The position numbers were made by a program, and so were the translations under genes. Positions 1 through 64,000 of a stretch of DNA of 64,000 bases are shown one piece after another (within the stretch, counting starts at the first letter, position 1; each line of letters starts with the position of its first letter). This DNA comes from Dehalococcoidia bacterium (GTDB lineage: Bacteria > Chloroflexota > Dehalococcoidia > Plut-88900). The notes under the pieces are model-generated. The model was not told where the DNA came from, ran no database searches, and was given only the letters and a program-made list of their open reading frames with translations. The stretch lies in NCBI GenBank assembly GCA_963668115.1, contig OY764147.1, forward strand, positions 281,449 through 345,448, in the 5' to 3' direction.

Positions 1-113
1 CTCATGCCCACGTTGAATAGTCCCGTCAACAAGGCTCTCAAGATCCGAAGTGTGGAGAATGATCACTCCCGACCCCCAGCGCCCCAACCCCACCTACAAA
101 AGACTTTGAGGGT

Positions 114-1286
114 TTAAATTCCTCTGTTGGCGGCCAGTTTGTGGTAGCCGTACTGGGTTGTTAGAGATTTGGTGAAGCGGTCGGGTTTGAGCTGCTCTAT
201 GTCGCAGGGAAGTGGACGGTCGAATACGAGGTCGGCGATTATTTTACCCAGGTAGGCGCTGCAGAGGATGCCAGGCAGGGTGACGGCCGCGAACAATCCT
301 TGCCAGCCAGGGACACCACCGAGAACGGTGATGCCGTCGGAGGGGTTGGGGCGGGGGCCTGCCAGGTGCTCCACAAGCTCTGCGTCTTCTATGCAGGGCA
401 TCATGCGGGAAACGCGCTCTAGGATGGCCTGGCGGCCCTCGGCGGTGGGTATGTTGTCGAACTTGCCGGGCTGTATGGTGGCGCCGGCATAGATGAGGCC
501 GTTGGCCCGGCGGTGCAGGTGGACGGGGAGCTCTTCCCCGTCTTCGGAGGTCTCGAAACTGGCGACCCAATAAGGCCAATAGTCTTCATCATCTTTGCGA
601 AGTGTGAGCAGGTCGCCCTTCATACCATCAATTTCAAGGGGGAAACCGGTCCATTCCTTGGCCTTGCCGGTCCAGGCACCCATGGCAAGGACTGCACTAT
701 CACACTCTATGGTTCCCACAGAGGACTCTACTCCGGTAATTTTGCCTCCACTTTGAGAAAGGCCGGTGGCTTCGCCTATGACGACCTCTGCGCCACGGTT
801 CTCGGCGACCTTGGCGTAGGCGAGAGTGGTCCGATAGGCGTCGAGCTGTCCGGCGCCCTCCTCCAGTATTCCTCCAAGTATGGGTTCGGCGATGCGGGGT
901 TCGATGCGGTGAATGTCTTCAGGCGTGAGCATGACATGGCCGGATTTAGGGCCCTGTTCGAGCATGTAGTCCCAGGTGGGCTGGGTTCGTGCGACCTCCA
1001 GCCAGGGCATCTCCCGCATCATGATATCGATGCCTGCCTGTTCTGCTATGTCGGGAACGATGTATTTGAGGAACCGGACGGAGCGGCGCATGAAATCGGC
1101 GTGAAACTGGGGCTCGACGTAGTGAAGAGGGAGAGTGAAGGCTCCGGCTCCGTGACCCGAGGCCCCGCTGCCAAGGGCGTCGCGCTCCAGGACGATGACC
1201 TTGGCGCCCGCCTCGGTGAGGAAGTAGGCGCAGGCTGTGCCTACGATGCCGCCGCCTATTACCACGATGTCTGCTTTGTGTGGCAA
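114..1286 (-). CDS. FAD-dependent oxidoreductase, glycine/D-amino-acid oxidase family
   Basis: N-terminal GGGIVG dinucleotide-binding motif, GASGHGAG, C-terminal GPRP...DG motif. Confidence 0.85.
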   Translation of the reverse strand: MPHKADIVVIGGGIVGTACAYFLTEAGAKVIVLERDALGSGASGHGAGAFTLPLHYVEPQFHADFMRRSVRFLKYIVPDIAEQAGIDIMMREMPWLEVARTQPTWDYMLEQGPKSGHVMLTPEDIHRIEPRIAEPILGGILEEGAGQLDAYRTTLAYAKVAENRGAEVVIGEATGLSQSGGKITGVESSVGTIECDSAVLAMGAWTGKAKEWTGFPLEIDGMKGDLLTLRKDDEDYWPYWVASFETSEDGEELPVHLHRRANGLIYAGATIQPGKFDNIPTAEGRQAILERVSRMMPCIEDAELVEHLAGPRPNPSDGITVLGGVPGWQGLFAAVTLPGILCSAYLGKIIADLVFDRPLPCDIEQLKPDRFTKSLTTQYGYHKLAANRGI

Positions 1287-1320
1287 TTTAGGCTCCTTGT
1301 TTTGAGTGGTCAGCTTTTCC

Positions 1321-1361
1321 TCACCCTCACCCTAGCCCTCTCCTCTCAAGGGAGAGGGGAC
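1321..1361. repeat. REP-like palindrome, CCCTCACCC..CCTCTCC-N-GGAGAGGG type
   Basis: tcaccctcaccctagccctctcctctcaagggagaggggac; related copy at 14773-14837. Confidence 0.7.
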
Positions 1362-1384
1362 AGGACACCACCCAACACACCCAT

Positions 1385-1409
1385 GGATTCCCGACTTCTC
1401 GGGAATGAC
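1385..1409. repeat. REP/dRS3-like palindrome GGATTCC-N-GGAATGAC
   Basis: ggattcccgacttctcgggaatgac; identical at 18697-18721; related at 4698, 4890, 7473, 19426, 55379, 56397, 56521. Confidence 0.8.
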
Positions 1410-1417
1410 TAGGCCAG

Positions 1418-2575
1418 TTAGACAGATAGGGAGTAGAGTTTGGCACAGTTGTCCCACATTACTTTCTTTTTGGCTTCTTCGGACAGGGGTAGCTTGAGGA
1501 AGCTGTCGGTGGCGAAGGGGTAGATGGAGTCGGGGTGGGGGTAGTCGGTTGAGAATACGAAGTTGTCAGTGCCGACCCAGTCGATGGCGTATTTGGATGG
1601 CTCTTCGTCGGGGTCAATGACGGCGTAGCATTGTCGCTTGAAGTACTCGCTGGGGGCCATGGAGAGGTACTTGGAGGCCTGCTCCTGCCGGTGTTCGTAA
1701 TGTTCGTCCATACGCCAGAGCCAGAAGGGGAGCCAACCGGCGTTGCATTCGAGGTGAGCTACCCGGATCCCGGGGAACTTCTCCAGGACGCCACCGGCGC
1801 ACATGCAGAGGGCGGCGTACATCTGCTCGACGGGGTGACAGGCGACGTGGCCCATGGTCCATATGCGGTCGGGTTCGTCGTAGAAGCGGTCGGCAATGGC
1901 CTGGGGGAGGTTGCACTTGAAGGTCTCGTGGAAGGTGACGGCCATGTCCAGTTCCTGGCAGACGGCCCAAAGGCGGTCGTACTCGTCGCTGTGCCAGTTT
2001 CGTCCTCGTATGGGGTTTGGGTGGAGGTAGATGCCGACGAAATCCAGCTCTTCACGGGTGCGCCGGACCTCGGCGACGGCGTTGTCGATGTTGGAGACGA
2101 GGATCATGGCGATGCCCTTGAGCCGGGAGGGGCTTTCGGAGCAGAAGTCGGCGAGCCAGTTGTTGTAGGCCTTGGCGACGGCGTCGGCGAAGGGTTCGTC
2201 TTCGTAATCGACACCTGCGACGACCATGCCTCGAGAGGGATAAAGGTTGGCAACGTCCAAACCCTCGACCTCCATGGCGTTGACCTGGGAGACGGGGTCG
2301 AAGCGGCTGTCTATGGCTTCCTGCATGTATTCGTTGCTTCGGGAGTGAGAGATGTTGAGCCGGGCCTTTTCCTCCTCGTGCTCCAGGTGTTTCTGGTTGG
2401 AGAGGAAAGCGCCAAGAATGTCACCTTCAATGGTGGTGTTCATGTCGACGGGGTCTTTGCTGGTGCCGACGGGGGCCCGGTCCTTGTAGGCGGTGTCGAT
2501 GTAGTTGAGCCAGAGATCCCAAGGCTCGTGGGTGTGCATGTCACTGTCCATGACTTTGAAACCGTTCTTTGCCAT
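1418..2575 (-). CDS. Amidohydrolase family protein (Amidohydro_2-like)
   Basis: DSDMH metal motif, FSTDYPH, NCAKLY C-terminus. Confidence 0.9.
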   Translation of the reverse strand: MAKNGFKVMDSDMHTHEPWDLWLNYIDTAYKDRAPVGTSKDPVDMNTTIEGDILGAFLSNQKHLEHEEEKARLNISHSRSNEYMQEAIDSRFDPVSQVNAMEVEGLDVANLYPSRGMVVAGVDYEDEPFADAVAKAYNNWLADFCSESPSRLKGIAMILVSNIDNAVAEVRRTREELDFVGIYLHPNPIRGRNWHSDEYDRLWAVCQELDMAVTFHETFKCNLPQAIADRFYDEPDRIWTMGHVACHPVEQMYAALCMCAGGVLEKFPGIRVAHLECNAGWLPFWLWRMDEHYEHRQEQASKYLSMAPSEYFKRQCYAVIDPDEEPSKYAIDWVGTDNFVFSTDYPHPDSIYPFATDSFLKLPLSEEAKKKVMWDNCAKLYSLSV

Positions 2576-2591
2576 TGGGGGCTCCTTTCAG

Positions 2592-3749
2592 CTAATTGGC
2601 GATGCCGTATAGCCTGGCGCAATTGTCCCAGAGGACTTTCCTCTTGGATTCTTCAGATAGGGGAAGTTTCAGGAATTCGTCGATGGCGAAGGGGTACTTG
2701 CCGTCGGCGTGGGGGTAGTCGGTGGAGAAGACGAAGTTGTCGTCGCCGATCCAGTCTACGGCATATTCGGCGGGGCCTTCGTCGGGGTCTATGGCGAGGT
2801 AGCACTGGCGCTTGAAGGTCTCGCTGGGGAGGACGGACTGGTAGCGGGAGGCCTGTTCCTGGCGGTGCTCGTAGTGCTCGTCCATGCGCCAGAGCCAGAA
2901 GGGGAGCCAGCCCGTGTTGCACTCGAGGAAGGCGACCCGGAGTTCCGCGTATTTGTCCAGGATGCCGCCGGCGCAGAAGCAGAGACAGGCGTACATCTGC
3001 TCGATGGGGTGGCAGGCGACGTGGCCCATAGTCCAGATATGGTCGGGCTCATCGTAGAAGCGGTCGGCGATGGCCTGGGGAAGGCTGCACTTGAAGGTCT
3101 CGTGGAAGGTTACGGGGACGTCCAGGTCCTGGCACTCCTGCCATAGGGGGTCGTAGACGGGGTTGTGCCAGTTGCGGCCCTGCACGGGATTCGGGTGGAG
3201 GTATGCGGAGAGGAAGCCCATTTCGTTGTGGGTGCGGCGCACCTCGGTGACGGCTTCCTCAACGTCGGTGGCGAGGACCATGGCGGCGGGACGCATCTTG
3301 TCGGGGTCCTGGCTGCAAAAGTCGTGAATCCAGTCGTTGTAGGCCCGGGCCACGGCACCCGCGTAACGGCCGTCCTGGTAGGGGACGCCTGCGACCGACA
3401 TGCCCCGGGTGGGGAAGATAATGGCCAGGTCGAGCCCCTCGGTGTCCATGGCATGAAGCTGGGACACGGGGTCGAAGCCGCGGTCTACGGCAGGCTTCAG
3501 GTACTTGTTCCCGTGCTCGGCCTCTACTTTCCGGCGGCTTGTTTCCTCCTCGTTGCTTTGGATGTCAGCATCGGCGAGGAAGGCGGCGATGGGCTTTCCC
3601 TGAATGGCCATGTTCATGACCAACTGGTTTTCGGTCATCCCGACGGGCGCGAGGTCACGGTACTCGGGGTCGATGTTATTGAGCCACACATCCCAGGTCT
3701 CGTTGACGTGCATATCGCTGTCCATGACCTTGAAGCCGTTCTTGGTCAT
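2592..3749 (-). CDS. Amidohydrolase family protein, tandem paralog of 1418..2575
   Basis: Start reassigned to MTKNGFK (ATG 3749, GAAAGGA upstream), giving the same length and N-terminus as the neighbour; DSDMH and FSTDYPH motifs. Confidence 0.9.
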   Translation of the reverse strand: MTKNGFKVMDSDMHVNETWDVWLNNIDPEYRDLAPVGMTENQLVMNMAIQGKPIAAFLADADIQSNEEETSRRKVEAEHGNKYLKPAVDRGFDPVSQLHAMDTEGLDLAIIFPTRGMSVAGVPYQDGRYAGAVARAYNDWIHDFCSQDPDKMRPAAMVLATDVEEAVTEVRRTHNEMGFLSAYLHPNPVQGRNWHNPVYDPLWQECQDLDVPVTFHETFKCSLPQAIADRFYDEPDHIWTMGHVACHPIEQMYACLCFCAGGILDKYAELRVAFLECNTGWLPFWLWRMDEHYEHRQEQASRYQSVLPSETFKRQCYLAIDPDEGPAEYAVDWIGDDNFVFSTDYPHADGKYPFAIDEFLKLPLSEESKRKVLWDNCARLYGIAN

Positions 3750-3862
3750 AGCAAGAGTCCTTTCGGTGTGGATTGGGGTCTCGGGGGTCTGGATGGGGTC
3801 ATGATACTCCGAGGGTTGGGGGTAATCAAACCTGTGCATTCGTCCGGTAGATTGGCGGCACA

Positions 3863-4486
3863 CCGGGCTTTTATTCGGTTGTGGGGTTTCGTTTTCTGTT
3901 TTGTCTGTTGGGTTTTGGGTAGGCGATGGAGGTCCGGGACTCTGATGCAGGATGACTATGGCACCTATGCCGACGCTTCCAGTCCGCCATAGCGGATGTA
4001 TCACATCGGCGTCTGTACTGCCTAATCCCCACACATGCCATTGGGGACTTGCCTGTGTCGAGGGCGTCCCTGGGTGGGGCAATCCGTCCTGCATCAGCGC
4101 TCGACCGCTGAGCGGGACAGCATTCGGCTCGAAGCCGTCACGGGCGGAACGGAGTCCTCCGATGATTACGACGGCGGAGCCGCGTAGGGGCACTGAGGCC
4201 CTGATCCCGGTAACGCCGGGCCGTAAGATTTCGCCGGCGAGTCAATGCCAGCGACATAGGCGTCCCAAGATAGGGAGCACCGATTCGGCAGAGGCCCCTT
4301 AGCGGGGCATACCGCGTAGAGCAGATGGACCTTCCATCGCCTGGATGGTTAGGGAAGGGGCACGGGACCCTTGTAGTGAGGGGGTGACATCCCTGACGTC
4401 TGTGGGATGACATCCTCGGATGGGTCGGGTGGGCTTCCCTGGGTTTTTGGTTCCTCCTTAAGTTATTGGATTAGTGTTCGCGAACG
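3863..4486 (-). ncRNA. Putative large structured ncRNA, family copy 1 (unrecognised)
   Basis: Promoter at 4493-4521; closing helix 4327-4342 with 3921-3935; nested 11-bp helix 3942-3952/4087-4097; motifs shared with copies 2 and 3. Confidence 0.7.
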
Positions 4487-4492
4487 GAGGGT

Positions 4493-4521
4493 ATGATAAC
4501 GCCTTTGCTCAGACGTGTCAA
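4493..4521 (-). promoter_or_regulatory. sigma70-type promoter TTGACA-17-TATCAT driving ncRNA copy 1
   Basis: Minus strand ttgaca cgtctgagcaaaggcgt tatcat; nearly identical at 19285-19313. Confidence 0.85.
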
Positions 4522-4544
4522 GCAAATGTGCGGGTTTGGAGGGA

Positions 4545-4940
4545 ATTCCCTCCGGCCCCTTGGGGAACCCTCACCTTCTGGCCCCCTCTCACGCCATAGG
4601 CGCATCTTCGACCCTTAGGGCCTCTAGTTCAGTACTGGGGAGAAAGGGAGGGAACGGAGGTGGATTGCGAGGATGAAGGTGATTATTCCGGAGGGATGGA
4701 TTCCCGACTACTCGGGAATGACGAAAAGAGGTGGGTGGGGATGATGGGGGTGAGCGGTGGGCTGGCGCAACAGATTCACGCCATAGGCGCACGCCCAGGC
4801 GCATCTTCGACATCTCCGACCTAGCGGGGCATCGGAATGGGAAGGGGAGGGGTGAGTTGCGGTGGTGTAGGTGAGTGTTTCGGAGGGATGGATTCACGCC
4901 ACAGGCGCATCTTCGACCTGCCTCCGCAGGAATGACGAAG
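4545..4940. repeat. Mosaic of REP-like palindromes with nested short inserts
   Basis: GGATTC..GAATGAC hairpins at 4698-4722 and 4890-4936, repeated acgccataggcgcatcttcgac-like unit, conserved gtttcggagggat-like lead-in. Confidence 0.75.
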
Positions 4941-4960
4941 GAGGAAGGGGACGATAGACT

Positions 4961-6658
4961 TTAGATCGAGAGCATGGATTGGGCTTCGGGGACGGCGTTG
5001 GAGAGGGGCGCCATGCGTTTTTCTAAGGTGGAGCGGTCGGTGATTTCTACGGCGTCCTGCTTGAGGTTTCGGGGGCTTACGGTGAGGCGCACGGGAATGC
5101 CTAGGAGGTCGGCGTCGTTGAACTTGACGCCGGGGGACTCGTCGCGGTCGTCGTAGAGGACTTCGATGCCGGCGGCCTGGAGGGAGTCGTAGAGCTGGTC
5201 TGCGGCCTCGGCGACACCGGGCCGGTCGAGGGATAGGGCGCAGATGTGGACGTGGTAGGGGGCGATGGGGTGGGGCCAGACGATGCCGTGCTCGTCGTGG
5301 TTCTGCTCCATGGCGGCGGCCATGAGCCTGCCGACACCGATGCCGTAGCATCCCATGACGATGGGCTTTTGCCGGCCGTCCTGGTCGGAATAGTAGGCGC
5401 CGAGGGACTCGCTGAAGAAGGTGCCGAGCTTGAAGACGTGGCCAACCTCTATTCCACGGGTGATGCTGAGGGGTTGGCCACAGTTAGTGCAGCCCTGGCC
5501 GGCTTCGACCTCGGCGATATCAGTGATGGCGTCGGCGCGAAAGTCTCGGGGGTAGTTGGCGTTGAGGAGGTGGGTGTCGGGCTTGTTTGCGCCGACCACG
5601 AAGTTGTCGCCGAGCTCGATGGAGTCATCTGCAATGCACTTCAGGTCGCCGCGGCCGATGGGGGAGGCGGAACCTGCTACAAGGCCCGCGGCCTTGACCT
5701 CTTCGTCGGTGGCGAGCCGGAGGTCGGTGGCGTGGAGGAGGTTCTTGAGCTTGACGTCGTTGACTTCCAGGTCGCCGCGGATGACTACAAAGACCATTTC
5801 GCCGTCGGCGGTGTAGAAGACGGCTTTCAAGGTTTTGGACTCGGGGACGCCGACGAATTCGGCGAGACCCTTGATGGTCTTGACGCCGGGTGTTGCAACT
5901 TCTTCAAGGGGCAAGGGGCCGGTCCTGGGCTGGTCGGACTTCACGCCCGAGGCCCGCTCCATGTTGGCGGCGAACCCGCAACCAGGACACTGAACTATCT
6001 GGTCCTCGCCGCTCTCGGCGATGAGGATGAACTCGTGGGAGTCCTTGCCGCCGATGGCTCCACTGTCTGCCTCGACGGCGAGGGCAGGTAGGCCGCAGCG
6101 CCGGTAGATGTTCCGGTAGGCCTGGACCATCTTGTCGTAGCTGACATCGAGGCCGGCCTGGTCTACGTCCATGCTGTAGAGGTCTTTCATGTCGAACTCA
6201 CGGACACGCATGAGACCGGCGCGGGGCCGGGGCTCATCACGGAGCTTGGTCTGTATCTGGTAGGGCATGCGGGGCATGTCCTTGTAGCTGTGGATGTGCT
6301 GGACGGCCATCTGGGTGATGACCTCCTCGTGGGTCGGGGCTAGGCAGAGGGGTCTGCCGCGTCGGTCCTGCAGCTTGAAGAGGTTATCCCCGAAGGCGGA
6401 GGCCCGGCCGCTGGTCTCCCAGAGCTCAAGGGGCTGGATGACGGGCATTTTGACTTCCTGCCCGCCTGCTGCATTCATCTCTTCCCGGATGATGCTTTCG
6501 ATCTTGCGAAGGACCCTCCATGCTATGGGCATGTAGCTGTATACGCCGGCGGAGACCTGGTGGACCATACCGGCCTTGAGCATTAGCCGATGGCTTATGG
6601 ACTCGGCCTCGGCGGGCTCGCTCCTGAGGGTCTTTCCGAACATCCGGGAGAGGCGCAT
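4961..6658 (-). CDS. proS: Proline--tRNA ligase
   Basis: PTHEE, RDEPRPRAGLMRVREF, GIEVGHVFKLG, MGCYGIG motifs; editing insertion. Confidence 0.97.
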   Translation of the reverse strand: MRLSRMFGKTLRSEPAEAESISHRLMLKAGMVHQVSAGVYSYMPIAWRVLRKIESIIREEMNAAGGQEVKMPVIQPLELWETSGRASAFGDNLFKLQDRRGRPLCLAPTHEEVITQMAVQHIHSYKDMPRMPYQIQTKLRDEPRPRAGLMRVREFDMKDLYSMDVDQAGLDVSYDKMVQAYRNIYRRCGLPALAVEADSGAIGGKDSHEFILIAESGEDQIVQCPGCGFAANMERASGVKSDQPRTGPLPLEEVATPGVKTIKGLAEFVGVPESKTLKAVFYTADGEMVFVVIRGDLEVNDVKLKNLLHATDLRLATDEEVKAAGLVAGSASPIGRGDLKCIADDSIELGDNFVVGANKPDTHLLNANYPRDFRADAITDIAEVEAGQGCTNCGQPLSITRGIEVGHVFKLGTFFSESLGAYYSDQDGRQKPIVMGCYGIGVGRLMAAAMEQNHDEHGIVWPHPIAPYHVHICALSLDRPGVAEAADQLYDSLQAAGIEVLYDDRDESPGVKFNDADLLGIPVRLTVSPRNLKQDAVEITDRSTLEKRMAPLSNAVPEAQSMLSI

Positions 6659-6729
6659 GGGTGGCTCCTGTTTGCCGCGTTGTCAAATAGGTGTAGATTG
6701 TAGCACCGAGGGCTGTCAGAGAGGCCGGA

Positions 6730-7407
6730 ATGCTAAACATCGCACATCGGGGATATACGAGGGAGTGGCCGGGAAATACTCTGGAGGCGATCGAGGCGGC
6801 GATCATGTTGGGTGTAGATGCGGTGGAGGTAGATGTACAGGAGACGGGAGATGGATGCTTTGTGTTGGCGCACGATGTGACAATTAAGGGCAGAAACATT
6901 GGCGAGATGGCACTTTCGGAGGTGATGGGATTTGGCATGGGGCAGGGGTGTCGGGTGGCGACGCTAGAGGAGGCGCTGGATGTGTGTCGTGGGGAGGTGG
7001 GGGTGGTACTGGAGTTGAAGGATGTGAGGTCGATAGGACGGTTTATGGAGATTGTTAAGGGGTCGGGGGAGGAGGGGAGGGTGGGGATTTGCTCGTTTGA
7101 CGCGGGGCTTTTGAGGAGAGTCAGGAAGGCGGAGTCGGATCTGCGCATGGGGTTGATTGTGGATGTGCCGCCTCGGGAGCCGGTGAGGGCGTTGGAGGGG
7201 CTTGGGTGCGAGGTTGTCGGGGTGCGGGCGCCTCTTATTGCGGAGTCGTTGGTGGAGAGTATTCACGCGGCAGGCAGGATGGTGTTCGGGTGGGGGGTGG
7301 AGGATGTGTCGGGTGTGGACAGGTTGATGTGGCTGGGGGTGGATGGGTTGGTTACGGACATTCCGGATGTGGTGAGGGGGAGGGTGGGGGTAAGCATGGA
7401 CATTTAG
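6730..7407 (+). CDS. Glycerophosphodiester phosphodiesterase family
   Basis: AHRG..NT, VEVDV, HD, GVDGLVTD motifs. Confidence 0.88.
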   Translation: MLNIAHRGYTREWPGNTLEAIEAAIMLGVDAVEVDVQETGDGCFVLAHDVTIKGRNIGEMALSEVMGFGMGQGCRVATLEEALDVCRGEVGVVLELKDVRSIGRFMEIVKGSGEEGRVGICSFDAGLLRRVRKAESDLRMGLIVDVPPREPVRALEGLGCEVVGVRAPLIAESLVESIHAAGRMVFGWGVEDVSGVDRLMWLGVDGLVTDIPDVVRGRVGVSMDI

Positions 7408-7419
7408 TCAGACGTGGCC

Positions 7420-7521
7420 CCACCCCGCTCATACTTCGAGAGCCTCAGCATGAGCGGCCCAAGTCCGAGGATGGATTCACGCCAATGGCGTACTTACAGC
7501 CGGCTCGGGGGCCGGAATGAC
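7420..7521. repeat. REP cluster between convergent genes
   Basis: cttcgagagcctcagcatgagcgg plus a GGATTC..GAATGAC hairpin with a 22-nt insert. Confidence 0.65.
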
Positions 7522-7526
7522 GGATG

Positions 7527-8750
7527 TTAGTTGAGGGAGTTAGGGCCCCAGCGGGTTTCCACGTAGTCTTCGACCATCTGGACGAAGTCGTTGGCTATGG
7601 TCGGGCCTTCAAGGAATTTGAGGCGCTTGCCGTCGACGAAGACGGGGGCGCGAGGAGATTCGCCGGTGCCGGGGAGGGAGATGCCGATGTCGGCGACTCG
7701 GGACTCGCCGGGGCCGTTGACCACGCAACCCATTACGGCGACTTTGAGGGTCTCGGCGCCGTCATAGCGGGACTTCCATTCGGGCATCTTGTTGTCGAGG
7801 TGCTGCTGGATGTCCCGGGCGAGCTCCCGGAAAAGGGTGGAGGTGGTGCGGCCGCAGCCGGGGCAGGCGGTTACGGCGGGTCGGAAGGAGCGAAGACCGA
7901 GGGATTGAAGGACCTCCTGGCAGAGGCGCACCTCCCGGGCGCGATCTCCGCCGGGCTCGGGGGTTAGGCTGGAGCGGATGGTGTCGCCGATGCCCTCGTA
8001 GAGGAGGATGGAGAGGGCGGAGGTGGTGGCGACTATGCCCTTGGTTCCCATACCGGCCTCGGTGAGGCCGAGATGGAGGGGAAAATCGCACTGCCGCGAG
8101 ATTTCCCGGTAGGCTTCTACCATCTGGTTGAGGCGGGAGACCTTGCAGGAGATGATTATCTTGTCTTCGGGGAGGCCGAGTTCAACCGCGGCGGAGGCGC
8201 TGGATATGGCACTTTCGACCAGGGCTTCCCGCTCGACCTCGTCACCGGAGATGGGGTCGGGCCTGCGGGAGTTTTCGTCCATCTTACGGGCGAGGATGTC
8301 GGGGTCGAGGCTGCCGGCATTGACGCCGATGCGGACCGGCTTATCAAGATCACGGGCCACTTCGATGAAGGTGGTGAAGTTCTGGTCGTGGCGGGGGCCT
8401 CTGCCTACGTTGCCGGGGTTGATCCTGAACTTGTCAAGGGTCCGGGCGCAGTCGGGGTGGGTGCGGAGGAGGCGGTGGCCTATGAAGTGGAAATCGCCAA
8501 TCAGCGGAACAGTGCAGCCGATGTCATCGAGGCGTTGGCGGATGTGGGGCACGGCGGCGGCGGCGGCATCATTGTTGACGGTTACGCGCACGAGCTCGGA
8601 ACCGGCGTCGGCAAGAAGCTTAACCTGGGATACGGTGGCCTCGATATCGGCGGTGTCGGTGTCGGTCATGGACTGGACGACTATCCGGCTGCCGCCGCCG
8701 ATGGGAACACCGCCTACGGATACTTGCTTGGTGAGACGTCGGTTAGTCAT
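7527..8750 (-). CDS. ispG: (E)-4-hydroxy-3-methylbut-2-enyl-diphosphate synthase
   Basis: [35 protein letters not shown]. Confidence 0.97.
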
Positions 8751-8772
8751 GAAGATAGTTTAACAGTCGGGG

Positions 8773-9522
8773 CTACTGGGCGGTAATGCCACCATCCACT
8801 ACGAGTTCCGAGCCGGTTACGAATGAGGATTCGTCGGAGGCGAGGAAGAGGATGACGTTGGCGACTTCCTCGGGTTCCCCGAAGCGGCCCATGGGGACCC
8901 GGGCGAGATTGTCGGCAAGCTTGTCCGGGAATTCCATCACCTCGTGCATCATGGGGGCGTTGATGGGGCCCGGGTGGACGGAGTTGGCCCGAACGCCGAG
9001 CTTGGCGTTCTGGATGGCGGTTGACTTGGTGAAGATGCGCACCGCGGCCTTGGACGCGCCGTAGGATGCGGTATTGGGCCCGGCGACGATGCCGGCGGTG
9101 GAGGAGAGGTTGACTATGGAGCCGTTGCTGTGGCGTTTCATCTCGGAGAGGACGGCCTTGGTGCCTAGAAAGACGCCCTTGGCGTTGACGGCCATGGTGC
9201 GGTCCCAGAGGTCTGCGGTCTCGTCCTCTATGCGGTCACGCTTGATGACCCCGGCGTTGTTAACGAGAATGTCGAGCTTGCCGTAGCGGTCGATGGCGAG
9301 GGCCACGGCGTCCGCCCAGGCGGACTCGGAGGTGACATCGAGGGGGGTGAAGGCGATTTCACCCCCTGCTTCCCGGACCTCGCTGGCGAGGAGCTGGCCC
9401 TCTTCGAGGAGAACGTCGCCGACTACCACGGAAGCACCCTCGGCGGCGAAGCGTCGGGCGACGGCGGCACCGATGCCTCGGGCCCCGCCGGAAATGAGAG
9501 CCACTTTTCCTTCAAGCCTCAT
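8773..9522 (-). CDS. SDR family oxidoreductase
   Basis: GGARGIG, NNAG, YGASK, VDGG. Confidence 0.93.
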   Translation of the reverse strand: MRLEGKVALISGGARGIGAAVARRFAAEGASVVVGDVLLEEGQLLASEVREAGGEIAFTPLDVTSESAWADAVALAIDRYGKLDILVNNAGVIKRDRIEDETADLWDRTMAVNAKGVFLGTKAVLSEMKRHSNGSIVNLSSTAGIVAGPNTASYGASKAAVRIFTKSTAIQNAKLGVRANSVHPGPINAPMMHEVMEFPDKLADNLARVPMGRFGEPEEVANVILFLASDESSFVTGSELVVDGGITAQ

Positions 9523-9591
9523 GTTGGTTGCTCCTTAGGCGAGACTCTATTGCTGTTTGCAAGCATAGGCAGTTCAGGTTGTGGAAAGAGT

Positions 9592-10341
9592 CTACCGGGC
9601 GTTGATGCCGCCGTCGATGATGAGTTCGGAGCCGGTCATGAAAGAAGACTCGTTGGAGGCGAGGAAGAGGACGGCGCTGGCTACTTCGTCGGGTTGGCCG
9701 AGCCTCTCCATGGGGACCATCGATTCGAGCATTTTGATCTTTTCGGGAAACGGGAGGAATTCCTCGATTAGTGGGGCATTGACGGGCCCCGGGTGGACGG
9801 AGTTGGCCCGAACCCCGAATGAAGCGTTCTGTATGGCTGTGGACTTGGTGAAGAGCCGCACGGCGGCCTTGGAAGCGCCGTATATGGCGGAGTTGGGGCT
9901 GCCTATATTCCCGTAAGAGGAGGACATGTTGACTATTGCCCCACTGCCGTGGCGCTTCATTTCATCCAGAACAGCCTTGGTGCCGAGGAAGACGCCCTTG
10001 GCGTTTATCTCGAAGATGTGATCCCAGCTTTCGGCGGTCTCGTTTTCTATGAGTTCACGTTTTGTGACGCCAGCGTTGTTGACGAGGATGTCGAGCTTGC
10101 CGTAGCGGTCGATGGTGAGGGCTACGGCGTCAGCCCAAGAAGATTCGGAGGTGACGTCCAAGGGTGTGAAGATTATGTCGGCGCCGGACTGCTCAAGTTC
10201 GGCGGCGAAGGTTTGGCCTCGTTCGACAAGGATATCGCCGACTACTACGGATGCGCCTTCGACGATAAAGCGTCGGGCGATGGCGGCGCCGATACCTCGG
10301 GCGCCGCCGGAGATGAGGGCTACCTTTTCCGGGAGTCTCAA
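9592..10341 (-). CDS. SDR family oxidoreductase, tandem paralog
   Basis: GGARGIG, NNAG, YGASK; same length as neighbour. Confidence 0.93.
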   Translation of the reverse strand: MRLPEKVALISGGARGIGAAIARRFIVEGASVVVGDILVERGQTFAAELEQSGADIIFTPLDVTSESSWADAVALTIDRYGKLDILVNNAGVTKRELIENETAESWDHIFEINAKGVFLGTKAVLDEMKRHGSGAIVNMSSSYGNIGSPNSAIYGASKAAVRLFTKSTAIQNASFGVRANSVHPGPVNAPLIEEFLPFPEKIKMLESMVPMERLGQPDEVASAVLFLASNESSFMTGSELIIDGGINAR

Positions 10342-10360
10342 ACCGACTCCTTCGGCTGAA

Positions 10361-11611
10361 CTAGGATGGCTGTGGCGGAGGGACCGGGATGTGGTTCACG
10401 AAGCGATCGTCGAAGGGGGCGTGGGAGAGGACCTCGGGGCCGTTCCTGGTGATAAGGATCTCCTCTTCAAGCTTGACGCTCTCCCGGGCGCCGCGCTTGC
10501 TGGCGAGACCTTCGAGGGAGAGGACCATGTTTTCCTGAAGGACCTCGTCGTCGTTGCCGAAGCCGCTCCATGACTGGTCGGGCCAGTAGATGCAGGGCCA
10601 TTCGTCGGACATGCCGTCGCCGTGGGCGATCATGGGGTAGCGCTGGTACTTGTACTCCTCGGGGTATTCGGGGCATTTTTCGGCGATTTCCTGGAAGTGG
10701 GCCCCGACCTGGAAATGTTCCAAGGATTCGTAGATGAAGTTGTAGCCGAGCTTGTAGGCCTCCAGCTGTTCGTCGTTGGGGGGGCCGTCACCGCAGAGGT
10801 AGGTGCGGGAGAAGTCGGCGAAGTAGCCCATGGGGCCGGCCATATCGGTGTCGTAGCCGACGAGGTCGCCGGGGCGTACGATGCGGTCGGTGGAGCCTTG
10901 GCCCCAGGGGTTGGTGTTGCCTCCGGCGGAGAGGAGTCGGGCATCCATATGCTCGCCACCGTGCTTGAGGTTGGTGTAAGTCATTACGGCGAAGAGCTCC
11001 TGCTCGGTGACGCCGGGCTTGATGGCATCACGGACTGCGCAGATGGAGATGTCGGCGACGGCGCAGGCCTGGCGGATGAGGGAGACTTCATCCTCGGTCT
11101 TGATGGAGCGGGCGCGTTCGAAGGGGATGCGGGCGTCGGCGAGGGGAATCTCGTGGTTACGGAGGGACTCCATGGAGTTAAAGTCGAGCCTGTCGAAGCC
11201 GAGGCGCTGGCCGAGGATGCCCATGTCCTTGAGCTTGGAGGTGATGCGGTCGCCCCAGAGTCGGGCGGCGTCCTCTGCGTACTGACCCGCGGGGAAGAAC
11301 TCGAAGAGGGTGCCTTTTTCAAGGGCCCAGGAGCCGTCATCGGCGTATTCGGAGAGCCAGGGTTCGCCTTCCTGGGGGACGATGGCGTACTGGCCGAAGG
11401 TCCTCATTCCGAAAACCCCAGCATGGCGGTGACCGGTGGCGTAGCGGATGTTGACGGGGTCGAAGATAAGGATGCCGCCGAGGTCGGCCTTGGCCATTTC
11501 TGCCTTGAGTCGGGCGAGGCGCTCTCTTTTGAGTCGGGCGACGTCTACTCGTTCGTCAAAGTCGACAGTTTCCTGTCCGAGCAGGTCACGATTGGAACCG
11601 AAACGCACCAT
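10361..11611 (-). CDS. M24 metallopeptidase-fold protein, DddP-like
   Basis: FDPVNIRYATG, TNPW, DTD..ADFSRT, HGDGMSDEWP, VKLEE. Confidence 0.75.
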   Translation of the reverse strand: MVRFGSNRDLLGQETVDFDERVDVARLKRERLARLKAEMAKADLGGILIFDPVNIRYATGHRHAGVFGMRTFGQYAIVPQEGEPWLSEYADDGSWALEKGTLFEFFPAGQYAEDAARLWGDRITSKLKDMGILGQRLGFDRLDFNSMESLRNHEIPLADARIPFERARSIKTEDEVSLIRQACAVADISICAVRDAIKPGVTEQELFAVMTYTNLKHGGEHMDARLLSAGGNTNPWGQGSTDRIVRPGDLVGYDTDMAGPMGYFADFSRTYLCGDGPPNDEQLEAYKLGYNFIYESLEHFQVGAHFQEIAEKCPEYPEEYKYQRYPMIAHGDGMSDEWPCIYWPDQSWSGFGNDDEVLQENMVLSLEGLASKRGARESVKLEEEILITRNGPEVLSHAPFDDRFVNHIPVPPPQPS

Positions 11612-11693
11612 GGGGGCACCTCCGTTAGTTGGTAGGGCAGCAGACGGGGGTGATTATACTACCGGTCGGGGTGGAGGGATACGGGGGTGGGGG

Positions 11694-12812
11694 CTAGGGG
11701 AGAAATTGTTCGCCGCGGACCAGGCGGCCGATGTCGTTGAAGCTGATGATGACTATGACGGCAATGAGGAACATGAAGCCCATGAGGTGGACCAGTGCTT
11801 CGCGTTTAGGGGCTATTCGGCGGCCGCCGCGGAGGGCTTCGATGATGACGAAAAGGAGCCGACCCCCATCGAGGGCGGGAATGGGCAGGAGGTTGAAGAG
11901 GGCAAGGTTCAGGCTGAGGATGGCGACGAATCCGACGAAGGGCAATACCCCGGTCCTGGCAACCTCTCCGGTGACCTGGGCAATTCCGATAGGCCCGGCG
12001 AGACCCTCACGGCCTTCGGAGGAGGTGAAGATGTTGCCTATGGACTCGCCGATGGTGGTGACGAACCGGTAGACCTGGACGAAGGACTCGGGGATGACGC
12101 TGAGGCTGGGGCTGAAGCGGGTGACGACCTCCCCGCCGGACACGCCGACACCGATGCCCATAGGCCCCTGGGAGGGGGGAGGGTTAGCGCGGGGGATGAG
12201 CCTGACGATGACGGGGGTGTTGCCTCGGGCCATGAGGAAGGAGACCTGCTGGCCGAGGTTGTCCTGGGTGTAGTCGGTCACTTCACGGAGGGACTGGATT
12301 TCCGTGCCTCCGTAGGGGTCGGCGTCCTCGGGCTGGTCGAGGAGCTGCAGGGTTGAACCTTCGAAGGAAATATCCCTGCGGAGGAAGACGTCGCCGGGGA
12401 GCATGCCGGCGCTCTGGGCAGGGGAGCCGGGTTCGACGCGGGCGACGATGACCTGGGTGCCGACGACCTCGGGCGGGAAGGTGAAGAAGACGGCGAAGAG
12501 GACAAGGGTAAGGGCAAGGTTCATGAAGATGCCCCCCAGGAGGATGGTGATGCGCACGCGGATGCTGCGGGTGGCGAGGCTGCGGGGGTCGGTGGGGTCT
12601 TCCTCGCCGGTCAGCTTGACGTATCCGCCTATGGGGATGGCGTTGATGCTGTAGCGGGTCTCACCACGCACTACGGAGGCGATGCGGGGAGGGAAGCCGA
12701 GGGCGAACTCCTCCACGCGGACACCGAAAGCGCGGGCGGCGATGAAGTGCCCGAATTCGTGGATGACGATGAGGACGCTGATGACGATGAAGAAAAGGAG
12801 GACGGTGGTCAT
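11694..12812 (-). CDS. rseP: RIP metalloprotease RseP (M50, PDZ)
   Basis: HEFGH, NLLPIPALDGG; synteny with dxr. Confidence 0.92.
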   Translation of the reverse strand: MTTVLLFFIVISVLIVIHEFGHFIAARAFGVRVEEFALGFPPRIASVVRGETRYSINAIPIGGYVKLTGEEDPTDPRSLATRSIRVRITILLGGIFMNLALTLVLFAVFFTFPPEVVGTQVIVARVEPGSPAQSAGMLPGDVFLRRDISFEGSTLQLLDQPEDADPYGGTEIQSLREVTDYTQDNLGQQVSFLMARGNTPVIVRLIPRANPPPSQGPMGIGVGVSGGEVVTRFSPSLSVIPESFVQVYRFVTTIGESIGNIFTSSEGREGLAGPIGIAQVTGEVARTGVLPFVGFVAILSLNLALFNLLPIPALDGGRLLFVIIEALRGGRRIAPKREALVHLMGFMFLIAVIVIISFNDIGRLVRGEQFLP

Positions 12813-12825
12813 CGGGGCTGGGCGC

Positions 12826-13953
12826 TTAGCCGGAAGCCATGTCTCGGGCCCAGCGGTCGGCGGCGAGGATATCTTCGAAGGAGGGCTCGAAGACGGGGTC
12901 GTGGCGTTCCAGGACCTTCTCGACTACACGGAAGATGTCGTTAAAGCCGATACGCCGGTCGAGGAATAGACGGACGGCTACTTCGTCGGCGGCGCTGAGG
13001 ACTGCGGGGTAGGTGCCGCCCTTCTTGCCGGCCTCGACGGCGAGGCTGAAGCAGGGGTATCGGTTGGTGTCGAGCTCCTGGAAGGTGAGTTCCAGAGTGG
13101 ACAAAGAGCCCATGCGTGGGGTATGGCCGTTGTGCCAGCGCTCGGGGTGGGAGAGGGCGTACTGGATGGGGAGTCGCATGTCGGTGGGGCCGATCTGGGC
13201 CTTGACGGAGCCGTCGGAGAATTCGACGAAGGAGTGGACGATACTCTGAGGGTGGACGACGACTTCGATCTTTTCGTAGGGCATGTCAAAGAGCCAGTGG
13301 GACTCGATGACCTCGAAGCCCTTGTTCATGAGGGTTGAGGAGTCGATGGTTATCTTGTTGCCCATCTTCCAGGTTGGGTGGCGGAGGGCCTCGTCGGGGG
13401 TGACGTCTTGCAGCTCATCAATGGGGCGCTGCCGAAAGGGGCCGCCGGAGGCGGTGAGAACGAGGCGGGAGACTTCACCTTCGCCCTGGAGGCATTGCCA
13501 GATTGCGCTGGGCTCACTGTCGACTGGAATAATTTCCGCGCCGGACGCTTTGGCCTCTTTGATCACCAGCTCACCGGCAGAGACTATGACTTCCTTGTTG
13601 GACAGAACAACCCGCTTGCCGGCGCGCAGGGCGGCGAGGGTTGACTCGAGGCCTATGCGTCCGAAGGTGGCAATTACTACGATGTCTACGTCGGGGTGGG
13701 AGGCGATTTCCTCGGGGGTGGACCACTGGGATGTGTCGGCGATTAGGGAGCGGGTGTCGGGGGAGGGGTCCAGGGAGCAGGCGAGGTCGGGGGAGAACTC
13801 TGCAACCTGCTTGTTGAAGAGGGAGGTGTTGCGCCCGGCGGTGAGGCCTACGACCTTGAACCTCTCCGGGAATGCGCGCACGACGTCCAGGGTCTGGGTG
13901 CCGATGGAGCCTGTGGAGCCGAGGACGGCAAGGCCTTTTAACCCGTCAGTCAT
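12826..13953 (-). CDS. dxr: 1-deoxy-D-xylulose-5-phosphate reductoisomerase
   Basis: LGSTGSIG, PVDSE, WKMGNKITIDS, HPQSIVHS. Confidence 0.97.
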   Translation of the reverse strand: MTDGLKGLAVLGSTGSIGTQTLDVVRAFPERFKVVGLTAGRNTSLFNKQVAEFSPDLACSLDPSPDTRSLIADTSQWSTPEEIASHPDVDIVVIATFGRIGLESTLAALRAGKRVVLSNKEVIVSAGELVIKEAKASGAEIIPVDSEPSAIWQCLQGEGEVSRLVLTASGGPFRQRPIDELQDVTPDEALRHPTWKMGNKITIDSSTLMNKGFEVIESHWLFDMPYEKIEVVVHPQSIVHSFVEFSDGSVKAQIGPTDMRLPIQYALSHPERWHNGHTPRMGSLSTLELTFQELDTNRYPCFSLAVEAGKKGGTYPAVLSAADEVAVRLFLDRRIGFNDIFRVVEKVLERHDPVFEPSFEDILAADRWARDMASG

Positions 13954-14861
13954 GCTACGTAATAGTATACAAGGGGTACGGTGAAGACAACGCTATCCAG
14001 GCGGTCCAGAAGGCCGCCGTGGCCCGGGAGCAGCTTCCCGGACTCCTTGGCGCCGACTCGGCGCTTGACGTAGGACTCGGCGAGGTCTCCGACCATAGAT
14101 ACGAGGGCGACCAGGGCGGAGAGGGCGGCGACCTGGGGGAGGGCGCCGGGAAGGTCTACAACATAGTGAGCGAGCGTGCCCAATATAACGGCAGCGGCGA
14201 TCCCACCGCCGGCGCCCTCCATGGTCTTGTTGGGGCTGATGCGGGGAGCGAGCTTGCGCTGACCGAAGGCTTTGCCGATGAAGTAGGCGCCGGAGTCGGC
14301 GGCGAAGACGGTCACGAGGGTGTAGAAGACCCAGTCCCGGCCCTGGAGGAGGTCTCGGAGAAGGACGAAGTGAGCGAGAGGCCAGGCTATAAGGTATACA
14401 CCGACGCCGCCCCACATGAGGGAATCTACGAAGCCGACACGTTGTTGCGGCTTGAGGGACAGGACGGCGAGGCAGAGGACAGCCAGGGCTATGGCCAACA
14501 CCGGCTGCATAAGTTCGCCAAAGAACGCTGCTTCTACCAGGAGCGGCGCCGTCAATGCCATACCGATGAGGGTACCGGGAGAACGCCAACGCATCCCGAG
14601 GAGGAAGTAGAACTCCAGGGCAGCTGCCACGATTATGATGGAGACTGCGACGGAGACCAGGGGGTTGCCGAGCCAGACTACGGCGAAAACGACCGGAAGG
14701 CCGACCGCTGCGGTGAGGATGCGCAGGAGGAGGTTGGGGGTGCGGGAAGGAGGGGTGCTCTCAGGCTTATGTTCACCCTCACCCCCTCGAGGGTCTCGGG
14801 GTAGGCTCTGATCCTCTCCCGTCGAGGGAGAGGGGACGGAGGGGTCAGGACTCGATGCCAC
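13950..14861 (-). CDS. cdsA: Phosphatidate cytidylyltransferase with REP-derived N-terminal extension
   Basis: SPNKTMEG, GDLAESYVKR, PGHGGLLDRLDS. Confidence 0.93.
   Translation of the reverse strand: MASSPDPSVPSPSTGEDQSLPRDPRGGEGEHKPESTPPSRTPNLLLRILTAAVGLPVVFAVVWLGNPLVSVAVSIIIVAAALEFYFLLGMRWRSPGTLIGMALTAPLLVEAAFFGELMQPVLAIALAVLCLAVLSLKPQQRVGFVDSLMWGGVGVYLIAWPLAHFVLLRDLLQGRDWVFYTLVTVFAADSGAYFIGKAFGQRKLAPRISPNKTMEGAGGGIAAAVILGTLAHYVVDLPGALPQVAALSALVALVSMVGDLAESYVKRRVGAKESGKLLPGHGGLLDRLDSVVFTVPLVYYYVA
14773..14837. repeat. REP-like element inside the cdsA 5' coding region
   Basis: tcaccctcaccc[insert]tgatcctctcccgtcgagggagaggggac matches 1321-1361. Confidence 0.7.
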
Positions 14862-15627
14862 CGAACCGTCTTTGACGCTGGGAATAGGCCTGGAGGGAGT
14901 TGCGGACTTCTTCCTGGTCGAACTCGGGCCAGGCTTTTGGGGTGAAATAGTACTCGCTGTAGGCGGACTGCCAGATAAGGAAGTTGCTGAGGCGCATTTC
15001 GCCGGCGGTGCGGATAATGAGGTCGGGGTCGGGGATGTTTCGGGTGTAAAGGTAGTCGGAGACTAGCTGTTCGTCGACGGAGGTCGGGTCTACGCCGTCC
15101 CGGATCATTTGCCTGATGGCGGTGAGAATCTCAGCGCGGCCACCGTAGTCGAAAGCTATGCAGACGGTCATGTTTGTGTTGTTTCTGGTAAGTTCAACGG
15201 CTTCGTGAATGGAGGTCTGGAGGCCCGGGGATAGGCGGTCGATGCGGCCGAGGTGGACGAGGCGGACGCCTCTTTCGTGGAAGTATTGGGTCTCGTCCCT
15301 GATGGCGGCGGCGAGGAAGTCGAGGAGGCCCTGGACCTCTTCCTGGGGTCGGGCCCAGTTCTCTGTGGAGAAGGCGTAAAGGGTGAGGTACTCGACGCCG
15401 TGCTTTGAGAAATCTTCGATGACGGGGCGGATGTTGGATATGCCGGCGCTGTGGCCTTTAAGGCGAGGCAAGTTGCGGCGCTGGGCCCACCTGCCGTTGC
15501 CGTCCATGATAATGGCGACGTGCCTGGGGACGGGGGAGATTTTGGGTGCACTTACCCGGATTGGGCTGACGGCGGAGTGTTCCAAAAGGGTCCTCTGGAG
15601 CTTGCTTCCACGACGGACAGGGTGCAC
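14845..15627 (-). CDS. uppS: Undecaprenyl/polyprenyl diphosphate synthase
   Basis: HVAIIMDGNGRW, FSTENW, RTAGEMRLSNF; exact start uncertain. Confidence 0.96.
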   Translation of the reverse strand: MHPVRRGSKLQRTLLEHSAVSPIRVSAPKISPVPRHVAIIMDGNGRWAQRRNLPRLKGHSAGISNIRPVIEDFSKHGVEYLTLYAFSTENWARPQEEVQGLLDFLAAAIRDETQYFHERGVRLVHLGRIDRLSPGLQTSIHEAVELTRNNTNMTVCIAFDYGGRAEILTAIRQMIRDGVDPTSVDEQLVSDYLYTRNIPDPDLIIRTAGEMRLSNFLIWQSAYSEYYFTPKAWPEFDQEEVRNSLQAYSQRQRRFGGIES

Positions 15628-15637
15628 GGTATGCGGA

Positions 15638-16201
15638 CTACCCTTCCATCAACTCCTGCTCTTTAGCCTCGCCGAGCTCTGTGACCTTTTTGATGAAGGA
15701 GTCGGTGAGCTTTTGGATCTGGTCGGTGGCGCGGCGCTCCTCGTCCTCGGAGATATCCTTGGCTTTCTTCATGGAACGGGCCTGCTCCACCGACTCCCTG
15801 CGGGCATTGCGAACGCTGACCCGACCTTCTTCGACTCGTCGGCTTACCAACTTGGCAAGCTCTCTGCGGCGTTCATCGGTGAGGGGTGGGATGGGAATGC
15901 GGATGATTGCGCCATCGGAGGCGGGGTTGAGGCCGAGGTCGGCCTGGAGGATGGACTTTTCGACGGCGGGGATGGAGCTTTTGTCCCAGGGCTGGACGGT
16001 GAGGAGGCGGGCGTCGGGGACGGCGATAGAAGCCAGCTGGTTGAGCGGGGTGGAGGCGCCGTAATAGTCGATGAGGAGGTTTTCGATGAGGCCGGGGCTG
16101 GCCCGGCCGGTCCTGACGGAGGCAAGGCTTCTTACAAGGGCGTCGACGGAATCCTCCATCTTGAGTTCGGCTTCGGCAAGGAGGTCATCGGTTTCCGGCA
16201 T
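15638..16201 (-). CDS. frr: Ribosome recycling factor
   Basis: RTGRASP, PPLTDERR, RNARR; start MPETDD with GGAGGA upstream. Confidence 0.96.
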   Translation of the reverse strand: MPETDDLLAEAELKMEDSVDALVRSLASVRTGRASPGLIENLLIDYYGASTPLNQLASIAVPDARLLTVQPWDKSSIPAVEKSILQADLGLNPASDGAIIRIPIPPLTDERRRELAKLVSRRVEEGRVSVRNARRESVEQARSMKKAKDISEDEERRATDQIQKLTDSFIKKVTELGEAKEQELMEG

Positions 16202-16277
16202 GGCAAAGGTCCTCCGGGCTGGGAGGTGGTGGGGGCAAGTGTAATAGCGGGAGGGGGTGGTGGGCAAGGGGAGGGGG

Positions 16278-17003
16278 TCAGGAGATGAGGGTGCCGACGT
16301 GTTCGCCGCGGAGGATGCGGTTCAGGGAGTCGGGGGCCTGGAAGTTGAAGACGATGATGGGGATCCGGTTGTCCAGGCAGAGGGAGAGGGCGGTGCTGTC
16401 CATTACGCCGAGGCGGAGGTTGAGGGCCTCCAGGTACTTGAGGTTGGGGAGTTTCCTGGCGTCGGGGTGGGACTTGGGGTCGGCTTCGTATACACCGTCG
16501 ACGCCGTTCTTTGCCATAAGCACCACGTCGGCGGCGATTTCGACGGCGCGGAGGGCGGCGGTGGTGTCGGTGGTGAGGTAGGGGTTGCCGGTGCCTGCGG
16601 CAAAGATGACGACGCGACCCTTTTCGAGGTGGCGCATGGCGCGGCGGCGGATGTAGGGCTCGGCGACGGACTGGATGGGGAGGGCGGTCTGGACGCGGGT
16701 ATCGATGCCCTGCTTTTCGAGGGCGTCTTGCATGACGAGGGAGTTGATTACGGTGGCGAGCATACCGGCGTAGTCGGCGGTGGCGCGGTCCATGCCGTTG
16801 GATGCGGCCTCTGCGCCGCGCCAGATGTTACCGCCGCCGACGACCATGGCGATCTGGCAGTCCGTATTCTTGGCTTCTTTGATCTGGCGCGCGACTAGGG
16901 CTACGGTGTCGTCGTCGATGCCAAAACCCCGATTGCCTGACAGGGCCTCGCCGCTAATCTTGATGAGGAGGCGGCGGTACTTGGGGTTGGGGGCAGGGGT
17001 CAC
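16278..17003 (-). CDS. pyrH: UMP kinase
   Basis: [25 protein letters not shown]. Confidence 0.97.
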
Positions 17004-17503
17004 TTACCGATCTCGAACCTGGTGAAGCGACGAACCTGGATATTCTCGCGGAGCTGGCCGATAGCCTCGTTGACGAGGTTCTGGATGGACTTGGAGGGGT
17101 CCTTGATGAAAGCCTGGGACAGGAGGGCCACTTCCTCGGCGGGGCGGGGGGAGTCCTCGGGGACTTCGTCGGGGCGGACGTAGAGAGGCTCCATGGCGGC
17201 GACCTGCATGGCGAGGTCGTGGGCGAGGGCCTTGAACTGGTCTGTCCTGGCTACAAAGTCGGTCTCACAGTTGACCTCGATCATGGCGCCGAGACGGCCG
17301 CCTGAGTGGACGTAGAAGTCAACGACACCTTGGTCGGCGGTGCGGCCGGCCTTCTTTGAAGCGAGGGCGAGGCCCTTCTGGGCGAGGAGCTTTTCGGCCT
17401 CTTCAATCACGCCGTCGGCGGCTTCGAGGGCGCGCTTGCAGTCCATGATGCCGGCGCCGGACCGGTCGCGTAGTTCCTTAATGGAGTCGGTAGTTACTGG
17501 CAT
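17000..17503 (-). CDS. tsf: Elongation factor Ts (short form)
   Basis: [23 protein letters not shown]. Confidence 0.96.
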
Positions 17504-17505
17504 GG

Positions 17506-18390
<885 letters not shown>

Positions 18391-18441
18391 GCTCGAGTTG
18401 CTCTATTCCTTCCTGTATAGCCTGGAAAATATGCGCGAGGG

Positions 18442-18471
18442 AGTATAGCACAGGGCAGGAATGGGGGACAA
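18442..18471 (-). promoter_or_regulatory. Probable rpsB promoter (TTGTCC-18-TATACT, extended -10)
   Basis: Minus strand ttgtcc...tgtgctatact about 50 nt upstream of rpsB. Confidence 0.6.
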
Positions 18472-18507
18472 TCCGATGCGGCCGTGGGGGCCGTGGAAGG
18501 GGCGGGG

Positions 18508-18657
18508 TTTTGATTGAACGTTGATTGAACATTGATTGAACTCGTAGCTGTTTTGATTGAACGACGCCTGAAGGGGATTTCTGGGGATTTCGCGTGGTGC
18601 AGGGGTGCGGATTTTTGATTGTTTTGCGGTTTCAGGCACGGCTTTGATTGTTTAAGA
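18508..18657. repeat. Iteron-like element with 4x TTGATTGAAC plus 2x TTGATTG, copy A
   Basis: Units at 18510, 18521, 18532, 18553; whole element repeated at 54958-55118. Confidence 0.85.
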
Positions 18658-18738
18658 AACGGGGAGGGAATCCCCACCCATCCCCGCATCCGGGATGGAT
18701 TCCCGACTTCTCGGGAATGACGGAAGTAAGGGCGGGGA

Positions 18739-18763
18739 GGGCGCCCACGAGGGACGCCCCTAC
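18739..18763. repeat. GTAG-type REP (reverse orientation)
   Basis: gggcgcccacgagggacgcccctac; related at 36737-36760 and 55286-55310. Confidence 0.7.
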
Positions 18764-18783
18764 GGGGGAGGAAGAGAGAGGGG

Positions 18784-19278
18784 CCGGGTTGTTTGGTTGT
18801 GGGGTTTGGGTTTGCATTTTGTGTGTTTGGGAGGGGGTTGGCGATGGAGGTCCAGACTGCGCAGCCCCGCTGTTTGGTGGGTCAGGGTCGAGTAAGTCTC
18901 GGTGTGGGGCATACCTGTCCACCGGCGGCGCCCGGTCATAGTGAGGGCGGGGGGCGCCAACCCGCCACCGTCGGCCATGGTGTGGAATGCACCGATGGCA
19001 AGGACGGTGGAGTCCCTGGAGGGCCCTACGGCCCGGTTCCCGCCGTGGGCGGGGTGTTGTGCTTCGCCGGCAAGTTGAAAGCCGGTTACGTAGTGCATCC
19101 TGTTAGGGAGCACCGAGGGTGCAGGGTCTCTATAAGAGACGGCCTGCAGGTGTTAAGTCGATGGACCATCCATCGCCTGGGGGGTTAGGGAAGGGGCACG
19201 GGGACCCGGGTGGGGCCGGGTGGGCTTCCCTGGGTTTCTGGTTTCCTCCTTGTGTTACTGGGTTAATGTTCGCGAACG
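18784..19278 (-). ncRNA. Putative large structured ncRNA, family copy 2 (unrecognised)
   Basis: Promoter 19285-19313; closing helix 19162-19177 with 18840-18854; leader and tail homologous to copy 1; pseudoknot module homologous to copy 3. Confidence 0.7.
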
Positions 19279-19284
19279 GAGGGT

Positions 19285-19313
19285 ATGATAACGCCTTTGC
19301 TCAGGTGTGTCAA
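19285..19313 (-). promoter_or_regulatory. sigma70-type promoter TTGACA-17-TATCAT driving ncRNA copy 2
   Basis: Minus strand ttgaca cacctgagcaaaggcgt tatcat. Confidence 0.85.
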
Positions 19314-19547
19314 GCAAATGTACGGGTTTGGGGGAAAGTTGGAGGTGAGTGGGGATGATGGGGGTGGGTTTAGGCAAGGGGGAGGGGGTGAGTTGCGGGG
19401 TTGTAGGAGGTTGTTTCGGAGGGATGGATTCCCACGGAGGTGGGAATGACGGGTAAAAAGGGTGGGAATGATCCGCCATAGGCGGACAGGCTGGGGTGGG
19501 GGGTTGGGGTGATATACTCGCGGGCACTTTATTCGTGGGACTGGATA

Positions 19548-19937
19548 GTGGCTGGCAGTACATTCCCGAGTGTCGGAATAGACATAACGGAGATACCCCG
19601 GATCAGGGCGGCGTTGGAGCGGTGGGGGGAGAAGTTCCTGGACAGGGTGTATACGCCGAAAGAGATTGCGCGGTACCGGCACCGGGCGCCGGACCTGGCG
19701 GCGCGGTTTGCGGGAAAAGAGGCGGTGATGAAGGTGCTGGGTACGGGAAACCGGGGCGTAGCGTGGCGGGAGATCGAGATTCTGCCGATGCCAAGCGGGA
19801 AGCCGACGGTGAAGCTGTATGGTCGGGCGGAGGCGCGGGCGCGGAAGCTGGGTATGGGGGAAGTGGCGATCAGCCTTTCACATTCGGATGAGTTTGCGGT
19901 GGCGTCGGCGGTGGCGATGGTGGAGAGGCTGGAGTGA
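19548..19937 (+). CDS. acpS: Holo-[acyl-carrier-protein] synthase
   Basis: VGIDI, AARFAGKEA, SLSHS; start uncertain. Confidence 0.93.
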   Translation: MAGSTFPSVGIDITEIPRIRAALERWGEKFLDRVYTPKEIARYRHRAPDLAARFAGKEAVMKVLGTGNRGVAWREIEILPMPSGKPTVKLYGRAEARARKLGMGEVAISLSHSDEFAVASAVAMVERLE

Positions 19938-19953
19938 GGAGGCGCCGGGTAGG

Positions 19954-21504
19954 GTGAAGATAGTCAGCAGCGCGGAGATGCGCGAAATCGAGGACAGATG
20001 TGAGGCGGAGGGGATAGCTACGTCGCGGCTGATGGAGAATGCGGGTCGGGCATTTGCCGAGGAGGTGAAGGAGTGGATGGAAGGGGTGGCGGGGAAGAAC
20101 GTGGTGGTGCTAGTCGGGCCGGGAAATAACGGAGGTGACGGGCTGGTGGCGGCGCGATATTTCCACGACTGGGTTGCGAATGTGGACGTTTGCTTGAGCA
20201 CACCGAGGTCGGAGTCGGACGGGAATCTGTCGCTGCTCACAAAGAGGGGGCTACAGCCGATCGCCGCGTACAAGGAGAGCGGGTTGACGTCGTTGGGGGA
20301 AGCGCTGAGGTCGGCGGAACTAGTTGTAGATGCCGTGCTGGGGACGGGAAGGTCCAGGCCGATTTCGGGAATTATTGAACGGGTCTTCGGGGAACTAAGG
20401 AAAGCGAAGGAAGCGAATGTGCATTTACGGGTGGCGGCGATGGACCTGCCGTCGGGGGTGGATGCGGACTCGGGGCAGGGGGACCCGTCGGGGCCAACGG
20501 CGGACATGACGGTGGCCCTTGGTTATCCGAAGATTGGGATGTTTGCGTTTCCGGGGGCGTCGAGAGTCGGGGAGCTGCGGGTTGCGGACATCGGGATACC
20601 GGATGGGATGGCGGATGAGATTTCGCTGGAGATGCTGACGGGGCCGATGGTGAAAGCGCTGCTGCCGAGGAGGCCGGCGGATGCGCACAAGGGCACCTTC
20701 GGTCGGCTGGTAGCGGTGGCGGGGTCGGGGCAGTACGTTGGGGCGGCATACCTGGCGTGTGCGGCGGCTACGAGAGTCGGGGCCGGATTGGTGACGCTGG
20801 CGTGCTCACCGGTGGTCAGGTCGATAGTCGGGGCCCGGGCGGCGGAGGTGACGTACATTCCATTGGAGGATGGGGTGGGGGTGGAGGGTTGGAGGGCGGC
20901 GATAGAGGAGGGTGTAGAGCAGGCGGATGCGCTGTTGGTCGGGTGCGGGCTGGGGAGGGAGCCTGAGGTATGGGAGCTGGTCAAGGGGCTGCTCCTGGAT
21001 GCGGGCGAGGACGCGACGCCCGCGGTGGTTGATGCGGATGGGCTGAATGCCCTGGCGTCGGAGGAGGGGTGGTGGGAGAGGCTGGGTCGGGAAGCGGTGT
21101 TGACGCCGCATCCGGGGGAGATGTCGAGGCTGATGGGGGCGTCTACGAAGGAGATCCAGGGTGACAGGATCGGGACGGCCCGGGAGGCGGCGGGGAGGTG
21201 GGGCAAGACGGTAGTATTGAAGGGGGCGCACACGGTGGTGGCGCGGGCCGACGGTCGGGCGGTGGTGAGCCCGTTTGCGAACCCGGGGTTGGCGTCGGCG
21301 GGGACGGGGGACGTGCTGGCGGGGGCGATCGCGGGGCTGATGGCGCAGGGGCTGGGGGTGTGGGAGGCGGCGTTGGCCGGGGTGTACCTGCACGGTGTGG
21401 CGGGGGAGATGGGTCGGGAGGAGGTCGGGGAGGCGGGGTTGGTGGCGAGTGACCTGTTGCCGAGGCTGCCGGGGGCGGTGCGGGGGGTGGGGGGTGCGGG
21501 GTGA
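19954..21504 (+). CDS. nnr: Bifunctional NAD(P)H-hydrate epimerase/dehydratase
   Basis: LMENAG, GPGNNGGDG, HKGTFG, LTPHPGE, AGTGDVLAG; GTG start after GAGGAGG. Confidence 0.94.
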   Translation: MKIVSSAEMREIEDRCEAEGIATSRLMENAGRAFAEEVKEWMEGVAGKNVVVLVGPGNNGGDGLVAARYFHDWVANVDVCLSTPRSESDGNLSLLTKRGLQPIAAYKESGLTSLGEALRSAELVVDAVLGTGRSRPISGIIERVFGELRKAKEANVHLRVAAMDLPSGVDADSGQGDPSGPTADMTVALGYPKIGMFAFPGASRVGELRVADIGIPDGMADEISLEMLTGPMVKALLPRRPADAHKGTFGRLVAVAGSGQYVGAAYLACAAATRVGAGLVTLACSPVVRSIVGARAAEVTYIPLEDGVGVEGWRAAIEEGVEQADALLVGCGLGREPEVWELVKGLLLDAGEDATPAVVDADGLNALASEEGWWERLGREAVLTPHPGEMSRLMGASTKEIQGDRIGTAREAAGRWGKTVVLKGAHTVVARADGRAVVSPFANPGLASAGTGDVLAGAIAGLMAQGLGVWEAALAGVYLHGVAGEMGREEVGEAGLVASDLLPRLPGAVRGVGGAG

Positions 21505-21521
21505 ATGCTCGGCATGTGGAA

Positions 21522-21568
21522 TTGATGTGAGTCACGTTATGATGCATAATGACTCATCAGGTGACTCG
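21522..21568 (+). promoter_or_regulatory. vapBC promoter (TTGATG-17-CATAAT) overlapped by TGAGTCA/TGACTCA inverted repeats (probable operator)
   Basis: TGAGTCA 21528-21534, TGACTCA 21550-21556, TGACTCG 21562-21568. Confidence 0.6.
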
Positions 21569-21585
21569 CGGGGAGTGAGTGGATT

Positions 21586-21852
21586 ATGAACCAACTAACT
21601 ATCAGGGGATTCGATGATGAACTTAAAGAGCACATTCGCAAGTTAGCCAAACGCGAAGGCATCTCTTTGAATCGGGCGGCTTTGAAGTTGCTCCGGAGAG
21701 GTGCGGGTATATCGGATGGCAGGTATGGGGAAAACACAATAGGGTCGGCACTGGACCATTTCTTCGGAACTATGAGCAAGGAGGAAGCTGATGAACTGGA
21801 TGCCATAATCGAGGAGGAGTTTGAGAAGATTGATGAGTCGATGTGGAAATGA
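21586..21852 (+). CDS. Ribbon-helix-helix antitoxin (VapB/FitA-like)
   Basis: MNQLTIRGFDDEL..AKREGISLN; ATGA overlap with the PIN toxin. Confidence 0.82.
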   Translation: MNQLTIRGFDDELKEHIRKLAKREGISLNRAALKLLRRGAGISDGRYGENTIGSALDHFFGTMSKEEADELDAIIEEEFEKIDESMWK

Positions 21853-22247
21853 GAATTCTACTGGACACGAATGCGTATTCTCGGCTTGTAAGAGGAGAAC
21901 GGGAAGTGGTGGATCTCGCACGGCGTGCTCAATGGGTGCTGTTCTCTCCTATTGTGTACGGCGAACTGGTATTTGGATTTCGGCTCGGACGTAATTTGGA
22001 GCAGAATTTGTCCACCCTCAACGCATTTATCGGAGCTCCCTATGTTTCATTCCTGAGCATTACAGTGACGACCGCTGACAGATACTCGAGAATTGCTGCG
22101 TCTCAAAGGTCCAAGGGCCGGCTGATACCGACCAATGACATGTGGATAGCAGCACATGCGATGGAGACGGGGGCAGATTTAGTTTCGGCGGACAGACACT
22201 TCAAGTATGTGGACGGGATCGCGCTGGTGTCCATAGAGGCTAACTGA
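21849..22247 (+). CDS. vapC: PIN-domain toxin VapC
   Basis: ILLDTNAY, NDMWIAAHA, SADRHF. Confidence 0.92.
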   Translation: MRILLDTNAYSRLVRGEREVVDLARRAQWVLFSPIVYGELVFGFRLGRNLEQNLSTLNAFIGAPYVSFLSITVTTADRYSRIAASQRSKGRLIPTNDMWIAAHAMETGADLVSADRHFKYVDGIALVSIEAN

Positions 22248-22258
22248 GTCCAGGTGCC

Positions 22259-23026
22259 ATGCTTCTGGCCATAGACATAGGGAATACGAACATAACCCTG
22301 GGGGTGTATGACGGGGAGTCGTTGGCGGCGACATGGCGGATATCGACGGACGTTAACAAGCAGGCCGACGAGTACGCCGTGCTGTTCAACGGGCTGCTGC
22401 AGACGCGTGATATGGCAAACTCCATGATCACGGAGATTGCTGTGTGCAGCGTCGTACCGCCTCTGACTGGGGTATTCGAAGAGTTCTGCCAGAAGCAGTT
22501 CGGATTGAGGCCGCTGGTGGTGGGGATGGGGGTGAAGACGGGGATGCGCATCTTGTACGAGAACCCGAGGGATGTGGGCGCGGACCGGGTAGCCGATGCG
22601 GTGGCGGCATACCAGAAGTATGGCGGACCGGTGATAGTGGTGGACCTGGGAACGGCGACGGTGTTTGACGCTATTTCCAAGGACGGGGAGTACCTGGGAG
22701 GGGCGATTGCACCGGGGCTCGGGGTGGCTGCGGAAGCCCTGGTTGCGAGGGCGTCAAAGCTGACGAGGGTTGAATTGGAGGCGCCGCCGAACGCGATAGG
22801 CCGGACATCGCCGGCGAGCATGCAGTCGGGGCTGATTTACGGGTACGTGGGACTGATAGAGGGGTTGGTGGCGAGGTTCAAGAAGGAGCTCGGGGGTAGG
22901 GCGAGGGTGGTGGGGACGGGGGGGCTTGCATCGATAATGGCGGGTGAGACGGACGTGCTGGACGAAGTGGACCCGGACCTGACGTTGGAAGGCCTGAAGC
23001 TGATCCACGAGATGAACCCGAGATGA
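22259..23026 (+). CDS. coaX: Type III pantothenate kinase
   Basis: DIGNTN, GADR, DLGTAT, GGAIAPG. Confidence 0.96.
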   Translation: MLLAIDIGNTNITLGVYDGESLAATWRISTDVNKQADEYAVLFNGLLQTRDMANSMITEIAVCSVVPPLTGVFEEFCQKQFGLRPLVVGMGVKTGMRILYENPRDVGADRVADAVAAYQKYGGPVIVVDLGTATVFDAISKDGEYLGGAIAPGLGVAAEALVARASKLTRVELEAPPNAIGRTSPASMQSGLIYGYVGLIEGLVARFKKELGGRARVVGTGGLASIMAGETDVLDEVDPDLTLEGLKLIHEMNPR

Positions 23027-24243
23027 GCAACGTGATGCAAAGTCGGGGGAGGGGGCTGGGGGGGAGGCGTATCGTGCTGGGGGTGACGGGAAGCATCGCG
23101 GCGTACAAGGCAGCGGATTTGACGAGCAAGCTGGTACAACAGGGGGCAGTGGTGGACGTGGTGATGAGCGAAGGGGCGACACAGTTCGTATCGCCGTTGA
23201 CGTTTCGAAGCCTGACGCACAGGCCGGTACTGCATCAGCTTTTCGACCCGGCATCCGACGCGGGGATAGAGCACGTGGCCCTGGCGGAGGGATGTGATGC
23301 AATTCTGGTTGCTCCTGCCACAGCAAACTTGATCGCAAAGGCGGCAAATGGGTTGGCGGACGACCTGCTGACCTGCATGTTGCTGGCCACGCGGAGGCCC
23401 GTCGTACTTGCCCCTGCAATGGACGGGTACATGTTCGAAAACCCGGCGACACAGGAGAATGTTGCAAGGCTGGCGGGACGGGGGTGGGCGTTTGTGGGGC
23501 CGGGGGAGGGGAGGCTGGCGTCGGGGCTGGTAGGTCGGGGGAGGATGGCGGACGTGGAGGACATAGTCGGGGGGCTGAAGCAGGTGTTGGGTCGGGAGGG
23601 GGACCTGGCGGGGAAGTCTGTGGTTGTAACGGCGGGGGGGACGCAGGAGCCGCTTGACCCGGTGAGACATATCGGGAACAGGTCGTCGGGGAAGATGGGG
23701 TATGCGTTGGCGGAAGCGGCTCGGGACAGGGGGGCGGCGGTAACTTTGGTGTCGGCGCAGACGGCTTTAGGGCCGCCCTATGGTGTGGAATTTATCCAGG
23801 CGGATACAGCGGAGGAGATGTGGAAGGCGGTGGTAGCCCAGGCTTCGGAGGCAGACATACTGGTTATGGCGGCTGCTATTGCCGACTTTCGGCCCGCGGC
23901 GGAGGCGGAGCACAAGATCAAGAAGTCGGGTGGGGGGCTGATGTTGGAGCTGGCACAGACGGCGGACGTGCTGGCGGAGGCGTCTGGGGAAAAGCTGGTG
24001 AAGGTGGGGTTTGCGGCGGAGAGCCAGGACCTGGAATCCAACGCCAGGGATAAGATGCTGAGGAAGGGTGTCGACCTGATGGTGGCCAACGACATAACGG
24101 GTGAGGGGAGCGGGTTCGGGTCGGACACGAACCGGGTGGTGCTCATTGACAGGGATGGCGGGAAAGAGGAGCTGCCGTTGCTTCCCAAGGAGGAGGTGGC
24201 GCACATAGTGCTGGACCGGGCGGCGGAGATAAGGAAGGGATAG
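23023..24243 (+). CDS. coaBC: Phosphopantothenoylcysteine decarboxylase/ligase
   Basis: GSIAAYK, APATAN, NRSSGKMG, GFAAE. Confidence 0.96.
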   Translation: MSNVMQSRGRGLGGRRIVLGVTGSIAAYKAADLTSKLVQQGAVVDVVMSEGATQFVSPLTFRSLTHRPVLHQLFDPASDAGIEHVALAEGCDAILVAPATANLIAKAANGLADDLLTCMLLATRRPVVLAPAMDGYMFENPATQENVARLAGRGWAFVGPGEGRLASGLVGRGRMADVEDIVGGLKQVLGREGDLAGKSVVVTAGGTQEPLDPVRHIGNRSSGKMGYALAEAARDRGAAVTLVSAQTALGPPYGVEFIQADTAEEMWKAVVAQASEADILVMAAAIADFRPAAEAEHKIKKSGGGLMLELAQTADVLAEASGEKLVKVGFAAESQDLESNARDKMLRKGVDLMVANDITGEGSGFGSDTNRVVLIDRDGGKEELPLLPKEEVAHIVLDRAAEIRKG

Positions 24244-24247
24244 GGGG

Positions 24248-25528
24248 TCAGGCCTCGGTGGAGGTGGGGGGTGGGGCGGGTCTGGGGACACGGATTCCTT
24301 TGAAGATTCCGAATATGGACGCGCCTGCCACGGCGAGGACGATGGACTCGACGAGGAAGACGCGTCGGTGGCCGATGCTCCAGGCCAGTGCGCCTCCGGT
24401 CAAGGGGCCCAGGCCCCAGGCCATAGCGGAGGCGGAGTTGAGGATTCCAAAGGCCGCGCCCAGGTGCTTTCTCGGAAGCATGAGGCCGACTATCGAGCTT
24501 AGGGAAGTCATCATCGCCCCGTTAAACAGACCCGACAGGGCAAAGAGCAGGACGAATAGGTAGAACTGGTGGTTGAAGAACTGGGGCAAAAGGGCTAGAG
24601 AAGCGCCGAGGCAGGAGACGATGAGGACGATTCGGAGGTTTAACTTCGATGCCATCCTGCCAATGAAAATGGCGCTGACGCCCGAGCAGAACCCGAGAAC
24701 TCCGAAGGCCAGGCCCGTGTCGAAGACGGCCCGGTTTGCCTCCGTGATGGACTGGATGAAGCCGGGGGCGACGGGAGCTAGGACGGTCGGGGCGCCCTGG
24801 ATGATGGGGACGAAGAGGAGGGCTGGTAGGAGGCCCTTGGTGGCTAGGACCTGTCGGGTCTCCGAGAAGAGTGCCAGAGGAGAGCCGCTCTTGTCGCTGG
24901 ACCGCTGGAAGGACTCCTTGACGAAAAACAGGATCATCAGGCCGGCAGCAAATACGAATCCGGACGAAATGAAATAGGTTGTCCTGAACCCGAAGGCCTG
25001 GGCAAGCTGGCCTCCTATGAATGGCGAGATGGTGATGGAGAAGTAGCTGGTGAACTGGAGGAGTCCGACCACGAGGGGAAGGCGGTTGCTGGGGACGAAG
25101 GAACCGGCGAGGGCCATAGCTGCGCCGACGCTGCCTGAAACTCCGCCGTGAAGGATTCGGATGCCGATGAGCTGGGGGATGTTAGTGATGAGGCCGGAGA
25201 ACATGAGGACGAGGGTCCCGGCAGCGTAGGCGCGGACGAGCATGGGCTTGCGGCCATAGGTGTCGGCGAGGTGGCCCCAGAAGGGGCCGGCGAGACCCAT
25301 AAAGAGGGCGAAGACACCGGAAGACGCACCGGCCCAGAAGGCCGCGTCGGCAACGGACTTTACTCCCAACTCCTGCTCGATGAAGAGGGGGTAGAAGGGC
25401 TGCATGAAGGACCAGCCGATAGAGGCAATGCCCTGGGCGAGGCAGACCATGGCCACCTGCCTCTTCCATCCTTCAAGGTTGTACAACAGAAGGAAGGGGA
25501 CGAGGGGGGCTCGGGGGAGGGAACGCAC
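24248..25528 (-). CDS. MFS transporter (DHA1-like)
   Basis: About 12 hydrophobic segments, WGHLADTYGRK motif A; GTG start overlapping the metF stop is inferred. Confidence 0.85.
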   Translation of the reverse strand: MRSLPRAPLVPFLLLYNLEGWKRQVAMVCLAQGIASIGWSFMQPFYPLFIEQELGVKSVADAAFWAGASSGVFALFMGLAGPFWGHLADTYGRKPMLVRAYAAGTLVLMFSGLITNIPQLIGIRILHGGVSGSVGAAMALAGSFVPSNRLPLVVGLLQFTSYFSITISPFIGGQLAQAFGFRTTYFISSGFVFAAGLMILFFVKESFQRSSDKSGSPLALFSETRQVLATKGLLPALLFVPIIQGAPTVLAPVAPGFIQSITEANRAVFDTGLAFGVLGFCSGVSAIFIGRMASKLNLRIVLIVSCLGASLALLPQFFNHQFYLFVLLFALSGLFNGAMMTSLSSIVGLMLPRKHLGAAFGILNSASAMAWGLGPLTGGALAWSIGHRRVFLVESIVLAVAGASIFGIFKGIRVPRPAPPPTSTEA

Positions 25529-26433
25529 TAGGCGGGGCCCGGGGACCCGGGGTTGGACTCGGAAGCCTTGATACCTGAAATTTGCATTAGCCGGGGAATG
25601 TCGCTCTCCCATCCCATTGGCATGATGTGGACGCCTCGGGTGAGGGGTGCGACCTGGGAGATGATCCGGGAGGCTATTTCGATTCCCTTCTCCCGTTTGT
25701 TTTCGGCGGCGTCCATTTCGTCGATCAAGGCCTGGGGTACGACGATGCCGGGAACGTTGCTATTGAGATAGCGGGCCATGCGGCCGGAGTGGAGAACGAG
25801 GATGCCGGCCAGGATGGGGACGTCCAAGGGGCGGGCCATTTCCATAAATCGGGCGAACTGCTCGGGGTCGTAGACGGCCTGGGTCTGGAAGAAACGGACA
25901 CCGGCCTCGACTTTCTGCTCCATCCGGCCAACTTCGATGTCGATGTCCGAGGCTCCGGGGTTGGCGGCTGCGCCGAGGCAGAAACTGGGAACTCCGTTCA
26001 GGTCGTTGCCGGCCAGATCTTGCCCGGACTCCATTTGCGAGGCTGCCCGAATCAAGTCTATTACGGAGAGGTCGAAGACGGGTTTGGCGTCAGGGTGGTC
26101 ACCCGTGCCGGTGGGGTCTCCGGTCAGGCACAGGATGTTCCGGATGCCAAGAACGTGGGCACCGAGGAGGTCGGACTGGAGGGCGATGCGGTTGCGGTCT
26201 CGACAGGTGAATTGGCAGATGGGCTCGATCCCCTTTTCGAGAAGGACCTTGCCAAGGGGCAGGGGGCCAAGGCGCATTACGGATGCGTTCTGGTCCGTGA
26301 CGTTGACTGCGTCCACGGAGGACAGGGGGTCGAGGAGTGAAAGGGCAGGCCCGAGATTGACGCCCTTGGGGGGCGTGATCTCGGCGGTGACCAGAAAGGA
26401 ACCTGACTTGAGCTTTTCTCCAAATCCGGGCAC
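25528..26433 (-). CDS. metF: Methylenetetrahydrofolate reductase
   Basis: EITPPKG, TCRDRNRIALQ, LTGDP, FFQTQ; divergent from folD. Confidence 0.88.
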   Translation of the reverse strand: MPGFGEKLKSGSFLVTAEITPPKGVNLGPALSLLDPLSSVDAVNVTDQNASVMRLGPLPLGKVLLEKGIEPICQFTCRDRNRIALQSDLLGAHVLGIRNILCLTGDPTGTGDHPDAKPVFDLSVIDLIRAASQMESGQDLAGNDLNGVPSFCLGAAANPGASDIDIEVGRMEQKVEAGVRFFQTQAVYDPEQFARFMEMARPLDVPILAGILVLHSGRMARYLNSNVPGIVVPQALIDEMDAAENKREKGIEIASRIISQVAPLTRGVHIMPMGWESDIPRLMQISGIKASESNPGSPGPA

Positions 26434-26590
26434 AGACCTGTCCTCAATTATCTATTGAGGGAGCCGTTTCGGCTCCCCCTGCACATATAGTAAACCCACA
26501 GGCCTAATTTCGTCATCCAAAGGGGGTTGCGGTTATTTGTGAAATTTGGTACATTGAGCCTGTTCCATATTTCACAAAGGCGCTGCCGGT

Positions 26591-27529
26591 ATGACTGCTG
26601 AACTAATCGACGGACGAGGGATAGCTGGAAAAGTGCGGGACGAGGTACGGAGTGGGGTGGAAGAGTTGAAAAGGAAGACCGGGGTAGTCCCCAAACTGGC
26701 AGTGGTGATGGTAGGGAACGATCCTGCCTCAGACGTGTACGTGAAGACGAAAGAGAAGGCTGCGAAGTCGGTGGGGATCGAGACACGGACGGTTAGGCTT
26801 GGGGCGGACGTATCCGAAAAAGAAGTGATCAGCCTGCTGGACTGCCTGAACGACGATGAATCGATCCACGGAGTACTGGTTCAGCTGCCGTTGCCAGAGC
26901 ACGTGGACCCGTTGAGGGTTGCCAGTGCGGTCGACCCGATGAAAGACGTGGATGGACTGCACCCAGACAACGTCGGGCTTCTGCTTATCGGTGCGCCGAG
27001 GTTTGTGCCGTGCACGCCGGCGGGGATCCAGAGGATGTTGGTGGAGTCGGGGGTTACGACGGAGGGGAAGCACGTGGTCATATGCGGGAGAAGCATGATA
27101 GTGGGCAGGCCACTGGCTGCGCTAATGATGCAGAAGCATGCTGCGGCCAACGCAACGGTCACGGTCGCCCACACCGGAACAAAGCACTTAGCCGACGTGA
27201 CAAGGCGAGCCGACATCCTAGTGGCGGCTATCGATCAGCCTGAAGGGATCAAGGCGGAAATGGTGAAGCCCGGGGCGGTGGCGATAGACGTCGGGGTGCA
27301 CAGGCTGGAAGACGGGTCTAGAAAAAAGGGATACCGGCTTGTGGGAGACGTCGATTTCGAGGAGGTGAAAGGGAAGGCGAGCGTTATTAGTCCCGTGCCG
27401 GGCGGCGTGGGACCGATGACCGTGGCGATGCTCCTGGTGAACACGCTCAAGGCTGCGACCATGGCGGTGAGGCCTGATGAGTACATTGACCGGGAACCCG
27501 TGGATATTCAGTTGCTTTCGGTGGGATAA
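26591..27529 (+). CDS. folD: Methylene-THF dehydrogenase/cyclohydrolase
   Basis: VQLPLP, KDVDG, PCTPAG, PVPGGVGPMT. Confidence 0.97.
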   Translation: MTAELIDGRGIAGKVRDEVRSGVEELKRKTGVVPKLAVVMVGNDPASDVYVKTKEKAAKSVGIETRTVRLGADVSEKEVISLLDCLNDDESIHGVLVQLPLPEHVDPLRVASAVDPMKDVDGLHPDNVGLLLIGAPRFVPCTPAGIQRMLVESGVTTEGKHVVICGRSMIVGRPLAALMMQKHAAANATVTVAHTGTKHLADVTRRADILVAAIDQPEGIKAEMVKPGAVAIDVGVHRLEDGSRKKGYRLVGDVDFEEVKGKASVISPVPGGVGPMTVAMLLVNTLKAATMAVRPDEYIDREPVDIQLLSVG

Positions 27530-27653
27530 AGGGGTATAACTTCCTATCCTGCCAGACGTTACATACAAGAGAGGGCCAAAGGACATACGACTAGAAAGGA
27601 CAGGTAGTAAGGAGGGATGCACAAGGAGTTTGTGCTATTGTTATATAAAACAA

Positions 27654-27682
27654 TTGACAAATTATGCAAATGAGCGTATCCT
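27654..27682 (+). promoter_or_regulatory. Promoter TTGACA-17-TATCCT upstream of the sigma factor gene
   Basis: AT-rich region, with attgtt-N6-aacaat palindrome abutting the -35. Confidence 0.6.
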
Positions 27683-27714
27683 AAGCGTGAATAACCCCGG
27701 ATAACGGGTTTGCA

Positions 27715-28764
27715 ATGGAGTGCAAGCATAAAGTCATGAACAAGGAAATGGTAACCACATACAACATAGAGTCGGTTCTGGAGAGCCTGGACGAAGAAGA
27801 GGGCCTCGGTCTGGTAAGCACGGCGGTAGTCGAGGAGACCGAGGACAAGCAGGCCCAGCAGGAGCTGGTAGACGAGCCTCTGAAGGCTTACCTGAAGGAG
27901 ATAGGCGCCTCGGAGCTTTTGACCTTCGAAGAAGAGAAGGCACTGGCGAGGGCCATTGAATTCGGCGCCGAGGCGAAGGCGAAGCTGGAAGGCGGCGCGT
28001 CGGACGTCGAGGGCCGGTTGTCGTTGCAGCAGGCGGTGAAGGTAGGGGAGTCGGCGAGGCGGCGGATGACGGAGTCGAACCTCCGGCTGGTGGTAAGCAT
28101 CGCCAAGAAGTACCAGGGCAAAGGGCTGCCGCTGCTGGACCTGATACAGGAAGGCAACCTCGGGCTCTTGAGGGCGGTGGACAAGTACGACTACCGTCGG
28201 GGGTTCCGGTTCAGCACGTACGCGACCTGGTGGATACGCCAGGGCGTAATGCGGGCACTGACGGACAAGGGCCACACCATACGGCTGCCCGTGCACCTGA
28301 GCGAGACGGCGTCCAAGGTAGAGAAGGCCACCCAGGCCTTGACCCAGGAGCTGGGCAGGCGCCCGCAGGGTGAAGAGATATCCGAGGCAACCGGCATAGA
28401 CCAGGCCAAGATCAAACGGATCATGCGGGCATGGCAGCAGCCGGCCTCGCTGGACCAGCCGCAGGGAAGCGCGGGTCTGCTCCTCGGGAGCACGCTTACG
28501 GACAACGAAGCCCCCACCCCCGAGGAAACCCTGTCCCAGACCATGCTGAGAGGGCACCTAGACACGATGTTGAGTGAGCTGAACCCTCGGGAGAGGGAAG
28601 TGCTGGAGATGAGGTTCGGCCTCAGGGACGGCATGGAGCACACGCTGAAAGACATCGGGGAGGTGCTGGGGGTAACCCGGGAACGGGTGCGGCAGATCCA
28701 GAGCGCGGCCGTGGCGAAGCTGAACAGGGAGTCGACGAGGGAAATGCTGGAGGGTTACCTGTAG
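27715..28764 (+). CDS. RpoD/SigA-like sigma-70 factor without a full region 1.1
   Basis: YLKEIG, NLRLVVSIAKKY, DLIQEGN, FSTYATWWIRQ, TRERVRQI. Confidence 0.9.
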   Translation: MECKHKVMNKEMVTTYNIESVLESLDEEEGLGLVSTAVVEETEDKQAQQELVDEPLKAYLKEIGASELLTFEEEKALARAIEFGAEAKAKLEGGASDVEGRLSLQQAVKVGESARRRMTESNLRLVVSIAKKYQGKGLPLLDLIQEGNLGLLRAVDKYDYRRGFRFSTYATWWIRQGVMRALTDKGHTIRLPVHLSETASKVEKATQALTQELGRRPQGEEISEATGIDQAKIKRIMRAWQQPASLDQPQGSAGLLLGSTLTDNEAPTPEETLSQTMLRGHLDTMLSELNPREREVLEMRFGLRDGMEHTLKDIGEVLGVTRERVRQIQSAAVAKLNRESTREMLEGYL

Positions 28765-28883
28765 GAACCGTGCGGCGATCCCGGACTCGCGTCCCTGTGA
28801 CAAGAGACGAGGGGTGAAGGCGCTGAGCGCTTTCACCCTATTCTTTTGCAAAGGCAGAAAGGAAAAGGAGCAAGGTATTCGCT

Positions 28884-29771
28884 GTGAACAATAGCCCGAC
28901 AATTGCTCGTCCGACGTGGGTGTCGGCCGAGATGTTTCCGTTCGAGAGTCGGTTCTTCACCACAAGAGATGGCCATTCGATGCACTACGTGGACGAAGGG
29001 TCGGGGAGCCCTATTGTCTTCGTGCATGGAAATCCGACATGGTCATTCGAGTTTCGACACCTGATAGCCGGGCTTCGGTCCGAGTTCAGGTGCATTGCGG
29101 CGGACCACGTGGGATTCGGGTTGTCGTCACGCAGTAACCGTAGAGAGAACCACCATCCAGCGGCCCATGCGGATAGATTCAGTGAGCTGATGGAGAGTCT
29201 GGACGTTCGGGATGTGACGCTCTTCATGTCGGACTGGGGTGGACCTATCGGGCTGGAGTTCGCGCGCAGGCACCCCGACCGGGTAAGCCGGATTGTGATT
29301 GCCAACACGTGGTGTTGGCCGGTGTCCCGGGACTTTCACTTTATCCAATTCAGCTGCGCGATGCGGAGCTGGCTGGGACAGTTGCTTATCAAGAGGTTCA
29401 ATTTCTTCGTTAACAAGGTCATGCCCAAGGCGGTCGGAAGTAAGGAGATTCTTACAGCGGAGGTGATGGAACACTACCGGAAAGCTCAGCCGAAGGGTGG
29501 GAGGTCAGCATGCGCTGCATTGCCGGGGCACATAGTCGGGGCCTCGGACTTTCTTGGATCAATTTGGGAGGAACGGCAAAAATTCGTCAACAAGCCGGCC
29601 CTGATATTTTGGGGATTCCGTGACATAGCGTTTCGTAGAAAAGAGCTTGAACGTTGGAAGCGGGAGCTTTCGAATTATACGGTAGAGGAGTTGGAGGATT
29701 GTGGCCATTTCATCGCGGAAGAGGCCCCGGAAAGAGTTTTGCCGATTCTTCGAGAATTCATGTTGAAGTAA
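28884..29771 (+). CDS. Alpha/beta hydrolase, haloalkane dehalogenase-like
   Basis: HGNPTWS, DWGG nucleophile elbow, GHF. Confidence 0.85.
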   Translation: MNNSPTIARPTWVSAEMFPFESRFFTTRDGHSMHYVDEGSGSPIVFVHGNPTWSFEFRHLIAGLRSEFRCIAADHVGFGLSSRSNRRENHHPAAHADRFSELMESLDVRDVTLFMSDWGGPIGLEFARRHPDRVSRIVIANTWCWPVSRDFHFIQFSCAMRSWLGQLLIKRFNFFVNKVMPKAVGSKEILTAEVMEHYRKAQPKGGRSACAALPGHIVGASDFLGSIWEERQKFVNKPALIFWGFRDIAFRRKELERWKRELSNYTVEELEDCGHFIAEEAPERVLPILREFMLK

Positions 29772-29857
29772 TCGGTCCGTGGTGGGTCGGGTGAACTAAG
29801 GCAGATTGATATGGGTTCGGGGCTTAACCTATAATTCCCCGCCGTGGGTGCTGGAAA

Positions 29858-31651
29858 TTGCTAAAGACAATAGGGTGCGGTGAGCTTCGGGCAGCGGACG
29901 CCGGCAAAGACGTTACGCTGGCCGGATGGGTGCATCGCCGAAGAGACCACGGAGGGTTGATATTCATTGACCTAAGGGACAGGTCTGGGGTGGCGCAGGT
30001 GGTACTGAACCCGAAGGAGTCCCCTGAGGCCCACGAAACCGGAACGCAGTTCCGCAACGAGTGGGTGGTGCAGGTGGAGGGAAGGGTAGGGGCGCGGCCG
30101 GCGGGGACGGAGAACCCGGACCTGGTGACGGGGGAGATAGAGGTCGGGGCGCGGGTGGTCAAGGTGCTGAATCCGTCACGGACGCCGCCGTTCTACGTTA
30201 ATGAAGAGGTGGAAGTGGAGGAAGGGCTCAGGCTAAAGCACCGCTACGTGGACCTGCGGCGTCAGAGGCTCCAGCGAAACATCGCCCTGCGGCATCGGGT
30301 GGTGAAGTACATGCGGGACTTCCTGGACGGCGAGGGTTTCCTGGAGATCGAGACGCCGGTGCTGATAAAGAGCACGCCGGAAGGGGCCCGGGACTACCTG
30401 GTGCCGAGCCGGGTGCATCCGGGTAGCTTTTATGCGCTGCCGCAGTCGCCGCAGCAGTTGAAGCAGTTGCTGATGGTTTCGGGGTTCGAGAGGTATTTCC
30501 AGATTGCGCGGTGTTTCCGGGACGAGGACCAGAGGGCCGACAGGCAGCCGGAGTTCACTCAACTGGACCTAGAGATGAGCTTCGTGGACGACGAGGACGT
30601 GCTGGATTTGACCGAGTCGCTTTTTACAGGGTTGGTGGAATCGGTGACGCCGAAGATGGGTCTGACCAAGCCATTTCCGAGGTTGAGCTACGATGAGGTG
30701 ATGAGGCGGTTCGGGACGGATAAGCCGGACTTGCGTTTTGGGCTGGAGTTGGAAGAGATCACGGATGTGGTGAGGGAGTCGGGGTTCAAGGTGTTTCATT
30801 CGGTGGCGGAGAGTGGTGGGGTGATAAAGGGGATGCGGGCGCCGGGGTGCTCGGGGTACAGCCGGAGGCAACTGGACGAACTTACGGAGTTTGCGAAGGA
30901 GAGGGGAGCCAAGGGGCTAGTGACGATAGCCCTTCAAGGCGAACCGGACTCGACGGGGCGATGGGAAGCGGAGCAGGTACGGTCGGCGGTTTCGCGCTTC
31001 CTTAGCGAGGATGAACTGAATAGCATCATTGGCCGTCTCGGGGCAGAGGCGGGTGACCTACTTCTGATAGTGGCGGGAGATGAGAAGACGACGAATGCGG
31101 CCCTGGCGGCGTTGAGGAATGAGATGGGGCAGAGACTCGGGCTGGCGGACCCAGAGAAGCTGTCGTTCCTGTTTGTGGTGGACTTCCCGCTGGTGGAGTG
31201 GAACGAAGATGAGGGGAGATGGGACTCGACGCATCACCCGTTTACATCGCCTCGGGAGGGAGATATCGGGTTGATGGAGACGGAGCCGGGTCGGGTGCGG
31301 GCGCGTTGCTATGACATGGTCTGCAACGGGCAGGAGCTGGCAAGCGGCAGCATCCGAATTCACGACAGGGAGCTGCAGCAGAAGGTGTTCAAACTGCTGG
31401 ACTACAACGAAGAAGAGGCACAGGCGCGGTTCGGACACCTGCTGGAGGCGTTCGAATACGGGGCGCCGCCTCACGGGGGCATAGCGCCGGGAATCGACCG
31501 GCTGGTTGCGATCCTTGCGGGAGAAGAGAGCATCCGGGAGGTCATAGCGTTTCCAAAGAACCAGAGCGCAGTCGATGTGATGACGGATGCACCCGCGGCG
31601 GTGAGCCCGAACCAGCTTAGAGACTTGCACCTGAGGATAGTGTCGGAGTGA
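29858..31651 (+). CDS. aspS: Aspartate--tRNA ligase (probably non-discriminating)
   Basis: RRDHGG, PEGARDY, RCFRDED, PPHGGIA. Confidence 0.97.
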
Positions 31652-31748
31652 TGGGAGTCGGGGGGAGGGGCGTTGTCGGGGGTGGGCTGTGCTATAATTT
31701 TCACGAACGGGAACTTAGCATTTCCGTAACCAAGGGAGTTCTCCACCT

Positions 31749-33092
31749 TTGAAAGTCACCAGCGAAAAGTTACCCGAAAGCCGCGTGCTTCTCACCATCG
31801 AGGTGGAAGGGGACGAGCTTGAAGGCACGTTAAAGAAGACGTACAAGAGCCTGGCGCAGCGGGTGAGGGTGCCGGGGTTCAGGCCGGGCAAGGCCCCGAG
31901 GGCCATAATCCAGAACTTCGTGGGCAAGGAAGCGGTAATTAACGAAGCGCTGCAAGACCTGGCGCCCGAGCTGGTCCAGAAAGCCATCGAAGAACAGGGG
32001 TTGGAGGCGATTGATACGCCGGACGTGGAATTCGAACCACGGGAGCCTGCAGTAATCAAGGCCACGGTGCCCCTGAAGCCAACGGTGGAATTGGGCGACT
32101 ACAAATCGATAAGGGTGAAGCCCGACCCCGTAGAGGTAACTGCGGAGCAGTTGGACGAGGCTATGGAATCGGTGAGGGAGAGGAATGCGCCGTGGGAGCA
32201 AGTAGACAGGGCGGCGGCTTTCGGGGACCTGCTGACGATAGACGTGGATGGCCGGGTGGACGGGGAGTCGGTGATCAGTGAGTCGGGGTCTCCGTACCAG
32301 CCGAACCCGGACATGGACTTCCCGGTGCCGGGATTCTCCCAACAACTGGAGGGTATGGGGAAGGGGGAGTCGAAAGAGTTTACCCTGACCCTGCCGGATG
32401 ATTTTAGACAGGAAGAGATCGCCGGAAAAGAGTGTGAGTTCAAAGTCACGGTTCAGGAAGTCAAGGCCAAGCTGCCGGGCGAGGTTGACGAAGAATTCGT
32501 GAAGGGACTGGACGGCGACTACGAGGACCTGGCCGACTTCCGGGCGAAGACCGCCGAGGCGCTGGAAGAGCAGACAAAGCAGCTATCTGACCGCAAGTTT
32601 GAAGAAGAGCTGATGCAGGCCCTCAAGGAAAAGGCCAGCATAGAGGCACCGCCCAACCTCACCGAGCGGGAAATCGACCACATGATAGTGGACGAGGCGC
32701 GGGCGATAGCGCAGGCGGGGCTGGAGTTCGGGAACTATTTGCGGGCCATCGGCCAGACACCGGAAGGGCTGAGGGATGCGAGGCGGGAGTCGGCGGAGAG
32801 CCGGGTGACGACATCGCTTATTCTCAACAAGCTGGCGGAAGAGGAAGGGATTGAGGCGAGTGAAGAAGAGATAGACGAGGAGATAAAAGAGGCCGAGGCG
32901 CAGGCCGACCCTGCCGACCCGGAGATTCTCGAACGGCTGCACAGCGATGAAGTACGGGGCAACCTCGGGAACCGGATCAGGCTGAGAAAAGCCGTTGAAC
33001 GCATGAAAGAGATAGCCCAGCAGGGCCCGGCACTTGCGGTGCCGGGTGGCGGGGCAGTGAACGAAAACGAGGAGAAAGATGCGACCGGATAA
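31749..33092 (+). CDS. tig: Trigger factor
   Basis: PGFRPGKAP signature; upstream of clpP. Confidence 0.95.
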
Positions 33093-33708
33093 CGTGATAC
33101 CGATGATAATCGAGAGCGGCGCCCGGGGGGACAGGGCGTTCGACATCTATTCGCTGCTGCTGAAGGAGCGGATCGTATTTCTGGGCACGCCGATCACGGA
33201 CCACGTGGCTAACCTGATCGTCGCGCAGCTTCTGTACCTGGAGCGGGAAGACCCGGACAAGGACATCAACCTGTACATAAATTCTCCGGGAGGGGTGATC
33301 AGCGCAGGGCTAGCGATTTACGACACCATGCGGCTGGTACAATGCGACGTGTCCACGATATGCGTCGGGATGACGGCTAGCATGGGCACGGTTCTGCTGA
33401 GCGGGGGCAAGGCGGGGAAGAGGTTCGCATTGCCCAACTCGACCATACACATGCACCAGCCTATGGGAGGGGCGCAGGGACAGGCATCGGACATCGAGAT
33501 TGCGGCCAAAGAGATACTGCGCCTGCAAGACAAGCTGAGGAATATCCTAGCGGACAACACAGGCCAGGACTACGAAAAGATAGCCAGGGACACGGACCGG
33601 GACATATACCTGAGCGCGGACGAAGCGAGAGACTACGGCCTAGTGGACAAGGTAGTGGGTTCGGTAGAAGAGGCGAAAGAAGAAGCTAAGGAAGATAGCG
33701 CCGAGTAA
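33079..33708 (+). CDS. clpP: ATP-dependent Clp protease proteolytic subunit
   Basis: YINSPGG, ASMG, HQP. Confidence 0.97.
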
Positions 33709-33738
33709 CTTGGGCCTCGGGGCCCGGGCTGAGACTAA

Positions 33739-35064
33739 ATGCCCGACGAAAGAGACGGAAAACCGAGCTACGCCTGCTCCTTCTGCTCCAAGAGTCCTCC
33801 CGACGTCAAGAAGCTGATAGGCGGGCAGGCCGAGACTTACATCTGTGACAACTGCGTGGCGCTATGCCAGCAGCTGATAGACGAAGATCGTAGTTCGGCG
33901 GGCAAGGACCTGGGGCCAGAGCAGCTACCGACTCCCCGGGAGCTCTACGAAAAGCTTAGCGAATACGTTATCGGTCAGTCCCGGGCTAAGAAGGTCCTGA
34001 GCGTAGCGGTATACAACCACTACAAGCGGATAAATAACAGGGGGTCGGGCGGAGAGGTGGAACTGGACAAGACCAACATCCTGCTGGTGGGACCCACGGG
34101 ATGTGGGAAGACCCTACTGGCCCAGACCCTGGCCAAGATTCTCCAGGTTCCTTTCGCTATTGCCGATGCTACTACGCTTACAGAAGCCGGGTATGTTGGT
34201 GAAGACGTCGAGAATATTCTGCTGCGGATAATTCAGGCGGCGAACTATGACGTAGGGAAGGCGCAGCGGGGCATTATCTATATCGATGAGATAGACAAGA
34301 TATCCCGTAAGAGCGAGAATCCTTCGATCACGAGGGACGTGTCGGGGGAGGGGGTTCAGCAGGCGCTCTTGAAGGTTATCGAAGGGTGTATTGCCAACGT
34401 CCCACCACAGGGAGGCCGAAAGCATCCTCACCAGGAATACATTCAGCTGGACACGTCCAACATTCTGTTCATCTGCGGCGGGGCCTTCGATGGGCTGGAG
34501 GAGCTGATAGAGCAGCGGGTGAAAAGAGACGTGATAAACATGGGGTTTACGTCGGCGGTGCGAGGGCATAGGGGCTCACAGGAATTATTGAACCAGTTGG
34601 AGCCCGAGGACCTGCTGAAGTTCGGACTGATCCCCGAGCTCATAGGTCGGTTGCCGGTGATGGCGGCGGTTGGGGCTTTGGACAAGGAGTCGCTGGTAAC
34701 TGTATTGACTCAGCCGAAGAATGCCCTGGTAAAGCAGTACGAGCGGATATTCGAACTGGACGGGGTGGAGTTGGAGTTCAGTGAAGCGGCACTGGAACAT
34801 GCCGCAGACATGGCGATAAGGCTGAAGACCGGGGCACGAGGATTGAGGTCGATACTGGAAGAGGCGCTGATGGAGGCGATGTACCACTCTCCTTCGATCC
34901 CCGACGTTGTGAAGTGCTATGTGGATGAACAGGCGATGACGGGAAAGAGGTCGGCCACGCTGATTACGTCGGATGGGAGGGCGATGGAAGCGAGGGCCGA
35001 TATGGATGACGTGGGGTCAGGGCTGAGGCTGGACACGGGGCTCGAGGAAGAGAAGACTGCCTGA
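33739..35064 (+). CDS. clpX: ATP-dependent Clp protease ATP-binding subunit
   Basis: Zn finger [24 protein letters not shown]. Confidence 0.97.
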
Positions 35065-35083
35065 AGCAAAGGGGGGAGGGGTT

Positions 35084-35884
35084 ATGAGCGAAGATATCAG
35101 GTCTCATCTTTTGGTCGAAAAGAAGGGCCGCATAGCTTACGTGACGTTGAACCGGCCCGAGAGGTTGAACGCGCTGACGGATGCACACTGGCAACAGTTG
35201 GCCGATGCATGGAGGGACCTGGATGACGATCCCGACGTATGGGTGATCATCATCACCGGGTCGGGGGAGCGGGCTTTCTGCACGGGCCAGGACCTCAAGG
35301 ACGTGGCGGCCACGGGACCCGAGGCCTGGGCGGGTGAATACTCGGTGAACAACCCTCCCGGCCTGCCGCACGTCTACGAGATGTATATCTCCACGCCGGC
35401 CATAGCTGCAATCAACGGCTTCTGCATAGCCGGCGGGCTGGAAATAGCGTTGAGCTGCGACATAAGGGTGGCGGCGGAACATGCACAGTTCGGGTTGCAG
35501 GAGGTGAGATGGGGGATAATTCCCAGCGGCGGCGGCGTGGACAGGCTACCCAGGGCGATGCCTATGTGCATAGCCATGGAGTTGCTGTTGACGGGATCAA
35601 GGATAGACGCACAGGAAGCGTACAGGACCGGGCTGATAAACCGGGTGGTGCCTGCCGATCAGGTAATGTCTACAGTGGAGGAGATCGCCGAGAAGATCTG
35701 CCAAAACGGACCGCTGGCCGTGCGGGCGATAAAGGAAGCAGTCCTGCGGGGCTACAACCTGACAATGCCCCAGGCATTTCAGTTCGAAAAAGTCTTCAGC
35801 AGCATCCTCAACACCACCGAAGACTCGGTGGAAGGGCCGCTGGCTTTTTCTGAAAAACGACAGCCGCAATTCAAAGGCCGGTAA
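35084..35884 (+). CDS. Enoyl-CoA hydratase/isomerase family
   Basis: NRPERLNA, FCTGQDL, GGLEIALSCD. Confidence 0.92.
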   Translation: MSEDIRSHLLVEKKGRIAYVTLNRPERLNALTDAHWQQLADAWRDLDDDPDVWVIIITGSGERAFCTGQDLKDVAATGPEAWAGEYSVNNPPGLPHVYEMYISTPAIAAINGFCIAGGLEIALSCDIRVAAEHAQFGLQEVRWGIIPSGGGVDRLPRAMPMCIAMELLLTGSRIDAQEAYRTGLINRVVPADQVMSTVEEIAEKICQNGPLAVRAIKEAVLRGYNLTMPQAFQFEKVFSSILNTTEDSVEGPLAFSEKRQPQFKGR

Positions 35885-35941
35885 ATCGGGGGCCGAAGCA
35901 GAAAAGGCCAAGCATCAAGGACGTTCGTCTCGGAGAGAGCT

Positions 35942-36727
35942 ATGCCACAGGTGATTTTCGAAAAGAAGGGCCGGATAGCATACGTCACGATAAACCGGCC
36001 GGAAAAAATGAACGCCCTGAACAACGAGGTGGTGACGGGCCTGAACTCGGCGTGGCACGAGATCGAGAACGACACCGAGATCTGGTGCACGATAGTAACG
36101 GGCGCGGGGGGGCGGGCGTTTTCGGCGGGGGCGGACTTGAAAGAGATGTCCGACCGTAGGAAGGGGGATGGCAAAGGCGAAGGGATTCTGGCCGAGGTGC
36201 GTGCCTCGGGGTTCTGGCGCACGAGCGATCTGACCAAGCCGGTAATAGCGGCGGTAGACGGTTACTGCCTGGCTGGGGGGCTTGAGCTGGCGATGGCGTG
36301 CGATTTCATCATTGCGTCGGACAGGTCCCATTTCGGGTTGTCGGAAGTTCTGAGGGCGATCATCCCGGGGGGCGGGGGGACGCAGAGGCTGCCCCGCTCG
36401 ATACCGTTCCGACGGGCGTTGGAAGTGCTGCTAACCGGCGACCGGCTTAACGCACAGCAGGCTTATGACTTGGGTCTAGTGAACAGGGTTGTCAAGCCCG
36501 AGGAAGTGATGTCGACCGCCGAGGAGTTAGCTAACAAGATCAATGCAAATGGTCCGTTGGCGGTGCGGGCGATCAAGCAACTGGCGTACCAGGGAATAGA
36601 CATGCCGTTGGAGCAAGGGCTTCGGCTGGAGGAGCTGGTGTCGCAGAGGATCCACAAAACGGAGGACTCGAAGGAAGGGCCCCTGGCGTTTGTGGAGAAG
36701 AGGCAGCCGAACTACAAGGGGCGGTGA
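35942..36727 (+). CDS. Enoyl-CoA hydratase/isomerase family, paralog
   Basis: NRPEKMNA, FSAGADL, GGGGTQRL. Confidence 0.92.
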   Translation: MPQVIFEKKGRIAYVTINRPEKMNALNNEVVTGLNSAWHEIENDTEIWCTIVTGAGGRAFSAGADLKEMSDRRKGDGKGEGILAEVRASGFWRTSDLTKPVIAAVDGYCLAGGLELAMACDFIIASDRSHFGLSEVLRAIIPGGGGTQRLPRSIPFRRALEVLLTGDRLNAQQAYDLGLVNRVVKPEEVMSTAEELANKINANGPLAVRAIKQLAYQGIDMPLEQGLRLEELVSQRIHKTEDSKEGPLAFVEKRQPNYKGR

Positions 36728-36779
36728 AGAGGAGGAGGGTAGGCACGAGACCTGCCCCTATGCGGGATGAGTGAGAGCG

Positions 36780-37550
36780 TTAGGCGGTTCTAAACGAGCC
36801 CTCTATTTTTGAGGTGAGGTCTTGGGGTGGGGAGTCGGGTGATAGAGAGATTGCACCTTGGGAGAGGGCGGCGAGGGTCTCGACGAGGAGGGGAAGTTCA
36901 CGCTTGACTCCCTCAGCGCGGATGGCCTGGAAGAGGGGTAGGTCTTCGCCTAGGGTGTTTTGGAGGTCGGTCACAGAGGCTTCACCGATTGCATTCCAAT
37001 GATGGTCAAAGTCTTTGCCGCGGATGGAGTATTGGCAGTAGGTGATGGTCGGGCCACGGTCCAGTTCCTTGGTGACGAGGTGGATTTTGACGCCGCTGTG
37101 GGTCGCTCGCTGATCGATTAGCTGCCAGATTACGTCTTGCCATGTGCCGTCGGGGCCGTGGGGGGCAGCGGGGTGGAGGTTGATCATGGAGAACTTGCGG
37201 CATATTTCGGGGCTGACAATAAGCATGTAGCCGGCGAGGACGCAGAGGTCGGGGGAGAAGGGAGCAATGAGGTCAGAAACCTCGGCATCGTAGGCTGAGC
37301 GCCACTGGGACGGCGCCCCTGTCCATTGTCGTCGGAAGGTTCTGGAGGAGTGGTGGACGACGGTGAAGCCGAGGGAGTTGGCGAGGGCGAAAAACCGATC
37401 GCTGCCTTCGTGTTCGCCCGGGGCCCGGTTAGAGAAAACGAAACTGATCCTGGCCTTAATGCGGCCGTCGGCTATGGCCTGATGAACGGTGGATAGGAGG
37501 GCACGGGAGCCAAGGCCCCGGCCCGTGGAGAACCAGCCGAGGTTGAGCAT
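36780..37550 (-). CDS. Formyltransferase, PurN-like
   Basis: LAGYM, INLHPA, HLVTKELDRGP. Confidence 0.82.
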   Translation of the reverse strand: MLNLGWFSTGRGLGSRALLSTVHQAIADGRIKARISFVFSNRAPGEHEGSDRFFALANSLGFTVVHHSSRTFRRQWTGAPSQWRSAYDAEVSDLIAPFSPDLCVLAGYMLIVSPEICRKFSMINLHPAAPHGPDGTWQDVIWQLIDQRATHSGVKIHLVTKELDRGPTITYCQYSIRGKDFDHHWNAIGEASVTDLQNTLGEDLPLFQAIRAEGVKRELPLLVETLAALSQGAISLSPDSPPQDLTSKIEGSFRTA

Positions 37551-37574
37551 GGGGGGGTGGGGAGGGCGGTCGGG

Positions 37575-37886
37575 TTAGCCTTCTACGACTTCGCTGATGA
37601 TTGCTGTGGGCATGCCGGGGGAATAGTAGTTGGGCACGTCCCCTATGACCTTGGGGACGGTGGTGTCGTTCATTCCGGCGGCGCGCTTCTCTTCGTTCTC
37701 GAAGTAGAGGTAGCCGATGCAGTGGATGGGAGAGTCGCCGCCGGCGGCGTCGCTGACTACGTTGTCGACGTCCCACTTGAAGGCGCCGAACTCGGCGGCG
37801 GCCATGGGCATGTGGGATTTGAGGTAGTAGTCGAGGTCGAAGGTGCTGTCCTCGGTCTTGTTGTAGATGATGGCCATGCGGATCAT
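37575..37886 (-). CDS. EthD family protein
   Basis: FDLDYYLKSHMP, DVPNY. Confidence 0.8.
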   Translation of the reverse strand: MIRMAIIYNKTEDSTFDLDYYLKSHMPMAAAEFGAFKWDVDNVVSDAAGGDSPIHCIGYLYFENEEKRAAGMNDTTVPKVIGDVPNYYSPGMPTAIISEVVEG

Positions 37887-37901
37887 ATCAGCCGCCTTTC
37901 G

Positions 37902-38540
37902 CTACTCCCATATTTCTACTTTGAGGCGCTTGTTGCCCTGTTCGTCTCCTTCACCGTTGACAAAGGAGACGTCCCCGGCGGGGCAAGCGGAAAGCCCGAC
38001 GAGGCAGTCCATTTCGGCGCGCATGTCGATGTAGCCGCCCTTGCCCGCTACCGGGCCGTGGATGTGGTAGCGGCCATCGTCGTCGTAGGAGACGTTCATG
38101 AACATGTTGAATACGTCGGGAACATCATCGGGGGTGATGCCGTGGGGTTCAAGGGCCTCGACGAGGTTCATGAAACAGCTGCGGTGACCACCCTCGATAT
38201 TCCAGACCTTGTAGCGCTGGGGGGTACACTTGGCTCCGCACAGCATCCAGTGGGTGCCCACCGTGTCTTCAACGGTGGTGAACATTACGTTCATGTTAGG
38301 GGGTCGGGAGTAGAAGTCGCGTACGGCCTTGGCGCCGCCGGTGCCCTGAGCGCTGTTCATGATGAAGGTGTGGGAGGAGTCGTAGTGCTCCTTGAAGTTG
38401 TTGGCGTTGAAAGCCGTCCAGTCGCCGACCTGGGGGCCGTCTATCATGATGACCCTCTGAATCTGGCCCTTCTTGACGTAGTAGGCTGCGCCGTATTCGG
38501 CCTCGATCATTATTTCCTGTACCAGCTTGCGGCCTTCCAT
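37902..38540 (-). CDS. DUF1989 / urea carboxylase-associated family protein
   Basis: GPQVGD, SCFMNL, FNMFMNV, AEMDCLVGLSACP. Confidence 0.82.
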   Translation of the reverse strand: MEGRKLVQEIMIEAEYGAAYYVKKGQIQRVIMIDGPQVGDWTAFNANNFKEHYDSSHTFIMNSAQGTGGAKAVRDFYSRPPNMNVMFTTVEDTVGTHWMLCGAKCTPQRYKVWNIEGGHRSCFMNLVEALEPHGITPDDVPDVFNMFMNVSYDDDGRYHIHGPVAGKGGYIDMRAEMDCLVGLSACPAGDVSFVNGEGDEQGNKRLKVEIWE

Positions 38541-38573
38541 GACTATCCTCCTCGGCTGGGCGTTTAGTCCGGC

Positions 38574-39131
38574 CTATACCCGCTCCATGTAATCGCCGGA
38601 GCGGGTGTCTACCCTTATGGTGTCATCTTCATTGACGAACATCGGGACGGTAACGGTAAGGCCTGTTTCCACAGTTGCGGGCTTGGTGCCGCCCTGGGCT
38701 GTGTCGCCCTTGAAGCCGGGTTCCGTCTGGGTGACGCGTAGGTCGACGGTGGTGGGGAGCTCGATGCCGATGGGGACATCGCCGTGGAGGATGACGTCGA
38801 GGGTCATGCCCTCGAGAAGATAGCCGATCATGTCCTCAACGAGCTCCGAGGAGACGGGGTTCTGCTCAAAGGTGTCGGTGAACATAAAGTAGAAGAGATC
38901 GCCGTCGCGGTAGAGGAACTGGGCCTCGCGGCGTTCGAGTCGGGCGACGGCGAATCGCTCACCGGCCTGGAAGGTCTTCTCGATGGTGTGGCCCTCGGTG
39001 ACGTTCCGGAGCTTCATCCTGACCTGGGCCGAGCCCCGGGCGATCTTAATGTGCTTCAGCATCAGTATCTTGAAGAGGCTGCCATCGATCTCGATGGTCA
39101 TGCCTTTTCTTATATCTCCGGTCTCGATCAT
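38574..39131 (-). CDS. efp: Elongation factor P
   Basis: EPGFKGDTA..KPATVETG, VPMFV, DTRSG. Confidence 0.94.
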   Translation of the reverse strand: MIETGDIRKGMTIEIDGSLFKILMLKHIKIARGSAQVRMKLRNVTEGHTIEKTFQAGERFAVARLERREAQFLYRDGDLFYFMFTDTFEQNPVSSELVEDMIGYLLEGMTLDVILHGDVPIGIELPTTVDLRVTQTEPGFKGDTAQGGTKPATVETGLTVTVPMFVNEDDTIRVDTRSGDYMERV

Positions 39132-39186
39132 AAGCGTTCCTCACTCAAGCCTTGCTGTCAACGGATGCAGCCGTGGCTGAAGTTCT

Positions 39187-40287
39187 TCAATTGCTGGCCA
39201 AGTCTATGCCCTTGGCAGTCTGGGTGATGACCCGGACCTTGCCGTTTTCCAAGACTACCATGTCTTCGATACGGACGCCGCCCCAGCCGGGGATGTAGAT
39301 GCCGGGCTCAATGGTAAAGACCATGTTCTTGCCCAGGACGCTACCGCCTCGGGGTCCGACTACGGGAACTTCGTGGACGGCGAGACCTATGCCGTGGCCG
39401 AGGGAGTGACCGAAGCGTTCGCCATAACCGGCGTCGTCGATTATTGTGCGGGCCAGGGAGTCGGCGTCATGGCCGGTCATGCCGGAACGGACTTCTTCAA
39501 TGGCGTTTAGCTGGGCGTCGAGGACGGTGTGGTAGACCTTATCGAGCTGGGCGTCGGGCTTGCCTACTACGATGGTACGGGTGATGTCGCTGCAATAGCC
39601 GTTTATCCTTGCGCCCATGTCAATAACCACGGGCTCACCGTCCTGGATTTGCTTATCGGAGGGGCGGTGGTGGGGGAGGGCGCCGTTAGGCCCGGAGGCT
39701 ACGATGGTGTCGAAGCTGATAGAGTCGGCGCCGGCGTCACGCATGGCCTTTTCAAGCTCCCAGGCAACATGTCTTTCGGTCATGCCGGGTTCTATGGCCG
39801 GGACGACCTTTGCGAGGGCGGCGTCGGCGAAGGAGGCGGCCCGATCGATTTCGGAGATTTCGGCGGCGTCCTTGACCTCACGGAGGGCCTCGACGAGGTT
39901 GCGGGTGGACATGAGCCGGGGGCGTTCATCGGATGGGAGTTCGGAGAGGGAGCGCTTTATTGCTGAGTAGAAGGCGAAGGACACGTCGGAGGCTTCGAAG
40001 CCCAGGCGTTTGGGTTTGATCTCAGCGAGGGCCTCGTGGAACCAGCCCAGGGGCTTGCCGCCGGTCATCTTGATCAGGGTGTAGTCGGGGCACTGTCGAG
40101 CGGACTGCTCGAAGTAGCGGAAGTCGGTGGCGATGAAGGCGTGGTCCCGGGAGATAATCAAGAAACCGGATGAGCCGCTGAACCCGGAGAGGTAGAGGCG
40201 GTTCTCGGGCTGGGAGATGAGTATGGCATCGAGGCCCGAGTCATCCAGCCCCTTTCTAAGTCTTTGCGTCCTGTCCAATGTGCTCAT
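39187..40287 (-). CDS. Xaa-Pro aminopeptidase (M24B)
   Basis: YCSDITRT, HSLGHGIGL, EPGIY..GGVRIED; aroQ-pepQ-efp synteny. Confidence 0.92.
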   Translation of the reverse strand: MSTLDRTQRLRKGLDDSGLDAILISQPENRLYLSGFSGSSGFLIISRDHAFIATDFRYFEQSARQCPDYTLIKMTGGKPLGWFHEALAEIKPKRLGFEASDVSFAFYSAIKRSLSELPSDERPRLMSTRNLVEALREVKDAAEISEIDRAASFADAALAKVVPAIEPGMTERHVAWELEKAMRDAGADSISFDTIVASGPNGALPHHRPSDKQIQDGEPVVIDMGARINGYCSDITRTIVVGKPDAQLDKVYHTVLDAQLNAIEEVRSGMTGHDADSLARTIIDDAGYGERFGHSLGHGIGLAVHEVPVVGPRGGSVLGKNMVFTIEPGIYIPGWGGVRIEDMVVLENGKVRVITQTAKGIDLASN

Positions 40288-40299
40288 GATGTTTCTATC

Positions 40300-40740
40300 C
40301 TAGCGGCTTTCCTTGAGGGAGTCGACGATGAGATCAAGGGCAGAGATGTAGCCCTTCCAGCCCTGGCCGGCAATCTGGCCGCGGGCGATTGGAGCGATGA
40401 CGGAGACCGAGCGGAACTTTTCCCGGGCGTGGATGTTTGAAAGGTGGATTTCGATGATCGGGAGGGAGGTGTCGGCGAGGGCGTCGCGGAGGGAGAGTCC
40501 GTAGTGGGTGAGGGCGCCGGGGTTTATGACTATGCCATCGGCGGATTCGGACTCGTCCTGGAGGAAGTCGATGATGGCGCCTTCGTGGTTGGACTGGAAG
40601 AAGGAGACTTCGACGCCGAGGTCGGCAGCCCGGGCAGAGACGGCAGCTTCGACATCGGCGAGGGTCTGGGTGCCGTACTGGGTCGGGTCACGCTTGCCGA
40701 GGCGGTTCAGATTGGGCCCATTGACTACCAGGACTCTCAT
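40300..40740 (-). CDS. aroQ: Type II 3-dehydroquinate dehydratase
   Basis: NGPNLNRLG, QSNHEG, EIHLSN. Confidence 0.96.
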   Translation of the reverse strand: MRVLVVNGPNLNRLGKRDPTQYGTQTLADVEAAVSARAADLGVEVSFFQSNHEGAIIDFLQDESESADGIVINPGALTHYGLSLRDALADTSLPIIEIHLSNIHAREKFRSVSVIAPIARGQIAGQGWKGYISALDLIVDSLKESR

Positions 40741-42029
40741 TGGGACTCCGCGGAGGCTCGGGCCCGGGGGTGGGCCTTTTCGTAGGTCTTGCGGGTCTCT
40801 GCGGTGGTCATGTGGGTGTATATCTGTGTGGTGCCGAGACTTTCATGTCCAAGGAGTTCCTGGACGACGCGGAGGTCGGCACCGCCGTCAAGGAGGTGAG
40901 TTGCGAAGGAGTGGCGAAGGGTGTGGGGGTGGGCGGGGTCGTGGAGGCCCTGTTCAAGGGAGTACTTGCGGACAAGGGTCTGGATGCTGCGGGCGGATAA
41001 CCGACCGCCTCGATCATTTAGGAAGAGGGCGCGGTTTTTTGGGTCTGTAGAGAGGTTGGGTCTGCTCTGCGAAAGGTAGAGGGCTATGGCGCGTAGGGCC
41101 TTCTGTCCAACGACTACGTCCCGCTCCTTGGATCCCTTGCCCAGAATCCGTATCTCGCGGTTGCCGTCAATGACGTCGTCGATGTCGAGGGTGACGACTT
41201 CGCTGACCCGGAGACCGGTGGCGTACATGAGCTCCAAGAGTGCACTGTCGCGAAGGTGAAAAGGCTCTTCGACGAGGGAGGCCGCTTCCTGTGGGGAAAG
41301 GAACTTAGGGAACTTCTTGTCCAGCTTAGGGAGGCGGAGCCCAGCCACTGGGTTGGTTTCAAGCCAGTCTTCTCGGATGAGATATTTGTAAAAGGAACGC
41401 AATACGCTTATCTTGCGAGAAACGCTGCGTATGTCATGGCCGTGCTTGGCCATGCCGTTGGTAATAGGTATCCGGCGCTCGGTCAATAGCCAAGCGACGT
41501 ACTGTCGGAGAATTTTGCGCTCCACGATGCCTAGATAACGGATTCCCCTGTCGTCCAGAAAATCAAAGCAGGGTAGAAGGTCTGTACGGTAATTGCGTAC
41601 AGTATAAGGCGAGAGGTTTCTTTCGCCTTTCAGATAAGTCATGAACTTGACTAGTGGCCGGATGAACTCAGCAATGAAATGTTTCAACTTGGAGGGGCTA
41701 AGCCAGGCGACAGGGTTGGTATTGATATGTCCCTCGCGCACCAGAAAGTCATAGAAGGCGCGCAAACTTCTAATCTTGCGTAGGATGGTTCGCTCGTCGT
41801 GGCCGTTGTCTGTCAGGTTGTTGGTGCCTTGAATGATAGGCTCGGTGGCCAGCCCGGCGACATAATGCCGCAGCACAGTACGGTTCACCGCTACGAGGTC
41901 GTGGATTCCCCTGTGCTTCAGAAATTCTGAAAAGGGCTCAAGGTCCGTGCGGTACTTGTGGATGTCATTAGGCGAAAAGTCGGGATCGCCTTCCAGGTAC
42001 TCTATGAAGTTGTCTATGTGGTGTTCCAA
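40737..42029 (-). CDS. xerC: XerC-type tyrosine recombinase with duplicated N-terminal core-binding domain
   Basis: TGLRVSE, GKGSK, HTLRHSFATH, LLGH..TQIY; downstream of topA. Confidence 0.85.
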   Translation of the reverse strand: MEHHIDNFIEYLEGDPDFSPNDIHKYRTDLEPFSEFLKHRGIHDLVAVNRTVLRHYVAGLATEPIIQGTNNLTDNGHDERTILRKIRSLRAFYDFLVREGHINTNPVAWLSPSKLKHFIAEFIRPLVKFMTYLKGERNLSPYTVRNYRTDLLPCFDFLDDRGIRYLGIVERKILRQYVAWLLTERRIPITNGMAKHGHDIRSVSRKISVLRSFYKYLIREDWLETNPVAGLRLPKLDKKFPKFLSPQEAASLVEEPFHLRDSALLELMYATGLRVSEVVTLDIDDVIDGNREIRILGKGSKERDVVVGQKALRAIALYLSQSRPNLSTDPKNRALFLNDRGGRLSARSIQTLVRKYSLEQGLHDPAHPHTLRHSFATHLLDGGADLRVVQELLGHESLGTTQIYTHMTTAETRKTYEKAHPRARASAESQ

Positions 42030-42044
42030 AGTTATGGCTCGGGG

Positions 42045-44513
42045 CTAGGCAGGTACGGGCTCCTTGGCCTTTTTGGAAATGAGAGACCTGGCGTTCTTGC
42101 ACTTCGGGTAGCCGGTGCAGGCGATAAATTTACCCCTCCGCCCGACTTTTATGGCCAACGGTTTACCGCATTTTTCGCAGGCTTCATCGATTAGTTCCGG
42201 CTCCGGGCGAGCGGTCTCGCCGGGTAGGGGCCGGGTGTTCTTGCACTTGGGGTAGGTGGTACAGGCGAGGAACTTGCCCCTGCGTCCGGACCTGATGACC
42301 ATGGGGCTATCGCACTTGTCACAGACCTCTGAGGTCTCCTCGGGGATTTCGCGCTCTTCACCGGGAAGGGGTCGGGTGTTTTTGCACTTGGGGTAGGCGG
42401 TGCAAGCGAGGAACTTGCCTCGGCGTCCGGATCTGATGACCATAGGGCTATCGCACTTGTCACAGACCTCGTCAGTCTCCTCAGGGGCTTCGCGTTCTTC
42501 GCCTGGGAGGGGTCGGGCGTTCTTGCATTCGGGGTAGCCGGAGCAGGAGAGGAACTTGCCATAACGTCCGACCTTGATGAGCATGGGGCGTTCGCATTTC
42601 TCGCAGAAGATGTCGGTTTCCTGGGGCTCCTCACCGGGTATCGGTTTGGCGTTCTTGCACTTTGGGTAAGAGCTGCATGAAAGGAACCGGCCGGTCCGCC
42701 CCGACTTGACTTCCATGGGTTCGCCGCACAGATCGCAGGCAATACCGGTAGCCTCGTCGGGGATGGCGTCGCCGGCCTTGTCCAGGGCCTGCTGGAAGGA
42801 CTCATAGAAGTCCCGGATGACCGGGACCCACTCTCGTTCCCCGCGGGAGATCTCATCGAGTTCCTGCTCCATCTCGGCGGTGAAGCCGAGATTTACGATG
42901 TCGGGGAAATGGTCGCTGAGTAGGGAGTTGACTCGAAGCCCGAGTTCCGTCGGGTGGATGCGGCTCTTTTCCTTGTGGATGTACTTGCGGTCCTGGATGG
43001 TAGAGAGGGTGGGAGCGTAGGTGCTAGGCCGACCGATGCCGTTCTCCTCCAATGCCTTGATAAGGGAGGCCTCGGTATAGCGAGGGGGAGGCTGGGTGAA
43101 GTGCTGTTTCTGCTCAAGCCCGAGGAAGTCCAATACCTCTCCGGGGGAGAGGTCGGGGAGGGGGGGCTGCTTGTCGTCGGACCGGTCGTCGGCGTCTTCC
43201 TGGTAGAGGGTGAGGAAGCCGGGGAAGACGGTGACGGAGCCCGTGGCGCGGAACAGGTAAATGGGCGATGCAGATGTGGAGGTCTTGTTTTCGGCCTCTA
43301 TGTGGACCGTGGTCTGGTCGATGAGGGCTGCGCTCATCTGGCTGGCAAGCATGCGCTTCCAGATAAGCTCATATAGCTTCATCTGATCCTTGTCCAGGTA
43401 GACCTGCAGGTAGTCGGGGTCACGGAAGCAGGAGGTGGGGCGGATGGCCTCGTGGGCTTCTTGGGCACCTTTAGCCCGAGCCTTGTAGGCGCGGGGGGAG
43501 GAGGGGACGAACTTGTCGCCGAACTTTTCGGAGATATAGCGCCGGGCCTCGTTGCGGGCCTCGTTGGAGACGGCGGGGGAGTCGGTACGCATGTAGGTTA
43601 TGAGACCGATCTGACCCTCGCTTCCAACTGATAAGCCTTCGTAGAGCTGCTGGGCCACTGCCATGGTCCTTTTGGCGGTGAAGCGGAGCTTACGGCCGGC
43701 TTCCTGTTGGAGGGTGCTGGTGGTGAAGGGAGGGGCGGGCTGTCGCTTGGCTTGCTTACTATCAATCCTGGCGACGGAGTAGTGGGCGCCGTCCAGGGCT
43801 GTGGCTATCTCACTGCTGGTTTTTTCATCGGGTATGGTGAGCTTGCCGCGTTTTCCTTTCTGGTTGTGTAAAACGGCACGGAAGGCGGTTTTCCTGGGGG
43901 ACTTCTGCTTCTTCAGGTCGGCTTCGATAGACCAGTACTCGGTGGGGACGAAGGCGGTGATTTCGGCTTCTCGGTCCGACACCATTCGGAGGGCAGCGGA
44001 CTGGACCCTGCCGGCGGAGAGGCCTTTTTCGAGTTTGCGCCAGAGAAGGGGGCTGAGCCGGTATCCGACCACGCGATCCAGGATGCGTCGGGCCTGCTGG
44101 GCGTCGACGAGGTCCATGTCGATTTCCCGGGGATTGTTGAAGGCCTCGGTGATTGCGCTCTTAGTGATTTCGTGGAAAACGACGCGTCGTATGGGAATGT
44201 TCTTGATCTTGGAGGCTTCGAGGAGGTGCCAAGATATGGCTTCGCCTTCGCGGTCTGGGTCTGTGGCCAAATATACGGCGCTGGCGCTCCTGGCGGCCTT
44301 GGCCAGGTCCTGAACGGTCTTTTTCTTGTCCTTGGGAACCTCGTATGCAGGTTCGAAGTCGCTGGCTACGTTAACTCCGAAGCGGTATTGAGGAAGGTCC
44401 CGGACGTGTCCGAGGGACGCCTTGACGTTGAAGTCCTTGCCCAGGATCTTGCCGATGGTGCGGGCCTTGGCGGGGGATTCTACGATTACCAGTTTTTCAG
44501 TCATTGAATTCAC
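42045..44513 (-). CDS. topA: DNA topoisomerase I with five C-terminal Zn ribbons
   Basis: VESPAKA, DPDREGE, SAGRVQS, ITYMRTD. Confidence 0.97.
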   Translation of the reverse strand: MNSMTEKLVIVESPAKARTIGKILGKDFNVKASLGHVRDLPQYRFGVNVASDFEPAYEVPKDKKKTVQDLAKAARSASAVYLATDPDREGEAISWHLLEASKIKNIPIRRVVFHEITKSAITEAFNNPREIDMDLVDAQQARRILDRVVGYRLSPLLWRKLEKGLSAGRVQSAALRMVSDREAEITAFVPTEYWSIEADLKKQKSPRKTAFRAVLHNQKGKRGKLTIPDEKTSSEIATALDGAHYSVARIDSKQAKRQPAPPFTTSTLQQEAGRKLRFTAKRTMAVAQQLYEGLSVGSEGQIGLITYMRTDSPAVSNEARNEARRYISEKFGDKFVPSSPRAYKARAKGAQEAHEAIRPTSCFRDPDYLQVYLDKDQMKLYELIWKRMLASQMSAALIDQTTVHIEAENKTSTSASPIYLFRATGSVTVFPGFLTLYQEDADDRSDDKQPPLPDLSPGEVLDFLGLEQKQHFTQPPPRYTEASLIKALEENGIGRPSTYAPTLSTIQDRKYIHKEKSRIHPTELGLRVNSLLSDHFPDIVNLGFTAEMEQELDEISRGEREWVPVIRDFYESFQQALDKAGDAIPDEATGIACDLCGEPMEVKSGRTGRFLSCSSYPKCKNAKPIPGEEPQETDIFCEKCERPMLIKVGRYGKFLSCSGYPECKNARPLPGEEREAPEETDEVCDKCDSPMVIRSGRRGKFLACTAYPKCKNTRPLPGEEREIPEETSEVCDKCDSPMVIRSGRRGKFLACTTYPKCKNTRPLPGETARPEPELIDEACEKCGKPLAIKVGRRGKFIACTGYPKCKNARSLISKKAKEPVPA

Positions 44514-45640
44514 ACTTGGGCGGGGTATGCGGGTCTCGTTTCTCGGATTTTAACGTAGGTCATGGCGCCGACCTGCTTGACGATGCCTTTCAACTCCATC
44601 ATAGCCAGAGCGCTGCTCACAGTCGAGACCGGCAGGGAGCTTTGTCGGGTGACTTCGTCGATGTGGACGGGTTCCCTTGACAGGAAGGGGAGGAGGTCGG
44701 ACTCGGGGGTGGAGACTTCAATAAGCTCCTGCATCACGAGCTGCTCAGGCACTAGCTTCAGGTTGAGCTCCTCCAACACGTCCTCTATACCGGTGACGAG
44801 CTTGGCGCCTTCCTGAATCAGCCGGTTAGCGCCCTGGCTCATGGGAGAGGTGATGTTGCCGGGGACGGCAAAGACCTCCCGGTTATGCTCCAGGGCGTAG
44901 CCGGCCGTAATCAAAGCTCCGCTCTTTTCATCGGCTTCGACGACGAGGGTGCCGAGGGTGAGACCGCTCATAATACGGTTCCGACGAGGAAAGTAGTCGG
45001 GGCGGGGGCGGGTGTCCAGGGGATAGTCGCTAATGATGGCGCCGCGTTCGGCAATCTCATCGGCGAGGTGCCGGTGCTCGGGCGGGTAGACCATGTCGAG
45101 GCCGCAGGCCTGAATTGCGATTGTCCGCCCTCCGGCATCAAGGGCGGCATGGTGAGCGACGGAGTCGATACCCCGGGCCAGGCCGCTGACCACCGTTATC
45201 CCGTTGCGTACAAGCTCCGTGGATATAAGGTGGGCCATCTCCCGACCGTAGGAGGTGGGCTTCCGGGTCCCGACCACAGCGACGGCCCAGTCATCCTGCT
45301 CCCTGATTTCGCCGAGGACGTAGATGACAGCGGGCCTGTCATAGATCTGCTTGAGGCGGTCGGGATAGCTGGGGTCGTGCCAGGTGAGAGGGAGGATTTG
45401 CCGTGCCTGGAGGTCCGACATCACTTTGTCAGGATCTATGTCGGGGCGCCGGGACTGGATGGAGGAGATGGTGCGCTTGTCGAGGCCCGCCCTATGGAGT
45501 TCGGCTGGGCCGGCCTTCCAGGCCGTCTCCAGGGAGCCGAAATAGGCCTCCAGTGCGGCGTAGCGGGCCCTGCCTACTCCGGGGATTCTGTTGAAGGCGA
45601 CCCAGTACTTGATGTCCTGCATAGGGAAAGATTCTAGCAC
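44510..45640 (-). CDS. dprA: DNA-processing protein DprA
   Basis: VVGTR, VSGLARGID, FPRRNRI, SGALITA; start may be MQDIK. Confidence 0.95.
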   Translation of the reverse strand: MLESFPMQDIKYWVAFNRIPGVGRARYAALEAYFGSLETAWKAGPAELHRAGLDKRTISSIQSRRPDIDPDKVMSDLQARQILPLTWHDPSYPDRLKQIYDRPAVIYVLGEIREQDDWAVAVVGTRKPTSYGREMAHLISTELVRNGITVVSGLARGIDSVAHHAALDAGGRTIAIQACGLDMVYPPEHRHLADEIAERGAIISDYPLDTRPRPDYFPRRNRIMSGLTLGTLVVEADEKSGALITAGYALEHNREVFAVPGNITSPMSQGANRLIQEGAKLVTGIEDVLEELNLKLVPEQLVMQELIEVSTPESDLLPFLSREPVHIDEVTRQSSLPVSTVSSALAMMELKGIVKQVGAMTYVKIRETRPAYPAQV

Positions 45641-45669
45641 AGGGAGTCAGGCCTCAAAAAATGGGGTGG

Positions 45670-45761
45670 TGGCGGAGAGGGTGGGATTCGAACCCACGAG
45701 AGAGCTTCCGCCCCCTACGCGATTTCCAGTCGCGCCTGTTCGGCCACTCCAGCACCTCTCC
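45670..45761 (-). tRNA. tRNA-Ser(GGA)
   Basis: GGAGAGG acceptor stem, anticodon loop CTGGAAA, long variable arm, GTTCGAATC, encoded CCA. Confidence 0.95.
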
Positions 45762-45967
45762 GGGACGCGGGGCCCGGGCGACGGCCCGGACATTCGAGGG
45801 TAAATGATAGCATTGAGCGGGCGGAATGATAAGGTGTCGGGGGTGGGTGTGATGAGATGCAACTGCTGGCAATAGCAAGGGGTTGCACCTATAATCCCGT
45901 CCAACTATGCCGCACACAACTGACCGTCCGGCGATTTCAGACCCGACTTGAACCCCGAGGCTTGACG

Positions 45968-47296
45968 ATGGCACATCACCACGGTTCCCCATTCGACCAC
46001 GCCGAAAAGGATACGCCCGTCAGAAGAACGGCGAGCTTCATCCTGGCGGGGTTGAGCGGGGGACACGGGATTTTCCACTGGTTCAACCAGAGCTTCCTGG
46101 TGATGCTGCCGGACATACAGGAAGCATTCGGGCTGAGCAAGGTCCAGGTCGGGGTCATAGCGGCGACGCGGGAGATAGCCGGGGGGCTGGTGATGCTGCC
46201 CAGCGGGATAATCCTGGACGTCCTGCGTCCCTATTGGGGAGTTGTGCTGAGCCTGTGCATGCTGGCTTTCGGTCTGGGGTGGATTCTCACGGGACTTTCG
46301 CCGATCTACCCGGTGATTCTTGTTGGGATGGTCATAGTGTCGGTGGCGAGCTCCATCTGGCACCTGCCGGCGATGGGGGCGTTGTCGCACCATTTCGAGC
46401 ATAGGAAGGGAACGGCGCTTTCCTTTCACGGGATAGGCGGCAGCCTGGGCGACTTCATCGGGCCCCTGGCCACGGGTGCGATCCTGACGGTGATGAGCTG
46501 GCGGGGGATCATCAGCGTCTATGCCGTGGTGCCGTTGACGCTGACGTTCATCGTGTTCTGGGCGTTCCGGGACATCGGGACGAAGGGCGTGCCGAGGCAT
46601 CGGGAGAGGGGGGTGGGGGAGCAGCTGCAGATGACCAAGCGTCTGCTGAGGAGTGTCACGCTGTGGATAGTGATGTTCGTGGCGGGACTGCGAGGAATGG
46701 CCTACCTGGCGGTAGTGACCTTTCTGCCGATATATATGGACGAGAGCCTGGAGTTCGGGACGTTCAGGGTCGGGTTCTATATCGGGATGCTGGTGTTCAT
46801 AGGAATACTGGCCACGCCGACCCTGGGATACCTGTCGGACCGCATAGGCAGGAAGGTGGTGATAGTCCCGTCGCTGCTGGCGATGACGGCGGTCTCCTTC
46901 CTGTTGGCGCCCTACGGGGAAGGTTGGCAGTTCACCACACTGATTGCGTTGCTGGGCCTATTCCTCTACAGCGACCAGCCGATTTTGACGGCGGCGGCGC
47001 TGGACATGGTCGACCGCGAAAGCCAGGGGTCGATGCTGGGGATACTGTCCTTTGAGCGGATAGCGCTGGGAGGCCTGTCACCGATATTCGCGGGGCTGAT
47101 TTACGACCACTGGGGCATGGACTACGTGTTCTATTACGCGGCGGGCCTGCTGATGGCATCGGCGGCGCTGCTGATGACGGTGAAGCTGGGGGGTCGGGAG
47201 CGGTTTGTGGGGGGTAGTCATCACAATGATCACGATCACGGACATGGGCACGATCATGACGACGATGATGAGAGCGGGCATGGGCATAGGCACTAG
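45968..47296 (+). CDS. MFS transporter with His-rich termini
   Basis: About 12 hydrophobic segments, GYLSDRIGRK; start MAHHHG. Confidence 0.85.
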   Translation: MAHHHGSPFDHAEKDTPVRRTASFILAGLSGGHGIFHWFNQSFLVMLPDIQEAFGLSKVQVGVIAATREIAGGLVMLPSGIILDVLRPYWGVVLSLCMLAFGLGWILTGLSPIYPVILVGMVIVSVASSIWHLPAMGALSHHFEHRKGTALSFHGIGGSLGDFIGPLATGAILTVMSWRGIISVYAVVPLTLTFIVFWAFRDIGTKGVPRHRERGVGEQLQMTKRLLRSVTLWIVMFVAGLRGMAYLAVVTFLPIYMDESLEFGTFRVGFYIGMLVFIGILATPTLGYLSDRIGRKVVIVPSLLAMTAVSFLLAPYGEGWQFTTLIALLGLFLYSDQPILTAAALDMVDRESQGSMLGILSFERIALGGLSPIFAGLIYDHWGMDYVFYYAAGLLMASAALLMTVKLGGRERFVGGSHHNDHDHGHGHDHDDDDESGHGHRH

Positions 47297-47299
47297 AAG

Positions 47300-47424
47300 T
47301 CGGAGCCATTTCCCGGTGTAGCCGCCGTCGGGCACCTTCCCCGGGAGAAGAGAAGGGCGTCGACGGCGCCCATGCCTTGGGTTGCGCCGGCGATGAAAGC
47401 GCCTTTTCCGTCCGCCCTGTCCAG
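47300..47424 (-). pseudogene. Internally deleted SDR remnant
   Basis: Reads LDRADGKGAFIAGATQGMGAVDALLFSR, then EGA in a shifted frame, then DGGYTG (SDR C-terminal motif). Confidence 0.6.
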
Positions 47425-47569
47425 GATCAGTCCCCCATCGCTCGCAGTGGCAACCCTCGGATGCATGGGGTAGTGTACACGATGGGGTTAGGCCATATAA
47501 TCAGGGCATATAGGGTCGGGCGGCGTAAGCCTTGTCAGAGGAGTCGAATAGCTACGGAGGATAAGAACG

Positions 47570-48679
47570 ATGGCCGGAATGAAAGCGATATCGGCGGACT
47601 CCCACGTGCAGGAAGCACCGGAATTGTTCGAGACGCGGGTCCCGGAGGAGTTCAGGGCGAGACTGCCGCATACGGAGGAAGGGGAGGACGGGGCAGTATA
47701 CCGGGTGGTGGAGGGCAGAAAGAAGAGGCGCTTCGACATTGCGGCAGAGAACATCAACGAGGACGACCTGGAGAGAGAGTTTCGACAGGACCCGTCGGGT
47801 GGGAGGGACATCCCGTACAGGCTGAAGGACCAGGACCGGGACGGTGTCGTAGCGGAAGTGTTGTACCCAAACTCGTTGCTGGCGCTATACGCTTCGCCGG
47901 ACCCCAAATACCAGATGGGGGTGGCAAGGGCCTATAACGATTGGGCGATAGAGCTGTTCGGGAGTCACCCGGACAGGTTTGCGCCGGCGGGGCTCGTGCC
48001 GGTGGTCGACGTGGAGATGGCGGTCGGGGAGGTAAAGCGCGTTGCCGGACTCGGGTACAAACTGATAAGCGCTCCGATACATCTGAAGCACCAGCCCTAC
48101 AGCCTGCCCACATACGAGCCGCTGTGGAACGTACTGGAGGAAACGGGGTTGCCGATAAGCCTTCACTTCATCTCGGGCAGCGAGGACCATCTGCCCGAAG
48201 ACGCCGGCGAAGAGCAGTACGGTGGGTTCCTCACCTACATGGTGACGGCGATGGCTGAAGGGATAGTCCCGGCCACTGTGTTCGTAAGCTCGGGGGTGAT
48301 GGCCCGGCACCCTAGTCTGCACACCGTCATCGTGGAGTGCGGGGCGGGGTGGCTGCCCTGGGTGCTCTACACTATGGACGACCAGTACGAGCGCAAGCAC
48401 ATGTGGATCGAGCCGAAGTTGGATATGAAGCCAAGCGAATACTTCAAACGGCAGGGCCATACGACCTTCAGCGACGACCTTGCGGCACTTCGGATGCTGG
48501 ACTTTATCGGGCCCGAGGCCCTTCTGTGGGGCAGCGACTATCCCCACGACGAGGGCACGTTCCCCCACTCACAGGAAGTGATAGACAGGACTTTCGTGGA
48601 CGTATCGGAGGAGGACAAGAGGAAGATCGTCTATGGGAATGCGGCGTCGCTGTACGGGATCGGAGGGAATGGAGCGTAG
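47570..48679 (+). CDS. Amidohydrolase family protein
   Basis: SADSHV, WGSDYPH, NAASLY. Confidence 0.9.
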   Translation: MAGMKAISADSHVQEAPELFETRVPEEFRARLPHTEEGEDGAVYRVVEGRKKRRFDIAAENINEDDLEREFRQDPSGGRDIPYRLKDQDRDGVVAEVLYPNSLLALYASPDPKYQMGVARAYNDWAIELFGSHPDRFAPAGLVPVVDVEMAVGEVKRVAGLGYKLISAPIHLKHQPYSLPTYEPLWNVLEETGLPISLHFISGSEDHLPEDAGEEQYGGFLTYMVTAMAEGIVPATVFVSSGVMARHPSLHTVIVECGAGWLPWVLYTMDDQYERKHMWIEPKLDMKPSEYFKRQGHTTFSDDLAALRMLDFIGPEALLWGSDYPHDEGTFPHSQEVIDRTFVDVSEEDKRKIVYGNAASLYGIGGNGA

Positions 48680-48710
48680 ACTCGGGAGCATTAACGGAGG
48701 AGGTGACAAC

Positions 48711-49820
48711 ATGGCAGGACTGAAAGCTATATCGGCGGACTCCCACGTGCAGGAATCTCCCGAGTTGTTCGAGACCCGGGTCCCGGAGCAATTTCGGGCC
48801 AGGCTGCCTCGAATTGTTGAAGAGGAAGACGGCGCCCAGTACTTCATCGCCGAGGGAAGGAACAAGAGGCGGTTCGACCTCGCAGAGGCGAACATTGGCG
48901 AAGACGACTTGAACCGGGAGTTCAGGTCAGACCCCTCGGGAGGGACGGATATCCCGTATCGACTGAAAGACCAGGACCGGGATGGCATTGCAGCGGAGGT
49001 GCTGTACCCGAATTCTCTGCTAACGCTCTTTGCGTCGCCGGACCCGGATTATCAGGTCGGCGTGGCACGGGCCTACAACGACTGGGCAATCGAGCTGTTC
49101 GGCGAATATCCGGACAGGTTTGCTCCGGCCTCGATAGTCCCGGTGATAGATGTCGATACGGCGGTGGAAGAGGTAAGACGTGTGGCGGGGCTCGGGTACA
49201 AGCTGGTCAGCGCGCCCATACACCTGAAATACCAGCCATACAGTCTTCCGATTTACGAGCCTCTTTGGAATGCCCTGGAAGAGACCGGCCTCCCTATCAA
49301 TCTGCATTTCGTCACGGGCAGCGAGGACCACTCGCCGGAGGGGATGGGGGAAGAGAAGGAGGGTGGATTCCTGACCTACATGGTCACTGCAATGGCCGAA
49401 GGTATAGTCCCGGCTACGGTGTTCGTTAGCTCGGGGGTACTGGCCCGGCACCCGAGCCTGCACACGGTAATAGTGGAGTGTGGGGCGGGGTGGCTGCCCT
49501 GGGTCCTCTACACCATGGACGACCAGTACGAACGGAAGCACATGTGGATTGAGCCCAAACTGGACATGAAGCCCAGCGAGTATTTCAGGCGGCAGGGCCA
49601 TACAACTTTCAGTGACGACCTGGCGGCTCTGAGGATGCTCGATTTCATAGGTGCAGAGGCCCTACTGTGGGGCAGCGATTACCCCCACGACGAGGGCACA
49701 TTCCCCCATTCCCAGGAAGTCATCGAGAGGACGTTTGCCGACCTATCGGAAGAGGATAAGAGGAAGATAGTGTACGGGAATGCGGCGTCGCTGTACGGGT
49801 TCGGGGGGAACGGGGGTTAA
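48711..49820 (+). CDS. Amidohydrolase family protein, close tandem paralog
   Basis: GGAGG SD before ATG 48711; highly similar to the previous gene. Confidence 0.9.
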   Translation: MAGLKAISADSHVQESPELFETRVPEQFRARLPRIVEEEDGAQYFIAEGRNKRRFDLAEANIGEDDLNREFRSDPSGGTDIPYRLKDQDRDGIAAEVLYPNSLLTLFASPDPDYQVGVARAYNDWAIELFGEYPDRFAPASIVPVIDVDTAVEEVRRVAGLGYKLVSAPIHLKYQPYSLPIYEPLWNALEETGLPINLHFVTGSEDHSPEGMGEEKEGGFLTYMVTAMAEGIVPATVFVSSGVLARHPSLHTVIVECGAGWLPWVLYTMDDQYERKHMWIEPKLDMKPSEYFRRQGHTTFSDDLAALRMLDFIGAEALLWGSDYPHDEGTFPHSQEVIERTFADLSEEDKRKIVYGNAASLYGFGGNGG

Positions 49821-49824
49821 TGGG

Positions 49825-50886
49825 TTGAATTTCGGCGCCTTCCTGTTGATGCCCTCGCCCCGGGCATTGCCTCATGTGGAGATTTATGCAAGAGGCCTGG
49901 AGATAGCCCAGGTCGCAGAGGCCCTGGGCTACGACGGTCTCTGGCTCGCCGAGCACCATTTCTCCAACTACGGGTACCTCTCCCAGCCCTTGATAATGGC
50001 GACCCATCTGGCGGCCAAGACGAAGCGCATACGCATCGGTACGGCGGTGGTGGTGCTGCCACTGCACAACCCGCTGATGGTAGCGGAAGAAGCGGCGACT
50101 ATAGACCTGCTCAGCGAGGGCCGGTTCGACCTTGGACTCGGGCGGGGGTATCAGCAGTACGAGTTCCAACGGCTGGGACTCGACCTGAAGGATAGCCGCT
50201 CCCGCTGGGAGGAGGCTATAGAGATCGTGACCAGGGCGTTCACCGAAGACTCATTCAGCTTCCAGGGTGAGCATTTCAGCTTCCCGGAGACCACCGTCCT
50301 ACCCAAGCCCTACCATAAGCCCCACCCCCCGATCTGGGTAGTCGGCCAAAGCCCCGAGTCCATAGACGGAGCGGTGCGTCGGGGGTTCAACGTAGTCACG
50401 GGAGGGGCGGCCTTTCCCATCGGGAGGATAGAGGAACGTCGGGAGCAATTCGACGATGCGGTTCGCCGTCACGGTCGAGAGGGGCAGTTGCAGTTCGGGA
50501 TCCAGCAAAAGATCTACGTGACGGAGTCGGAGGAAGAAGCGGTGAAGATGGCGGAGCATGGTCTGTGGAACATGCGGGTGTCTTTGAGCCTGAGGTTGGG
50601 CCGGGAGCAGGTGGAGAGGGGTCGGGTTACGGACGTGCCGATCGAGAATGAGCCATCTATAGAAGAGCTTGTGGACAGACACTTCCTTTTTGGGACTCCG
50701 GATACCGTATCCGAAAAGTTGATGCGCCTAGAGGACAAATTGCGGCTGGACCACCTGAACTGCGATTTCTGGCTTGGGGATATGCCGCAGGACAAGGTGC
50801 TCCGTTCGATGGAGTTGTTTGCCAGGTACGTAATGCCGAAATTCCAGGATGCACCAAAAGCGGAAACCCTTACCCCGGCCGGGTGA
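49825..50886 (+). CDS. Luciferase-like (LLM) flavin-dependent monooxygenase
   Basis: WLAEHHF, IRIGTAV, GRFDLGLGRG; TTG start inferred. Confidence 0.9.
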   Translation: MNFGAFLLMPSPRALPHVEIYARGLEIAQVAEALGYDGLWLAEHHFSNYGYLSQPLIMATHLAAKTKRIRIGTAVVVLPLHNPLMVAEEAATIDLLSEGRFDLGLGRGYQQYEFQRLGLDLKDSRSRWEEAIEIVTRAFTEDSFSFQGEHFSFPETTVLPKPYHKPHPPIWVVGQSPESIDGAVRRGFNVVTGGAAFPIGRIEERREQFDDAVRRHGREGQLQFGIQQKIYVTESEEEAVKMAEHGLWNMRVSLSLRLGREQVERGRVTDVPIENEPSIEELVDRHFLFGTPDTVSEKLMRLEDKLRLDHLNCDFWLGDMPQDKVLRSMELFARYVMPKFQDAPKAETLTPAG

Positions 50887-50890
50887 TGGC

Positions 50891-51031
50891 ATGGACACGA
50901 AGCAGGAAAGACGGGAGGAGAAACGGCGTAACCGGCGGAAGATGCGCGTCTCGGGGCGGGGGTTGAAGAAGCTGGTGCAGGAGATTGGAAGGCGGGCAAA
51001 GGAGAAGGCCTTGCCCAAGCAAGGGACTTAG
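50891..51031 (+). CDS. Small basic hypothetical protein (46 aa)
   Basis: MDTKQERREEKRRNRRK..; directly follows the LLM gene. Confidence 0.35.
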   Translation: MDTKQERREEKRRNRRKMRVSGRGLKKLVQEIGRRAKEKALPKQGT

Positions 51032-51981
51032 CGCTCGGGGGGTTGGGGTGGGGGAACTATCTCGTCAACTGCCTTCAAGTCATCAGGCGTAAGGGCCCAG
51101 TCCGCGGCTGCGACGTTCTTGACGACCTGCTCGGGTCTCGTGGCCCCGGATATGACACTGCAAACAGCCGGGTTGGCCAGAAGCCAAGCGATAGCCAGTT
51201 CACCCACTGTATGGCCTCTGTCCTTAGCAAAAGATGACAGCTTGTCCACTTTGTCGAAATTCTCATCGGTCAAGGAGCGGCGGTAGAACTCCCCGGAGGC
51301 CATGCGGGTGCCCTCGGGAATCGGTGCGTTGCGGCGGTACTTGCCGGTCAGCAACCCAGATTCCAACGGAAAGTACGGGATTACACTCAGTCCATTGGCT
51401 GCGCAGTAGGGCACGACTTCCAGTTCGACCCTCCTGTGGAGCAGATTGTAGTAGCACTGCTCGGAGACGGACCTGTTCAGGTTGTGATACCTGGAAGTCC
51501 AAAGGGTCTCGGAGAGCAGCATAGCCGAGAAGTTTGACGTTCCAAAGTAGCGGACCTTTCCCTGCTTCACCAGGTCGTCCAGGCCGCGGAGGGTCTCTTC
51601 TATTGGGGTGTCGGGGTCGTGCCAGTGGACCTGGTAAAGGTCTATGTGGTCGGTCTGGAGCCGTCTCAGGCTGTCCTCCACGGCGTTGAACATGTGATAA
51701 CGGGAGGCGCCCCCGCTGTTCGGGCCTTCGTCCATGTCCATTTCGAACTTGGTTGCCAGGACAACTCGGTCCCTGTGGCCCTTCAGCCACTTGCCGATTA
51801 TTTCCTCGGACTTGCCCATGTTGTAGAAGTTGGCCGTGTCGATGAAATTCACGCCTATGTCCAGGGCCTGATCCATCACCTTGTGCGAGCTTGCCTCGTC
51901 GTTGGGATCCCCAAAATTGTTAGCACCGAGCCCGACCACTGAAACCTTGACTCCCGTATTTCCAAGGAACCGGTATTGCAT
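51028..51981 (-). CDS. Aldo/keto reductase
   Basis: DTANFY, LATK, SLRRLQTDHIDLYQVH, PLESGLLTGKY. Confidence 0.93.
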   Translation of the reverse strand: MQYRFLGNTGVKVSVVGLGANNFGDPNDEASSHKVMDQALDIGVNFIDTANFYNMGKSEEIIGKWLKGHRDRVVLATKFEMDMDEGPNSGGASRYHMFNAVEDSLRRLQTDHIDLYQVHWHDPDTPIEETLRGLDDLVKQGKVRYFGTSNFSAMLLSETLWTSRYHNLNRSVSEQCYYNLLHRRVELEVVPYCAANGLSVIPYFPLESGLLTGKYRRNAPIPEGTRMASGEFYRRSLTDENFDKVDKLSSFAKDRGHTVGELAIAWLLANPAVCSVISGATRPEQVVKNVAAADWALTPDDLKAVDEIVPPPQPPER

Positions 51982-52059
51982 GTGTTTTGTCCCCAATCCT
52001 GGCAGATGTGGTGGAGACGATAGCACAGAAGCCGCGCCGGGTCGATTAGACGGTGGGGT

Positions 52060-53556
52060 ATGATGGTGGGCATGGCGAGCGAACAGCCGGGGCAGGGAGC
52101 GTCCATAGCGGACGTGGGGTTCAGGAAGTGGCAGGCATTCGTCGCCATTGCCATAGGGATGTTCCTGTCGGTGGCCGAGCAGACCGGCGTAGCCATTGCC
52201 CTCCCGGAGATCGCCGAGGATTTCGACGTCAATATCCCGGTGGTGCAGTGGGTGACGCTGGGATACGTCCTAAGCACCAGCGTGGCCTTCATGCCGCTGG
52301 GCAGGCTGGCCGACATGGTAGGTCGGCACAGGGTCTATACCCTGGGTTTCGTGGGGTTCATAGGCATGGCCGTAGTAGCGGGCCTGTCCCCGACATACTG
52401 GGTTCTGCTCGGGGCGAAGGTGGTGCAGGGGGTGTTCTCGGCGGGGGTGCAAGCCAACGCGATGGCCATAATGACCGAGGCCTTTCCCAAGCGGGAGCGA
52501 GGCCGGGCCATTGGGCTGTACACGACGATGGTCGGGGTGGGGGCCACGGGAGGGCCGTTCCTGGGTGGGCTGCTGGTCAACGAATTCGGATGGAGGTGGC
52601 TCTTCTACGCCAGCGTGCCCCTGGGCGTTGCCGCCATCATAGCGGCGGTCTGGGCGTTGCGGGGCTGGCCTTCCCACGTCCCTTCCGGCGAGTCCCGAGG
52701 CCGCTTCGACTGGGTCGGTGCGGGGACGTCATCCGGGACGCTGGTGGTGCTGCTCCTGGCCCTCTCGAACTCTCACAGCCTGGGTTGGGGGTCGGGGCCG
52801 GTAGTGGGCGGGCTGGCAATGGCCGGGGGCCTGTTCATATTCTTCGTGTGGTGGGAGCTTCGCAGTCCTTATCCAATGATAGATCTCCGGTACTTCGCCA
52901 GCCGGTATTTCTCCCTGGGGGTGGCTACGAGATTTCTGCTGTTCCTCTCCAGCTCTCCCCGCGTAATACTCATGCCGTTCTACCTGATACAGGTACTAGG
53001 CTACGATCCGCATGTCGCGGGGCTAATTACGGCGTCTGCCTCTCTGTCCATGGCGGTATGGGGGGCGGTGAGTGGCGTGCTTTCGGAGAGGCTGGGTGCA
53101 AGGTGGCTAATGCTGGCAGGGTTGGTGATGGCCGCCTCGGCGATGTATACGTTTTCCACCCTGGACGTAGACTCGTCGCCATTGCACGCGGTGATAGCCC
53201 TTGCACTGTCGGGGGCGGGGATGGGGACGTTCTATGCGCCCAACACCAGCGATATTCTGAGTACGCAGTCGGGCAGGAACTATGGGATTATTGCCGCGCT
53301 GCTGAATCTGACCCGGACCACGGGCAACGTAACGGGGATAGCAGTCTCGACGACGGTGGTGGCGGTGTTCATGGCCTCGGCTGGGTACGAGCCCAGTCTT
53401 TCAGCTGTCACGGAGACGACAGGTCAAGGGGTCAAGGAAGCGTTTGTATCGGGGTTGTCTATGAGCTTCCTTGTGTCGCTGGCAATGACGGGATTCGCGT
53501 TCACGATATCGGTGGTGCAGGGTCGGGTAGGGAGGGGGGATTCATCCTCACCATAG
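52060..53556 (+). CDS. MFS transporter, DHA2 (14-TM) type
   Basis: GRLADMVGR, ERGRAIG, GPFLGG, FDWVG. Confidence 0.88.
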   Translation: MMVGMASEQPGQGASIADVGFRKWQAFVAIAIGMFLSVAEQTGVAIALPEIAEDFDVNIPVVQWVTLGYVLSTSVAFMPLGRLADMVGRHRVYTLGFVGFIGMAVVAGLSPTYWVLLGAKVVQGVFSAGVQANAMAIMTEAFPKRERGRAIGLYTTMVGVGATGGPFLGGLLVNEFGWRWLFYASVPLGVAAIIAAVWALRGWPSHVPSGESRGRFDWVGAGTSSGTLVVLLLALSNSHSLGWGSGPVVGGLAMAGGLFIFFVWWELRSPYPMIDLRYFASRYFSLGVATRFLLFLSSSPRVILMPFYLIQVLGYDPHVAGLITASASLSMAVWGAVSGVLSERLGARWLMLAGLVMAASAMYTFSTLDVDSSPLHAVIALALSGAGMGTFYAPNTSDILSTQSGRNYGIIAALLNLTRTTGNVTGIAVSTTVVAVFMASAGYEPSLSAVTETTGQGVKEAFVSGLSMSFLVSLAMTGFAFTISVVQGRVGRGDSSSP

Positions 53557-53588
53557 CCTACTCCCATCGAGAGAGATAGGATTGCTGC

Positions 53589-54803
53589 TTACCCGCCAGT
53601 AATCGCGCCCGAGTCCTGGAGCCGGGTGATGTCTTCCCAGGAGTAGCCCATTTCGAGCAACACCTCTTCGGTGTGCTGGCCGAGCTCGGGGGAGGGGGAC
53701 TTGGGACCGATGTCGGTGTCCTCCAGATGGACGGGAGTGTTCAGGACTTTGTAGGGTCCGTGCTCCGGGTGGTCGAGGGTGCGGAGCATGTCGTTGAGCT
53801 CTACCTGGGGGTCGCTGAGGGCATCGAGCATTGCCCTGACCGGCGCGAATATGACCTGGCCGGCTTCCAAAATGGGGGACCATTCGTCCATAGTTTTCTC
53901 GGCAAAAATGGTGTCGAGGGTGGCGATGGCCTGGGTGGCGTTGGCCTTCCTGTCCTCGATTGAGGCAAATCGGGGGTCGACAATCAGTTCAGGGTGTCCG
54001 ATGGCCTTGCAGAGCTTGTCCCAGTTGGTCCCGTTGTCCGGCATTACCATCAGGAACCAATTGCCATCTGAAGCGGAATAGGTGTTGATCAGTGCGTCTA
54101 CCGCGTCAACGCGGGAGCGTCGAATCAGTGGACGGTTGGAAGCCAGGGCTTCCTGTACGTCGGCGCCTATAACCCACAGGCCCATGTTCATCAATGAGGT
54201 GGTTACCAGGCGTCCCTTTCCCGTACGCTGGCGTTCCAGTATGGCGGCCAGCACGCCTGCCAGGAGGGTGGGGGCGGTGGTGTGGTCTCCCATGCCGTTC
54301 AGTATGTCGATGGGCTCAGGGGAGAGCTGGCTGTAGAGGTGCATCAGGCCGGAGCTGGCCCAGAAAGTCGTGTGATCGAATCCGAGCTTGTCCTTCTTGG
54401 GTCCCCTGGGTCCAAATCCGCTCAGTGCGAGGTAGATGAGCCGGGGGTTTTCGGAGGCGAGCTGTTCGTAGGTGAGGCCAAATTTCTCCATTCGCCTGGG
54501 GAGAAGGTTGGTTACGAAGACATCTGCCTCACTGGCCAATCTCTGTACGATTTCGGAGGCTTCGGGTTTGTTGAGGTCCAGGGAGATTCCCCGTTTGCCG
54601 CGGTTGTCCATTTCGAAGGCGTAGTTTATGGGGAACTCGACGCCGTAGGTGCCGTCGGAGGACAACCACCTGTAGGGGTCGCCGCCGAGGGGTTCGACCT
54701 TTATGACGTCGGCGCCCATGTCGGCCATGAGGGCGGCGCAGCAGGGCACCGCGAGGAAATTGGCAACTTCGACGACTTTGATTCCGGTGAGGGGGCCAGC
54801 CAT
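53589..54803 (-). CDS. CaiB/BaiF family III CoA-transferase
   Basis: MAGPLTGIKV, GADVIKVEP, NRGKR, PELGQHT. Confidence 0.92.
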   Translation of the reverse strand: MAGPLTGIKVVEVANFLAVPCCAALMADMGADVIKVEPLGGDPYRWLSSDGTYGVEFPINYAFEMDNRGKRGISLDLNKPEASEIVQRLASEADVFVTNLLPRRMEKFGLTYEQLASENPRLIYLALSGFGPRGPKKDKLGFDHTTFWASSGLMHLYSQLSPEPIDILNGMGDHTTAPTLLAGVLAAILERQRTGKGRLVTTSLMNMGLWVIGADVQEALASNRPLIRRSRVDAVDALINTYSASDGNWFLMVMPDNGTNWDKLCKAIGHPELIVDPRFASIEDRKANATQAIATLDTIFAEKTMDEWSPILEAGQVIFAPVRAMLDALSDPQVELNDMLRTLDHPEHGPYKVLNTPVHLEDTDIGPKSPSPELGQHTEEVLLEMGYSWEDITRLQDSGAITGG

Positions 54804-54957
54804 TCCGTCCTCCGACTCGGGTGCAGGACCAATCAATGGAGACCGGCACCACACTAGGTTTGGGAGATTTTACGGATGAGGCGGAAGTTTGCACAAGTTA
54901 CCGTTCCGGTCCGGCGGGATGACGGGACGCGGGTTTTTCTTGATTTGTGGGGGTGGT

Positions 54958-55118
54958 TTTTTGATTGAACGTTGATTGAAGTTTGATTGAACTCGTAGCT
55001 GTTTTGATTGAACGACGCCTGAAGGGATTTCCGGGGAATTCGCGTGTCGCAGAGGGCAAGGGGATGGGGTGGGTTTTTGATTGTTTTGCGATTTCAGGCA
55101 CGACTTTGATTGTTTAAG
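54958..55118. repeat. Iteron-like TTGATTGAAC element, copy B
   Basis: Units at 54961, 54972, 54983, 55004; homologous to 18508-18657. Confidence 0.85.
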
Positions 55119-55193
55119 GGACTGGGGAAAAACCCTCACCCCCTTTATCCCAATCTCCCTTAGGGTCATTAAGGGATATGGGGAGAGAAGAAC

Positions 55194-55233
55194 AGAGGCA
55201 GAGGTTGGCGCTTTTGCGCCAACCTCTGCCTCT
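55194..55233. repeat. Perfect 18-bp inverted repeat with 4-nt loop
   Basis: agaggcagaggttggcgc tttt gcgccaacctctgcctct. Confidence 0.9.
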
Positions 55234-55459
55234 AGTTCAGTACTGGGGAGAGGGGACGGGGCCACGCCCCACCCGACACCCGGGAGGGCAGGTCTCGTGC
55301 CTGCCTCTACAGAGGAGGACGGGAGAGGGGAGGGGATGGAGTGAGTTGCGGGGTTGTAGGTGATCGTTTCGGAGGGATGGATTCCCCACGACTTCTCGGG
55401 GGCAGGCTCTGCCTCCGCAGGAATGACGGTGGGAAGGGCGAGTATGACGAAGAAGGAAG

Positions 55460-56290
55460 GGAGGGGGTGGAAGGTCCCGGACGGTTTGTGCAGGAAGTCG
55501 GCGACGCCTGTACCGATGCGGGGTGTCCGCCCCTGGGGACGGTCCACACCAGCGTCGAATCTGCGACAGCCCCATACTTCCGAGAGGGTGTGGACGAGAC
55601 GCGAGAAATTCTCGCTCTGGGGCAGCCTCGCCCACCGGAAGTGCTCTACCACCCTGAGGGATGGGAGCGGAGACCCGTGACCGCCGTTCGTAGTCGGAAG
55701 CTCTCCGGTTGTGACGACGGTGGAATCCTTGCCCCATACTTCCGATAGGGTATGGACGAGACGCGAGAAACTCTCGCTCTGGGGCAGCCTCGCCCACCGG
55801 AAGTGCTCTACCATCCTGAGGGATGGGAGCGGAGACCCGTGACCGGCGTTCATAGACCGGAACATGCCGATGGTGACGACGGTGGAATCCGAGAAGGGTT
55901 CTGTGGCCCGATGGAGCAGCTTAACACCGTGCTCCTGAGCGTCGCCTGACGGGGCGAAACCGTTGCGACCTATGAGTGGGGCGCTCACCTGGCAGTTGCC
56001 CTTGAAGAGGGTCTGCCTTGATTTGTCCGGGGACATTCCATGTGAGGGGCGGGACGGTGATTGATCGCTGCGAAGGACGAGGCGTTGGGCCTTTGGGCAG
56101 CGCTTGTAGTGGGTGTTGGGATGCAGGATGTGAGGTGGAAAGAGAGTGAAGAGGAGGCGCGTGTCGTGGGCCGGGCGTTGGGGTGCCGCTCGGGTGAGAC
56201 GGGGCCTATGTAGGCCGGTGCGGCTCATGGGACTCCTTTGTTCCTTTTCCTTTCCTGTGATGGGCACCGAGGTATGGGATCGGCGTCCTG
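55460..56290 (-). ncRNA. Putative large structured ncRNA, family copy 3, with duplicated 162-nt module
   Basis: Promoter 56297-56325; closing helix about 56026-56040 with about 55468-55482; motif identity with copy 2. Confidence 0.65.
55569..55890. repeat. Tandem duplication, 162-bp period
   Basis: Units start at 55569 and 55731; near-identical except for a variable hairpin. Confidence 0.93.
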
Positions 56291-56296
56291 GTGGGT

Positions 56297-56325
56297 AGTA
56301 TAGCACGAGGGTTCAGATAGTGCAA
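56297..56325 (-). promoter_or_regulatory. sigma70-type promoter TTGCAC-17-TATACT (extended -10) driving ncRNA copy 3
   Basis: Minus strand ttgcac tatctgaaccctcgtgc tatact. Confidence 0.75.
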
Positions 56326-56354
56326 ATGTTCAATTTAGAAGGGCTGGAGGGGGA

Positions 56355-56547
56355 GGCGTGAGCGGGCGGGGTTGTAGGTGAGTGTTTCGGAGGGATGGAT
56401 TCACGCCAATGGCGCATCTTCGACCCACCTCCGTGGGAATGACGGGTTAAAGGGGCGGGAATGACGGGGGAAGGGAGTCGGGGTGAGTGGCGAGGTCAGG
56501 GGCGAGTGTTTCGGAGGGATGGATTCCGGCTCTGGGGCCGGAATGAC
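56355..56547. repeat. REP mosaic (two GGATTC..GAATGAC units with conserved lead-in)
   Basis: Hairpins at 56397-56443 (with 22-nt insert) and 56521-56547. Confidence 0.75.
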
Positions 56548-56587
56548 GGAGTAAGGTGGGTGGGGATGGCCGTGAGGGATGAAGGCT

Positions 56588-58381
56588 CTAGGTCCTTGCG
56601 GCGATGTCTGAGTGGAGCATTTCTATGATGGCGGGGAGGGGCGTGGGGCCGAGGTTTTCGCCGCTGCGTTTTCGGACGGAGAGGGTATCGGCGGCGATTT
56701 CTTTGTCGCCTACGATCATCATGTAGGGGACCTTGTTGAGCTGGGCGTCGCGGATCTTGCGGTTCATACGCTCGCTTCGGTCGTCGACCTCCACCCGGAG
56801 CCCTGATGCGGACATTTTCGCGGCGGCGGCCTGGCAGTAATCGACGTGGCGGTCGGTGATGGGGACTATAGAGGCCTGGACGGGGGCAAGCCAGACGGGG
56901 AATGCTCCGCCGTAGTGCTCGATGAGCACGCCCATGAAGCGTTCCATGGAGCCCAGGATGGCCCGGTGCACCATGTATGGCCTGTGCTCCCGACCGTCCT
57001 CGCCGATGTAGGAGAGGTCGAAGCGGCGGGGGAGGTTGAAGTCGAACTGGACGGTGGTGCACTGCCAGTCCCGACCGATGGCATCCTCTATTTTCACGTC
57101 GATCTTCGGGCCGTAGAAGGCTCCCCCTCCCGAGTCGACCTTGTAGTCCAGGCCCATCTCTTCAAGGGTGTTGCGGAGGGCGCTGGTGGCGGTATCCCAT
57201 TCGGAAAGGTCGCCGACGTACTTTTCGGGTCGGTCTGAGAGGTAGATCTGGTAGTCGCTGAAGCCGAAGGCCCCGAGGAGGCGGAAGGTGAGGTCCAGGA
57301 CGCCTCGGACTTCGTCTTCAAGCTGGTCCGGGCGGCAGAAGATATGGGCGTCGTCCTGGGTGAAACCCCTGACCCGGAGCAGGCCGTGGAGGACGCCCGT
57401 CCGTTCGTAGCGGTAGACGGTGCCCAGCTCTGCCAGCCGCATGGGCAGCTCCCGGTAGCTTCGGAGCGATGAGCGGTACATGAGGATGTGGAAGGGGCAG
57501 TTCATGGGTTTCAGGTAGTAGTCCTGGTCGTCTATCTCCAGGGGGGCGTACATGTTTTCGCTGTAGAACTGGAGGTGGCCGCTGGTCTCCCAGAGCCGGG
57601 ACTTGCCGATGTGGGGCGAATAGACCAGGGAGTAGCCGGAGTCCAGGTGAAGCTCCCGCCAGAAGTCTTCGACGAGGCTACGGACCCGGGCGCCCTTCGG
57701 GTGCCAGCAGATCAGGCCGGCCCCGAGCTCGTTGTGGACGGTGAAGAGGCCGAGGTCTCTGCCCAGCTTGCGATGGTCTCGCTTGGCGGCCTCTTCGAGG
57801 CGGTTCAGGTAAGTGTCGAGGGCGTCCTGTGACTCGAAGGCGGTGCCGTAGATGCGCTGGAGCATGGGGCGGTTTTCATCGCCGCGCCAGTAGGCGCCGG
57901 CGACGTTCAAGAGCTTGAAGGCGGGCACCCGGCCGGTTGACTCTACGTGGGGGCCGTTGCAGAGGTCCGAAAAGTCGCCGTGGGTGTAGACGCCGAGGGT
58001 GTCGTCCTGGATGGCTTCGATGATTTCGAGCTTGAAGGGCTGGTCGTTGAAGAGTTTATTGGCCTCGGGGCGGGGGACCTGGGTGCGGTGGAAGGGAAGG
58101 TCGGCGGCGATGGTGTCGGCCATCTTCTTCTCGATGGCGGGGAGGTCTTCGTCAGTGAGGGCGCGCGGCAGGTCAAAGTCGTAGTAGAAGCCATCCTCGG
58201 TGGGGGGGCCGATGGCGAACTTGGCCTCGGGGAAGATGGAGCGGACGGCGTCGGCCATGATATGGGAGGCGGAGTGTCGGATGGACTCGCGGCGAAGGGC
58301 GAGGGGGTTTTCCTCGGCGGGGGTTTTGCGGGACTCTAAGGCATATTCGATGCCGCTGGGGTCTGTGATGTCGGCGGGCAC
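56588..58381 (-). CDS. thrS: Threonine--tRNA ligase
   Basis: RHSASH, GAYWRG, KPMNCP, RVRGFTQDDAH, AFYGPKID. Confidence 0.97.
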   Translation of the reverse strand: MPADITDPSGIEYALESRKTPAEENPLALRRESIRHSASHIMADAVRSIFPEAKFAIGPPTEDGFYYDFDLPRALTDEDLPAIEKKMADTIAADLPFHRTQVPRPEANKLFNDQPFKLEIIEAIQDDTLGVYTHGDFSDLCNGPHVESTGRVPAFKLLNVAGAYWRGDENRPMLQRIYGTAFESQDALDTYLNRLEEAAKRDHRKLGRDLGLFTVHNELGAGLICWHPKGARVRSLVEDFWRELHLDSGYSLVYSPHIGKSRLWETSGHLQFYSENMYAPLEIDDQDYYLKPMNCPFHILMYRSSLRSYRELPMRLAELGTVYRYERTGVLHGLLRVRGFTQDDAHIFCRPDQLEDEVRGVLDLTFRLLGAFGFSDYQIYLSDRPEKYVGDLSEWDTATSALRNTLEEMGLDYKVDSGGGAFYGPKIDVKIEDAIGRDWQCTTVQFDFNLPRRFDLSYIGEDGREHRPYMVHRAILGSMERFMGVLIEHYGGAFPVWLAPVQASIVPITDRHVDYCQAAAAKMSASGLRVEVDDRSERMNRKIRDAQLNKVPYMMIVGDKEIAADTLSVRKRSGENLGPTPLPAIIEMLHSDIAART

Positions 58382-58444
58382 TGGGGGTTACTCCTGGGGG
58401 GTTGGGGTTTTGGGGTCGGGGGGTAATGATACACGATGGGGGAC

Positions 58445-59563
58445 TCAGCCTGGAGGACGGGGGGCATTGCCCGTCTCTTTCATCATAGTAATCCATGAAT
58501 CGCTTATAGGGGGGCCGGGGTTACGGGGAATGCCTATGGCACAGATGAGGGACGTCAGACCCATAAGGCCTATCGCTAAGAGCTTGGCATGAGGCAAGGA
58601 GATGGCGGTCTGAATCCATGCTATGAAGACTCCGAGCATGATAAGAAGCATGAATATAAGCACTGGCCCCACCACTCTCCACTGTCTCAATTGATGCCAG
58701 TACGCCACGACTGGCAACACGGCAACACTGCAGGCGAGGATAATTAAAATCCACTGTGCCGCCTGGTAAAGCTCGGGGTATCCTTGGTATGTGACACTCC
58801 ACTGAGATCCATTGTGTATGACTAAGATTCCGAATGGGATAATCGCTAAGGAACTCGTTCCCACGGATAATACAGCAACCGCTATGGCACACACGCTTCT
58901 GACAGGTGCAGATAATGCGAGAGTGAACAAAGTGAAAGACAACGCCAGAAGGAACATCAATATCCAAAAGGCGGGATCGCTCAGAAGGGTCAGGGTTTTG
59001 GCTAGGGGAGAGAAGTCAGCCGGCAGATATTCTCCGACTCCTGCAGGGATCCACTGTCCGTCGGGCGTCCCGACCACCACCCCTCGAACGCCGACAGCCA
59101 GGATGAGGTTGCCACTCTGTTCGTGATACGCTATTCCATAGGGCTCCGCCACAAATAAGTACTCGGCATTCATAAGTTTGCCCTGGAGCCAAAGGTGAGC
59201 GTCGTGGGTCCAATTGGCGGTTGAATAGACAATCTCCCGGTCCCCGGTTTGCGGATTCAATACCAAGTCCGCACCCTCGAGATAGTATGTGCCACGCGGA
59301 GTATCGACTGACTCGGTGCTCTCCCATAAGAATCCGTGAGTTGGGATATCTTTGAATTCCCAAGTCCAGCCTCCATCTGTACTCGCATATAATTTGGTGG
59401 CCGAAGAATGGCCACGGAAAGCCTCGGTAAGGGAAAGCAACGTTCCGTCCGTTTCAACGGCATTATCAGTAACCCCGTAGTAAGCTGAGCCGCCGCACGC
59501 GGTTACAGCAACGAACGCAATCATAGCCACTAACGTCAGGCTCAAATGTCGACGTCTAATCAT
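58445..59563 (-). CDS. Hypothetical lipoprotein/membrane protein with Asp-box motif
   Basis: Lipobox VTAC, STDGGWTW, several C-terminal TM helices; lower GC. Confidence 0.6.
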   Translation of the reverse strand: MIRRRHLSLTLVAMIAFVAVTACGGSAYYGVTDNAVETDGTLLSLTEAFRGHSSATKLYASTDGGWTWEFKDIPTHGFLWESTESVDTPRGTYYLEGADLVLNPQTGDREIVYSTANWTHDAHLWLQGKLMNAEYLFVAEPYGIAYHEQSGNLILAVGVRGVVVGTPDGQWIPAGVGEYLPADFSPLAKTLTLLSDPAFWILMFLLALSFTLFTLALSAPVRSVCAIAVAVLSVGTSSLAIIPFGILVIHNGSQWSVTYQGYPELYQAAQWILIILACSVAVLPVVAYWHQLRQWRVVGPVLIFMLLIMLGVFIAWIQTAISLPHAKLLAIGLMGLTSLICAIGIPRNPGPPISDSWITMMKETGNAPRPPG

Positions 59564-59617
59564 CCGGTGGCGGTGAAATATTGACGGCGTTGCGAGATAC
59601 GTAATATCCCGCCTACG

Positions 59618-60034
59618 CTACTCCCTTTTCCACAGGTAGCGAGCGGCGTCCAGTGCGACGATGGCGTAGAGGGCGTCTACGAGGGGGAAGTAGATTACGT
59701 GGGACGTTGCGGCGTCTCCGGTCTCGTTTTCGGGGAACTGTACCCAGAGGTACTGCCAGAAGAAGAGCATCGCCAGGGCTATGGACGCGTAGAAAAAGAC
59801 GTTGGCCCACATGGTATCCGCGTCGGTGGCGTAGGGGTCAGCGGCGGCCTTCCTTCTGACGAATGCGACGAACAGGGCCAACAAGACGCCGGCCGCCATG
59901 AAGTAGTTGATGTATTCCCAGACGGGGTAGTCGGGTGAGCCGTCGTGGTAAACAGGGGTGAGAATGAAGTTGAAGAAGACGGCGAGGGCGGTCAGGGCAA
60001 GGTAGATGGCTACGATCCGCTTCAAGAATTCCAT
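59618..60034 (-). CDS. Hypothetical 4-TM membrane protein
   Basis: AAGGAGG SD, four hydrophobic helices. Confidence 0.7.
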   Translation of the reverse strand: MEFLKRIVAIYLALTALAVFFNFILTPVYHDGSPDYPVWEYINYFMAAGVLLALFVAFVRRKAAADPYATDADTMWANVFFYASIALAMLFFWQYLWVQFPENETGDAATSHVIYFPLVDALYAIVALDAARYLWKRE

Positions 60035-60208
60035 GTTTGCCTATGCCTCCTTGCTCTTTGGCAGTTCATCAGGGTCAAGGGGGAAGCCTCGGGTGCGGCT
60101 TCATTATACGGCTAATATGAGGCATCCCGCTTAATGACACGCCGGCATTGCCTCGCTTGTCCGTAAACCTGCAATTTCCTATACTTGCGGCCGGGAACAC
60201 TTTAAGAG

Positions 60209-61312
60209 ATGGAGTACCGGAAAATCATGATAGTTTCAATGCTCGGCAGGCGGTGGCTGTGGGTCGTCTCTCTGACAGCTTTGCTGATCCTGGCAGTCGC
60301 CGCGTGCGGGTCCGGTCCTACGGCTACGCCGGAACCGACGGCCACTCCAGCGCCACCCCCGACGCCTACACCGGTTCCCCCTGCCCCAACCAACACGCCG
60401 GAGCCGGAGGAAGAGCCTGCGGCGATGAACCCGCTGGAGAAGCTGGTAATCACCCCGGCGACCACGGGAAGGGACCTGTTTGGCGTGCTCTCCGAGGAGG
60501 AGACGGCCTGCATCGAGGCGGCGATTGGGGAAGCGTTCTTCGGGATGATGATGGATGCGCCGTTGATGCAGGCGACTGCGAACGTGGGAACGGCGGCGCC
60601 CATATTCGGGTGCATAGAGGAAGACAATCTGATACTGCTCGGGGTGGCGTTCATGGAAGCGCAGGGAGGCGGATGGGAAGAATCGACGCGACAGTGCATC
60701 ACGGAGTGGGGAAGGGAGCACCCGGACGCCATATTCCTGAGGCTCGGGCTGTCCTACCAGGGAGAGACTACTATCGACCCGAGTGAAACGAACGAATACA
60801 GCATAGCAATCTACCAGTGCAAGACGAACGAGGAGAAAAGGGACTTTACGTTGAGCCTGTGGGTCGGGGTGGACAGGAACGCCACGGCCACGGGGGCGGA
60901 CATCGTGGGTCTCTTATCGGAGGCCGAGCTGGCCTGCGTGATGGAAGACCTGTCCGATGAGGAGATGGCGGCGGTAGCCGCTGCCCAGCCGCTGGAGGCG
61001 GTAACTATCGCCAACAGGGTGCAGCACTGCATAGAGCCGGAGACCGATGTCGAGATCTTCGTGAAGGGGCTTGAGTGGGGTCTCGGGGAGTTCAGCGAGA
61101 ACTCGAAGGACTGTCTCAAGGCATTTGTCATAGAGAATCCGCAGTACATGGAGCTTGTCCGGTCGGGTATAGAGAACATGAGCACAATGGATGCGGACGA
61201 GTTCGTTGCGATCACGGACGCGGGCCTGGGGCCGTACGGCTGCATGACGGATGACGAGATACAGAGGATGCAGATGGCCTTTAACGAAGCGGTTGCCACT
61301 GCCGCGCAGTAG
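60209..61312 (+). CDS. Hypothetical lipoprotein with Pro/Thr linker and Cys-containing internal repeat
   Basis: Lipobox VAAC, PTATP repeats, duplicated TG.D..G.LSE.E.AC segment; start uncertain. Confidence 0.7.
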   Translation: MEYRKIMIVSMLGRRWLWVVSLTALLILAVAACGSGPTATPEPTATPAPPPTPTPVPPAPTNTPEPEEEPAAMNPLEKLVITPATTGRDLFGVLSEEETACIEAAIGEAFFGMMMDAPLMQATANVGTAAPIFGCIEEDNLILLGVAFMEAQGGGWEESTRQCITEWGREHPDAIFLRLGLSYQGETTIDPSETNEYSIAIYQCKTNEEKRDFTLSLWVGVDRNATATGADIVGLLSEAELACVMEDLSDEEMAAVAAAQPLEAVTIANRVQHCIEPETDVEIFVKGLEWGLGEFSENSKDCLKAFVIENPQYMELVRSGIENMSTMDADEFVAITDAGLGPYGCMTDDEIQRMQMAFNEAVATAAQ

Positions 61313-61350
61313 AAGCTCCGCGTTCAAGCGGACATTCGATATCGAAACAG

Positions 61351-61382
61351 GAGAATCCGGCCTCCCCGGGGGCCGGATTCTC
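61351..61382. terminator. Strong hairpin after the lipoprotein gene
   Basis: gagaatccggcc tccccggg ggccggattctc; no U-tract. Confidence 0.5.
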
Positions 61383-61456
61383 GCGAGGCGAATGCAGGGG
61401 TAGAATCATAAACGGGGTACGGGGCAAGGAATTACGGTCCCATCCAAGGAGGGAAC

Positions 61457-62263
61457 ATGGCCAGCGATAGAGTCAAAGAGACCATAGAGGTGGCGAAGAG
61501 GGAGTTTGCACGGCTGGAGGGCCGGCTGCGGGGGTTGTCCGCCGAGGACTTCAACCGGGGGAGCGCGTGTGACAAGTGGCAGGTGGGGGACGTGGTGGCA
61601 CACGTAGTGTTCGTGGTGCAGTTCCAGAAGAACATGACGACACGGGGTTTGAAGGGGGAGGCTGATGCGCCGGAAGGGGCGCGACGCCCGGAGAATGCGG
61701 ATGTGCCCGCGGACGTGAGGATAGCCCAAGGCGCTATCAGGCTGAGGGAAAAGCTCGGGGGTGGGCTGCTGGATGCTCTTCGGAAGAACTACCAGGAAGG
61801 GTTTGAACTACTGGACTCGCTGACGCCCGAGGATTACGAGAAGCCGTGCTGGCACCCGTGGGGGCCTATGACGGTGGCGGACTTCGTGGACCTGGTGGTG
61901 AATGAGCTGGCCCTTCACGGGTGGGACGCGTTTTCCACGCTGGACCCCGACTACCGCATGGCGCCGGAGTCGCTGCCGGCGGCGCTGGCTATCGGGAACA
62001 TGACGCTGGCACGGATGGCGTCGACGGGGCCTGCCCGGTTCAGGTTCGAGCTTACTGATGGGAACGAGGCGCCGGACCTGGTAGTCGGGGGTGACGCGGC
62101 TCCCGCTGTGCCGAGTGCGACACTACGGTGTGACGGAGAGGCGTTGGTGTTAATCAGCAGTGGCCGGCTGGGGATGGAGGATGCGGTGGAGTCGGGGCGG
62201 GTGGAGGTGTCGGGGGACGAGGGATTGGTGAGGGAGCTGGGTCGGGGGTTGGGGGGGTTGTAG
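61457..62263 (+). CDS. MDMPI/DinB-like (maleylpyruvate isomerase N-terminal) protein with SCP2-like C-terminus
   Basis: CDKWQVGDVVAH, ELALHGWD, GRVEVSGD. Confidence 0.78.
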   Translation: MASDRVKETIEVAKREFARLEGRLRGLSAEDFNRGSACDKWQVGDVVAHVVFVVQFQKNMTTRGLKGEADAPEGARRPENADVPADVRIAQGAIRLREKLGGGLLDALRKNYQEGFELLDSLTPEDYEKPCWHPWGPMTVADFVDLVVNELALHGWDAFSTLDPDYRMAPESLPAALAIGNMTLARMASTGPARFRFELTDGNEAPDLVVGGDAAPAVPSATLRCDGEALVLISSGRLGMEDAVESGRVEVSGDEGLVRELGRGLGGL

Positions 62264-62275
62264 TCGGGGGTGGGG

Positions 62276-63271
62276 TTAGTTTGCTTGCAGGTCCTTTGGG
62301 GTAAGCCCATACAGAGCCTTGTTGGCCGCGCAATGCTCCCTTACTTTATCAATCCACAGATCATACCAATACCAAGCTTTCTCGACCTTCACACCGTATC
62401 CTCTTCCGGGATTTTTCGCATCTAACTCCTTCCAGAGAAGAGTGTGTTGATAAATACCAAAGTCCTTATAGCCTTCTTCTTGCATTAGCTCAACCACTCT
62501 AGTTGGTAGGTATTTCTTACGCTCAACCTCCTTCTGCACCCAGTAGTCCTTGTCTATTTTTTGAGCAAGGTCAGTGTCAGAGCCGATGAACTCAATGGCC
62601 TTGTCCGCTTTGGAAGCTTTAGAAGTCAGCTTCCTTACGAAAAGAAGACGATACGAGAAATGAGGGTGCTGAAAATCTTCCGGACTTAGCTCAGCGTCGA
62701 ATTGTCTAATGTATCTCGCTACATTTGAAGGCAGCGATGTAAAGGTATCGTCCGTGCCAGTTGGCGAGGTCAAGTCCCGTAGTTGAAGCGAATATGTCAT
62801 GTTCTTCGCAATGCTATAGCGGTTACCAAAAAGACGTTTAATCTCCCGATCATAGTTCAGAATACAAGCCAGATATCTGCCGGTAAACGCTTCATCTACA
62901 CCAGCTGAGCGATGATGTTCGATCTCATCTCTCAGTCCGATTAGGAAATGTAGATTGCTTTTGGTTGGCCCATCAAGGGGACAGGATTTCTCGTTTAGGC
63001 ATCTCCTCAATTCCCAATATTTGAACGTCCCAGATTTTGTCCGACTAAATTTACGCCTCTGTGGACCCTCAACATAGTATCTGTACTCGACTCCCTTTTG
63101 CCTGTAATGGGCATGCAACAAATATGTCCATGCAATCGTCATCAAGACAATGAATGTTTCTGTTTTGAATGTTGTTAGTGGATTGTTGAACGTTTGGACA
63201 GCATTAAGGGCCGCTTCCCGAGACTTAGAAAGCAGTGCCCTTTTCACCCAAGGGCCACGAGTTTTTTGCAC
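62276..63271 (-). CDS. DUF3644-like protein with HEPN-type Rx4H motif
   Basis: FNNP..FKTETF..IAWTYLLHA, LRDEIEH; markedly AT-richer than flanks. Confidence 0.65.
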   Translation of the reverse strand: MQKTRGPWVKRALLSKSREAALNAVQTFNNPLTTFKTETFIVLMTIAWTYLLHAHYRQKGVEYRYYVEGPQRRKFSRTKSGTFKYWELRRCLNEKSCPLDGPTKSNLHFLIGLRDEIEHHRSAGVDEAFTGRYLACILNYDREIKRLFGNRYSIAKNMTYSLQLRDLTSPTGTDDTFTSLPSNVARYIRQFDAELSPEDFQHPHFSYRLLFVRKLTSKASKADKAIEFIGSDTDLAQKIDKDYWVQKEVERKKYLPTRVVELMQEEGYKDFGIYQHTLLWKELDAKNPGRGYGVKVEKAWYWYDLWIDKVREHCAANKALYGLTPKDLQAN

Positions 63272-63415
63272 AGTTCTCTAAACCTCCCTGCCTCAAACAA
63301 CCTTGATTTGAACAGCTGCTGAATTTTCCTTGAGATATTGTAACTGCTAATAATACGCGACAGTTTCCGAGTGGAGTCCCAATGTAGGAGTATGACTTCC
63401 GGTCAGAAGCGTGTG

Positions 63416-64000
63416 TCAGTTGGCGTGGGCCATGGAGACGGGGGCGGGGCCGATTTTGTTGTAGCAGTCCAGGGCGGCGACTTTGTAGCACTCGGCGAGG
63501 GTGGGGTAGTTGAAGACGGTGTTGACGAAGTAGTCCAGGGTGCCGCCGAAGGCGAGGACGGCCTGGCCGATGTGGATGAGCTCGGCGGCTTCGGCGCCGA
63601 TGATGTGGATGCCCAGCAGTTTCCGGTTGTCCCTGTGGAAGAGCAGTTTCAGCATGCCGGAGTCGTCGCCGAGGATGTTGCCACGGGCTATTTCACGGTA
63701 CCTGGCAAGGCCCACCTCGTAGGGGACGCCGGCCTCGGTCAAGGTTTGCTCGGTGCCTCCGACCATGGACAGCTCGGGGACGGAGTAGATGCCGAAAGGG
63801 AATTGGTCGGGGGAGGAGTGGTACTCGATGCCAAAAGCGTGGCAGGCGGCGGTCCGGCCCTGCTCCATGGAGGTAGAGGCCAGGGATGGGAACCCGACAA
63901 CGTCGCCGACGGCGTAGACGTGGGGCTGGGCGGTCCGGTAATTTTCATCTACGGGTATGCGGCCTTTCTTGTCGGTGGTGATACCCGCGGACTCGAGATT
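63416..64000 (-). CDS. sthA: Soluble pyridine nucleotide transhydrogenase, C-terminal part
   Basis: VYAVGDVVGFPSLASTSMEQGR, GIYSVPE, FNYPTLAECYKVAA; truncated by the window edge. Confidence 0.88.
   Translation of the reverse strand, partial: NLESAGITTDKKGRIPVDENYRTAQPHVYAVGDVVGFPSLASTSMEQGRTAACHAFGIEYHSSPDQFPFGIYSVPELSMVGGTEQTLTEAGVPYEVGLARYREIARGNILGDDSGMLKLLFHRDNRKLLGIHIIGAEAAELIHIGQAVLAFGGTLDYFVNTVFNYPTLAECYKVAALDCYNKIGPAPVSMAHAN

Follow-up and report, generated by a model that had tools for sequence, protein, structure and literature searches.

Candidate non-coding RNA genes with a common promoter, leader and tail and exchangeable structured cores in one genus of Dehalococcoidia

The window analyzed here, a 64,000-nt stretch of a Dehalococcoidia genome, contains three members of a dispersed family of promoter-bearing structured units. 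We tentatively interpret these units as independently transcribed genes for structured non-coding RNAs that are built on a shared chassis and have exchanged their cores by recombination; as part of this reading, at least 13 fold classes would be plugged into one common expression chassis. Each unit, with its promoter, putative operator, stabilizer-like leader, fold, tail and hairpin, is read as a self-contained transcription unit, given that the mobilization routes searched (reverse transcriptase, Y1 transposase and TnpB) gave no candidate next to a unit, that Rho and RNase III are encoded, and that sense-strand intrinsic terminators were not found.

The first-pass annotation had counted three copies in 64 kb and had proposed collecting further copies genome-wide. 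In the single-contig genome (3.01 Mb), BLAST with the 5' 125 nt of the unit gave 61 matches, and with the 3' 90 nt 60 matches. Pairing of the two sets identified at least 59 complete units of 411-938 nt, far more than the three originally claimed, on both strands and spread round the chromosome. Together, the 59 units account for 38,969 nt, or 1.29% of the genome. About eight further variants (two units with diverged tails, four with a second, type-B promoter and leader, copy 3 of the window among them, and two extra loci carrying related cores) bring the family to approximately 65 copies.

Composition of copy 1 and of the shared chassis

Copy 1 and its surroundings, together with copies 2 and 3, have the following features in the window:

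3871-4543, minus strand: copy 1, a member of a large dispersed family
4538..4553, minus strand: 16-bp GC-rich palindrome GGAGGGAATTCCCTCC, read from the sequence, abutting the 5' edge of the conserved unit
4521-4493, minus strand: unit promoter TTGACA-17-TATCAT, 11 of 12 consensus matches
4485-4476, minus strand: 10-bp palindrome GTTCGCGAAC at about the expected transcription start (+1), a putative operator
4459-4453, minus strand: Shine-Dalgarno-like AAGGAGG, no start codon after it, in nearly all 59 aligned leaders
4351..4440, minus strand: leader hairpin, AGGGAAG (4440-4434) pairing with CUUCCCU (4357-4351), from alignments
about 4421-4371, minus strand: optional module inserted at the apex of the leader hairpin, from alignments
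4342-3922, minus strand: class-0 structured core, 421 nt, closed by helix 4342-4327 with 3935-3922
3921-3871, minus strand: C/A-rich, G-poor conserved tail, 51 nt, possibly a Rho loading site or protein platform
3867-3831, minus strand: 3' hairpin module with conserved CCAAYC-type loop, a few bases before the next -35
3829-3801, minus strand: separate promoter of the downstream gene, TTGATT-17-TATCAT (consensus match)
3746-2592, minus strand: Amidohydro_2 family gene (Pfam), downstream of copy 1 and outside the unit
18789..19335, minus strand: copy 2, with the promoter and leader type of copy 1, a class-6 core (19178-18840) and tail
18390-17506, minus strand: rpsB, downstream of copy 2, with its own promoter-like site at 18471-18442
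55467..56326, minus strand: distant family member (copy 3), with thrS on one side and a CoA-transferase gene on the other

Most of what had been read from copy 1 at first sight was borne out, including the minus-strand promoter, the palindrome at the predicted start and the A/C-rich tail. The chassis is well conserved in the family, with a near-invariant promoter of the sigma-70 type. The exact sequence TTGACA-17-TATCAT occurs in 55 of the 59 units, and the leader is about 90% identical among copies, with optional hairpin modules at one apex. At the site around +1, other units carry the variants GGTCGACC and GTTCGAAC, which are also palindromic, and about 12 units carry the non-palindromic GTCCGAAC. 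At the position of the 16-bp palindrome of copy 1, many units have a similar sequence, GGGGGAATTCCCCC. The tails consist of 47% A, 40% C, 8% G and 5% U (59 tails), and are followed by three kinds of hairpin-bearing flank. As judged by eye, the loop of the 3' hairpin module is kept across units and its arms vary.

A model of the leader (R1) places the leader hairpin at no fewer than 31 sites in the genome, with E-values that are rough. Of 23 sequencing runs listed for the locus, none was of RNA, and some with a low share of it are labelled sponge metagenome. Contigs from four DNA runs, one of them with this label, were mapped to 2600-6600; these contigs are short and repeat copies cross-map. 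The sole clear joint, from 4370 to 4421/4422, corresponds to other copies that do not have the optional leader module.

Sense-strand intrinsic terminators were not found in the units (regions of copies 1 and 2 scanned), and the genome encodes Rho and RNase III. A search for antisense targets of the tail returned low-complexity matches only, of 14-21 nt. On the opposite strand, the leader antisense scores as a weak intrinsic terminator in copies 1 and 2 (4425-4442 and 19216-19233, both plus strand), with a 5-bp stem and a subsequent T-run, which might halt polymerases arriving at the unit promoter from the other side. Likeness to an rRNA leader or promoter was considered and rejected: the region upstream of the 16S gene is unrelated, and the one unit in the vicinity lies 2 kb upstream of 16S with a gene in between.

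The homology of copy 2 was upheld, since it shares promoter (19313-19285) and leader with copy 1 at 87% identity over 105 nt. Copy 3, which had been described as a further homologous unit, agrees with this description in part. It has a related closing helix and shared internal motifs, and it is counted as a member because of these two features only. Its promoter (56326-56297) is a different one with only 9 of 12 consensus matches, its leader is of type B (AAAGGAG, then ATG) and differs from that of copies 1 and 2, and it has no C/A tail. The core of copy 3 (56042-55467, 576 nt) contains an internal 162-nt tandem duplication (55569-55890) and represents a 13th class, beyond the 12 classes of the paired units.

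Several other repeats were noticed in the window. Arrays of three to five GTTCAATCAA-type repeats with an 11-bp period lie at 18499-18589 and 54950-55040, one approximately 60-130 nt upstream of the rpsB promoter and the second upstream of the CoA-transferase gene; such arrays are also found near genome positions 138500, 443400 and 1135100. In this GC-rich genome, they resemble iterons or phased upstream elements rich in A/T. Small hairpin repeat families, for example GTCATTCCC..GGGAATCCATCC and TCACGCC.NGGCGCATCTTCGACC, crowd the intergenic regions of the units (4645-4723, 4837-4937, 19373-19454, 55326-55404, 56344-56444, 1380-1413 and 18692-18725), and in each case the C-rich strand has the orientation of the downstream gene. 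Copy 1 lies upstream of the first gene in a pair of neighbouring Amidohydro_2-type paralogues (1433-3749, offset 1174 nt), which are 70-79% identical at the DNA level. At 42073-42771, a 141-nt repeat occurs five times in tandem (61-100% identity with the reference copy) and could encode a repeat-domain protein.

Structure, strand and constraint of the cores

The cores of the paired units fall into 12 classes of 200-545 nt, with two to eight copies each. All of them are closed by GGCGAUGGA/UCCAUCGCC. The inner part of this closing helix covaries between two superclasses in all 59 units: it reads GGUCC/GGACC in classes 0, 6, 7 and 10, and GACGC/GCGUC in the remaining classes. This covariation across classes is the clearest single evidence for structure. 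In copy 1, the 15-bp closing helix with one bulge, as first described, is present in the minimum-free-energy fold of the core (422 nt, -201.8 kcal/mol, z -5.39, with 0 of 100 shuffles as good).

For one class, sequences from relatives could be added. We aligned 38 class-0 cores from nine species and folded the alignment with RNAalifold, which gave 76 pairs with 98.3% of cells paired. Both sides have changed in 10 pairs. Column shuffles gave 6.1 +/- 1.2 such pairs, with 3 of 500 reaching the observed number, and slid controls gave 2-7. The covariation support from this alignment is real but moderate. Together with the compensatory changes in the closing helix, it agrees with the earlier statement that structure is kept despite sequence change. 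Long unpaired stretches are also invariant, in 38 of 38 class-0 sequences.

One argument of the first-pass annotation did not hold. It had stated that mismatches become G-U pairs on the minus strand only, in agreement with the promoter. When G-U cells and A-C cells were counted, there were 48 versus 34 in helices predicted on both strands, with 32 other mismatches, 192 versus 238 with symmetric helix extension, and 23 versus 19 in the class-0 alignment. The strand argument fails because the helices are strand-symmetric. As neither strand shows a G-U/A-C asymmetry, the helices are almost purely Watson-Crick, with mismatches that resemble the raw mutation spectrum. The antisense strand folds almost as well as the sense strand, with z -3.93 and an alignment energy of -78.8 for antisense versus -86.1 for sense. 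The conserved promoter is the sole evidence that favours the sense strand. Strand-symmetric pairing speaks against our preferred reading as independent RNA genes, as it is unusual for an RNA that is selected on one strand.

Sequence constraint was assessed by comparison of this organism (G000) with eight other species of the genus (G001-G008). Compared with G000, class-0 cores have an identity of 85-87% in G001, G003 and G005 and of 87-94% in G006-G008. At the four-fold degenerate sites of gyrB and rpoB, identity with G000 is only 41-66% for G001-G005, and 60-90% for G006-G008. Since core identity is far above that of four-fold sites between the same species, the class-0 cores appear to be constrained, which points to purifying selection on the core sequence. 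Recent horizontal exchange could produce a similar identity between species.

The four-fold sites differ between the two genes in the comparison of G000 with G006-G008, with 83-90% identity for gyrB but only 60-66% for rpoB. This suggests recent cross-species recombination around gyrB, where the unit class also differs.

Neighbouring genes, distribution and alternative explanations

Gene orientation was judged from crude ORF and GC3 calls. By the crude ORF calls, 47 of the 59 units are co-oriented with the next ORF, a number that rises to about 52 of 59 after inspection. ORFs upstream of the units show no such preference (29 in the same and 30 in the opposite orientation). About half of the units (30/59) lie in divergent intergenic regions. 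The 12 orientation exceptions were re-inspected by GC3: five units are convergent with a real-looking gene, whose 3' end is 30-352 nt away, two are convergent at a distance of about 1 kb, and five have a co-oriented gene next. The downstream ORFs form 43 BLAST clusters that are unrelated to each other. By Pfam, they include genes for S2, RpoB, GyrB, UvrA, Def, Amidohydro_2 and CoA-transferase proteins (rpsB, rpoB, gyrB, uvrA and def for the first five); NusA, LeuRS and KatG were named by eye from the N-terminal sequence.

Orientation, divergent intergenic location and core housekeeping neighbours all fit an alternative, which we consider unlikely, namely that the unit is a cis-acting upstream module for the downstream gene and that any core class would serve. 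Such a module could act as a strong promoter at a distance, followed by a long, structured leader with conditional read-through (a Rho-controlled attenuator), or it could be an insulator or topology element, so that transcription and folded RNA or DNA affect the activity of the proximal promoter. The position of the 3' hairpin module, which in many units ends a few bases ahead of the -35 of the next promoter, is also in line with a local role. Co-orientation can also be explained by selection against a strong promoter that fires into a gene, and the five units that face a convergent gene have no gene to lead. The 85-87% identity of a class across species, including unpaired stretches, is hard to explain if any structure serves.

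Orthologous loci were compared in the relatives for four genes (gyrB, rpoB, proS and rpsB), in addition to the comparison of class 0. All nine species have a unit upstream of gyrB, although its class varies, which again favours a cis-acting module. The unit is of class 2 in G000 and of class 0 in G006-G008; G003 and G004 have weaker class-0-like matches (188-215 nt at 73%), and in G001, G002 and G005 the leader is of type B and the core of the kind seen in copy 3. The rpoB and proS loci argue in the opposite direction. At rpoB, the unit is of class 1 in G000, of class 7 in G006 and G008, and unclassified in G007. G001, G002 and G005 have no unit there and keep the same promoter, with homology to G000 beginning 3 nt before the -35; no BLAST match was obtained for the rpoB locus of G003 and G004. 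At proS, the copy-1 locus, a class-0 unit is found downstream in G000, G006, G007 and G008, and no unit was found within 1.5 kb in G001-G005. At rpsB, the copy-2 locus, the unit is of class 6 in G000, of class 0 in G001, and of class 11 in reversed orientation in G002 and G003, with partial or no matches in the others. Taken together, the four loci indicate that positions either persist or turn over, and that core replacement does not follow the neighbouring gene.

That the units do not depend on the next gene is further supported by a second promoter at copies 1 and 2 (promoter-like sites, by consensus matches) and at rpoB, by the rpoB promoter that is kept in species without the unit, and by the different classes at orthologous gyrB, rpoB and rpsB loci. 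A riboswitch or other 5' leader would have no promoter between itself and the gene, and a riboswitch would have a fold tied to gene function; intervening promoter-like sites (copies 1, 2 and rpoB) and variable class (gyrB, rpoB and rpsB) do not agree with either expectation.

Outside the genus, the family was hardly detected. By BLAST, all 8 of the other species in the genus were positive and none of 3 further genera in the family, and one weak match (E 5e-4) came from 29 other families. The R1 search, which covered 151 genomes of the class, was positive for 4 of 4 congeners sampled and 0 of 2 other genera of the family; the 144 remaining genomes gave one borderline match (E 0.003). When species-representative genomes were scanned for a pattern, all 75 stretches obtained came from eight Dehalococcoidia MAG records, and the same pattern matched one contig among JGI metagenome contigs. 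Within the genomes searched, the family is essentially confined to one genus.

About 65 copies, 1.3% of a genome and restriction to one genus are also what might be expected of selfish dispersed repeat DNA. According to this explanation, which we regard as quite unlikely, the units would be non-autonomous elements that carry a promoter and spread through recombination or with the help of an unknown enzyme. What maintains the hairpins would then operate on DNA, such as quasi-palindrome correction or single-strand DNA intermediates, and a few donated promoters would be the most that the host gains. Strand-symmetric Watson-Crick helices with a mutation-like mismatch spectrum are in its favour, as are the variable presence at rpoB, proS and rpsB, the reversed orientation at rpsB in G002 and G003, and the location of units among other small repeat families.

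Against a selfish element, the genome (single contig, 92.7% complete) gave no matches to RVT_1 and none to Y1_Tnp. The lack of a reverse-transcriptase match also disfavours the 'mobile RNA' option of the first-pass annotation, and with no RVT_1 and no intron or retron matches in Rfam there is nothing to indicate a retroelement. The lone TnpB-like gene (genome 2059103-2059303) lies away from the units (nearest at 2044563 and 2103777) and adjoins none of them; an omega RNA, by contrast, would flank tnpB or iscB. By eye, target-site duplications or terminal inverted repeats were not seen in 59 flank pairs, and the 15-bp inverted repeat encloses the core only, not the whole unit. The units thus lack the hallmarks of REP/BIME/REPIN or MITE-type elements (a cognate transposase, for which Y1_Tnp was searched, or inverted repeats with target duplications). 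The defining feature of mobile promoters, a near-identical promoter before non-homologous genes, is present, but it covers only about 60 nt of the unit. Constraint well above that of neutral sites across species is likewise not expected of selfish DNA, with the reservation that horizontal exchange could mimic it.

The possibility that the cores are nests of small dispersed repeats was rejected, because representatives of the 12 core classes match only two further loci outside the units; a selfish origin is also difficult to reconcile with cores that are not built from repeats occurring elsewhere.

A known RNA family or a protein-coding gene overlooked by simple reading is very improbable, because there is no Rfam match above chance inside units, no codon periodicity and a large number of 1-nt indels. 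At the gathering score, Rfam 15 matched only a tRNA in the whole window (45673-45761, minus strand, 89 nt with a long variable arm, 54.5 bits). With E-values up to 10, the region 3700-4700 gave four chance-level matches of 16-18 bits. With E-values up to 1, nothing was found inside units at nine loci representing 9 of 12 classes (not 5, 9 and 11); matches outside units were tRNAs and one sub-threshold sX15. The units scanned thus reached the gathering score of no Rfam 15 family, including those for tmRNA, RNase P, 6S, group I/II introns, riboswitches, OLE, GOLLD, ROOL and HEARO, in agreement with the first reading, which had seen no signature of tmRNA, RNase P, 6S, introns or riboswitches. Its conclusion that the transcript encodes no credible protein stands as well: variable columns lack 3-base periodicity in all 12 classes (p 0.09-1.0), and indels in the core classes are mostly of 1 nt. 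Literature searches on titles and abstracts found no description of such elements.

A possible RNA gene system and its relation to known systems

Our preferred reading, independently transcribed RNA genes, suggests the following mechanism. The palindrome at +1 would be an operator, through which one repressor could control all copies. The AAGGAGG without a start codon may bind 30S subunits and so protect the 5' end. The 'STAB-SD' of Bacillus is a precedent for such 5' protection. The folded core would hold Rho off until the G-poor, C-rich tail is transcribed; Rho would then load at the tail and terminate the transcript ahead of the next promoter, either at the 3' hairpin or beyond it. Core exchange by homologous recombination or gene conversion would be made possible by the conserved flanks, which measure about 150 nt and 50 nt. 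The RNAs would act in trans, possibly as protein or ribosome sponges, RNP scaffolds or catalysts. Some observations do not fit such genes easily. A single trans function does not obviously need two to eight copies per class, and co-orientation in about 52 of 59 units together with the persistence at gyrB hints at a local role.

A more far-reaching version, which we regard as somewhat unlikely, would be a protein-free system of RNA cassettes, in which the genus maintains at least 13 constrained large folds as a library. They would be expressed from one co-regulated chassis at about 65 loci and be shuffled by recombination through the shared flanks. For this, the folds would have to be new functional RNAs, be it catalysts, sponges, or assemblies of RNP or RNA-only type, and be induced together as a regulon. 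If true, this would be an organization of non-coding RNA genes without a described parallel.

Large 'ornate' bacterial non-coding RNAs of unknown function, such as OLE, GOLLD and ROOL, have been discussed (PMC12286853). Like them, the units are several hundred nucleotides long and non-coding, with many conserved helices, conserved unpaired stretches and neighbours that give no function. As a kind, such RNAs are non-coding, longer than 400 nt, and have conserved unpaired regions and a covariation-supported multi-helix structure; our data support structure and constraint of the units, which are candidates for this kind, with pairing that is strand-symmetric. Unlike the units, OLE, GOLLD and ROOL have one or few copies per genome and a single fold, and they are represented in Rfam with no match to the units; the latter have about 65 copies in one genus and at least 13 folds that share promoter, leader and tail.

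Putative mobile promoters and promoter reuse have been described in prokaryotes (PMC3575422). The units are similar in having near-identical promoter regions before unrelated genes of one genome, and differ in their 0.4-0.9 kb of constrained folded sequence and their own 3' module, and because the inspected downstream genes keep their own promoters.

Another comparison is with REPIN elements (PMC8049555). As in REP/BIME, REPIN and Correia elements, there are many intergenic copies with hairpins and strand-symmetric pairing, and the distribution is lineage-specific. REP/BIME, REPIN and Correia elements are 30-300 bp long with one consensus, unlike the units, which measure 411-938 nt, are asymmetric with a promoter at one end, and have at least 12 unrelated core classes. 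Some REP-type elements depend on a RAYT/Y1 transposase, for which the genome has no match.

Paralogous small-RNA genes, each with a similar promoter of its own, are known from cyanobacteria (Yfr2 or NsiR1) and Vibrio (Qrr). The units resemble them in having several paralogous loci per genome with similar individual promoters. Yfr2, NsiR1 and Qrr are shorter than about 150 nt and occur in 2-12 copies with one conserved fold or seed; in the units, by contrast, conservation resides in promoter and flanks, and large unrelated folds replace one another as the body.

Under any reading, automatic annotation is expected to leave the units blank or to call false ORFs. Should they have a local or selfish role, a compact genome of the symbiont type would have 1.3% of its length filled with promoter-bearing repeats that lie just ahead of core housekeeping promoters, which bears on annotation and on the reading of transcription in uncultured Chloroflexota. 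If the units prove to be functional RNAs, at least a dozen new large folds of 200-580 nt would be available from one small genome, and the natural variation from nine species would be material for structure work and for the role of large bacterial non-coding RNAs. A shared chassis with exchangeable cores would then be a new form of organization and evolution of non-coding RNA genes.

Follow-up and report, generated by a model that had tools for sequence, protein, structure and literature searches.

The element studied here as copy 2 lies on the minus strand of a 64,000-nt stretch of DNA (the window), and we interpret it as one member of a genus-restricted, multi-copy, mosaic and non-coding repeat family that has the layout of a transcription unit, with promoter, leader, helix, core and tail in that order, and whose core in copy 2 is a decayed derivative of a terminase gene, a gene of phage type for DNA packaging. 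We put the probability of this explanation at roughly 0.6, a joint figure that covers the anatomy, origin, mosaicism and mobility of the element as well as its inferred transcription, spread and effect.

Copies 1 and 2 of the window both belong to a family of 61–62 copies in the 3.0-Mb genome. The 125-nt 5' part of the element has 61 genomic matches with E values of 1e-6 to 1e-60, far beyond chance, and a 62nd copy carries a different 5' frame. Both arms of the closing helix and the tail are present in 59 copies, and the cores form 10 clusters. Elements range from 0.42 to 0.94 kb in length across the family, which by our rough estimate makes up ~1% of the genome. DNA similarity searches found the family in all nine genomes of the genus, at high copy number in each and with ~350 copies in total, whereas the 22 genomes searched from other genera lacked it. 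The genome under study comes from a metagenome and forms a single contig (92.7% complete, 4.7% contamination), and assembly chimeras could explain some mosaic combinations; the same patterns nevertheless recur in eight other genomes. Short unitigs from four runs of unrecorded kind, all of one study, cover unique core sequence such as 18871-19183 and end where the repeated frame begins; among the unitigs listed none spans the whole stretch, and the apparent joints lie in repeats at low likeness. When Rfam 15 was searched with the whole window, one tRNA alone reached the gathering threshold; copies 1 and 2 returned only noise at E values up to 10, and twenty further loci gave no match. Keyword searches of the literature for structured or multi-copy RNAs of Dehalococcoidia or Chloroflexota retrieved nothing relevant, and in the accessible part of a preprint (10.64898/2026.10.21.760802) a tandem-array cluster is the sole mention of Chloroflexota.

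Table 1. Features of copy 2, its surroundings and copy 1, in window coordinates.
Feature	Position	Strand	Copies or basis
Conserved sequence preceding the -35 box; family similarity ends approximately here on the 5' side	19314..19334	-	61 copies
Element's own sigma-70-type promoter, TTGACA-17-TATCAT	19285..19313	-	11/12 consensus matches
Perfect 10-nt palindrome GTTCGCGAAC, at or just past the predicted transcription start	19268..19277	-	sequence
Shine-Dalgarno-like AAGGAGG, without a start codon behind it	19245..19251	-	56/59 complete copies
Leader hairpin (CAGGGAAG ... CTTCCCT)	19187..19232	-	kept in copies read
Closing helix, 5' arm GGCGATGGATGGTCCA	19162..19177 (19177-19162)	-	pairs with 18854-18840
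Closing helix, 3' arm TGGACCTCCATCGCC	18840..18854	-	pairs with 5' arm
Non-coding core of copy 2 (type 4 of the 10)	18855..19161	-	six members in this genome
Core part homologous to the nuclease-domain region of terminase-large-subunit-like genes	18884..19101	-	blastn, blastx
Tail of class A, rich in A/C and poor in G; candidate rut site for Rho loading	18784..18839	-	composition
REP-type hairpin repeats between tail and downstream module	18665..18783	-	kind and number vary between copies
Downstream module with iterons at its end (GTTCAATCAA, 11-nt spacing, four in this copy)	18499..18664	-	sequence
Host promoter TTGTCC-18-TATACT of the downstream gene 18390-17506, outside the element	18442..18471	-	all nine orthologous loci, whether or not an element is there
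Copy 1, of the same family, with a type 1 core and a class B tail; its 3' end directly adjoins the host -35 box	3830..4545	-	
Copy 1 arms GGCGATGGAAGGTCC and GGACCTCCATCGCC	4341-4327; 3935-3922	-	

A first-pass annotation of this DNA had judged the promoters and leaders of copies 1 and 2 to be ~90% identical. Between the upstream CCAAACCCG and the point where the leader hairpin starts, the two aligned frames show ~10 differences in 117 columns (~91% identity), and the 38-nt identical run pointed out in that annotation is exact and the longest (19304-19267 equals 4512-4475, the minus strand being the reading strand of both window copies). Similarity among the 61 copies starts ~20 nt upstream of the -35 box, beyond which lie unrelated sequences or REP modules. 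The element's promoter matches the consensus as well in copy 1 (11/12 positions) as in copy 2, and the same promoter is found in 58 of the 61 copies. At the place of the start-site palindrome, other leader types carry alternative perfect palindromes (GGTCGACC and GTTCGAAC, with GTCTAGAC in relatives). The AAGGAGG box was counted with a one-mismatch regular expression over the 59 complete copies, the remaining three of which have an alternative promoter module; by eye, no ATG, GTG or TTG lies at initiation distance from it. Nested repeat insertions of 45 to 260 nt occupy the tip of the leader hairpin in many copies, including copy 1, where the insertion is REP-like and 45 nt long.

Conservation of the closing-helix arms and the tail, also claimed at first pass, was borne out: the arms are found in both copies and the tails have a mean column identity of 79%. 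The core lengths given there were likewise right (~310 nt in copy 2 and ~390 nt in copy 1 without the arms; 338 and 420 nt from arm to arm). In copy 2, the helix consists of 9 bp, a 1-nt bulge and 6 bp, or 15 bp in total, and in other core types it reaches 25–30 bp with internal loops. Duplex energies in the 59 copies run from -33 to -54 kcal/mol, and the distal part of the helix varies between core types with its pairing preserved. These energies are identical on both strands, which makes a DNA-level role of the inverted repeat possible. In the 55 nt past the 3' arm, the 59 copies contain 44% A, 43% C, 7.6% G and 4.7% T, a composition that fits a rut site (~60–80 nt, C-rich, G-poor and unstructured, with Rho present) and at which termination is predicted. 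No intrinsic terminator was found on the element strand at copy 2, and the genome encodes Rho, RNase J and RNase III. The iteron module follows 27 of 29 class-A tails as against 3 of 30 class-B tails, holds 2–7 iterons per copy and has ~30 further genomic copies.

The cores of copies 1 and 2 share ~72% nucleotide identity with terminase-large-subunit-like genes over 220–270 nt (blastn, E values of 1e-29 to 1e-31). For copy 2, identity to the gene at 1872357-1873955 of genome G000 is 72% over 219 nt (E 1.5e-29), and the translated core is 51% identical over 72 aa (blastx, E 7e-23); blastx E values of terminase-type cores go down to 1e-23. Core types 1 and 4 are homologous to four intact genes at both the nucleotide and the blastx level and align end to end, arms included, with the segment that codes for the first two thirds of the nuclease domain, and all terminase-type cores lie in the sense orientation of the gene. 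The inverted repeat occurs, 393 nt apart, in all four terminase-like genes of G000 and is present in all 12 terminase-like genes of the genus that were listed; since the gene segment is bounded by the same inverted repeat, the closing helix is an inheritance from the gene. The genes match PHROG terminase-large-subunit families (E 2e-6 to 8e-5); their match to Pfam Terminase_6C (E 0.011) falls below its cut-off, and PF17289 (Terminase_6C) is present in some of the homologues listed for them. A phmmer search of PDB sequences with the terminase-like protein gave no hits. This genome also has four stand-alone units of 2.5 kb, in which a similar promoter precedes the genes for a small protein, a ~70-aa protein and a terminase-like protein. 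The tree bearing on an independent capture of types 1 and 4 from separate paralogues lacks resolution, type 4 forming a polytomy with the genes and type 1 having a long branch. For the remaining eight core types, searches for a source gene by blastn (genome), blastx (all ORFs of at least 150 aa) and tblastx (terminase units) gave nothing significant, and the longest translations of these types look like random GC-rich peptides.

Copies 1 and 2 thus have cores that derive by decay from a 393-nt terminase-large-subunit-like segment and no longer code for protein. In the GIDLAGE motif of copy 2 the catalytic Asp reads Q, and terminase-type cores contain frameshifts. Variable columns of the type 4 core fall 15/14/10 on the three codon positions, compared with 29/29/58 in the intact paralogues, and the lack of a third-position excess indicates that no coding constraint acts on the core of copy 2. 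No reading frame is open in all members of any of the ten core clusters, and neither sign of a protein-coding core, a shared open frame and a third-position excess, was found. The long ORF at 2592-4193, which overlaps copy 1, does not belong to the element: it is the amidohydrolase-type gene downstream, its frame running on through the region before it. ORFs at 54873-56312 of the window and at similar loci matched no Pfam or PHROG family. The short motifs that the first reading of the sequence had picked out in the cores are real; they are relics of conserved codons in the terminase-like gene. As cargo, the cores of copies 1 and 2 are related to each other, both being descended from one terminase-like gene segment. 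We see here a natural case of a coding fragment that, with its own inverted repeat, was turned into the core of a non-coding unit, and a warning that motifs which look conserved within an otherwise variable RNA core may be remnants of codons.

The core of copy 2 shows no convincing conserved interior fold. Compensatory changes were found in only 6 of 55 predicted pairs in terminase-type cores (17 sequences, genus-wide; covariation term +0.39), and interior folding gives the cores z-scores of mostly -1.5 to -3, no improvement on the -2.5 to -5.3 of intact coding segments. An excess of G-U over A-C in these cores, considered as an RNA signal, was equal on both strands and was therefore dismissed as an artefact of the method. 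Neither compensation nor a strand-specific wobble bias thus marks the core type of copy 2 as a conserved structured RNA. Core type 7 (10 sequences, three species) is under RNA-level constraint on the sense strand and has the signature of a structured RNA: only 13% of paired columns are variable compared with 53% of unpaired ones, and G-U-keeping and A-C-breaking changes stand at 20:8 and 21:11 on the sense strand as against 9:11 and 16:19 on the antisense strand, with no double compensatory change.

The constraint on type 7 argues for a processing cassette of the kind proposed at first pass, in which RNase III would cut the bulged closing helix and release or circularise a stable, trans-acting core RNA, different cores being different functional RNAs. 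The helix itself is consistent with this, being 15 bp long in copy 2 and up to 25–30 bp elsewhere and keeping its distal pairing despite sequence change, as is the RNase III gene of this genome; RNase III is also reported to cleave Correia elements or to protect them (PMC2649163). However, copy 2 has a decaying gene fragment without a conserved interior fold for its core, and the same helix sits inside intact protein genes. We consider processing of this kind unlikely, and the core of copy 2 is probably not a specific trans-acting fold. At the other extreme, the copies might be inert debris, that is, fragments of decayed terminase cassettes and other genes between repeats, without expression or function. 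A gene-derived core that evolves without coding constraint, the lack of interior covariation in the core type of copy 2 and a leader hairpin that tolerates REP insertions would all suit such debris. We nevertheless find it distinctly improbable, as the promoter (11/12) and arms are conserved over ~60 copies, the arms and leader recur genus-wide while the cores diverge, the elements are not randomly placed or oriented with respect to host promoters and copy number is high in nine of nine genomes.

DNA recombination or inversion between the arms had also been proposed, and the contigs lend inversion no support, with no minus-strand match of at least 40 nt between the 59 cores. The same result weighs on a site-specific invertase that would use the arms as its sites and flip the core as an orientation-dependent terminator or switch between the element promoter and the host gene. 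Conserved inverted repeats of at least 15 bp do flank a 0.2–0.5-kb segment that is preceded by a strong promoter and followed by a gene, as such a switch would require; yet the terminase-type cores all keep the sense orientation of the gene, and the same pair of repeats lies inside intact genes, which inversion would destroy. An invertase is, in our view, extremely unlikely. Somewhat better placed, though still improbable, is a DNA-level element whose inverted repeat and iterons are recognition sites of the terminase-like proteins (pac/cos-like sites spread over the chromosome) or of another recombinase, the RNA being incidental. It would make sense of the four co-resident 2.5-kb units with their small, ~70-aa and terminase-like proteins, of the 11-nt-spaced iterons behind 27 of 29 class-A tails, of the inverted repeat in every one of the 12 terminase-like genes listed and of the strand-symmetric helix energies. 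It leaves unexplained why 27 of 30 class-B copies lack the iteron module and why almost every copy has a near-consensus promoter and a Shine-Dalgarno-like box, which a pure DNA site would not need, and the sense-strand wobble bias of core type 7 points to RNA.

Promoter, leader, hairpin inserts, core and tail have all been swapped among copies and between orthologous loci, and this module-by-module reshuffling can be traced across nine genomes. Contingency tables show that eight of the ten core types occur with at least two leader types and six of the ten with both tail classes. At the copy 1 locus, G000 and G007 have core and tail in common and different promoter modules; at the copy 2 locus, relatives have other cores and frames. 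Congruent frame and core trees, the outcome that the first-pass annotation had set against its own cassette proposal, were not seen: on the tree of the 5' frame, the ten core types need 34 label changes compared with a minimum of 9. That proposal of a fixed expression-type frame around a variable core is right in that a conserved frame surrounds a variable core, but the frame is not fixed, its modules being swapped even at orthologous loci. The promoter is also better kept than the core, as had been remarked under the heading of an 'inverted' pattern of conservation; selection is not required for this, however, since repeat spread with homogenisation gives the same.

Filled, empty and re-oriented orthologous sites show that the elements are presence/absence-polymorphic mobile DNA. 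Among the nine genomes compared, the copy 2 locus is empty in G004, reversed in G002 and G003 and forward in G000, G001, G006 and G008. The copy 1 locus is occupied in two of the nine and cleanly empty in four (G002–G005), where ~12 nt separate the stop codon of the upstream gene from the -35 box. The many short, ORF-less copies are as expected of a MITE. No autonomous relative with the same ends was present among the 61 hits of the 5' part: in 59 of them the 3' arm and A/C-rich tail follow within ~0.9 kb, leaving no room for a gene, and in the other two the arm pattern was not found. By eye, the ends of the element (its 5' limit and its ...GCACAGG 3' end) are not inverted copies of each other, the 5' boundary being blurred by REP modules, and no transposase partner was identified. 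A candidate 3-bp target-site duplication was discarded, as it rested on a site that still holds a remnant of the element.

The element usually faces the downstream host gene, and its 3' end often abuts the -35 box of that gene. In a rough GC3 frame test the downstream gene was co-oriented in ~47 of 59 copies; ~12 of the 59 face the 3' end of a gene, so that the promoter association is not absolute. Up to 200 nt from the 3' landmark, 27 of 57 copies have a promoter-like site on the sense strand and none of the 57 has one on the antisense strand, and in 10 copies the -35 box begins 41–43 nt past the last GAATA motif. We know of no described bacterial parallel to this apparently precise association of an element end with a -35 box. 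Co-orientation might suggest a long, riboswitch-like cis-regulatory leader of the downstream gene, but this is very unlikely: between the element and the gene lies a promoter of the gene's own, which exists at empty orthologous sites as well, the downstream genes are by eye unrelated (for example, amidohydrolase-type and pyrR-like), and ~12 of the 59 copies face the 3' end of a gene.

In the explanation that we favour, that of a mosaic, non-coding repeat element with the layout of a transcription unit, the unit would be transcribed into a stable, heavily paired RNA, the 5' end of which would be protected by the Shine-Dalgarno-like box and the leader hairpin, and Rho would end transcription on the A/C-rich tail. 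The element would spread as DNA through a promoter-proximal insertion process, and homologous recombination within the conserved frame would exchange its modules. Most probably the element is selfish and/or acts in cis on the promoter next to it. If the element is transcribed as its anatomy suggests, some sixty near-consensus promoters would yield a large share of the transcriptome in a widespread, uncultured genus of Dehalococcoidia, and a strong, outward-reading transcription unit would be set directly against host promoters. A more far-reaching and doubtful idea is that of an inverted-repeat-directed cassette system, in which segments bounded by repeats of the GGCGATGGA/TCCATCGCC type, the terminase nuclease-coding segment included, would be captured and exchanged into a high-expression frame, itself delivered with precision to the upstream edge of host -35 boxes. 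The ~60 promoter-coupled RNAs would then represent not a large MITE but a new kind of mobile RNA gene targeted to promoters; as decoys, guides, packaging or regulatory partners, they might work together with the terminase-like proteins, small and large, and could dimerise through the variable start-site palindromes.

Several known systems resemble the element in part. Pneumococcal BOX elements and enterobacterial BIMEs are intergenic, are built from interchangeable modules and have a stable predicted fold if transcribed, at a length of 50–300 bp, and are not known to have a promoter of their own. The Dehalococcoidia element, unlike these, nests REP-type repeats and is not itself one. The OLE, ROOL, GOLLD and HEARO/omega RNAs are several hundred nucleotides long, heavily paired and sometimes multi-copy or located on mobile elements; the element differs in having no Rfam match and no single conserved core, with covariation weak or absent in the core type of copy 2. 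With terminase large subunit genes (PHROG 5909, 5713 and 38; PF17289 Terminase_6C), core types 1 and 4 share the nuclease segment including the arms, whereas the core is not translated as such, given its frameshifts, the loss of the Asp in copy 2 and the absence of a codon-position signal. The STAB-SD 5' stabiliser of the Bacillus thuringiensis cry3A mRNA is described, in the part of the source available to us, as a perfect Shine-Dalgarno-like box near the 5' end that starts no translation (PMC4113751). The AAGGAGG of the element, which has no start codon, and the encoded RNase J are similar; the element belongs to another phylum, non-coding RNA follows its box, and a stabilising role of the box here is putative. 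Correia elements (CREE) of Neisseria, ERIC, REPIN and 'mobile promoters' are multi-copy, ORF-less, intergenic repeats that bear promoters, as far as the available parts of two accounts describe them (PMC2649163, PMC3575422). Like CREE, ERIC and REPIN in these accounts, the Dehalococcoidia element has promoters and inverted repeats that form RNA helices, is gene-adjacent and varies between strains (PMC2649163, PMC3575422). It differs from them in that no partner transposase, terminal inverted repeats or target duplication was found for it, and in being four to eight times longer. Moreover, its inverted repeat is internal and closes the core instead of lying at the termini, its core is gene-derived or of ten kinds, and it carries a full promoter-leader-tail unit directed at a host promoter.

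Copy 2 is a compact element resembling a transcription unit, and copy 1, the second family member in the window, is built to the same plan (see the table). As the first-pass annotation had claimed, the frames of the two copies (promoter and leader around the core) are near-identical, with about 10 differences counted in 117 aligned columns (~91% identity); the 38-nt identical run lies exactly where it had been placed, and the tails are conserved, with a mean column identity of 79% in the alignment. The palindrome at the predicted transcription start is perfect in all leader types but one and different in each (GTTCGCGAAC, GGTCGACC and GTTCGAAC, with GTCTAGAC in G002 and G007, two of the eight other genomes of the genus, G001-G008); in one further leader type it is imperfect (GTCCGAAC). 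Across copies and genomes its sequence changes and its symmetry stays, and it may serve as an operator or in RNA dimerisation. REP-type hairpin repeats with a GACGTC loop sit in the tip of the leader hairpin in copy 1 and many other copies, as does a second nested module of 90-130 nt, and the nesting is sometimes double; REP families of this genome seem to land in the elements by preference, or to be tolerated there.

Positions of the element, its parts and related features (window coordinates unless a genome, G000 being the one that holds the window, is named)
Feature	Position	Strand	Remarks
Copy 2	19334-18784	minus	
Promoter	19313-19285	minus	TTGACA-17-TATCAT, 11/12 consensus matches
Palindrome at predicted transcription start	19277-19268	minus	10 nt
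AAGGAGG box	19251-19245	minus	Shine-Dalgarno (SD)-like, no start codon behind
Leader hairpin	19232-19187	minus	
5' arm	19177-19162	minus	
Core of copy 2	between arms 19177-19162 and 18854-18840	minus	307 nt
3' arm	18854-18840	minus	
A/C-rich tail	directly 3' of 3' arm	minus	55 nt
Copy 1	about 4545-3830		
REP-type hairpin, copy 1	4385-4430		
Iteron module	18499-18664	minus	~170 nt
Repeat of roughly 1 kb	55261-56475 (G000 336709-337923)		
Alternative 5' frame, locus L078	G000 807.9-808.5 kb	minus	
Stand-alone terminase-like unit	G000:C1 697553-700019		
Stand-alone terminase-like unit	G000:C1 1581123-1583547		
Stand-alone terminase-like unit	G000:C1 about 1872343-1874949		
Stand-alone terminase-like unit	G000:C1 about 2004087-2006434		

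In the 3,012,175-bp genome, 61 places match the first 125 nt of the element; both arms (the closing-helix strands bounding the core) and the A/C-rich tail were located in 59 of them, with arm-to-arm lengths of 200-543 nt, and one further copy, the 62nd, whose 5' frame differs, was detected via its core. By DNA similarity, the family is present in all eight other genomes of the genus (8-46 matches per genome) and absent from 22 genomes of other genera in the class, three of them of the same family; no Rfam family matches the element. The 59 cores form ten sequence clusters, with copy 1 in type 1 (8 members) and copy 2 in type 4 (6 members). An alternative 5' frame, found at L078 and at loci L080 and L081 of G006 and G008, has the promoter TTGACT-17-TATCAT and an SD box plus ATG, and encodes a conserved Arg-rich N-terminal peptide (M-S/R-R-T/N..RRTRALR..RPA.DTR) that could be a short leader peptide or a relic, the reading frame diverging among copies past about 27 codons.

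When used as a genus-wide query, the copy 2 core gave unexpected matches outside the elements, in four intact open reading frames of about 460-490 codons. Core types 1 and 4 are about 72% identical to these genes over 220-270 nt (E 1e-29 to 1e-31; best blastx E about 1e-23), and one type-1 core can be aligned to the gene from arm to arm. The encoded proteins carry Walker-type motifs (by eye) and are matched by PHROG terminase-large-subunit families (E 2e-6 to 8e-5) and, with a score below the Pfam cut-off, by Terminase_6C. The protein family has >3,400 homologues, some with PF17289; the source names listed, mostly from Dehalococcoidia, are all 'hypothetical protein'. Source genes for the other eight core types were not found. 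The four intact genes belong to stand-alone 2.5-kb units outside the window, each behind a promoter resembling that of the element and encoding a 125-aa protein, a hydrophobic protein of roughly 70 aa and a 462-aa terminase-large-subunit-like protein; there are no other adjacent phage genes, and one unit lies directly upstream of rpmH. A separate repeat family of roughly 1 kb has one copy in the window and four elsewhere in the genome, 85-94% identical. Within the repeat a 160-nt unit is duplicated in tandem, and this unit, too, is about 70% identical to the terminase-like gene; the long open reading frames across the repeat match no Pfam or PHROG family.

The short motifs noticed earlier in the core are real, but they are relics of codons: ttcgccggc is complementary to GCCGGCGAA, which encodes A-G-E of the nuclease motif GIDLAGE, and ggagtcc to GGACTCC, within the RDST codons of the terminase-like gene. 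The catalytic Asp is replaced by Gln in copy 2, some core copies are frameshifted, no frame is open across all members, and variable columns are spread over the codon positions as 15/14/10, compared with 29/29/58 between intact paralogues; the core is therefore now non-coding. Copies 1 and 2 thus hold diverged versions of one terminase-type cargo.

The closing helix also has a counterpart in the gene. All four terminase-like genes of G000 contain the inverted pair GACGATGGAAGGTTCC / GGA(A/C)C(C/T)TCCATCGTC exactly 393 nt apart, and a 15-16-nt inverted repeat recurs at the same distance in all 12 genus genes printed (loci L045-L048, L054, L056, L058, L066, L067, L069, L073 and L074). It overlies the codons D-D-G-R-F and G-T/P-S-I-V, including AGG, which we take to be a rare Arg codon for a GC-rich host, and its predicted duplex has -15 to -28 kcal/mol; two 3' variants use different pairing registers and both keep the helix. 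This conservation suggests selection on nucleotide pairing itself. The element took its closing helix from the gene, and its arms are the same words made perfect. Their first 9 bp do not change from one core type to the next, and the continuation varies (GGUCC/GGACC versus AGACGC/GCGUCU, then type-specific extensions); pairing is nevertheless kept over 25-30 bp with loops, which supports a real helix. The first-pass annotation had suggested an RNase III, circularisation or recombination site here; RNase III is encoded in the genome, and the helix energies, being equal on both strands, do not tell RNA and DNA hairpins apart.

With its arms, the copy 2 core folds with z = -5.6. Once both ends are trimmed by 28 nt, z lies between -1.5 and -3 in the representative cores of most types (type 7, -5.7; type 9, +0.3), compared with -2.5 to -5.3 for intact coding segments, so that core interiors are not special in folding. 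Among 17 terminase-type cores from nine genomes only 55 pairs are consensus, 6 of them with compensatory changes (covariation term +0.39); G-U-keeping changes outnumber A-C-breaking ones (21:9), but equally so in the reverse complement (23:12), and the excess is gone with a single-sequence fold (42:37). Type 7 (ten sequences from three species, 86-96% identity, 149 pairs) varies in 13% of paired versus 53% of unpaired columns, a contrast with p = 9e-10 under a one-sequence structure, and has a wobble bias confined to the sense strand (20:8 and 21:11; antisense, 9:11 and 16:19); its ten sequences contain no double compensatory change. These contrasts make RNA-level selection likely for at least one core type; it is not evident for that of copy 2.

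Leader haplotypes, hairpin inserts and tail classes (A and B) are spread across core types, eight of the ten occurring with at least two leader types and six with both tail classes. On the 5'-frame tree, which is poorly resolved (95 columns), the ten core labels need 34 changes (minimum 9, shuffled mean 41.9), in line with the mosaicism that had been anticipated; well-supported branches alone force 2-4 changes in eight of the ten types. Three copies join an unrelated promoter module to the common leader from the SD box on. Orthologous loci differ likewise, although the assemblies are metagenome-derived and some combinations could be chimeric: at the copy 1 locus, G000 and G007 have position, core type and tail in common and different promoter modules, while at the copy 2 locus G001 combines a type-1-like core with a tail of the other class, and G006 and G008 another promoter, leader and core. 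The frame is thus conserved, as claimed, but not fixed, being no less exchangeable than the core; what stays constant is the SD box, the leader-hairpin base, the first 9 bp of each arm and the tail. This pattern would need no more than homologous recombination among the dispersed copies.

Elements are gained, lost and flipped at orthologous sites. The intergenic region of copy 2 holds forward elements in G000, G001, G006 and G008, an element pointing the other way beside the promoter of the divergent gene in G002 and G003, part of a downstream module in G007 and a short remnant only in G005, and is empty in G004. In the G005 remnant (L087), compared with its orthologues in G002 and G003 (L084 and L085), ~11 nt of the element's 3' end are left by the -35 box and the element is gone, which suggests loss by deletion, not clean excision. 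The copy 1 site is filled in G000 and G007; in G002-G005 it is cleanly empty, and the -35 box follows the stop codon of the upstream gene after about 12 nt. At filled sites the element end ...GCACAGG is directly followed by T and then the host TTGAxx box. Genome-wide, 27 of 57 copies have a sense-strand site resembling a promoter within 200 nt of their 3' landmark, against none (0/57) on the other strand, and in ten class-B copies the -35 box begins 41-43 nt past the last GAATA motif, the spacing of copy 1. By a rough GC3 frame test, about 47 of 59 copies read in the same direction as the next gene and about 12 converge with it. The family yielded neither terminal inverted repeats nor a secure target duplication, and no autonomous partner for it was found. 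In the window and at about 30 other loci, a conserved module separates class-A tails from the host promoter that comes next; its end consists of 2-7 direct iterons (GTTCAATCAA, 11 nt spacing) and looks like a protein-binding array.

Transcription would start at the near-consensus promoter, and the 5' end may be protected by the SD-like box and leader hairpin, by analogy with STAB-SD, in which a 30S subunit sitting on an SD box that is not translated blocks RNase J1 (PMC4113751); the genome encodes an RNase J. The RNA body would be a closed, heavily paired structure. Since the tail is rich in C (43%) and poor in G (7.6%), no intrinsic terminator lies on this strand and Rho is encoded, Rho probably terminates transcription on the tail. 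Among known systems, the element most resembles, in how it would work, non-autonomous repeats that carry promoters: Correia elements, ERIC, REPIN and 'mobile promoters' (PMC2649163, PMC3575422). However, it exceeds them several-fold in size, has its inverted repeat inside, and forms a full promoter-to-tail unit with a gene-derived core; it is a member of none of those families.

Follow-up and report, generated by a model that had tools for sequence, protein, structure and literature searches.

What kind of element is the third of three related copies in the 64,000-nt stretch of Dehalococcoidia DNA analysed here (the window)? An earlier note read copy 3 as a non-coding RNA in which an autonomous, pseudoknotted domain of 162 nt had been multiplied. 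The 162-nt unit, however, is 54 codons of an open frame inherited from a terminase-large-subunit-like (TerL-like) gene. What appears to be kept in this locus and its relatives is a frame and an RNA fold, while the protein sequence is not kept, and this combination fits no described kind of bacterial element.

The Copy 3 Locus

All of the features described below lie on the minus strand. Copy 3 has its own extended −10 promoter, as claimed in the earlier note, comprising a −35 hexamer (TTTGCA), an 18-nt spacer and a −10 hexamer (TATACT) preceded by TG (56326–56297). It is the only sigma-70-like site within positions 54600–56700, where shuffled sequences give 0.3 expected sites, and is kept as two sequence variants in five copies of this genome. 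A Shine-Dalgarno (SD) sequence, AAGGAG, and an ATG are found at 56238–56226 (ATG at 56228–56226). The open reading frame that starts from this conserved ATG (56228–54870) crosses the whole element, REP hairpins and a terminator, and stops 16 nt short of the start of the next gene (54854). The terminator-like structure is an intrinsic-type hairpin with a 19-bp stem and a T-run (55234–55193), located within the open frame, and is likewise read in frame in several other copies.

The two arms of the previously described closing helix, read directly from the sequence, are present at 56039–56025 (5′ arm, GGAAUGUCCCCGGAC) and 55482–55469 (3′ arm, GUCCGGGACCUUCC). Family-wide sequence conservation stops just past the 3′ arm, about 235 nt before the terminator-like hairpin. 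Between the arms lie the two tandem repeat units, A (55892–55731) and B (55730–55569), each 162 nt or 54 codons long. The 5′ 200 nt of the cassette are strongly C-rich (GC skew of 0.40–0.47 on the plus strand), and the flanks of the cassettes are rich in REP sequences. We infer from the sequence that the cassette is expressed and translated, and where its RNA would end; a search for RNA runs that contain this stretch listed none.

Descent from a TerL-Like Gene

The stretch 56123–55449 (G000:336897–337571) corresponded in a protein search and in DNA-level matches to residues 196–337 and 284–370 of T1, the 462-residue copy of a TerL-like gene. The gene occurs as four lone copies in this genome, with ORFs of 462–552 residues that match the terminase large subunit families PHROG 5909, 5713 and 38, and PF17289 below its cut-off. 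The protein search of the copy 3 locus against the gene gave E-values of 8e-17 and 2e-15, and an nhmmer profile of the unit, searched against the genome, matched all four ORFs with E-values of 1e-35 to 1e-38. Judged by these matches, the copy 3 element, from the conserved SD and ATG (56238–56226) to the 3′ arm (55469), descends from approximately residues 196–370 of a TerL-like gene. Some copies are less decayed, with 81–85% identity to TerL residues 194–374. Three cassettes (L084, L086 and L087) carry a tract near-identical to T1, which shows exchange between genes and cassettes.

The predicted product of the cassette is not a terminase. The Walker A and B motifs of the ATPase (QGGKNE and LLEIDE in the gene) are absent from the cassette, which begins at about residue 196. 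The RNase-H-like nuclease domain is incomplete, as the fragment ends at about residue 370, short of the GHDDF motif of the gene, and the first acidic nuclease motif is altered from GIDLAGE to FAPSGDA in copy 3. When the long frames of copies 1–3 were all scanned against Pfam and PHROG, no real match emerged.

We considered the possibility that the cassettes are simple internal-deletion derivatives of a larger TerL-bearing element, and rejected it, since the flanks of the four genes share no promoter, leader or tail with copies 1–3. The TerL-like gene was found together with capsid, adaptor and scaffold genes in 22–24 of the 33 genera sampled, and the conservation of the capsid/adaptor cluster suggests a working head-packaging system.

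Tandem Duplications

TRF reported the tandem repeat of copy 3 at 55569–55890, with a period of 162 nt, 2.0 copies and 91% matches, and a separate repeat search returned the same pair, in agreement with the duplication noted earlier. The repeat is an in-frame duplication of residues 284–337 of the TerL-like gene. It is not an assembly artefact of the locus, since the 162-nt repeat recurs at five loci of this genome, one of which has three units. Among the 55 cassette copies, TRF found it in 21, from genomes G000, G002, G005, G006 and G008. Logan contigs from four runs were short, fragmented pieces, none of which bridged the unit junction with 31 nt on each side. Unit number varies in place, with two units at copy 3 and one at the orthologous locus in G008.

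Six tandem periods occur in the family (162, 165, 144, 141, 96 and 78 nt), each of which is divisible by three. The duplications other than the 162-nt repeat differ in their boundaries as well as in their period, and those of 96 and 78 nt do not cover the proposed RNA domain. Since duplications of such varied boundary and period are all multiples of three, the filter is probably the reading frame rather than the boundary of an RNA domain.

An Open Frame without Protein Constraint

The family set consists of 55 cassette copies from nine genomes of the genus. When the last unit sets the frame, 53 of these are stop-free, while the other two frames average 5.3 and 3.5 stops; when the best frame is chosen for each locus, the count is 54 of 55. 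Among the 1114 distinct variants in 49 aligned ORFs, the expectation is about 26 that create a stop. None does, a zero that arises partly by construction, as the ORFs were truncated at the first stop codon. By pattern match, the SD and start codon are in the same position in 44 of the 55 copies, and the start-codon column of a 27-copy alignment (A3) contains 26 ATG and one GTG. A control set of 60 cassettes of the copy-1/2 type, similar in composition, mostly carries stops in every frame. By its SD, its start codon and its lack of stops, the cassette frame thus has the marks of a translated open reading frame.

The amino-acid sequence behaves differently. The copies diverge by approximately 25–30% (median dS of 0.31), and the median dN/dS is 0.78 (interquartile range 0.70–0.88, 1120 pairs), compared to 0.10–0.39 in the TerL-like genes. 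Entropy is flat across the three codon positions, both over all columns (0.54/0.57/0.58) and when unpaired (0.658/0.671/0.657) and paired (0.153/0.232/0.156) columns are considered separately. The marks of purifying selection on a protein, a dN/dS well below 1 and variation mostly at third positions, were thus not found in the cassettes. Synonymous positions within helices are conserved as much as the other positions there. There is no conserved stop codon, and the frames extend 17–215 residues into unrelated flanks. The promoter, SD, ATG and helices, on the other hand, are conserved in all nine genomes of the genus. As far as the aligned copies reveal it, selection keeps the promoter, SD and ATG, the open frame and the base-paired blocks, but neither the amino-acid sequence nor the stop codon.

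A Conserved Predicted Fold on the Minus Strand

The fold was examined in an alignment of 84 homologous units, 80 from cassettes and four from the parent genes. The local helices that had been named for the unit are present in both units of copy 3 and are paired in 92.3% of cells, compared to 36–52% when the partners are slid by 1–3 columns. Helix P_b has two weak pairs, unpaired in 41 and 32 of 82 rows. The reported U-A to U-G difference between the two units in the CCAUCC hairpin is real.

Pairs that change on both sides number 10, against 5.8 in shuffles. Such compensatory changes are few, and each may represent just one or two events: pair 95–151 is UA in 48 rows and CG in 32, and pair 117–131 is GC in 40, CG in 22 and unpaired in 15. 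The majority of stems do not vary at all, and RNAalifold assigns only a small covariation term (−1.4 and −2.9 kcal/mol). Column entropy is 0.18 for paired and 0.69 for unpaired columns, a contrast that is partly circular, as RNAalifold favours conserved columns. G-U pairs are common on the minus strand only, both in the closing helix (CG 15, UG 11) and in the units (UG 43, UA 31; AU 58, GU 24). On the opposite strand, or in a cruciform, they become A-C mismatches. The conserved pairing with G-U pairs fits an RNA read from the minus strand, the strand on which the fold had been proposed. The fold z-score is −2.2 for copy 3 and −4.2 for a one-unit copy.

The proposed pseudoknot between GCCCC and GGGGC fared less well. 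The two sides can pair and are nearly invariant in further homologs; being so, they display no covariation, and RNAalifold draws a nested helix instead. The parent gene already carries both sides as codons, for Pro-His and Trp-Gly.

As a predicted structure, the closing helix is also already present in the parent gene. Its arms are conserved in the TerL-like genes of the genus (19 of 19), and 17 of these share the codons GGA-AGG-TTC. The closing helix also forms in the predicted folds of the gene segments, and is longer in the cassette version. Within the TerL-like genes, synonymous sites in the stretch homologous to the cassette are no better conserved than those elsewhere (0.38 and 0.30, respectively), so that the case for a functional fold in the parent mRNA extends to the arms only. 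In TerL-like genes of other genera, the two 30-nt arm stretches give duplex energies of −13 to −39 kcal/mol in no common register.

Searched at gathering thresholds, Rfam 15 identified one tRNA and nothing else in the whole window. At E-values up to 10, positions 55000–57000 gave sub-threshold chance matches only; the two inside the element are both on the plus strand, with 14.8 and 14.2 bits against gathering thresholds of 145.1 and 39, respectively.

Copies 1 and 2 and the Spread of the Cassettes

Copies 1–3 had been described as one family, and this holds for a homologous core (nhmmer E ≈ 1e-29). Segment 55859–55890 matches copy 2 (18984–19015) at 24 of 32 positions on recounting, as first reported. 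Outside the core, copies 1 and 2 differ from copy 3 in the promoter and 5′ module and in the 3′ tail, and they keep no open frame. Cassettes of this type are as abundant as those of the copy 3 type. For 48 of 60 copy-1/2-type cargos, tblastx and blastn searches against the masked genome returned only weak, low-complexity-like matches as candidate source genes.

At the locus orthologous to copy 3, G008 has a cassette and G006 has one of another type further upstream, and no cassette is present within 1.5 kb in six of the eight relatives. None of these sites could be cleanly aligned as an empty site, and neither terminal inverted repeats nor target duplications were seen at the family boundaries in five aligned copies. 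The reverse transcriptase model PF00078 had no matches in the genome (3.01 Mb, with a marker-based completeness of 92.7%). Taken across the genomes compared, copy 3 is one member of a many-copy cassette restricted to its genus. We found no description of such elements, nor anything on gene transfer agents in Dehalococcoidia, among the results listed by full-text literature searches.

A Proposed Translated, Structured Mimic of Terminase mRNA

The explanation that we favour, if only tentatively, is that the cassette is a translated, structured RNA that mimics a stretch of the TerL mRNA. The product that matters would be this RNA, made from the strong promoter, and it would compete for, or present, a binder of the fold, such as a terminase subunit, another protein or an RNase. 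Translation would be retained for one purpose alone, the shielding of the C-rich 5′ part by ribosomes, allowing the full-length transcript to be made and to survive. Rho is encoded in the genome, and by our reasoning would threaten such a C-rich transcript if it were left uncovered. Slippage or unequal exchange would produce tandem duplications of many sizes, of which only those in frame would persist. One consideration counts against the reading as a mimic: ribosomes passing along the RNA would unfold the structure on which its proposed action depends.

A fast-evolving protein family is an unlikely alternative, though one with several observations behind it. According to this, the cassettes encode truncated, repeat-bearing fragments of the terminase nuclease domain that act as proteins, e.g., as decoys or inhibitors in a conflict with phages or the cell's own packaging machine, and diversifying selection brings dN/dS near 1. 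The conserved SD and ATG, the frame left open in 53–54 of 55 copies, the duplications that are in frame without exception and the less decayed copies with 81–85% identity would all follow, and many copies per genome with variable repeat number are typical of conflict genes. Yet diversification of a protein does not account for the lack of a codon-position signal even in unpaired columns, or for helices in which synonymous positions are conserved like the others. Lacking a conserved stop, each copy would end in a different random tail of 17–215 residues. Moreover, the product is recognised by no Pfam or PHROG model, its GIDLAGE motif is changed and the C-terminal HDD motif falls outside the fragment.

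Could the frame instead serve the gene downstream? The cassette would then be a mobile promoter followed by a long translated leader. Ribosomes on the stop-less frame would cross the REP hairpins and the terminator and block termination, so that the strong promoter drives the downstream gene, and the fold would tune ribosome passage. The frame of copy 3 does pass the terminator hairpin (55234–55193) and stop 16 nt before the next gene on the same strand. Among the 15 loci with enough flank, a same-strand ORF lies downstream in at least eight, and the stop is within 20 nt of the start of such an ORF (of at least 120 residues) in five. In the other 10, however, the stop lies at a distance of 33–271 nt or the neighbouring gene is ambiguous. 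The calling of downstream ORFs was purely mechanical, and the change in composition at gene starts is expected to gather stops there anyway. The equal abundance of copy-1/2-type cassettes, which have no open frame, also speaks against a leader, and we consider it quite improbable.

A role for the DNA itself, as a pac-like terminase site or as a recombination donor for the TerL-like genes spread round the chromosome, appears very improbable. It would draw on the arms, which form an inverted repeat in each of the genus's 19 TerL-like genes, on the gene–cassette exchange shown by the T1-like tracts of L084, L086 and L087, and on the head-packaging system suggested by the capsid/adaptor cluster. 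Silent donor cassettes elsewhere also keep open frames without amino-acid constraint. A DNA site, however, has no need of a promoter, SD or ATG, which are the best-conserved parts, and the G-U pairs would be mismatched on the other strand or in a cruciform. The cassettes have also lost residues that the enzyme needs, so that conversion into the gene would be harmful, and the lack of PF00078 matches excludes copying of the DGR or retron type.

The chances of the original proposal, a purely non-coding RNA whose 162-nt unit is a pseudoknotted ligand-binding, catalytic or protein-docking domain, are slim. The local helices are conserved, with 92% of cells paired, the unit occurs one, two or three times, and, matching no Rfam family, such an RNA would be new. 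The preserved frame argues against it, as do duplications that are in frame whatever their boundaries and that, at 96 and 78 nt, do not span the domain. The strands of the pseudoknot do not vary and go back to codons of the parent gene, and in the minimum-free-energy fold of copy 3, strands of unit A pair with unit B.

Functionless, decaying junk, consisting of young pseudogene remnants from a multi-copy gene that recombination among REP repeats has scattered, is hardly credible: near-neutral amino-acid evolution, REP-rich flanks and absence from the orthologous site in six of eight relatives would suit it, but it is already contradicted by the frame statistics (53–54 of 55 copies stop-free at ≈25–30% divergence, with about 26 stop-creating variants expected) and by the promoter, SD, ATG and helices conserved in nine of nine genomes.

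Comparison with Known Elements

The closest relative by descent is the TerL of tailed phages and gene transfer agents (PF17289 is Terminase_6C). The cassette derives from a TerL-like gene of its own genome, namely from the linker plus the first half of its RNase-H-like nuclease domain. It differs from TerL in having no ATPase domain and no C-terminal nuclease half, in its altered acidic motif, and in the absence of an HMM match and of amino-acid constraint. The large structured bacterial non-coding RNAs OLE, GOLLD, ROOL, raiA and HEARO/omega RNA, discovered through comparative genomics, resemble the cassette in that they are several hundred nucleotides long and confined to a single lineage, and have their own promoter, a closing helix and conserved stems that include G-U pairs. 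These RNAs have no conserved reading frame, whereas the cassette keeps an SD, an ATG and a stop-free frame; unlike RNAs of the OLE/GOLLD type, it matches no Rfam 15 model, is derived from a protein gene and is present in dozens of copies per genome.

SgrS and RNAIII are bacterial dual-function RNAs with a conserved, functional peptide. The cassette would be like them in combining translation and structure, and like eukaryotic pseudogene decoy transcripts in mimicking a parent mRNA; it differs in that the peptide is not conserved, and a decoy role is our inference. We know of no multi-copy mRNA mimic in bacteria.

The pilS loci of Neisseria, the vls cassettes of Borrelia and the msp2 pseudogenes of Anaplasma are silent donor cassettes for surface antigens and lack a promoter, SD and start codon. 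They share with the present cassettes the many copies of in-frame, stop-free gene fragments, the varying amino acids and the exchange of tracts with a full-length gene. The present cassettes, in contrast, have a promoter, SD and start codon, and their parent is an intracellular enzyme. Correia elements of Neisseria, other MITEs and BIME/REP arrays are similar in their dozens of intergenic copies, their outward or own promoters and their presence or absence among relatives. The cassette is different in its length of 0.6–1.1 kb, its open frame and its origin from a gene fragment rather than a transposon, and neither terminal inverted repeats nor target duplications were seen.

Implications

If our reading is correct, part of a protein gene can become a multi-copy, expressed bacterial element in which only the RNA fold and translatability are visible to selection, and the cassette would lie outside the usual classes of gene, pseudogene, non-coding RNA and transposon. 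Such loci would be called hypothetical proteins or novel RNAs depending on the annotation tool, which should serve as a warning. The cassette also offers a natural test of the interplay between Rho, ribosomes and RNA structure on a C-rich transcript.

Dehalococcoidia are an uncultured class of environmental importance, and the finding also points to a terminase/capsid module conserved across the class. A more far-reaching possibility, which we regard as distinctly unlikely, is that a domesticated phage head-and-packaging system spans the class and has the cassettes as its RNA arm. A structured piece of the TerL mRNA would have been copied dozens of times in one genus behind strong promoters, either titrating the terminase or its regulator or guiding the terminase to chromosomal sites, and translation would act as a chaperone of the transcript only. 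If so, the cassettes would be mRNA mimics that arose from a gene fragment, a novel type of regulatory RNA in bacteria, and would provide a lead to a gene-transfer-agent-like system in Dehalococcoidia.

Copy 3 and Its Reading Frame

The cassette under study, copy 3 (window 55460–56330, minus strand), had been read in the earlier note as an RNA with a tandemly duplicated, autonomously folding 162-nt pseudoknot module. The duplication was recovered with TRF (period 162, 2.0 copies, 91% matches, 55569–55890, minus strand), in agreement with a second repeat search. The proposed promoter was also found: a sigma-70-like site with a TG-extended −10 element (TTTGCA-18 nt-TATACT, 56326–56297, minus strand), the sole such site in 54600–56700, where shuffles predict 0.3. 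The arms of the closing helix could be read from the sequence at 56039–56025 and 55482–55469, the match to copy 2, another element in the window, remained at 24 of 32 positions on recount, and the two units do differ by the stated U-A to U-G change. No family in Rfam 15 was matched at either gathering or permissive thresholds.

The open frame of copy 3 traverses REP hairpins and a terminator-like hairpin (55234–55193) and stops at 54870, 16 nt short of the start codon of the next gene (54854). Copies 3 and 2 are both followed downstream by a block of ≈190 nt (54950–55141 and 18499–18679, 82–89% alike) whose minus strand carries four to five short repeats of the TTCAATCAA type, resembling a binding-site array. 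Elsewhere in the window, at 42073–42771, there are five tandem units of ≈141 nt (61–87% alike), unrelated to copy 3.

Descent from a Terminase-Like Gene

An nhmmer profile built from the two units of copy 3 found 30 units in the same genome, G000 (3.01 Mb, single contig, 60% GC). Four of these are inside long ORFs (491–552 aa, stop to stop), denoted T1–T4, that bear the Walker-type and nuclease motifs of terminase large subunits (TerL) and match PHROG 5909, 5713 and 38 (E 2e-6 to 4e-4); PF17289 was matched only below its cut-off. Each is solitary among housekeeping genes and is preceded by an ORF of 125 codons that has a promoter of its own. This ORF has no family match and is possibly a small-subunit analogue; upstream of T1 (L033:720–1180), it follows the promoter TTGACA/TATCAT, a partial second copy of the promoter region lying ≈340 nt farther upstream.

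Read on the minus strand, the frame of copy 3 shares the TerL-like motifs DSTVVT.G, PSL.VVEHF.W, VWGCRR and G.GVA.FL. In a protein search with T1, the copy 3 locus aligned to aa 196–337 and again to aa 284–370; thus, the duplicated unit corresponds to aa 284–337, or 54 codons. The flanks of T1–T4 have nothing in common with the cassette ends.

Two Types of Cassette

Copy-3-type elements occupy five loci in G000, four with two units and one with three, and were found in all eight other genomes of the genus; none of 32 sampled genomes from other genera had a match at the DNA level. A second type, which includes copies 1 and 2 (window 3860–4560 and 18780–19350, minus strand), is present at 61 loci genome-wide, with 61 matches each to its promoter/5′ module and its 3′ tail. 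Sixty module–tail pairs bracket cargo of 224–753 nt in about 12 subfamilies, and terminase homology was detected by tblastn in only 12 of the 60 cargos. Copies 1 and 2 hold the same terminase fragment, at about 65–72% DNA identity. The promoter of this type is near consensus (TTGACA-17-TATCAT), the shared 5′ module of ≈115 nt has an AAGGAGG motif and no start codon, and the tail is C/A-rich and common to the family, and the cargo types are swappable.

A Frame Kept Open without Constraint on Residues

We collected 55 copy-3-type elements from nine genomes, from BLAST matches that comprised the 5′ and 3′ domains and one unit or more, irrespective of ORF state. When the frame was set by the last unit, 53 of these were stop-free in it over 600–1090 nt; the other two frames had means of 5.3 and 3.5 stops. 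With the best frame per locus, 54 were stop-free, the exception being L049 with three stops; in L030, the frame is shifted close to its end, yet open. In 44 of the 55, a start codon follows GGAG or AGGA at a common position, and in an alignment of 27 one-unit copies the start column has 26 ATG and one GTG. Of the 1114 distinct single-base variants counted over 283 codon columns, ≈26 should have introduced a stop, but the 49 aligned ORFs contain none. This zero is partly built in, since the ORFs were truncated at the first stop encountered; the count of 53 of 55 is independent of this. All six tandem periods that TRF found among these elements (162 nt at 21 loci, 165, 144, 141, 96 and 78 nt) are multiples of three. 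As a composition control, 60 cassettes of the copy-1/2 type mostly had stops in all three frames after the SD-like motif, and no frame was kept open.

Such a frame might be that of a fast-evolving protein family; the encoded amino acids, however, appear unconstrained. The median pairwise dN/dS was 0.78 (interquartile range 0.70–0.88; 1120 pairs; median dS 0.31), compared to 0.10–0.39 for six pairs of TerL-like genes. Column entropy was flat across the three codon positions (0.54/0.57/0.58), also when split into paired (0.153/0.232/0.156) and unpaired columns (0.658/0.671/0.657). There is no conserved stop across the cassettes, and the frame extends 17–215 aa into unrelated flanking repeats or past the fetched DNA.

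Alternatively, the cassette could be a translated leader driving downstream genes. Of 15 copy-3-type loci with 1.5-kb flanks (L001–L004, L006 and L023–L032), five, including copy 3, have the cassette stop ≤20 nt from where a downstream ORF begins on the same strand; this proximity may reflect coupling, or only the change in composition at gene starts.

RNA Structure

The helices proposed in the earlier note were tested on 84 aligned units, 80 from cassettes and four from T1–T4. The local helices fared well: 92.3% of cells pair, compared to 36–52% when the partners are slid by one to three columns. Both sides changed in 10 pairs (5.8 in shuffles), with clear compensation at 95–151 (UA 48, CG 32), 117–131 (GC 40, CG 22, unpaired 15), 72–79 (CG 64, AU 5) and 67–81 (AU 76, GC 2). 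Two pairs of one local helix, P_b, are weak, being open in 41 and 32 of 82 rows. In 27 one-unit elements, the closing helix has 13 nearly invariant pairs, one of them CG in 15 and UG in 11. Mean entropy was 0.18 in paired and 0.69 in unpaired columns, although RNAalifold itself favours conserved columns. Fold z-scores relative to 20 shuffles were −2.2 for copy 3, −4.2 for a one-unit copy, and −3.8 and −1.9 for the T1 and T3 segments.

G-U pairs are frequent (UG 43/UA 31, AU 58/GU 24, GC 72/GU 10), which fits RNA of the minus strand but neither its complement nor a cruciform in DNA. This speaks against the possibility that the cassettes are a DNA-level terminase site or a recombination donor, although the exchange of sequence described below would be compatible with it.

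A pure RNA module, as originally envisaged, would share the paired blocks, but not the open frame. Both strands of the presumed GCCCC/GGGGC pseudoknot are invariant, so that the pairing shows no covariation, and RNAalifold draws nested pairing instead; the two motifs are also invariant in the genes, where they code for Pro-His and Trp-Gly. Moreover, the minimum-free-energy fold of copy 3 pairs strands of unit A (55731–55892) with strands of unit B (55569–55730), so independent folding of the units is not supported.

All 19 full-length TerL-like genes from this genus contain both arms of the closing helix. The arms lie at the codons for (D/N)GRFL and G(P/T/S)SIV, with GGA-AGG-TTC in 17 genes and TCC-ATC-GT(C/A) in 19. 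The T1 and T3 segments fold with this helix, which has about 12 pairs in the gene and 14 in the cassette. Judged from these alignments, the fold of the cassette is partly inherited from the TerL-like gene. The gene region homologous to the cassette shows no reduction in synonymous diversity (0.38, compared to 0.30 elsewhere), and TerL-like genes of other genera have no evident common register of the helix; support for a functional fold of the parent mRNA is therefore limited to the arms. The Arg codon of GRF in the 5′ arm is AGG in 19 of 19 genes, and the 3′ arm variants (CCT, ACC, TCT and CCC codons) all stay complementary with a one-base bulge, a hint that nucleotide-level constraint acts within the coding gene.

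Unit Number and Sequence Exchange

Upstream of the same 421-aa gene, G000 has a two-unit cassette, copy 3, and its relative G008 a one-unit cassette, showing that the number of units changes in place. Six relatives have no cassette within 1.5 kb at this locus; in G006, where the fetched flank also lacks one, one of the less decayed cassettes described next is found about 2 kb 5′ of the orthologous gene. At five loci in the relatives G006, G007 and G008, the cassette promoter and 5′ part are fused to TerL aa 194–374 (81–85% identity). In the three of these whose frame was read out, L084 (G008), L086 (G007) and L087 (G006), the SD and some 60 initial degenerate codons continue in register into a tract (aa ≈262–385) that is almost the same as in the T1-type gene, indicating recent exchange of sequence between genes and cassettes. 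No reverse transcriptase domain was found in the G000 genome.

Interpretation

These cassettes, no description of which was found by full-text searching, as judged from search results alone, are very probably derived from a gene fragment and under selection for promoter, start, unbroken frame and base-paired blocks, not for the encoded residues. That they are junk is the poorest reading, with all four of these features kept.

How this would work is a more tentative matter, and the scheme that follows, the one we favour, is held with less than even confidence. The RNA may be the product that matters, folding into a mimic of a stretch of TerL mRNA; translation would serve to let the C-rich transcript reach full length and persist, and duplications would be filtered for frame alone. 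The cassette RNA is strongly C-rich over its first ≈200 nt (GC skew 0.40–0.47, plus strand) and balanced in the units; both Rho and tmRNA are present in G000.

The G000 cassette at 2020694 is the divergent neighbour of a small head-gene cluster (L120:8244–12241, equivalent to G000:C1:2016243–2020240, minus strand), in which family searches identified a scaffold-like gene (142 aa, weak match), a major head protein (PHROG 212, E 1.5e-73; PF05065) and an SU10-type adaptor, along with a 663-aa gene that matched no family; the PF04860 portal was not found. A literature search, judged from its results alone, yielded nothing on a head-packaging module in Dehalococcoidia. Across 33 sampled genera, the capsid gene is present in 22 and the TerL-like gene in 24, both usually single-copy and often 3–12 kb apart. 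This distribution suggests that the two genes belong to an old, domesticated, gene-transfer-agent-like head-packaging module of the Dehalococcoidia.
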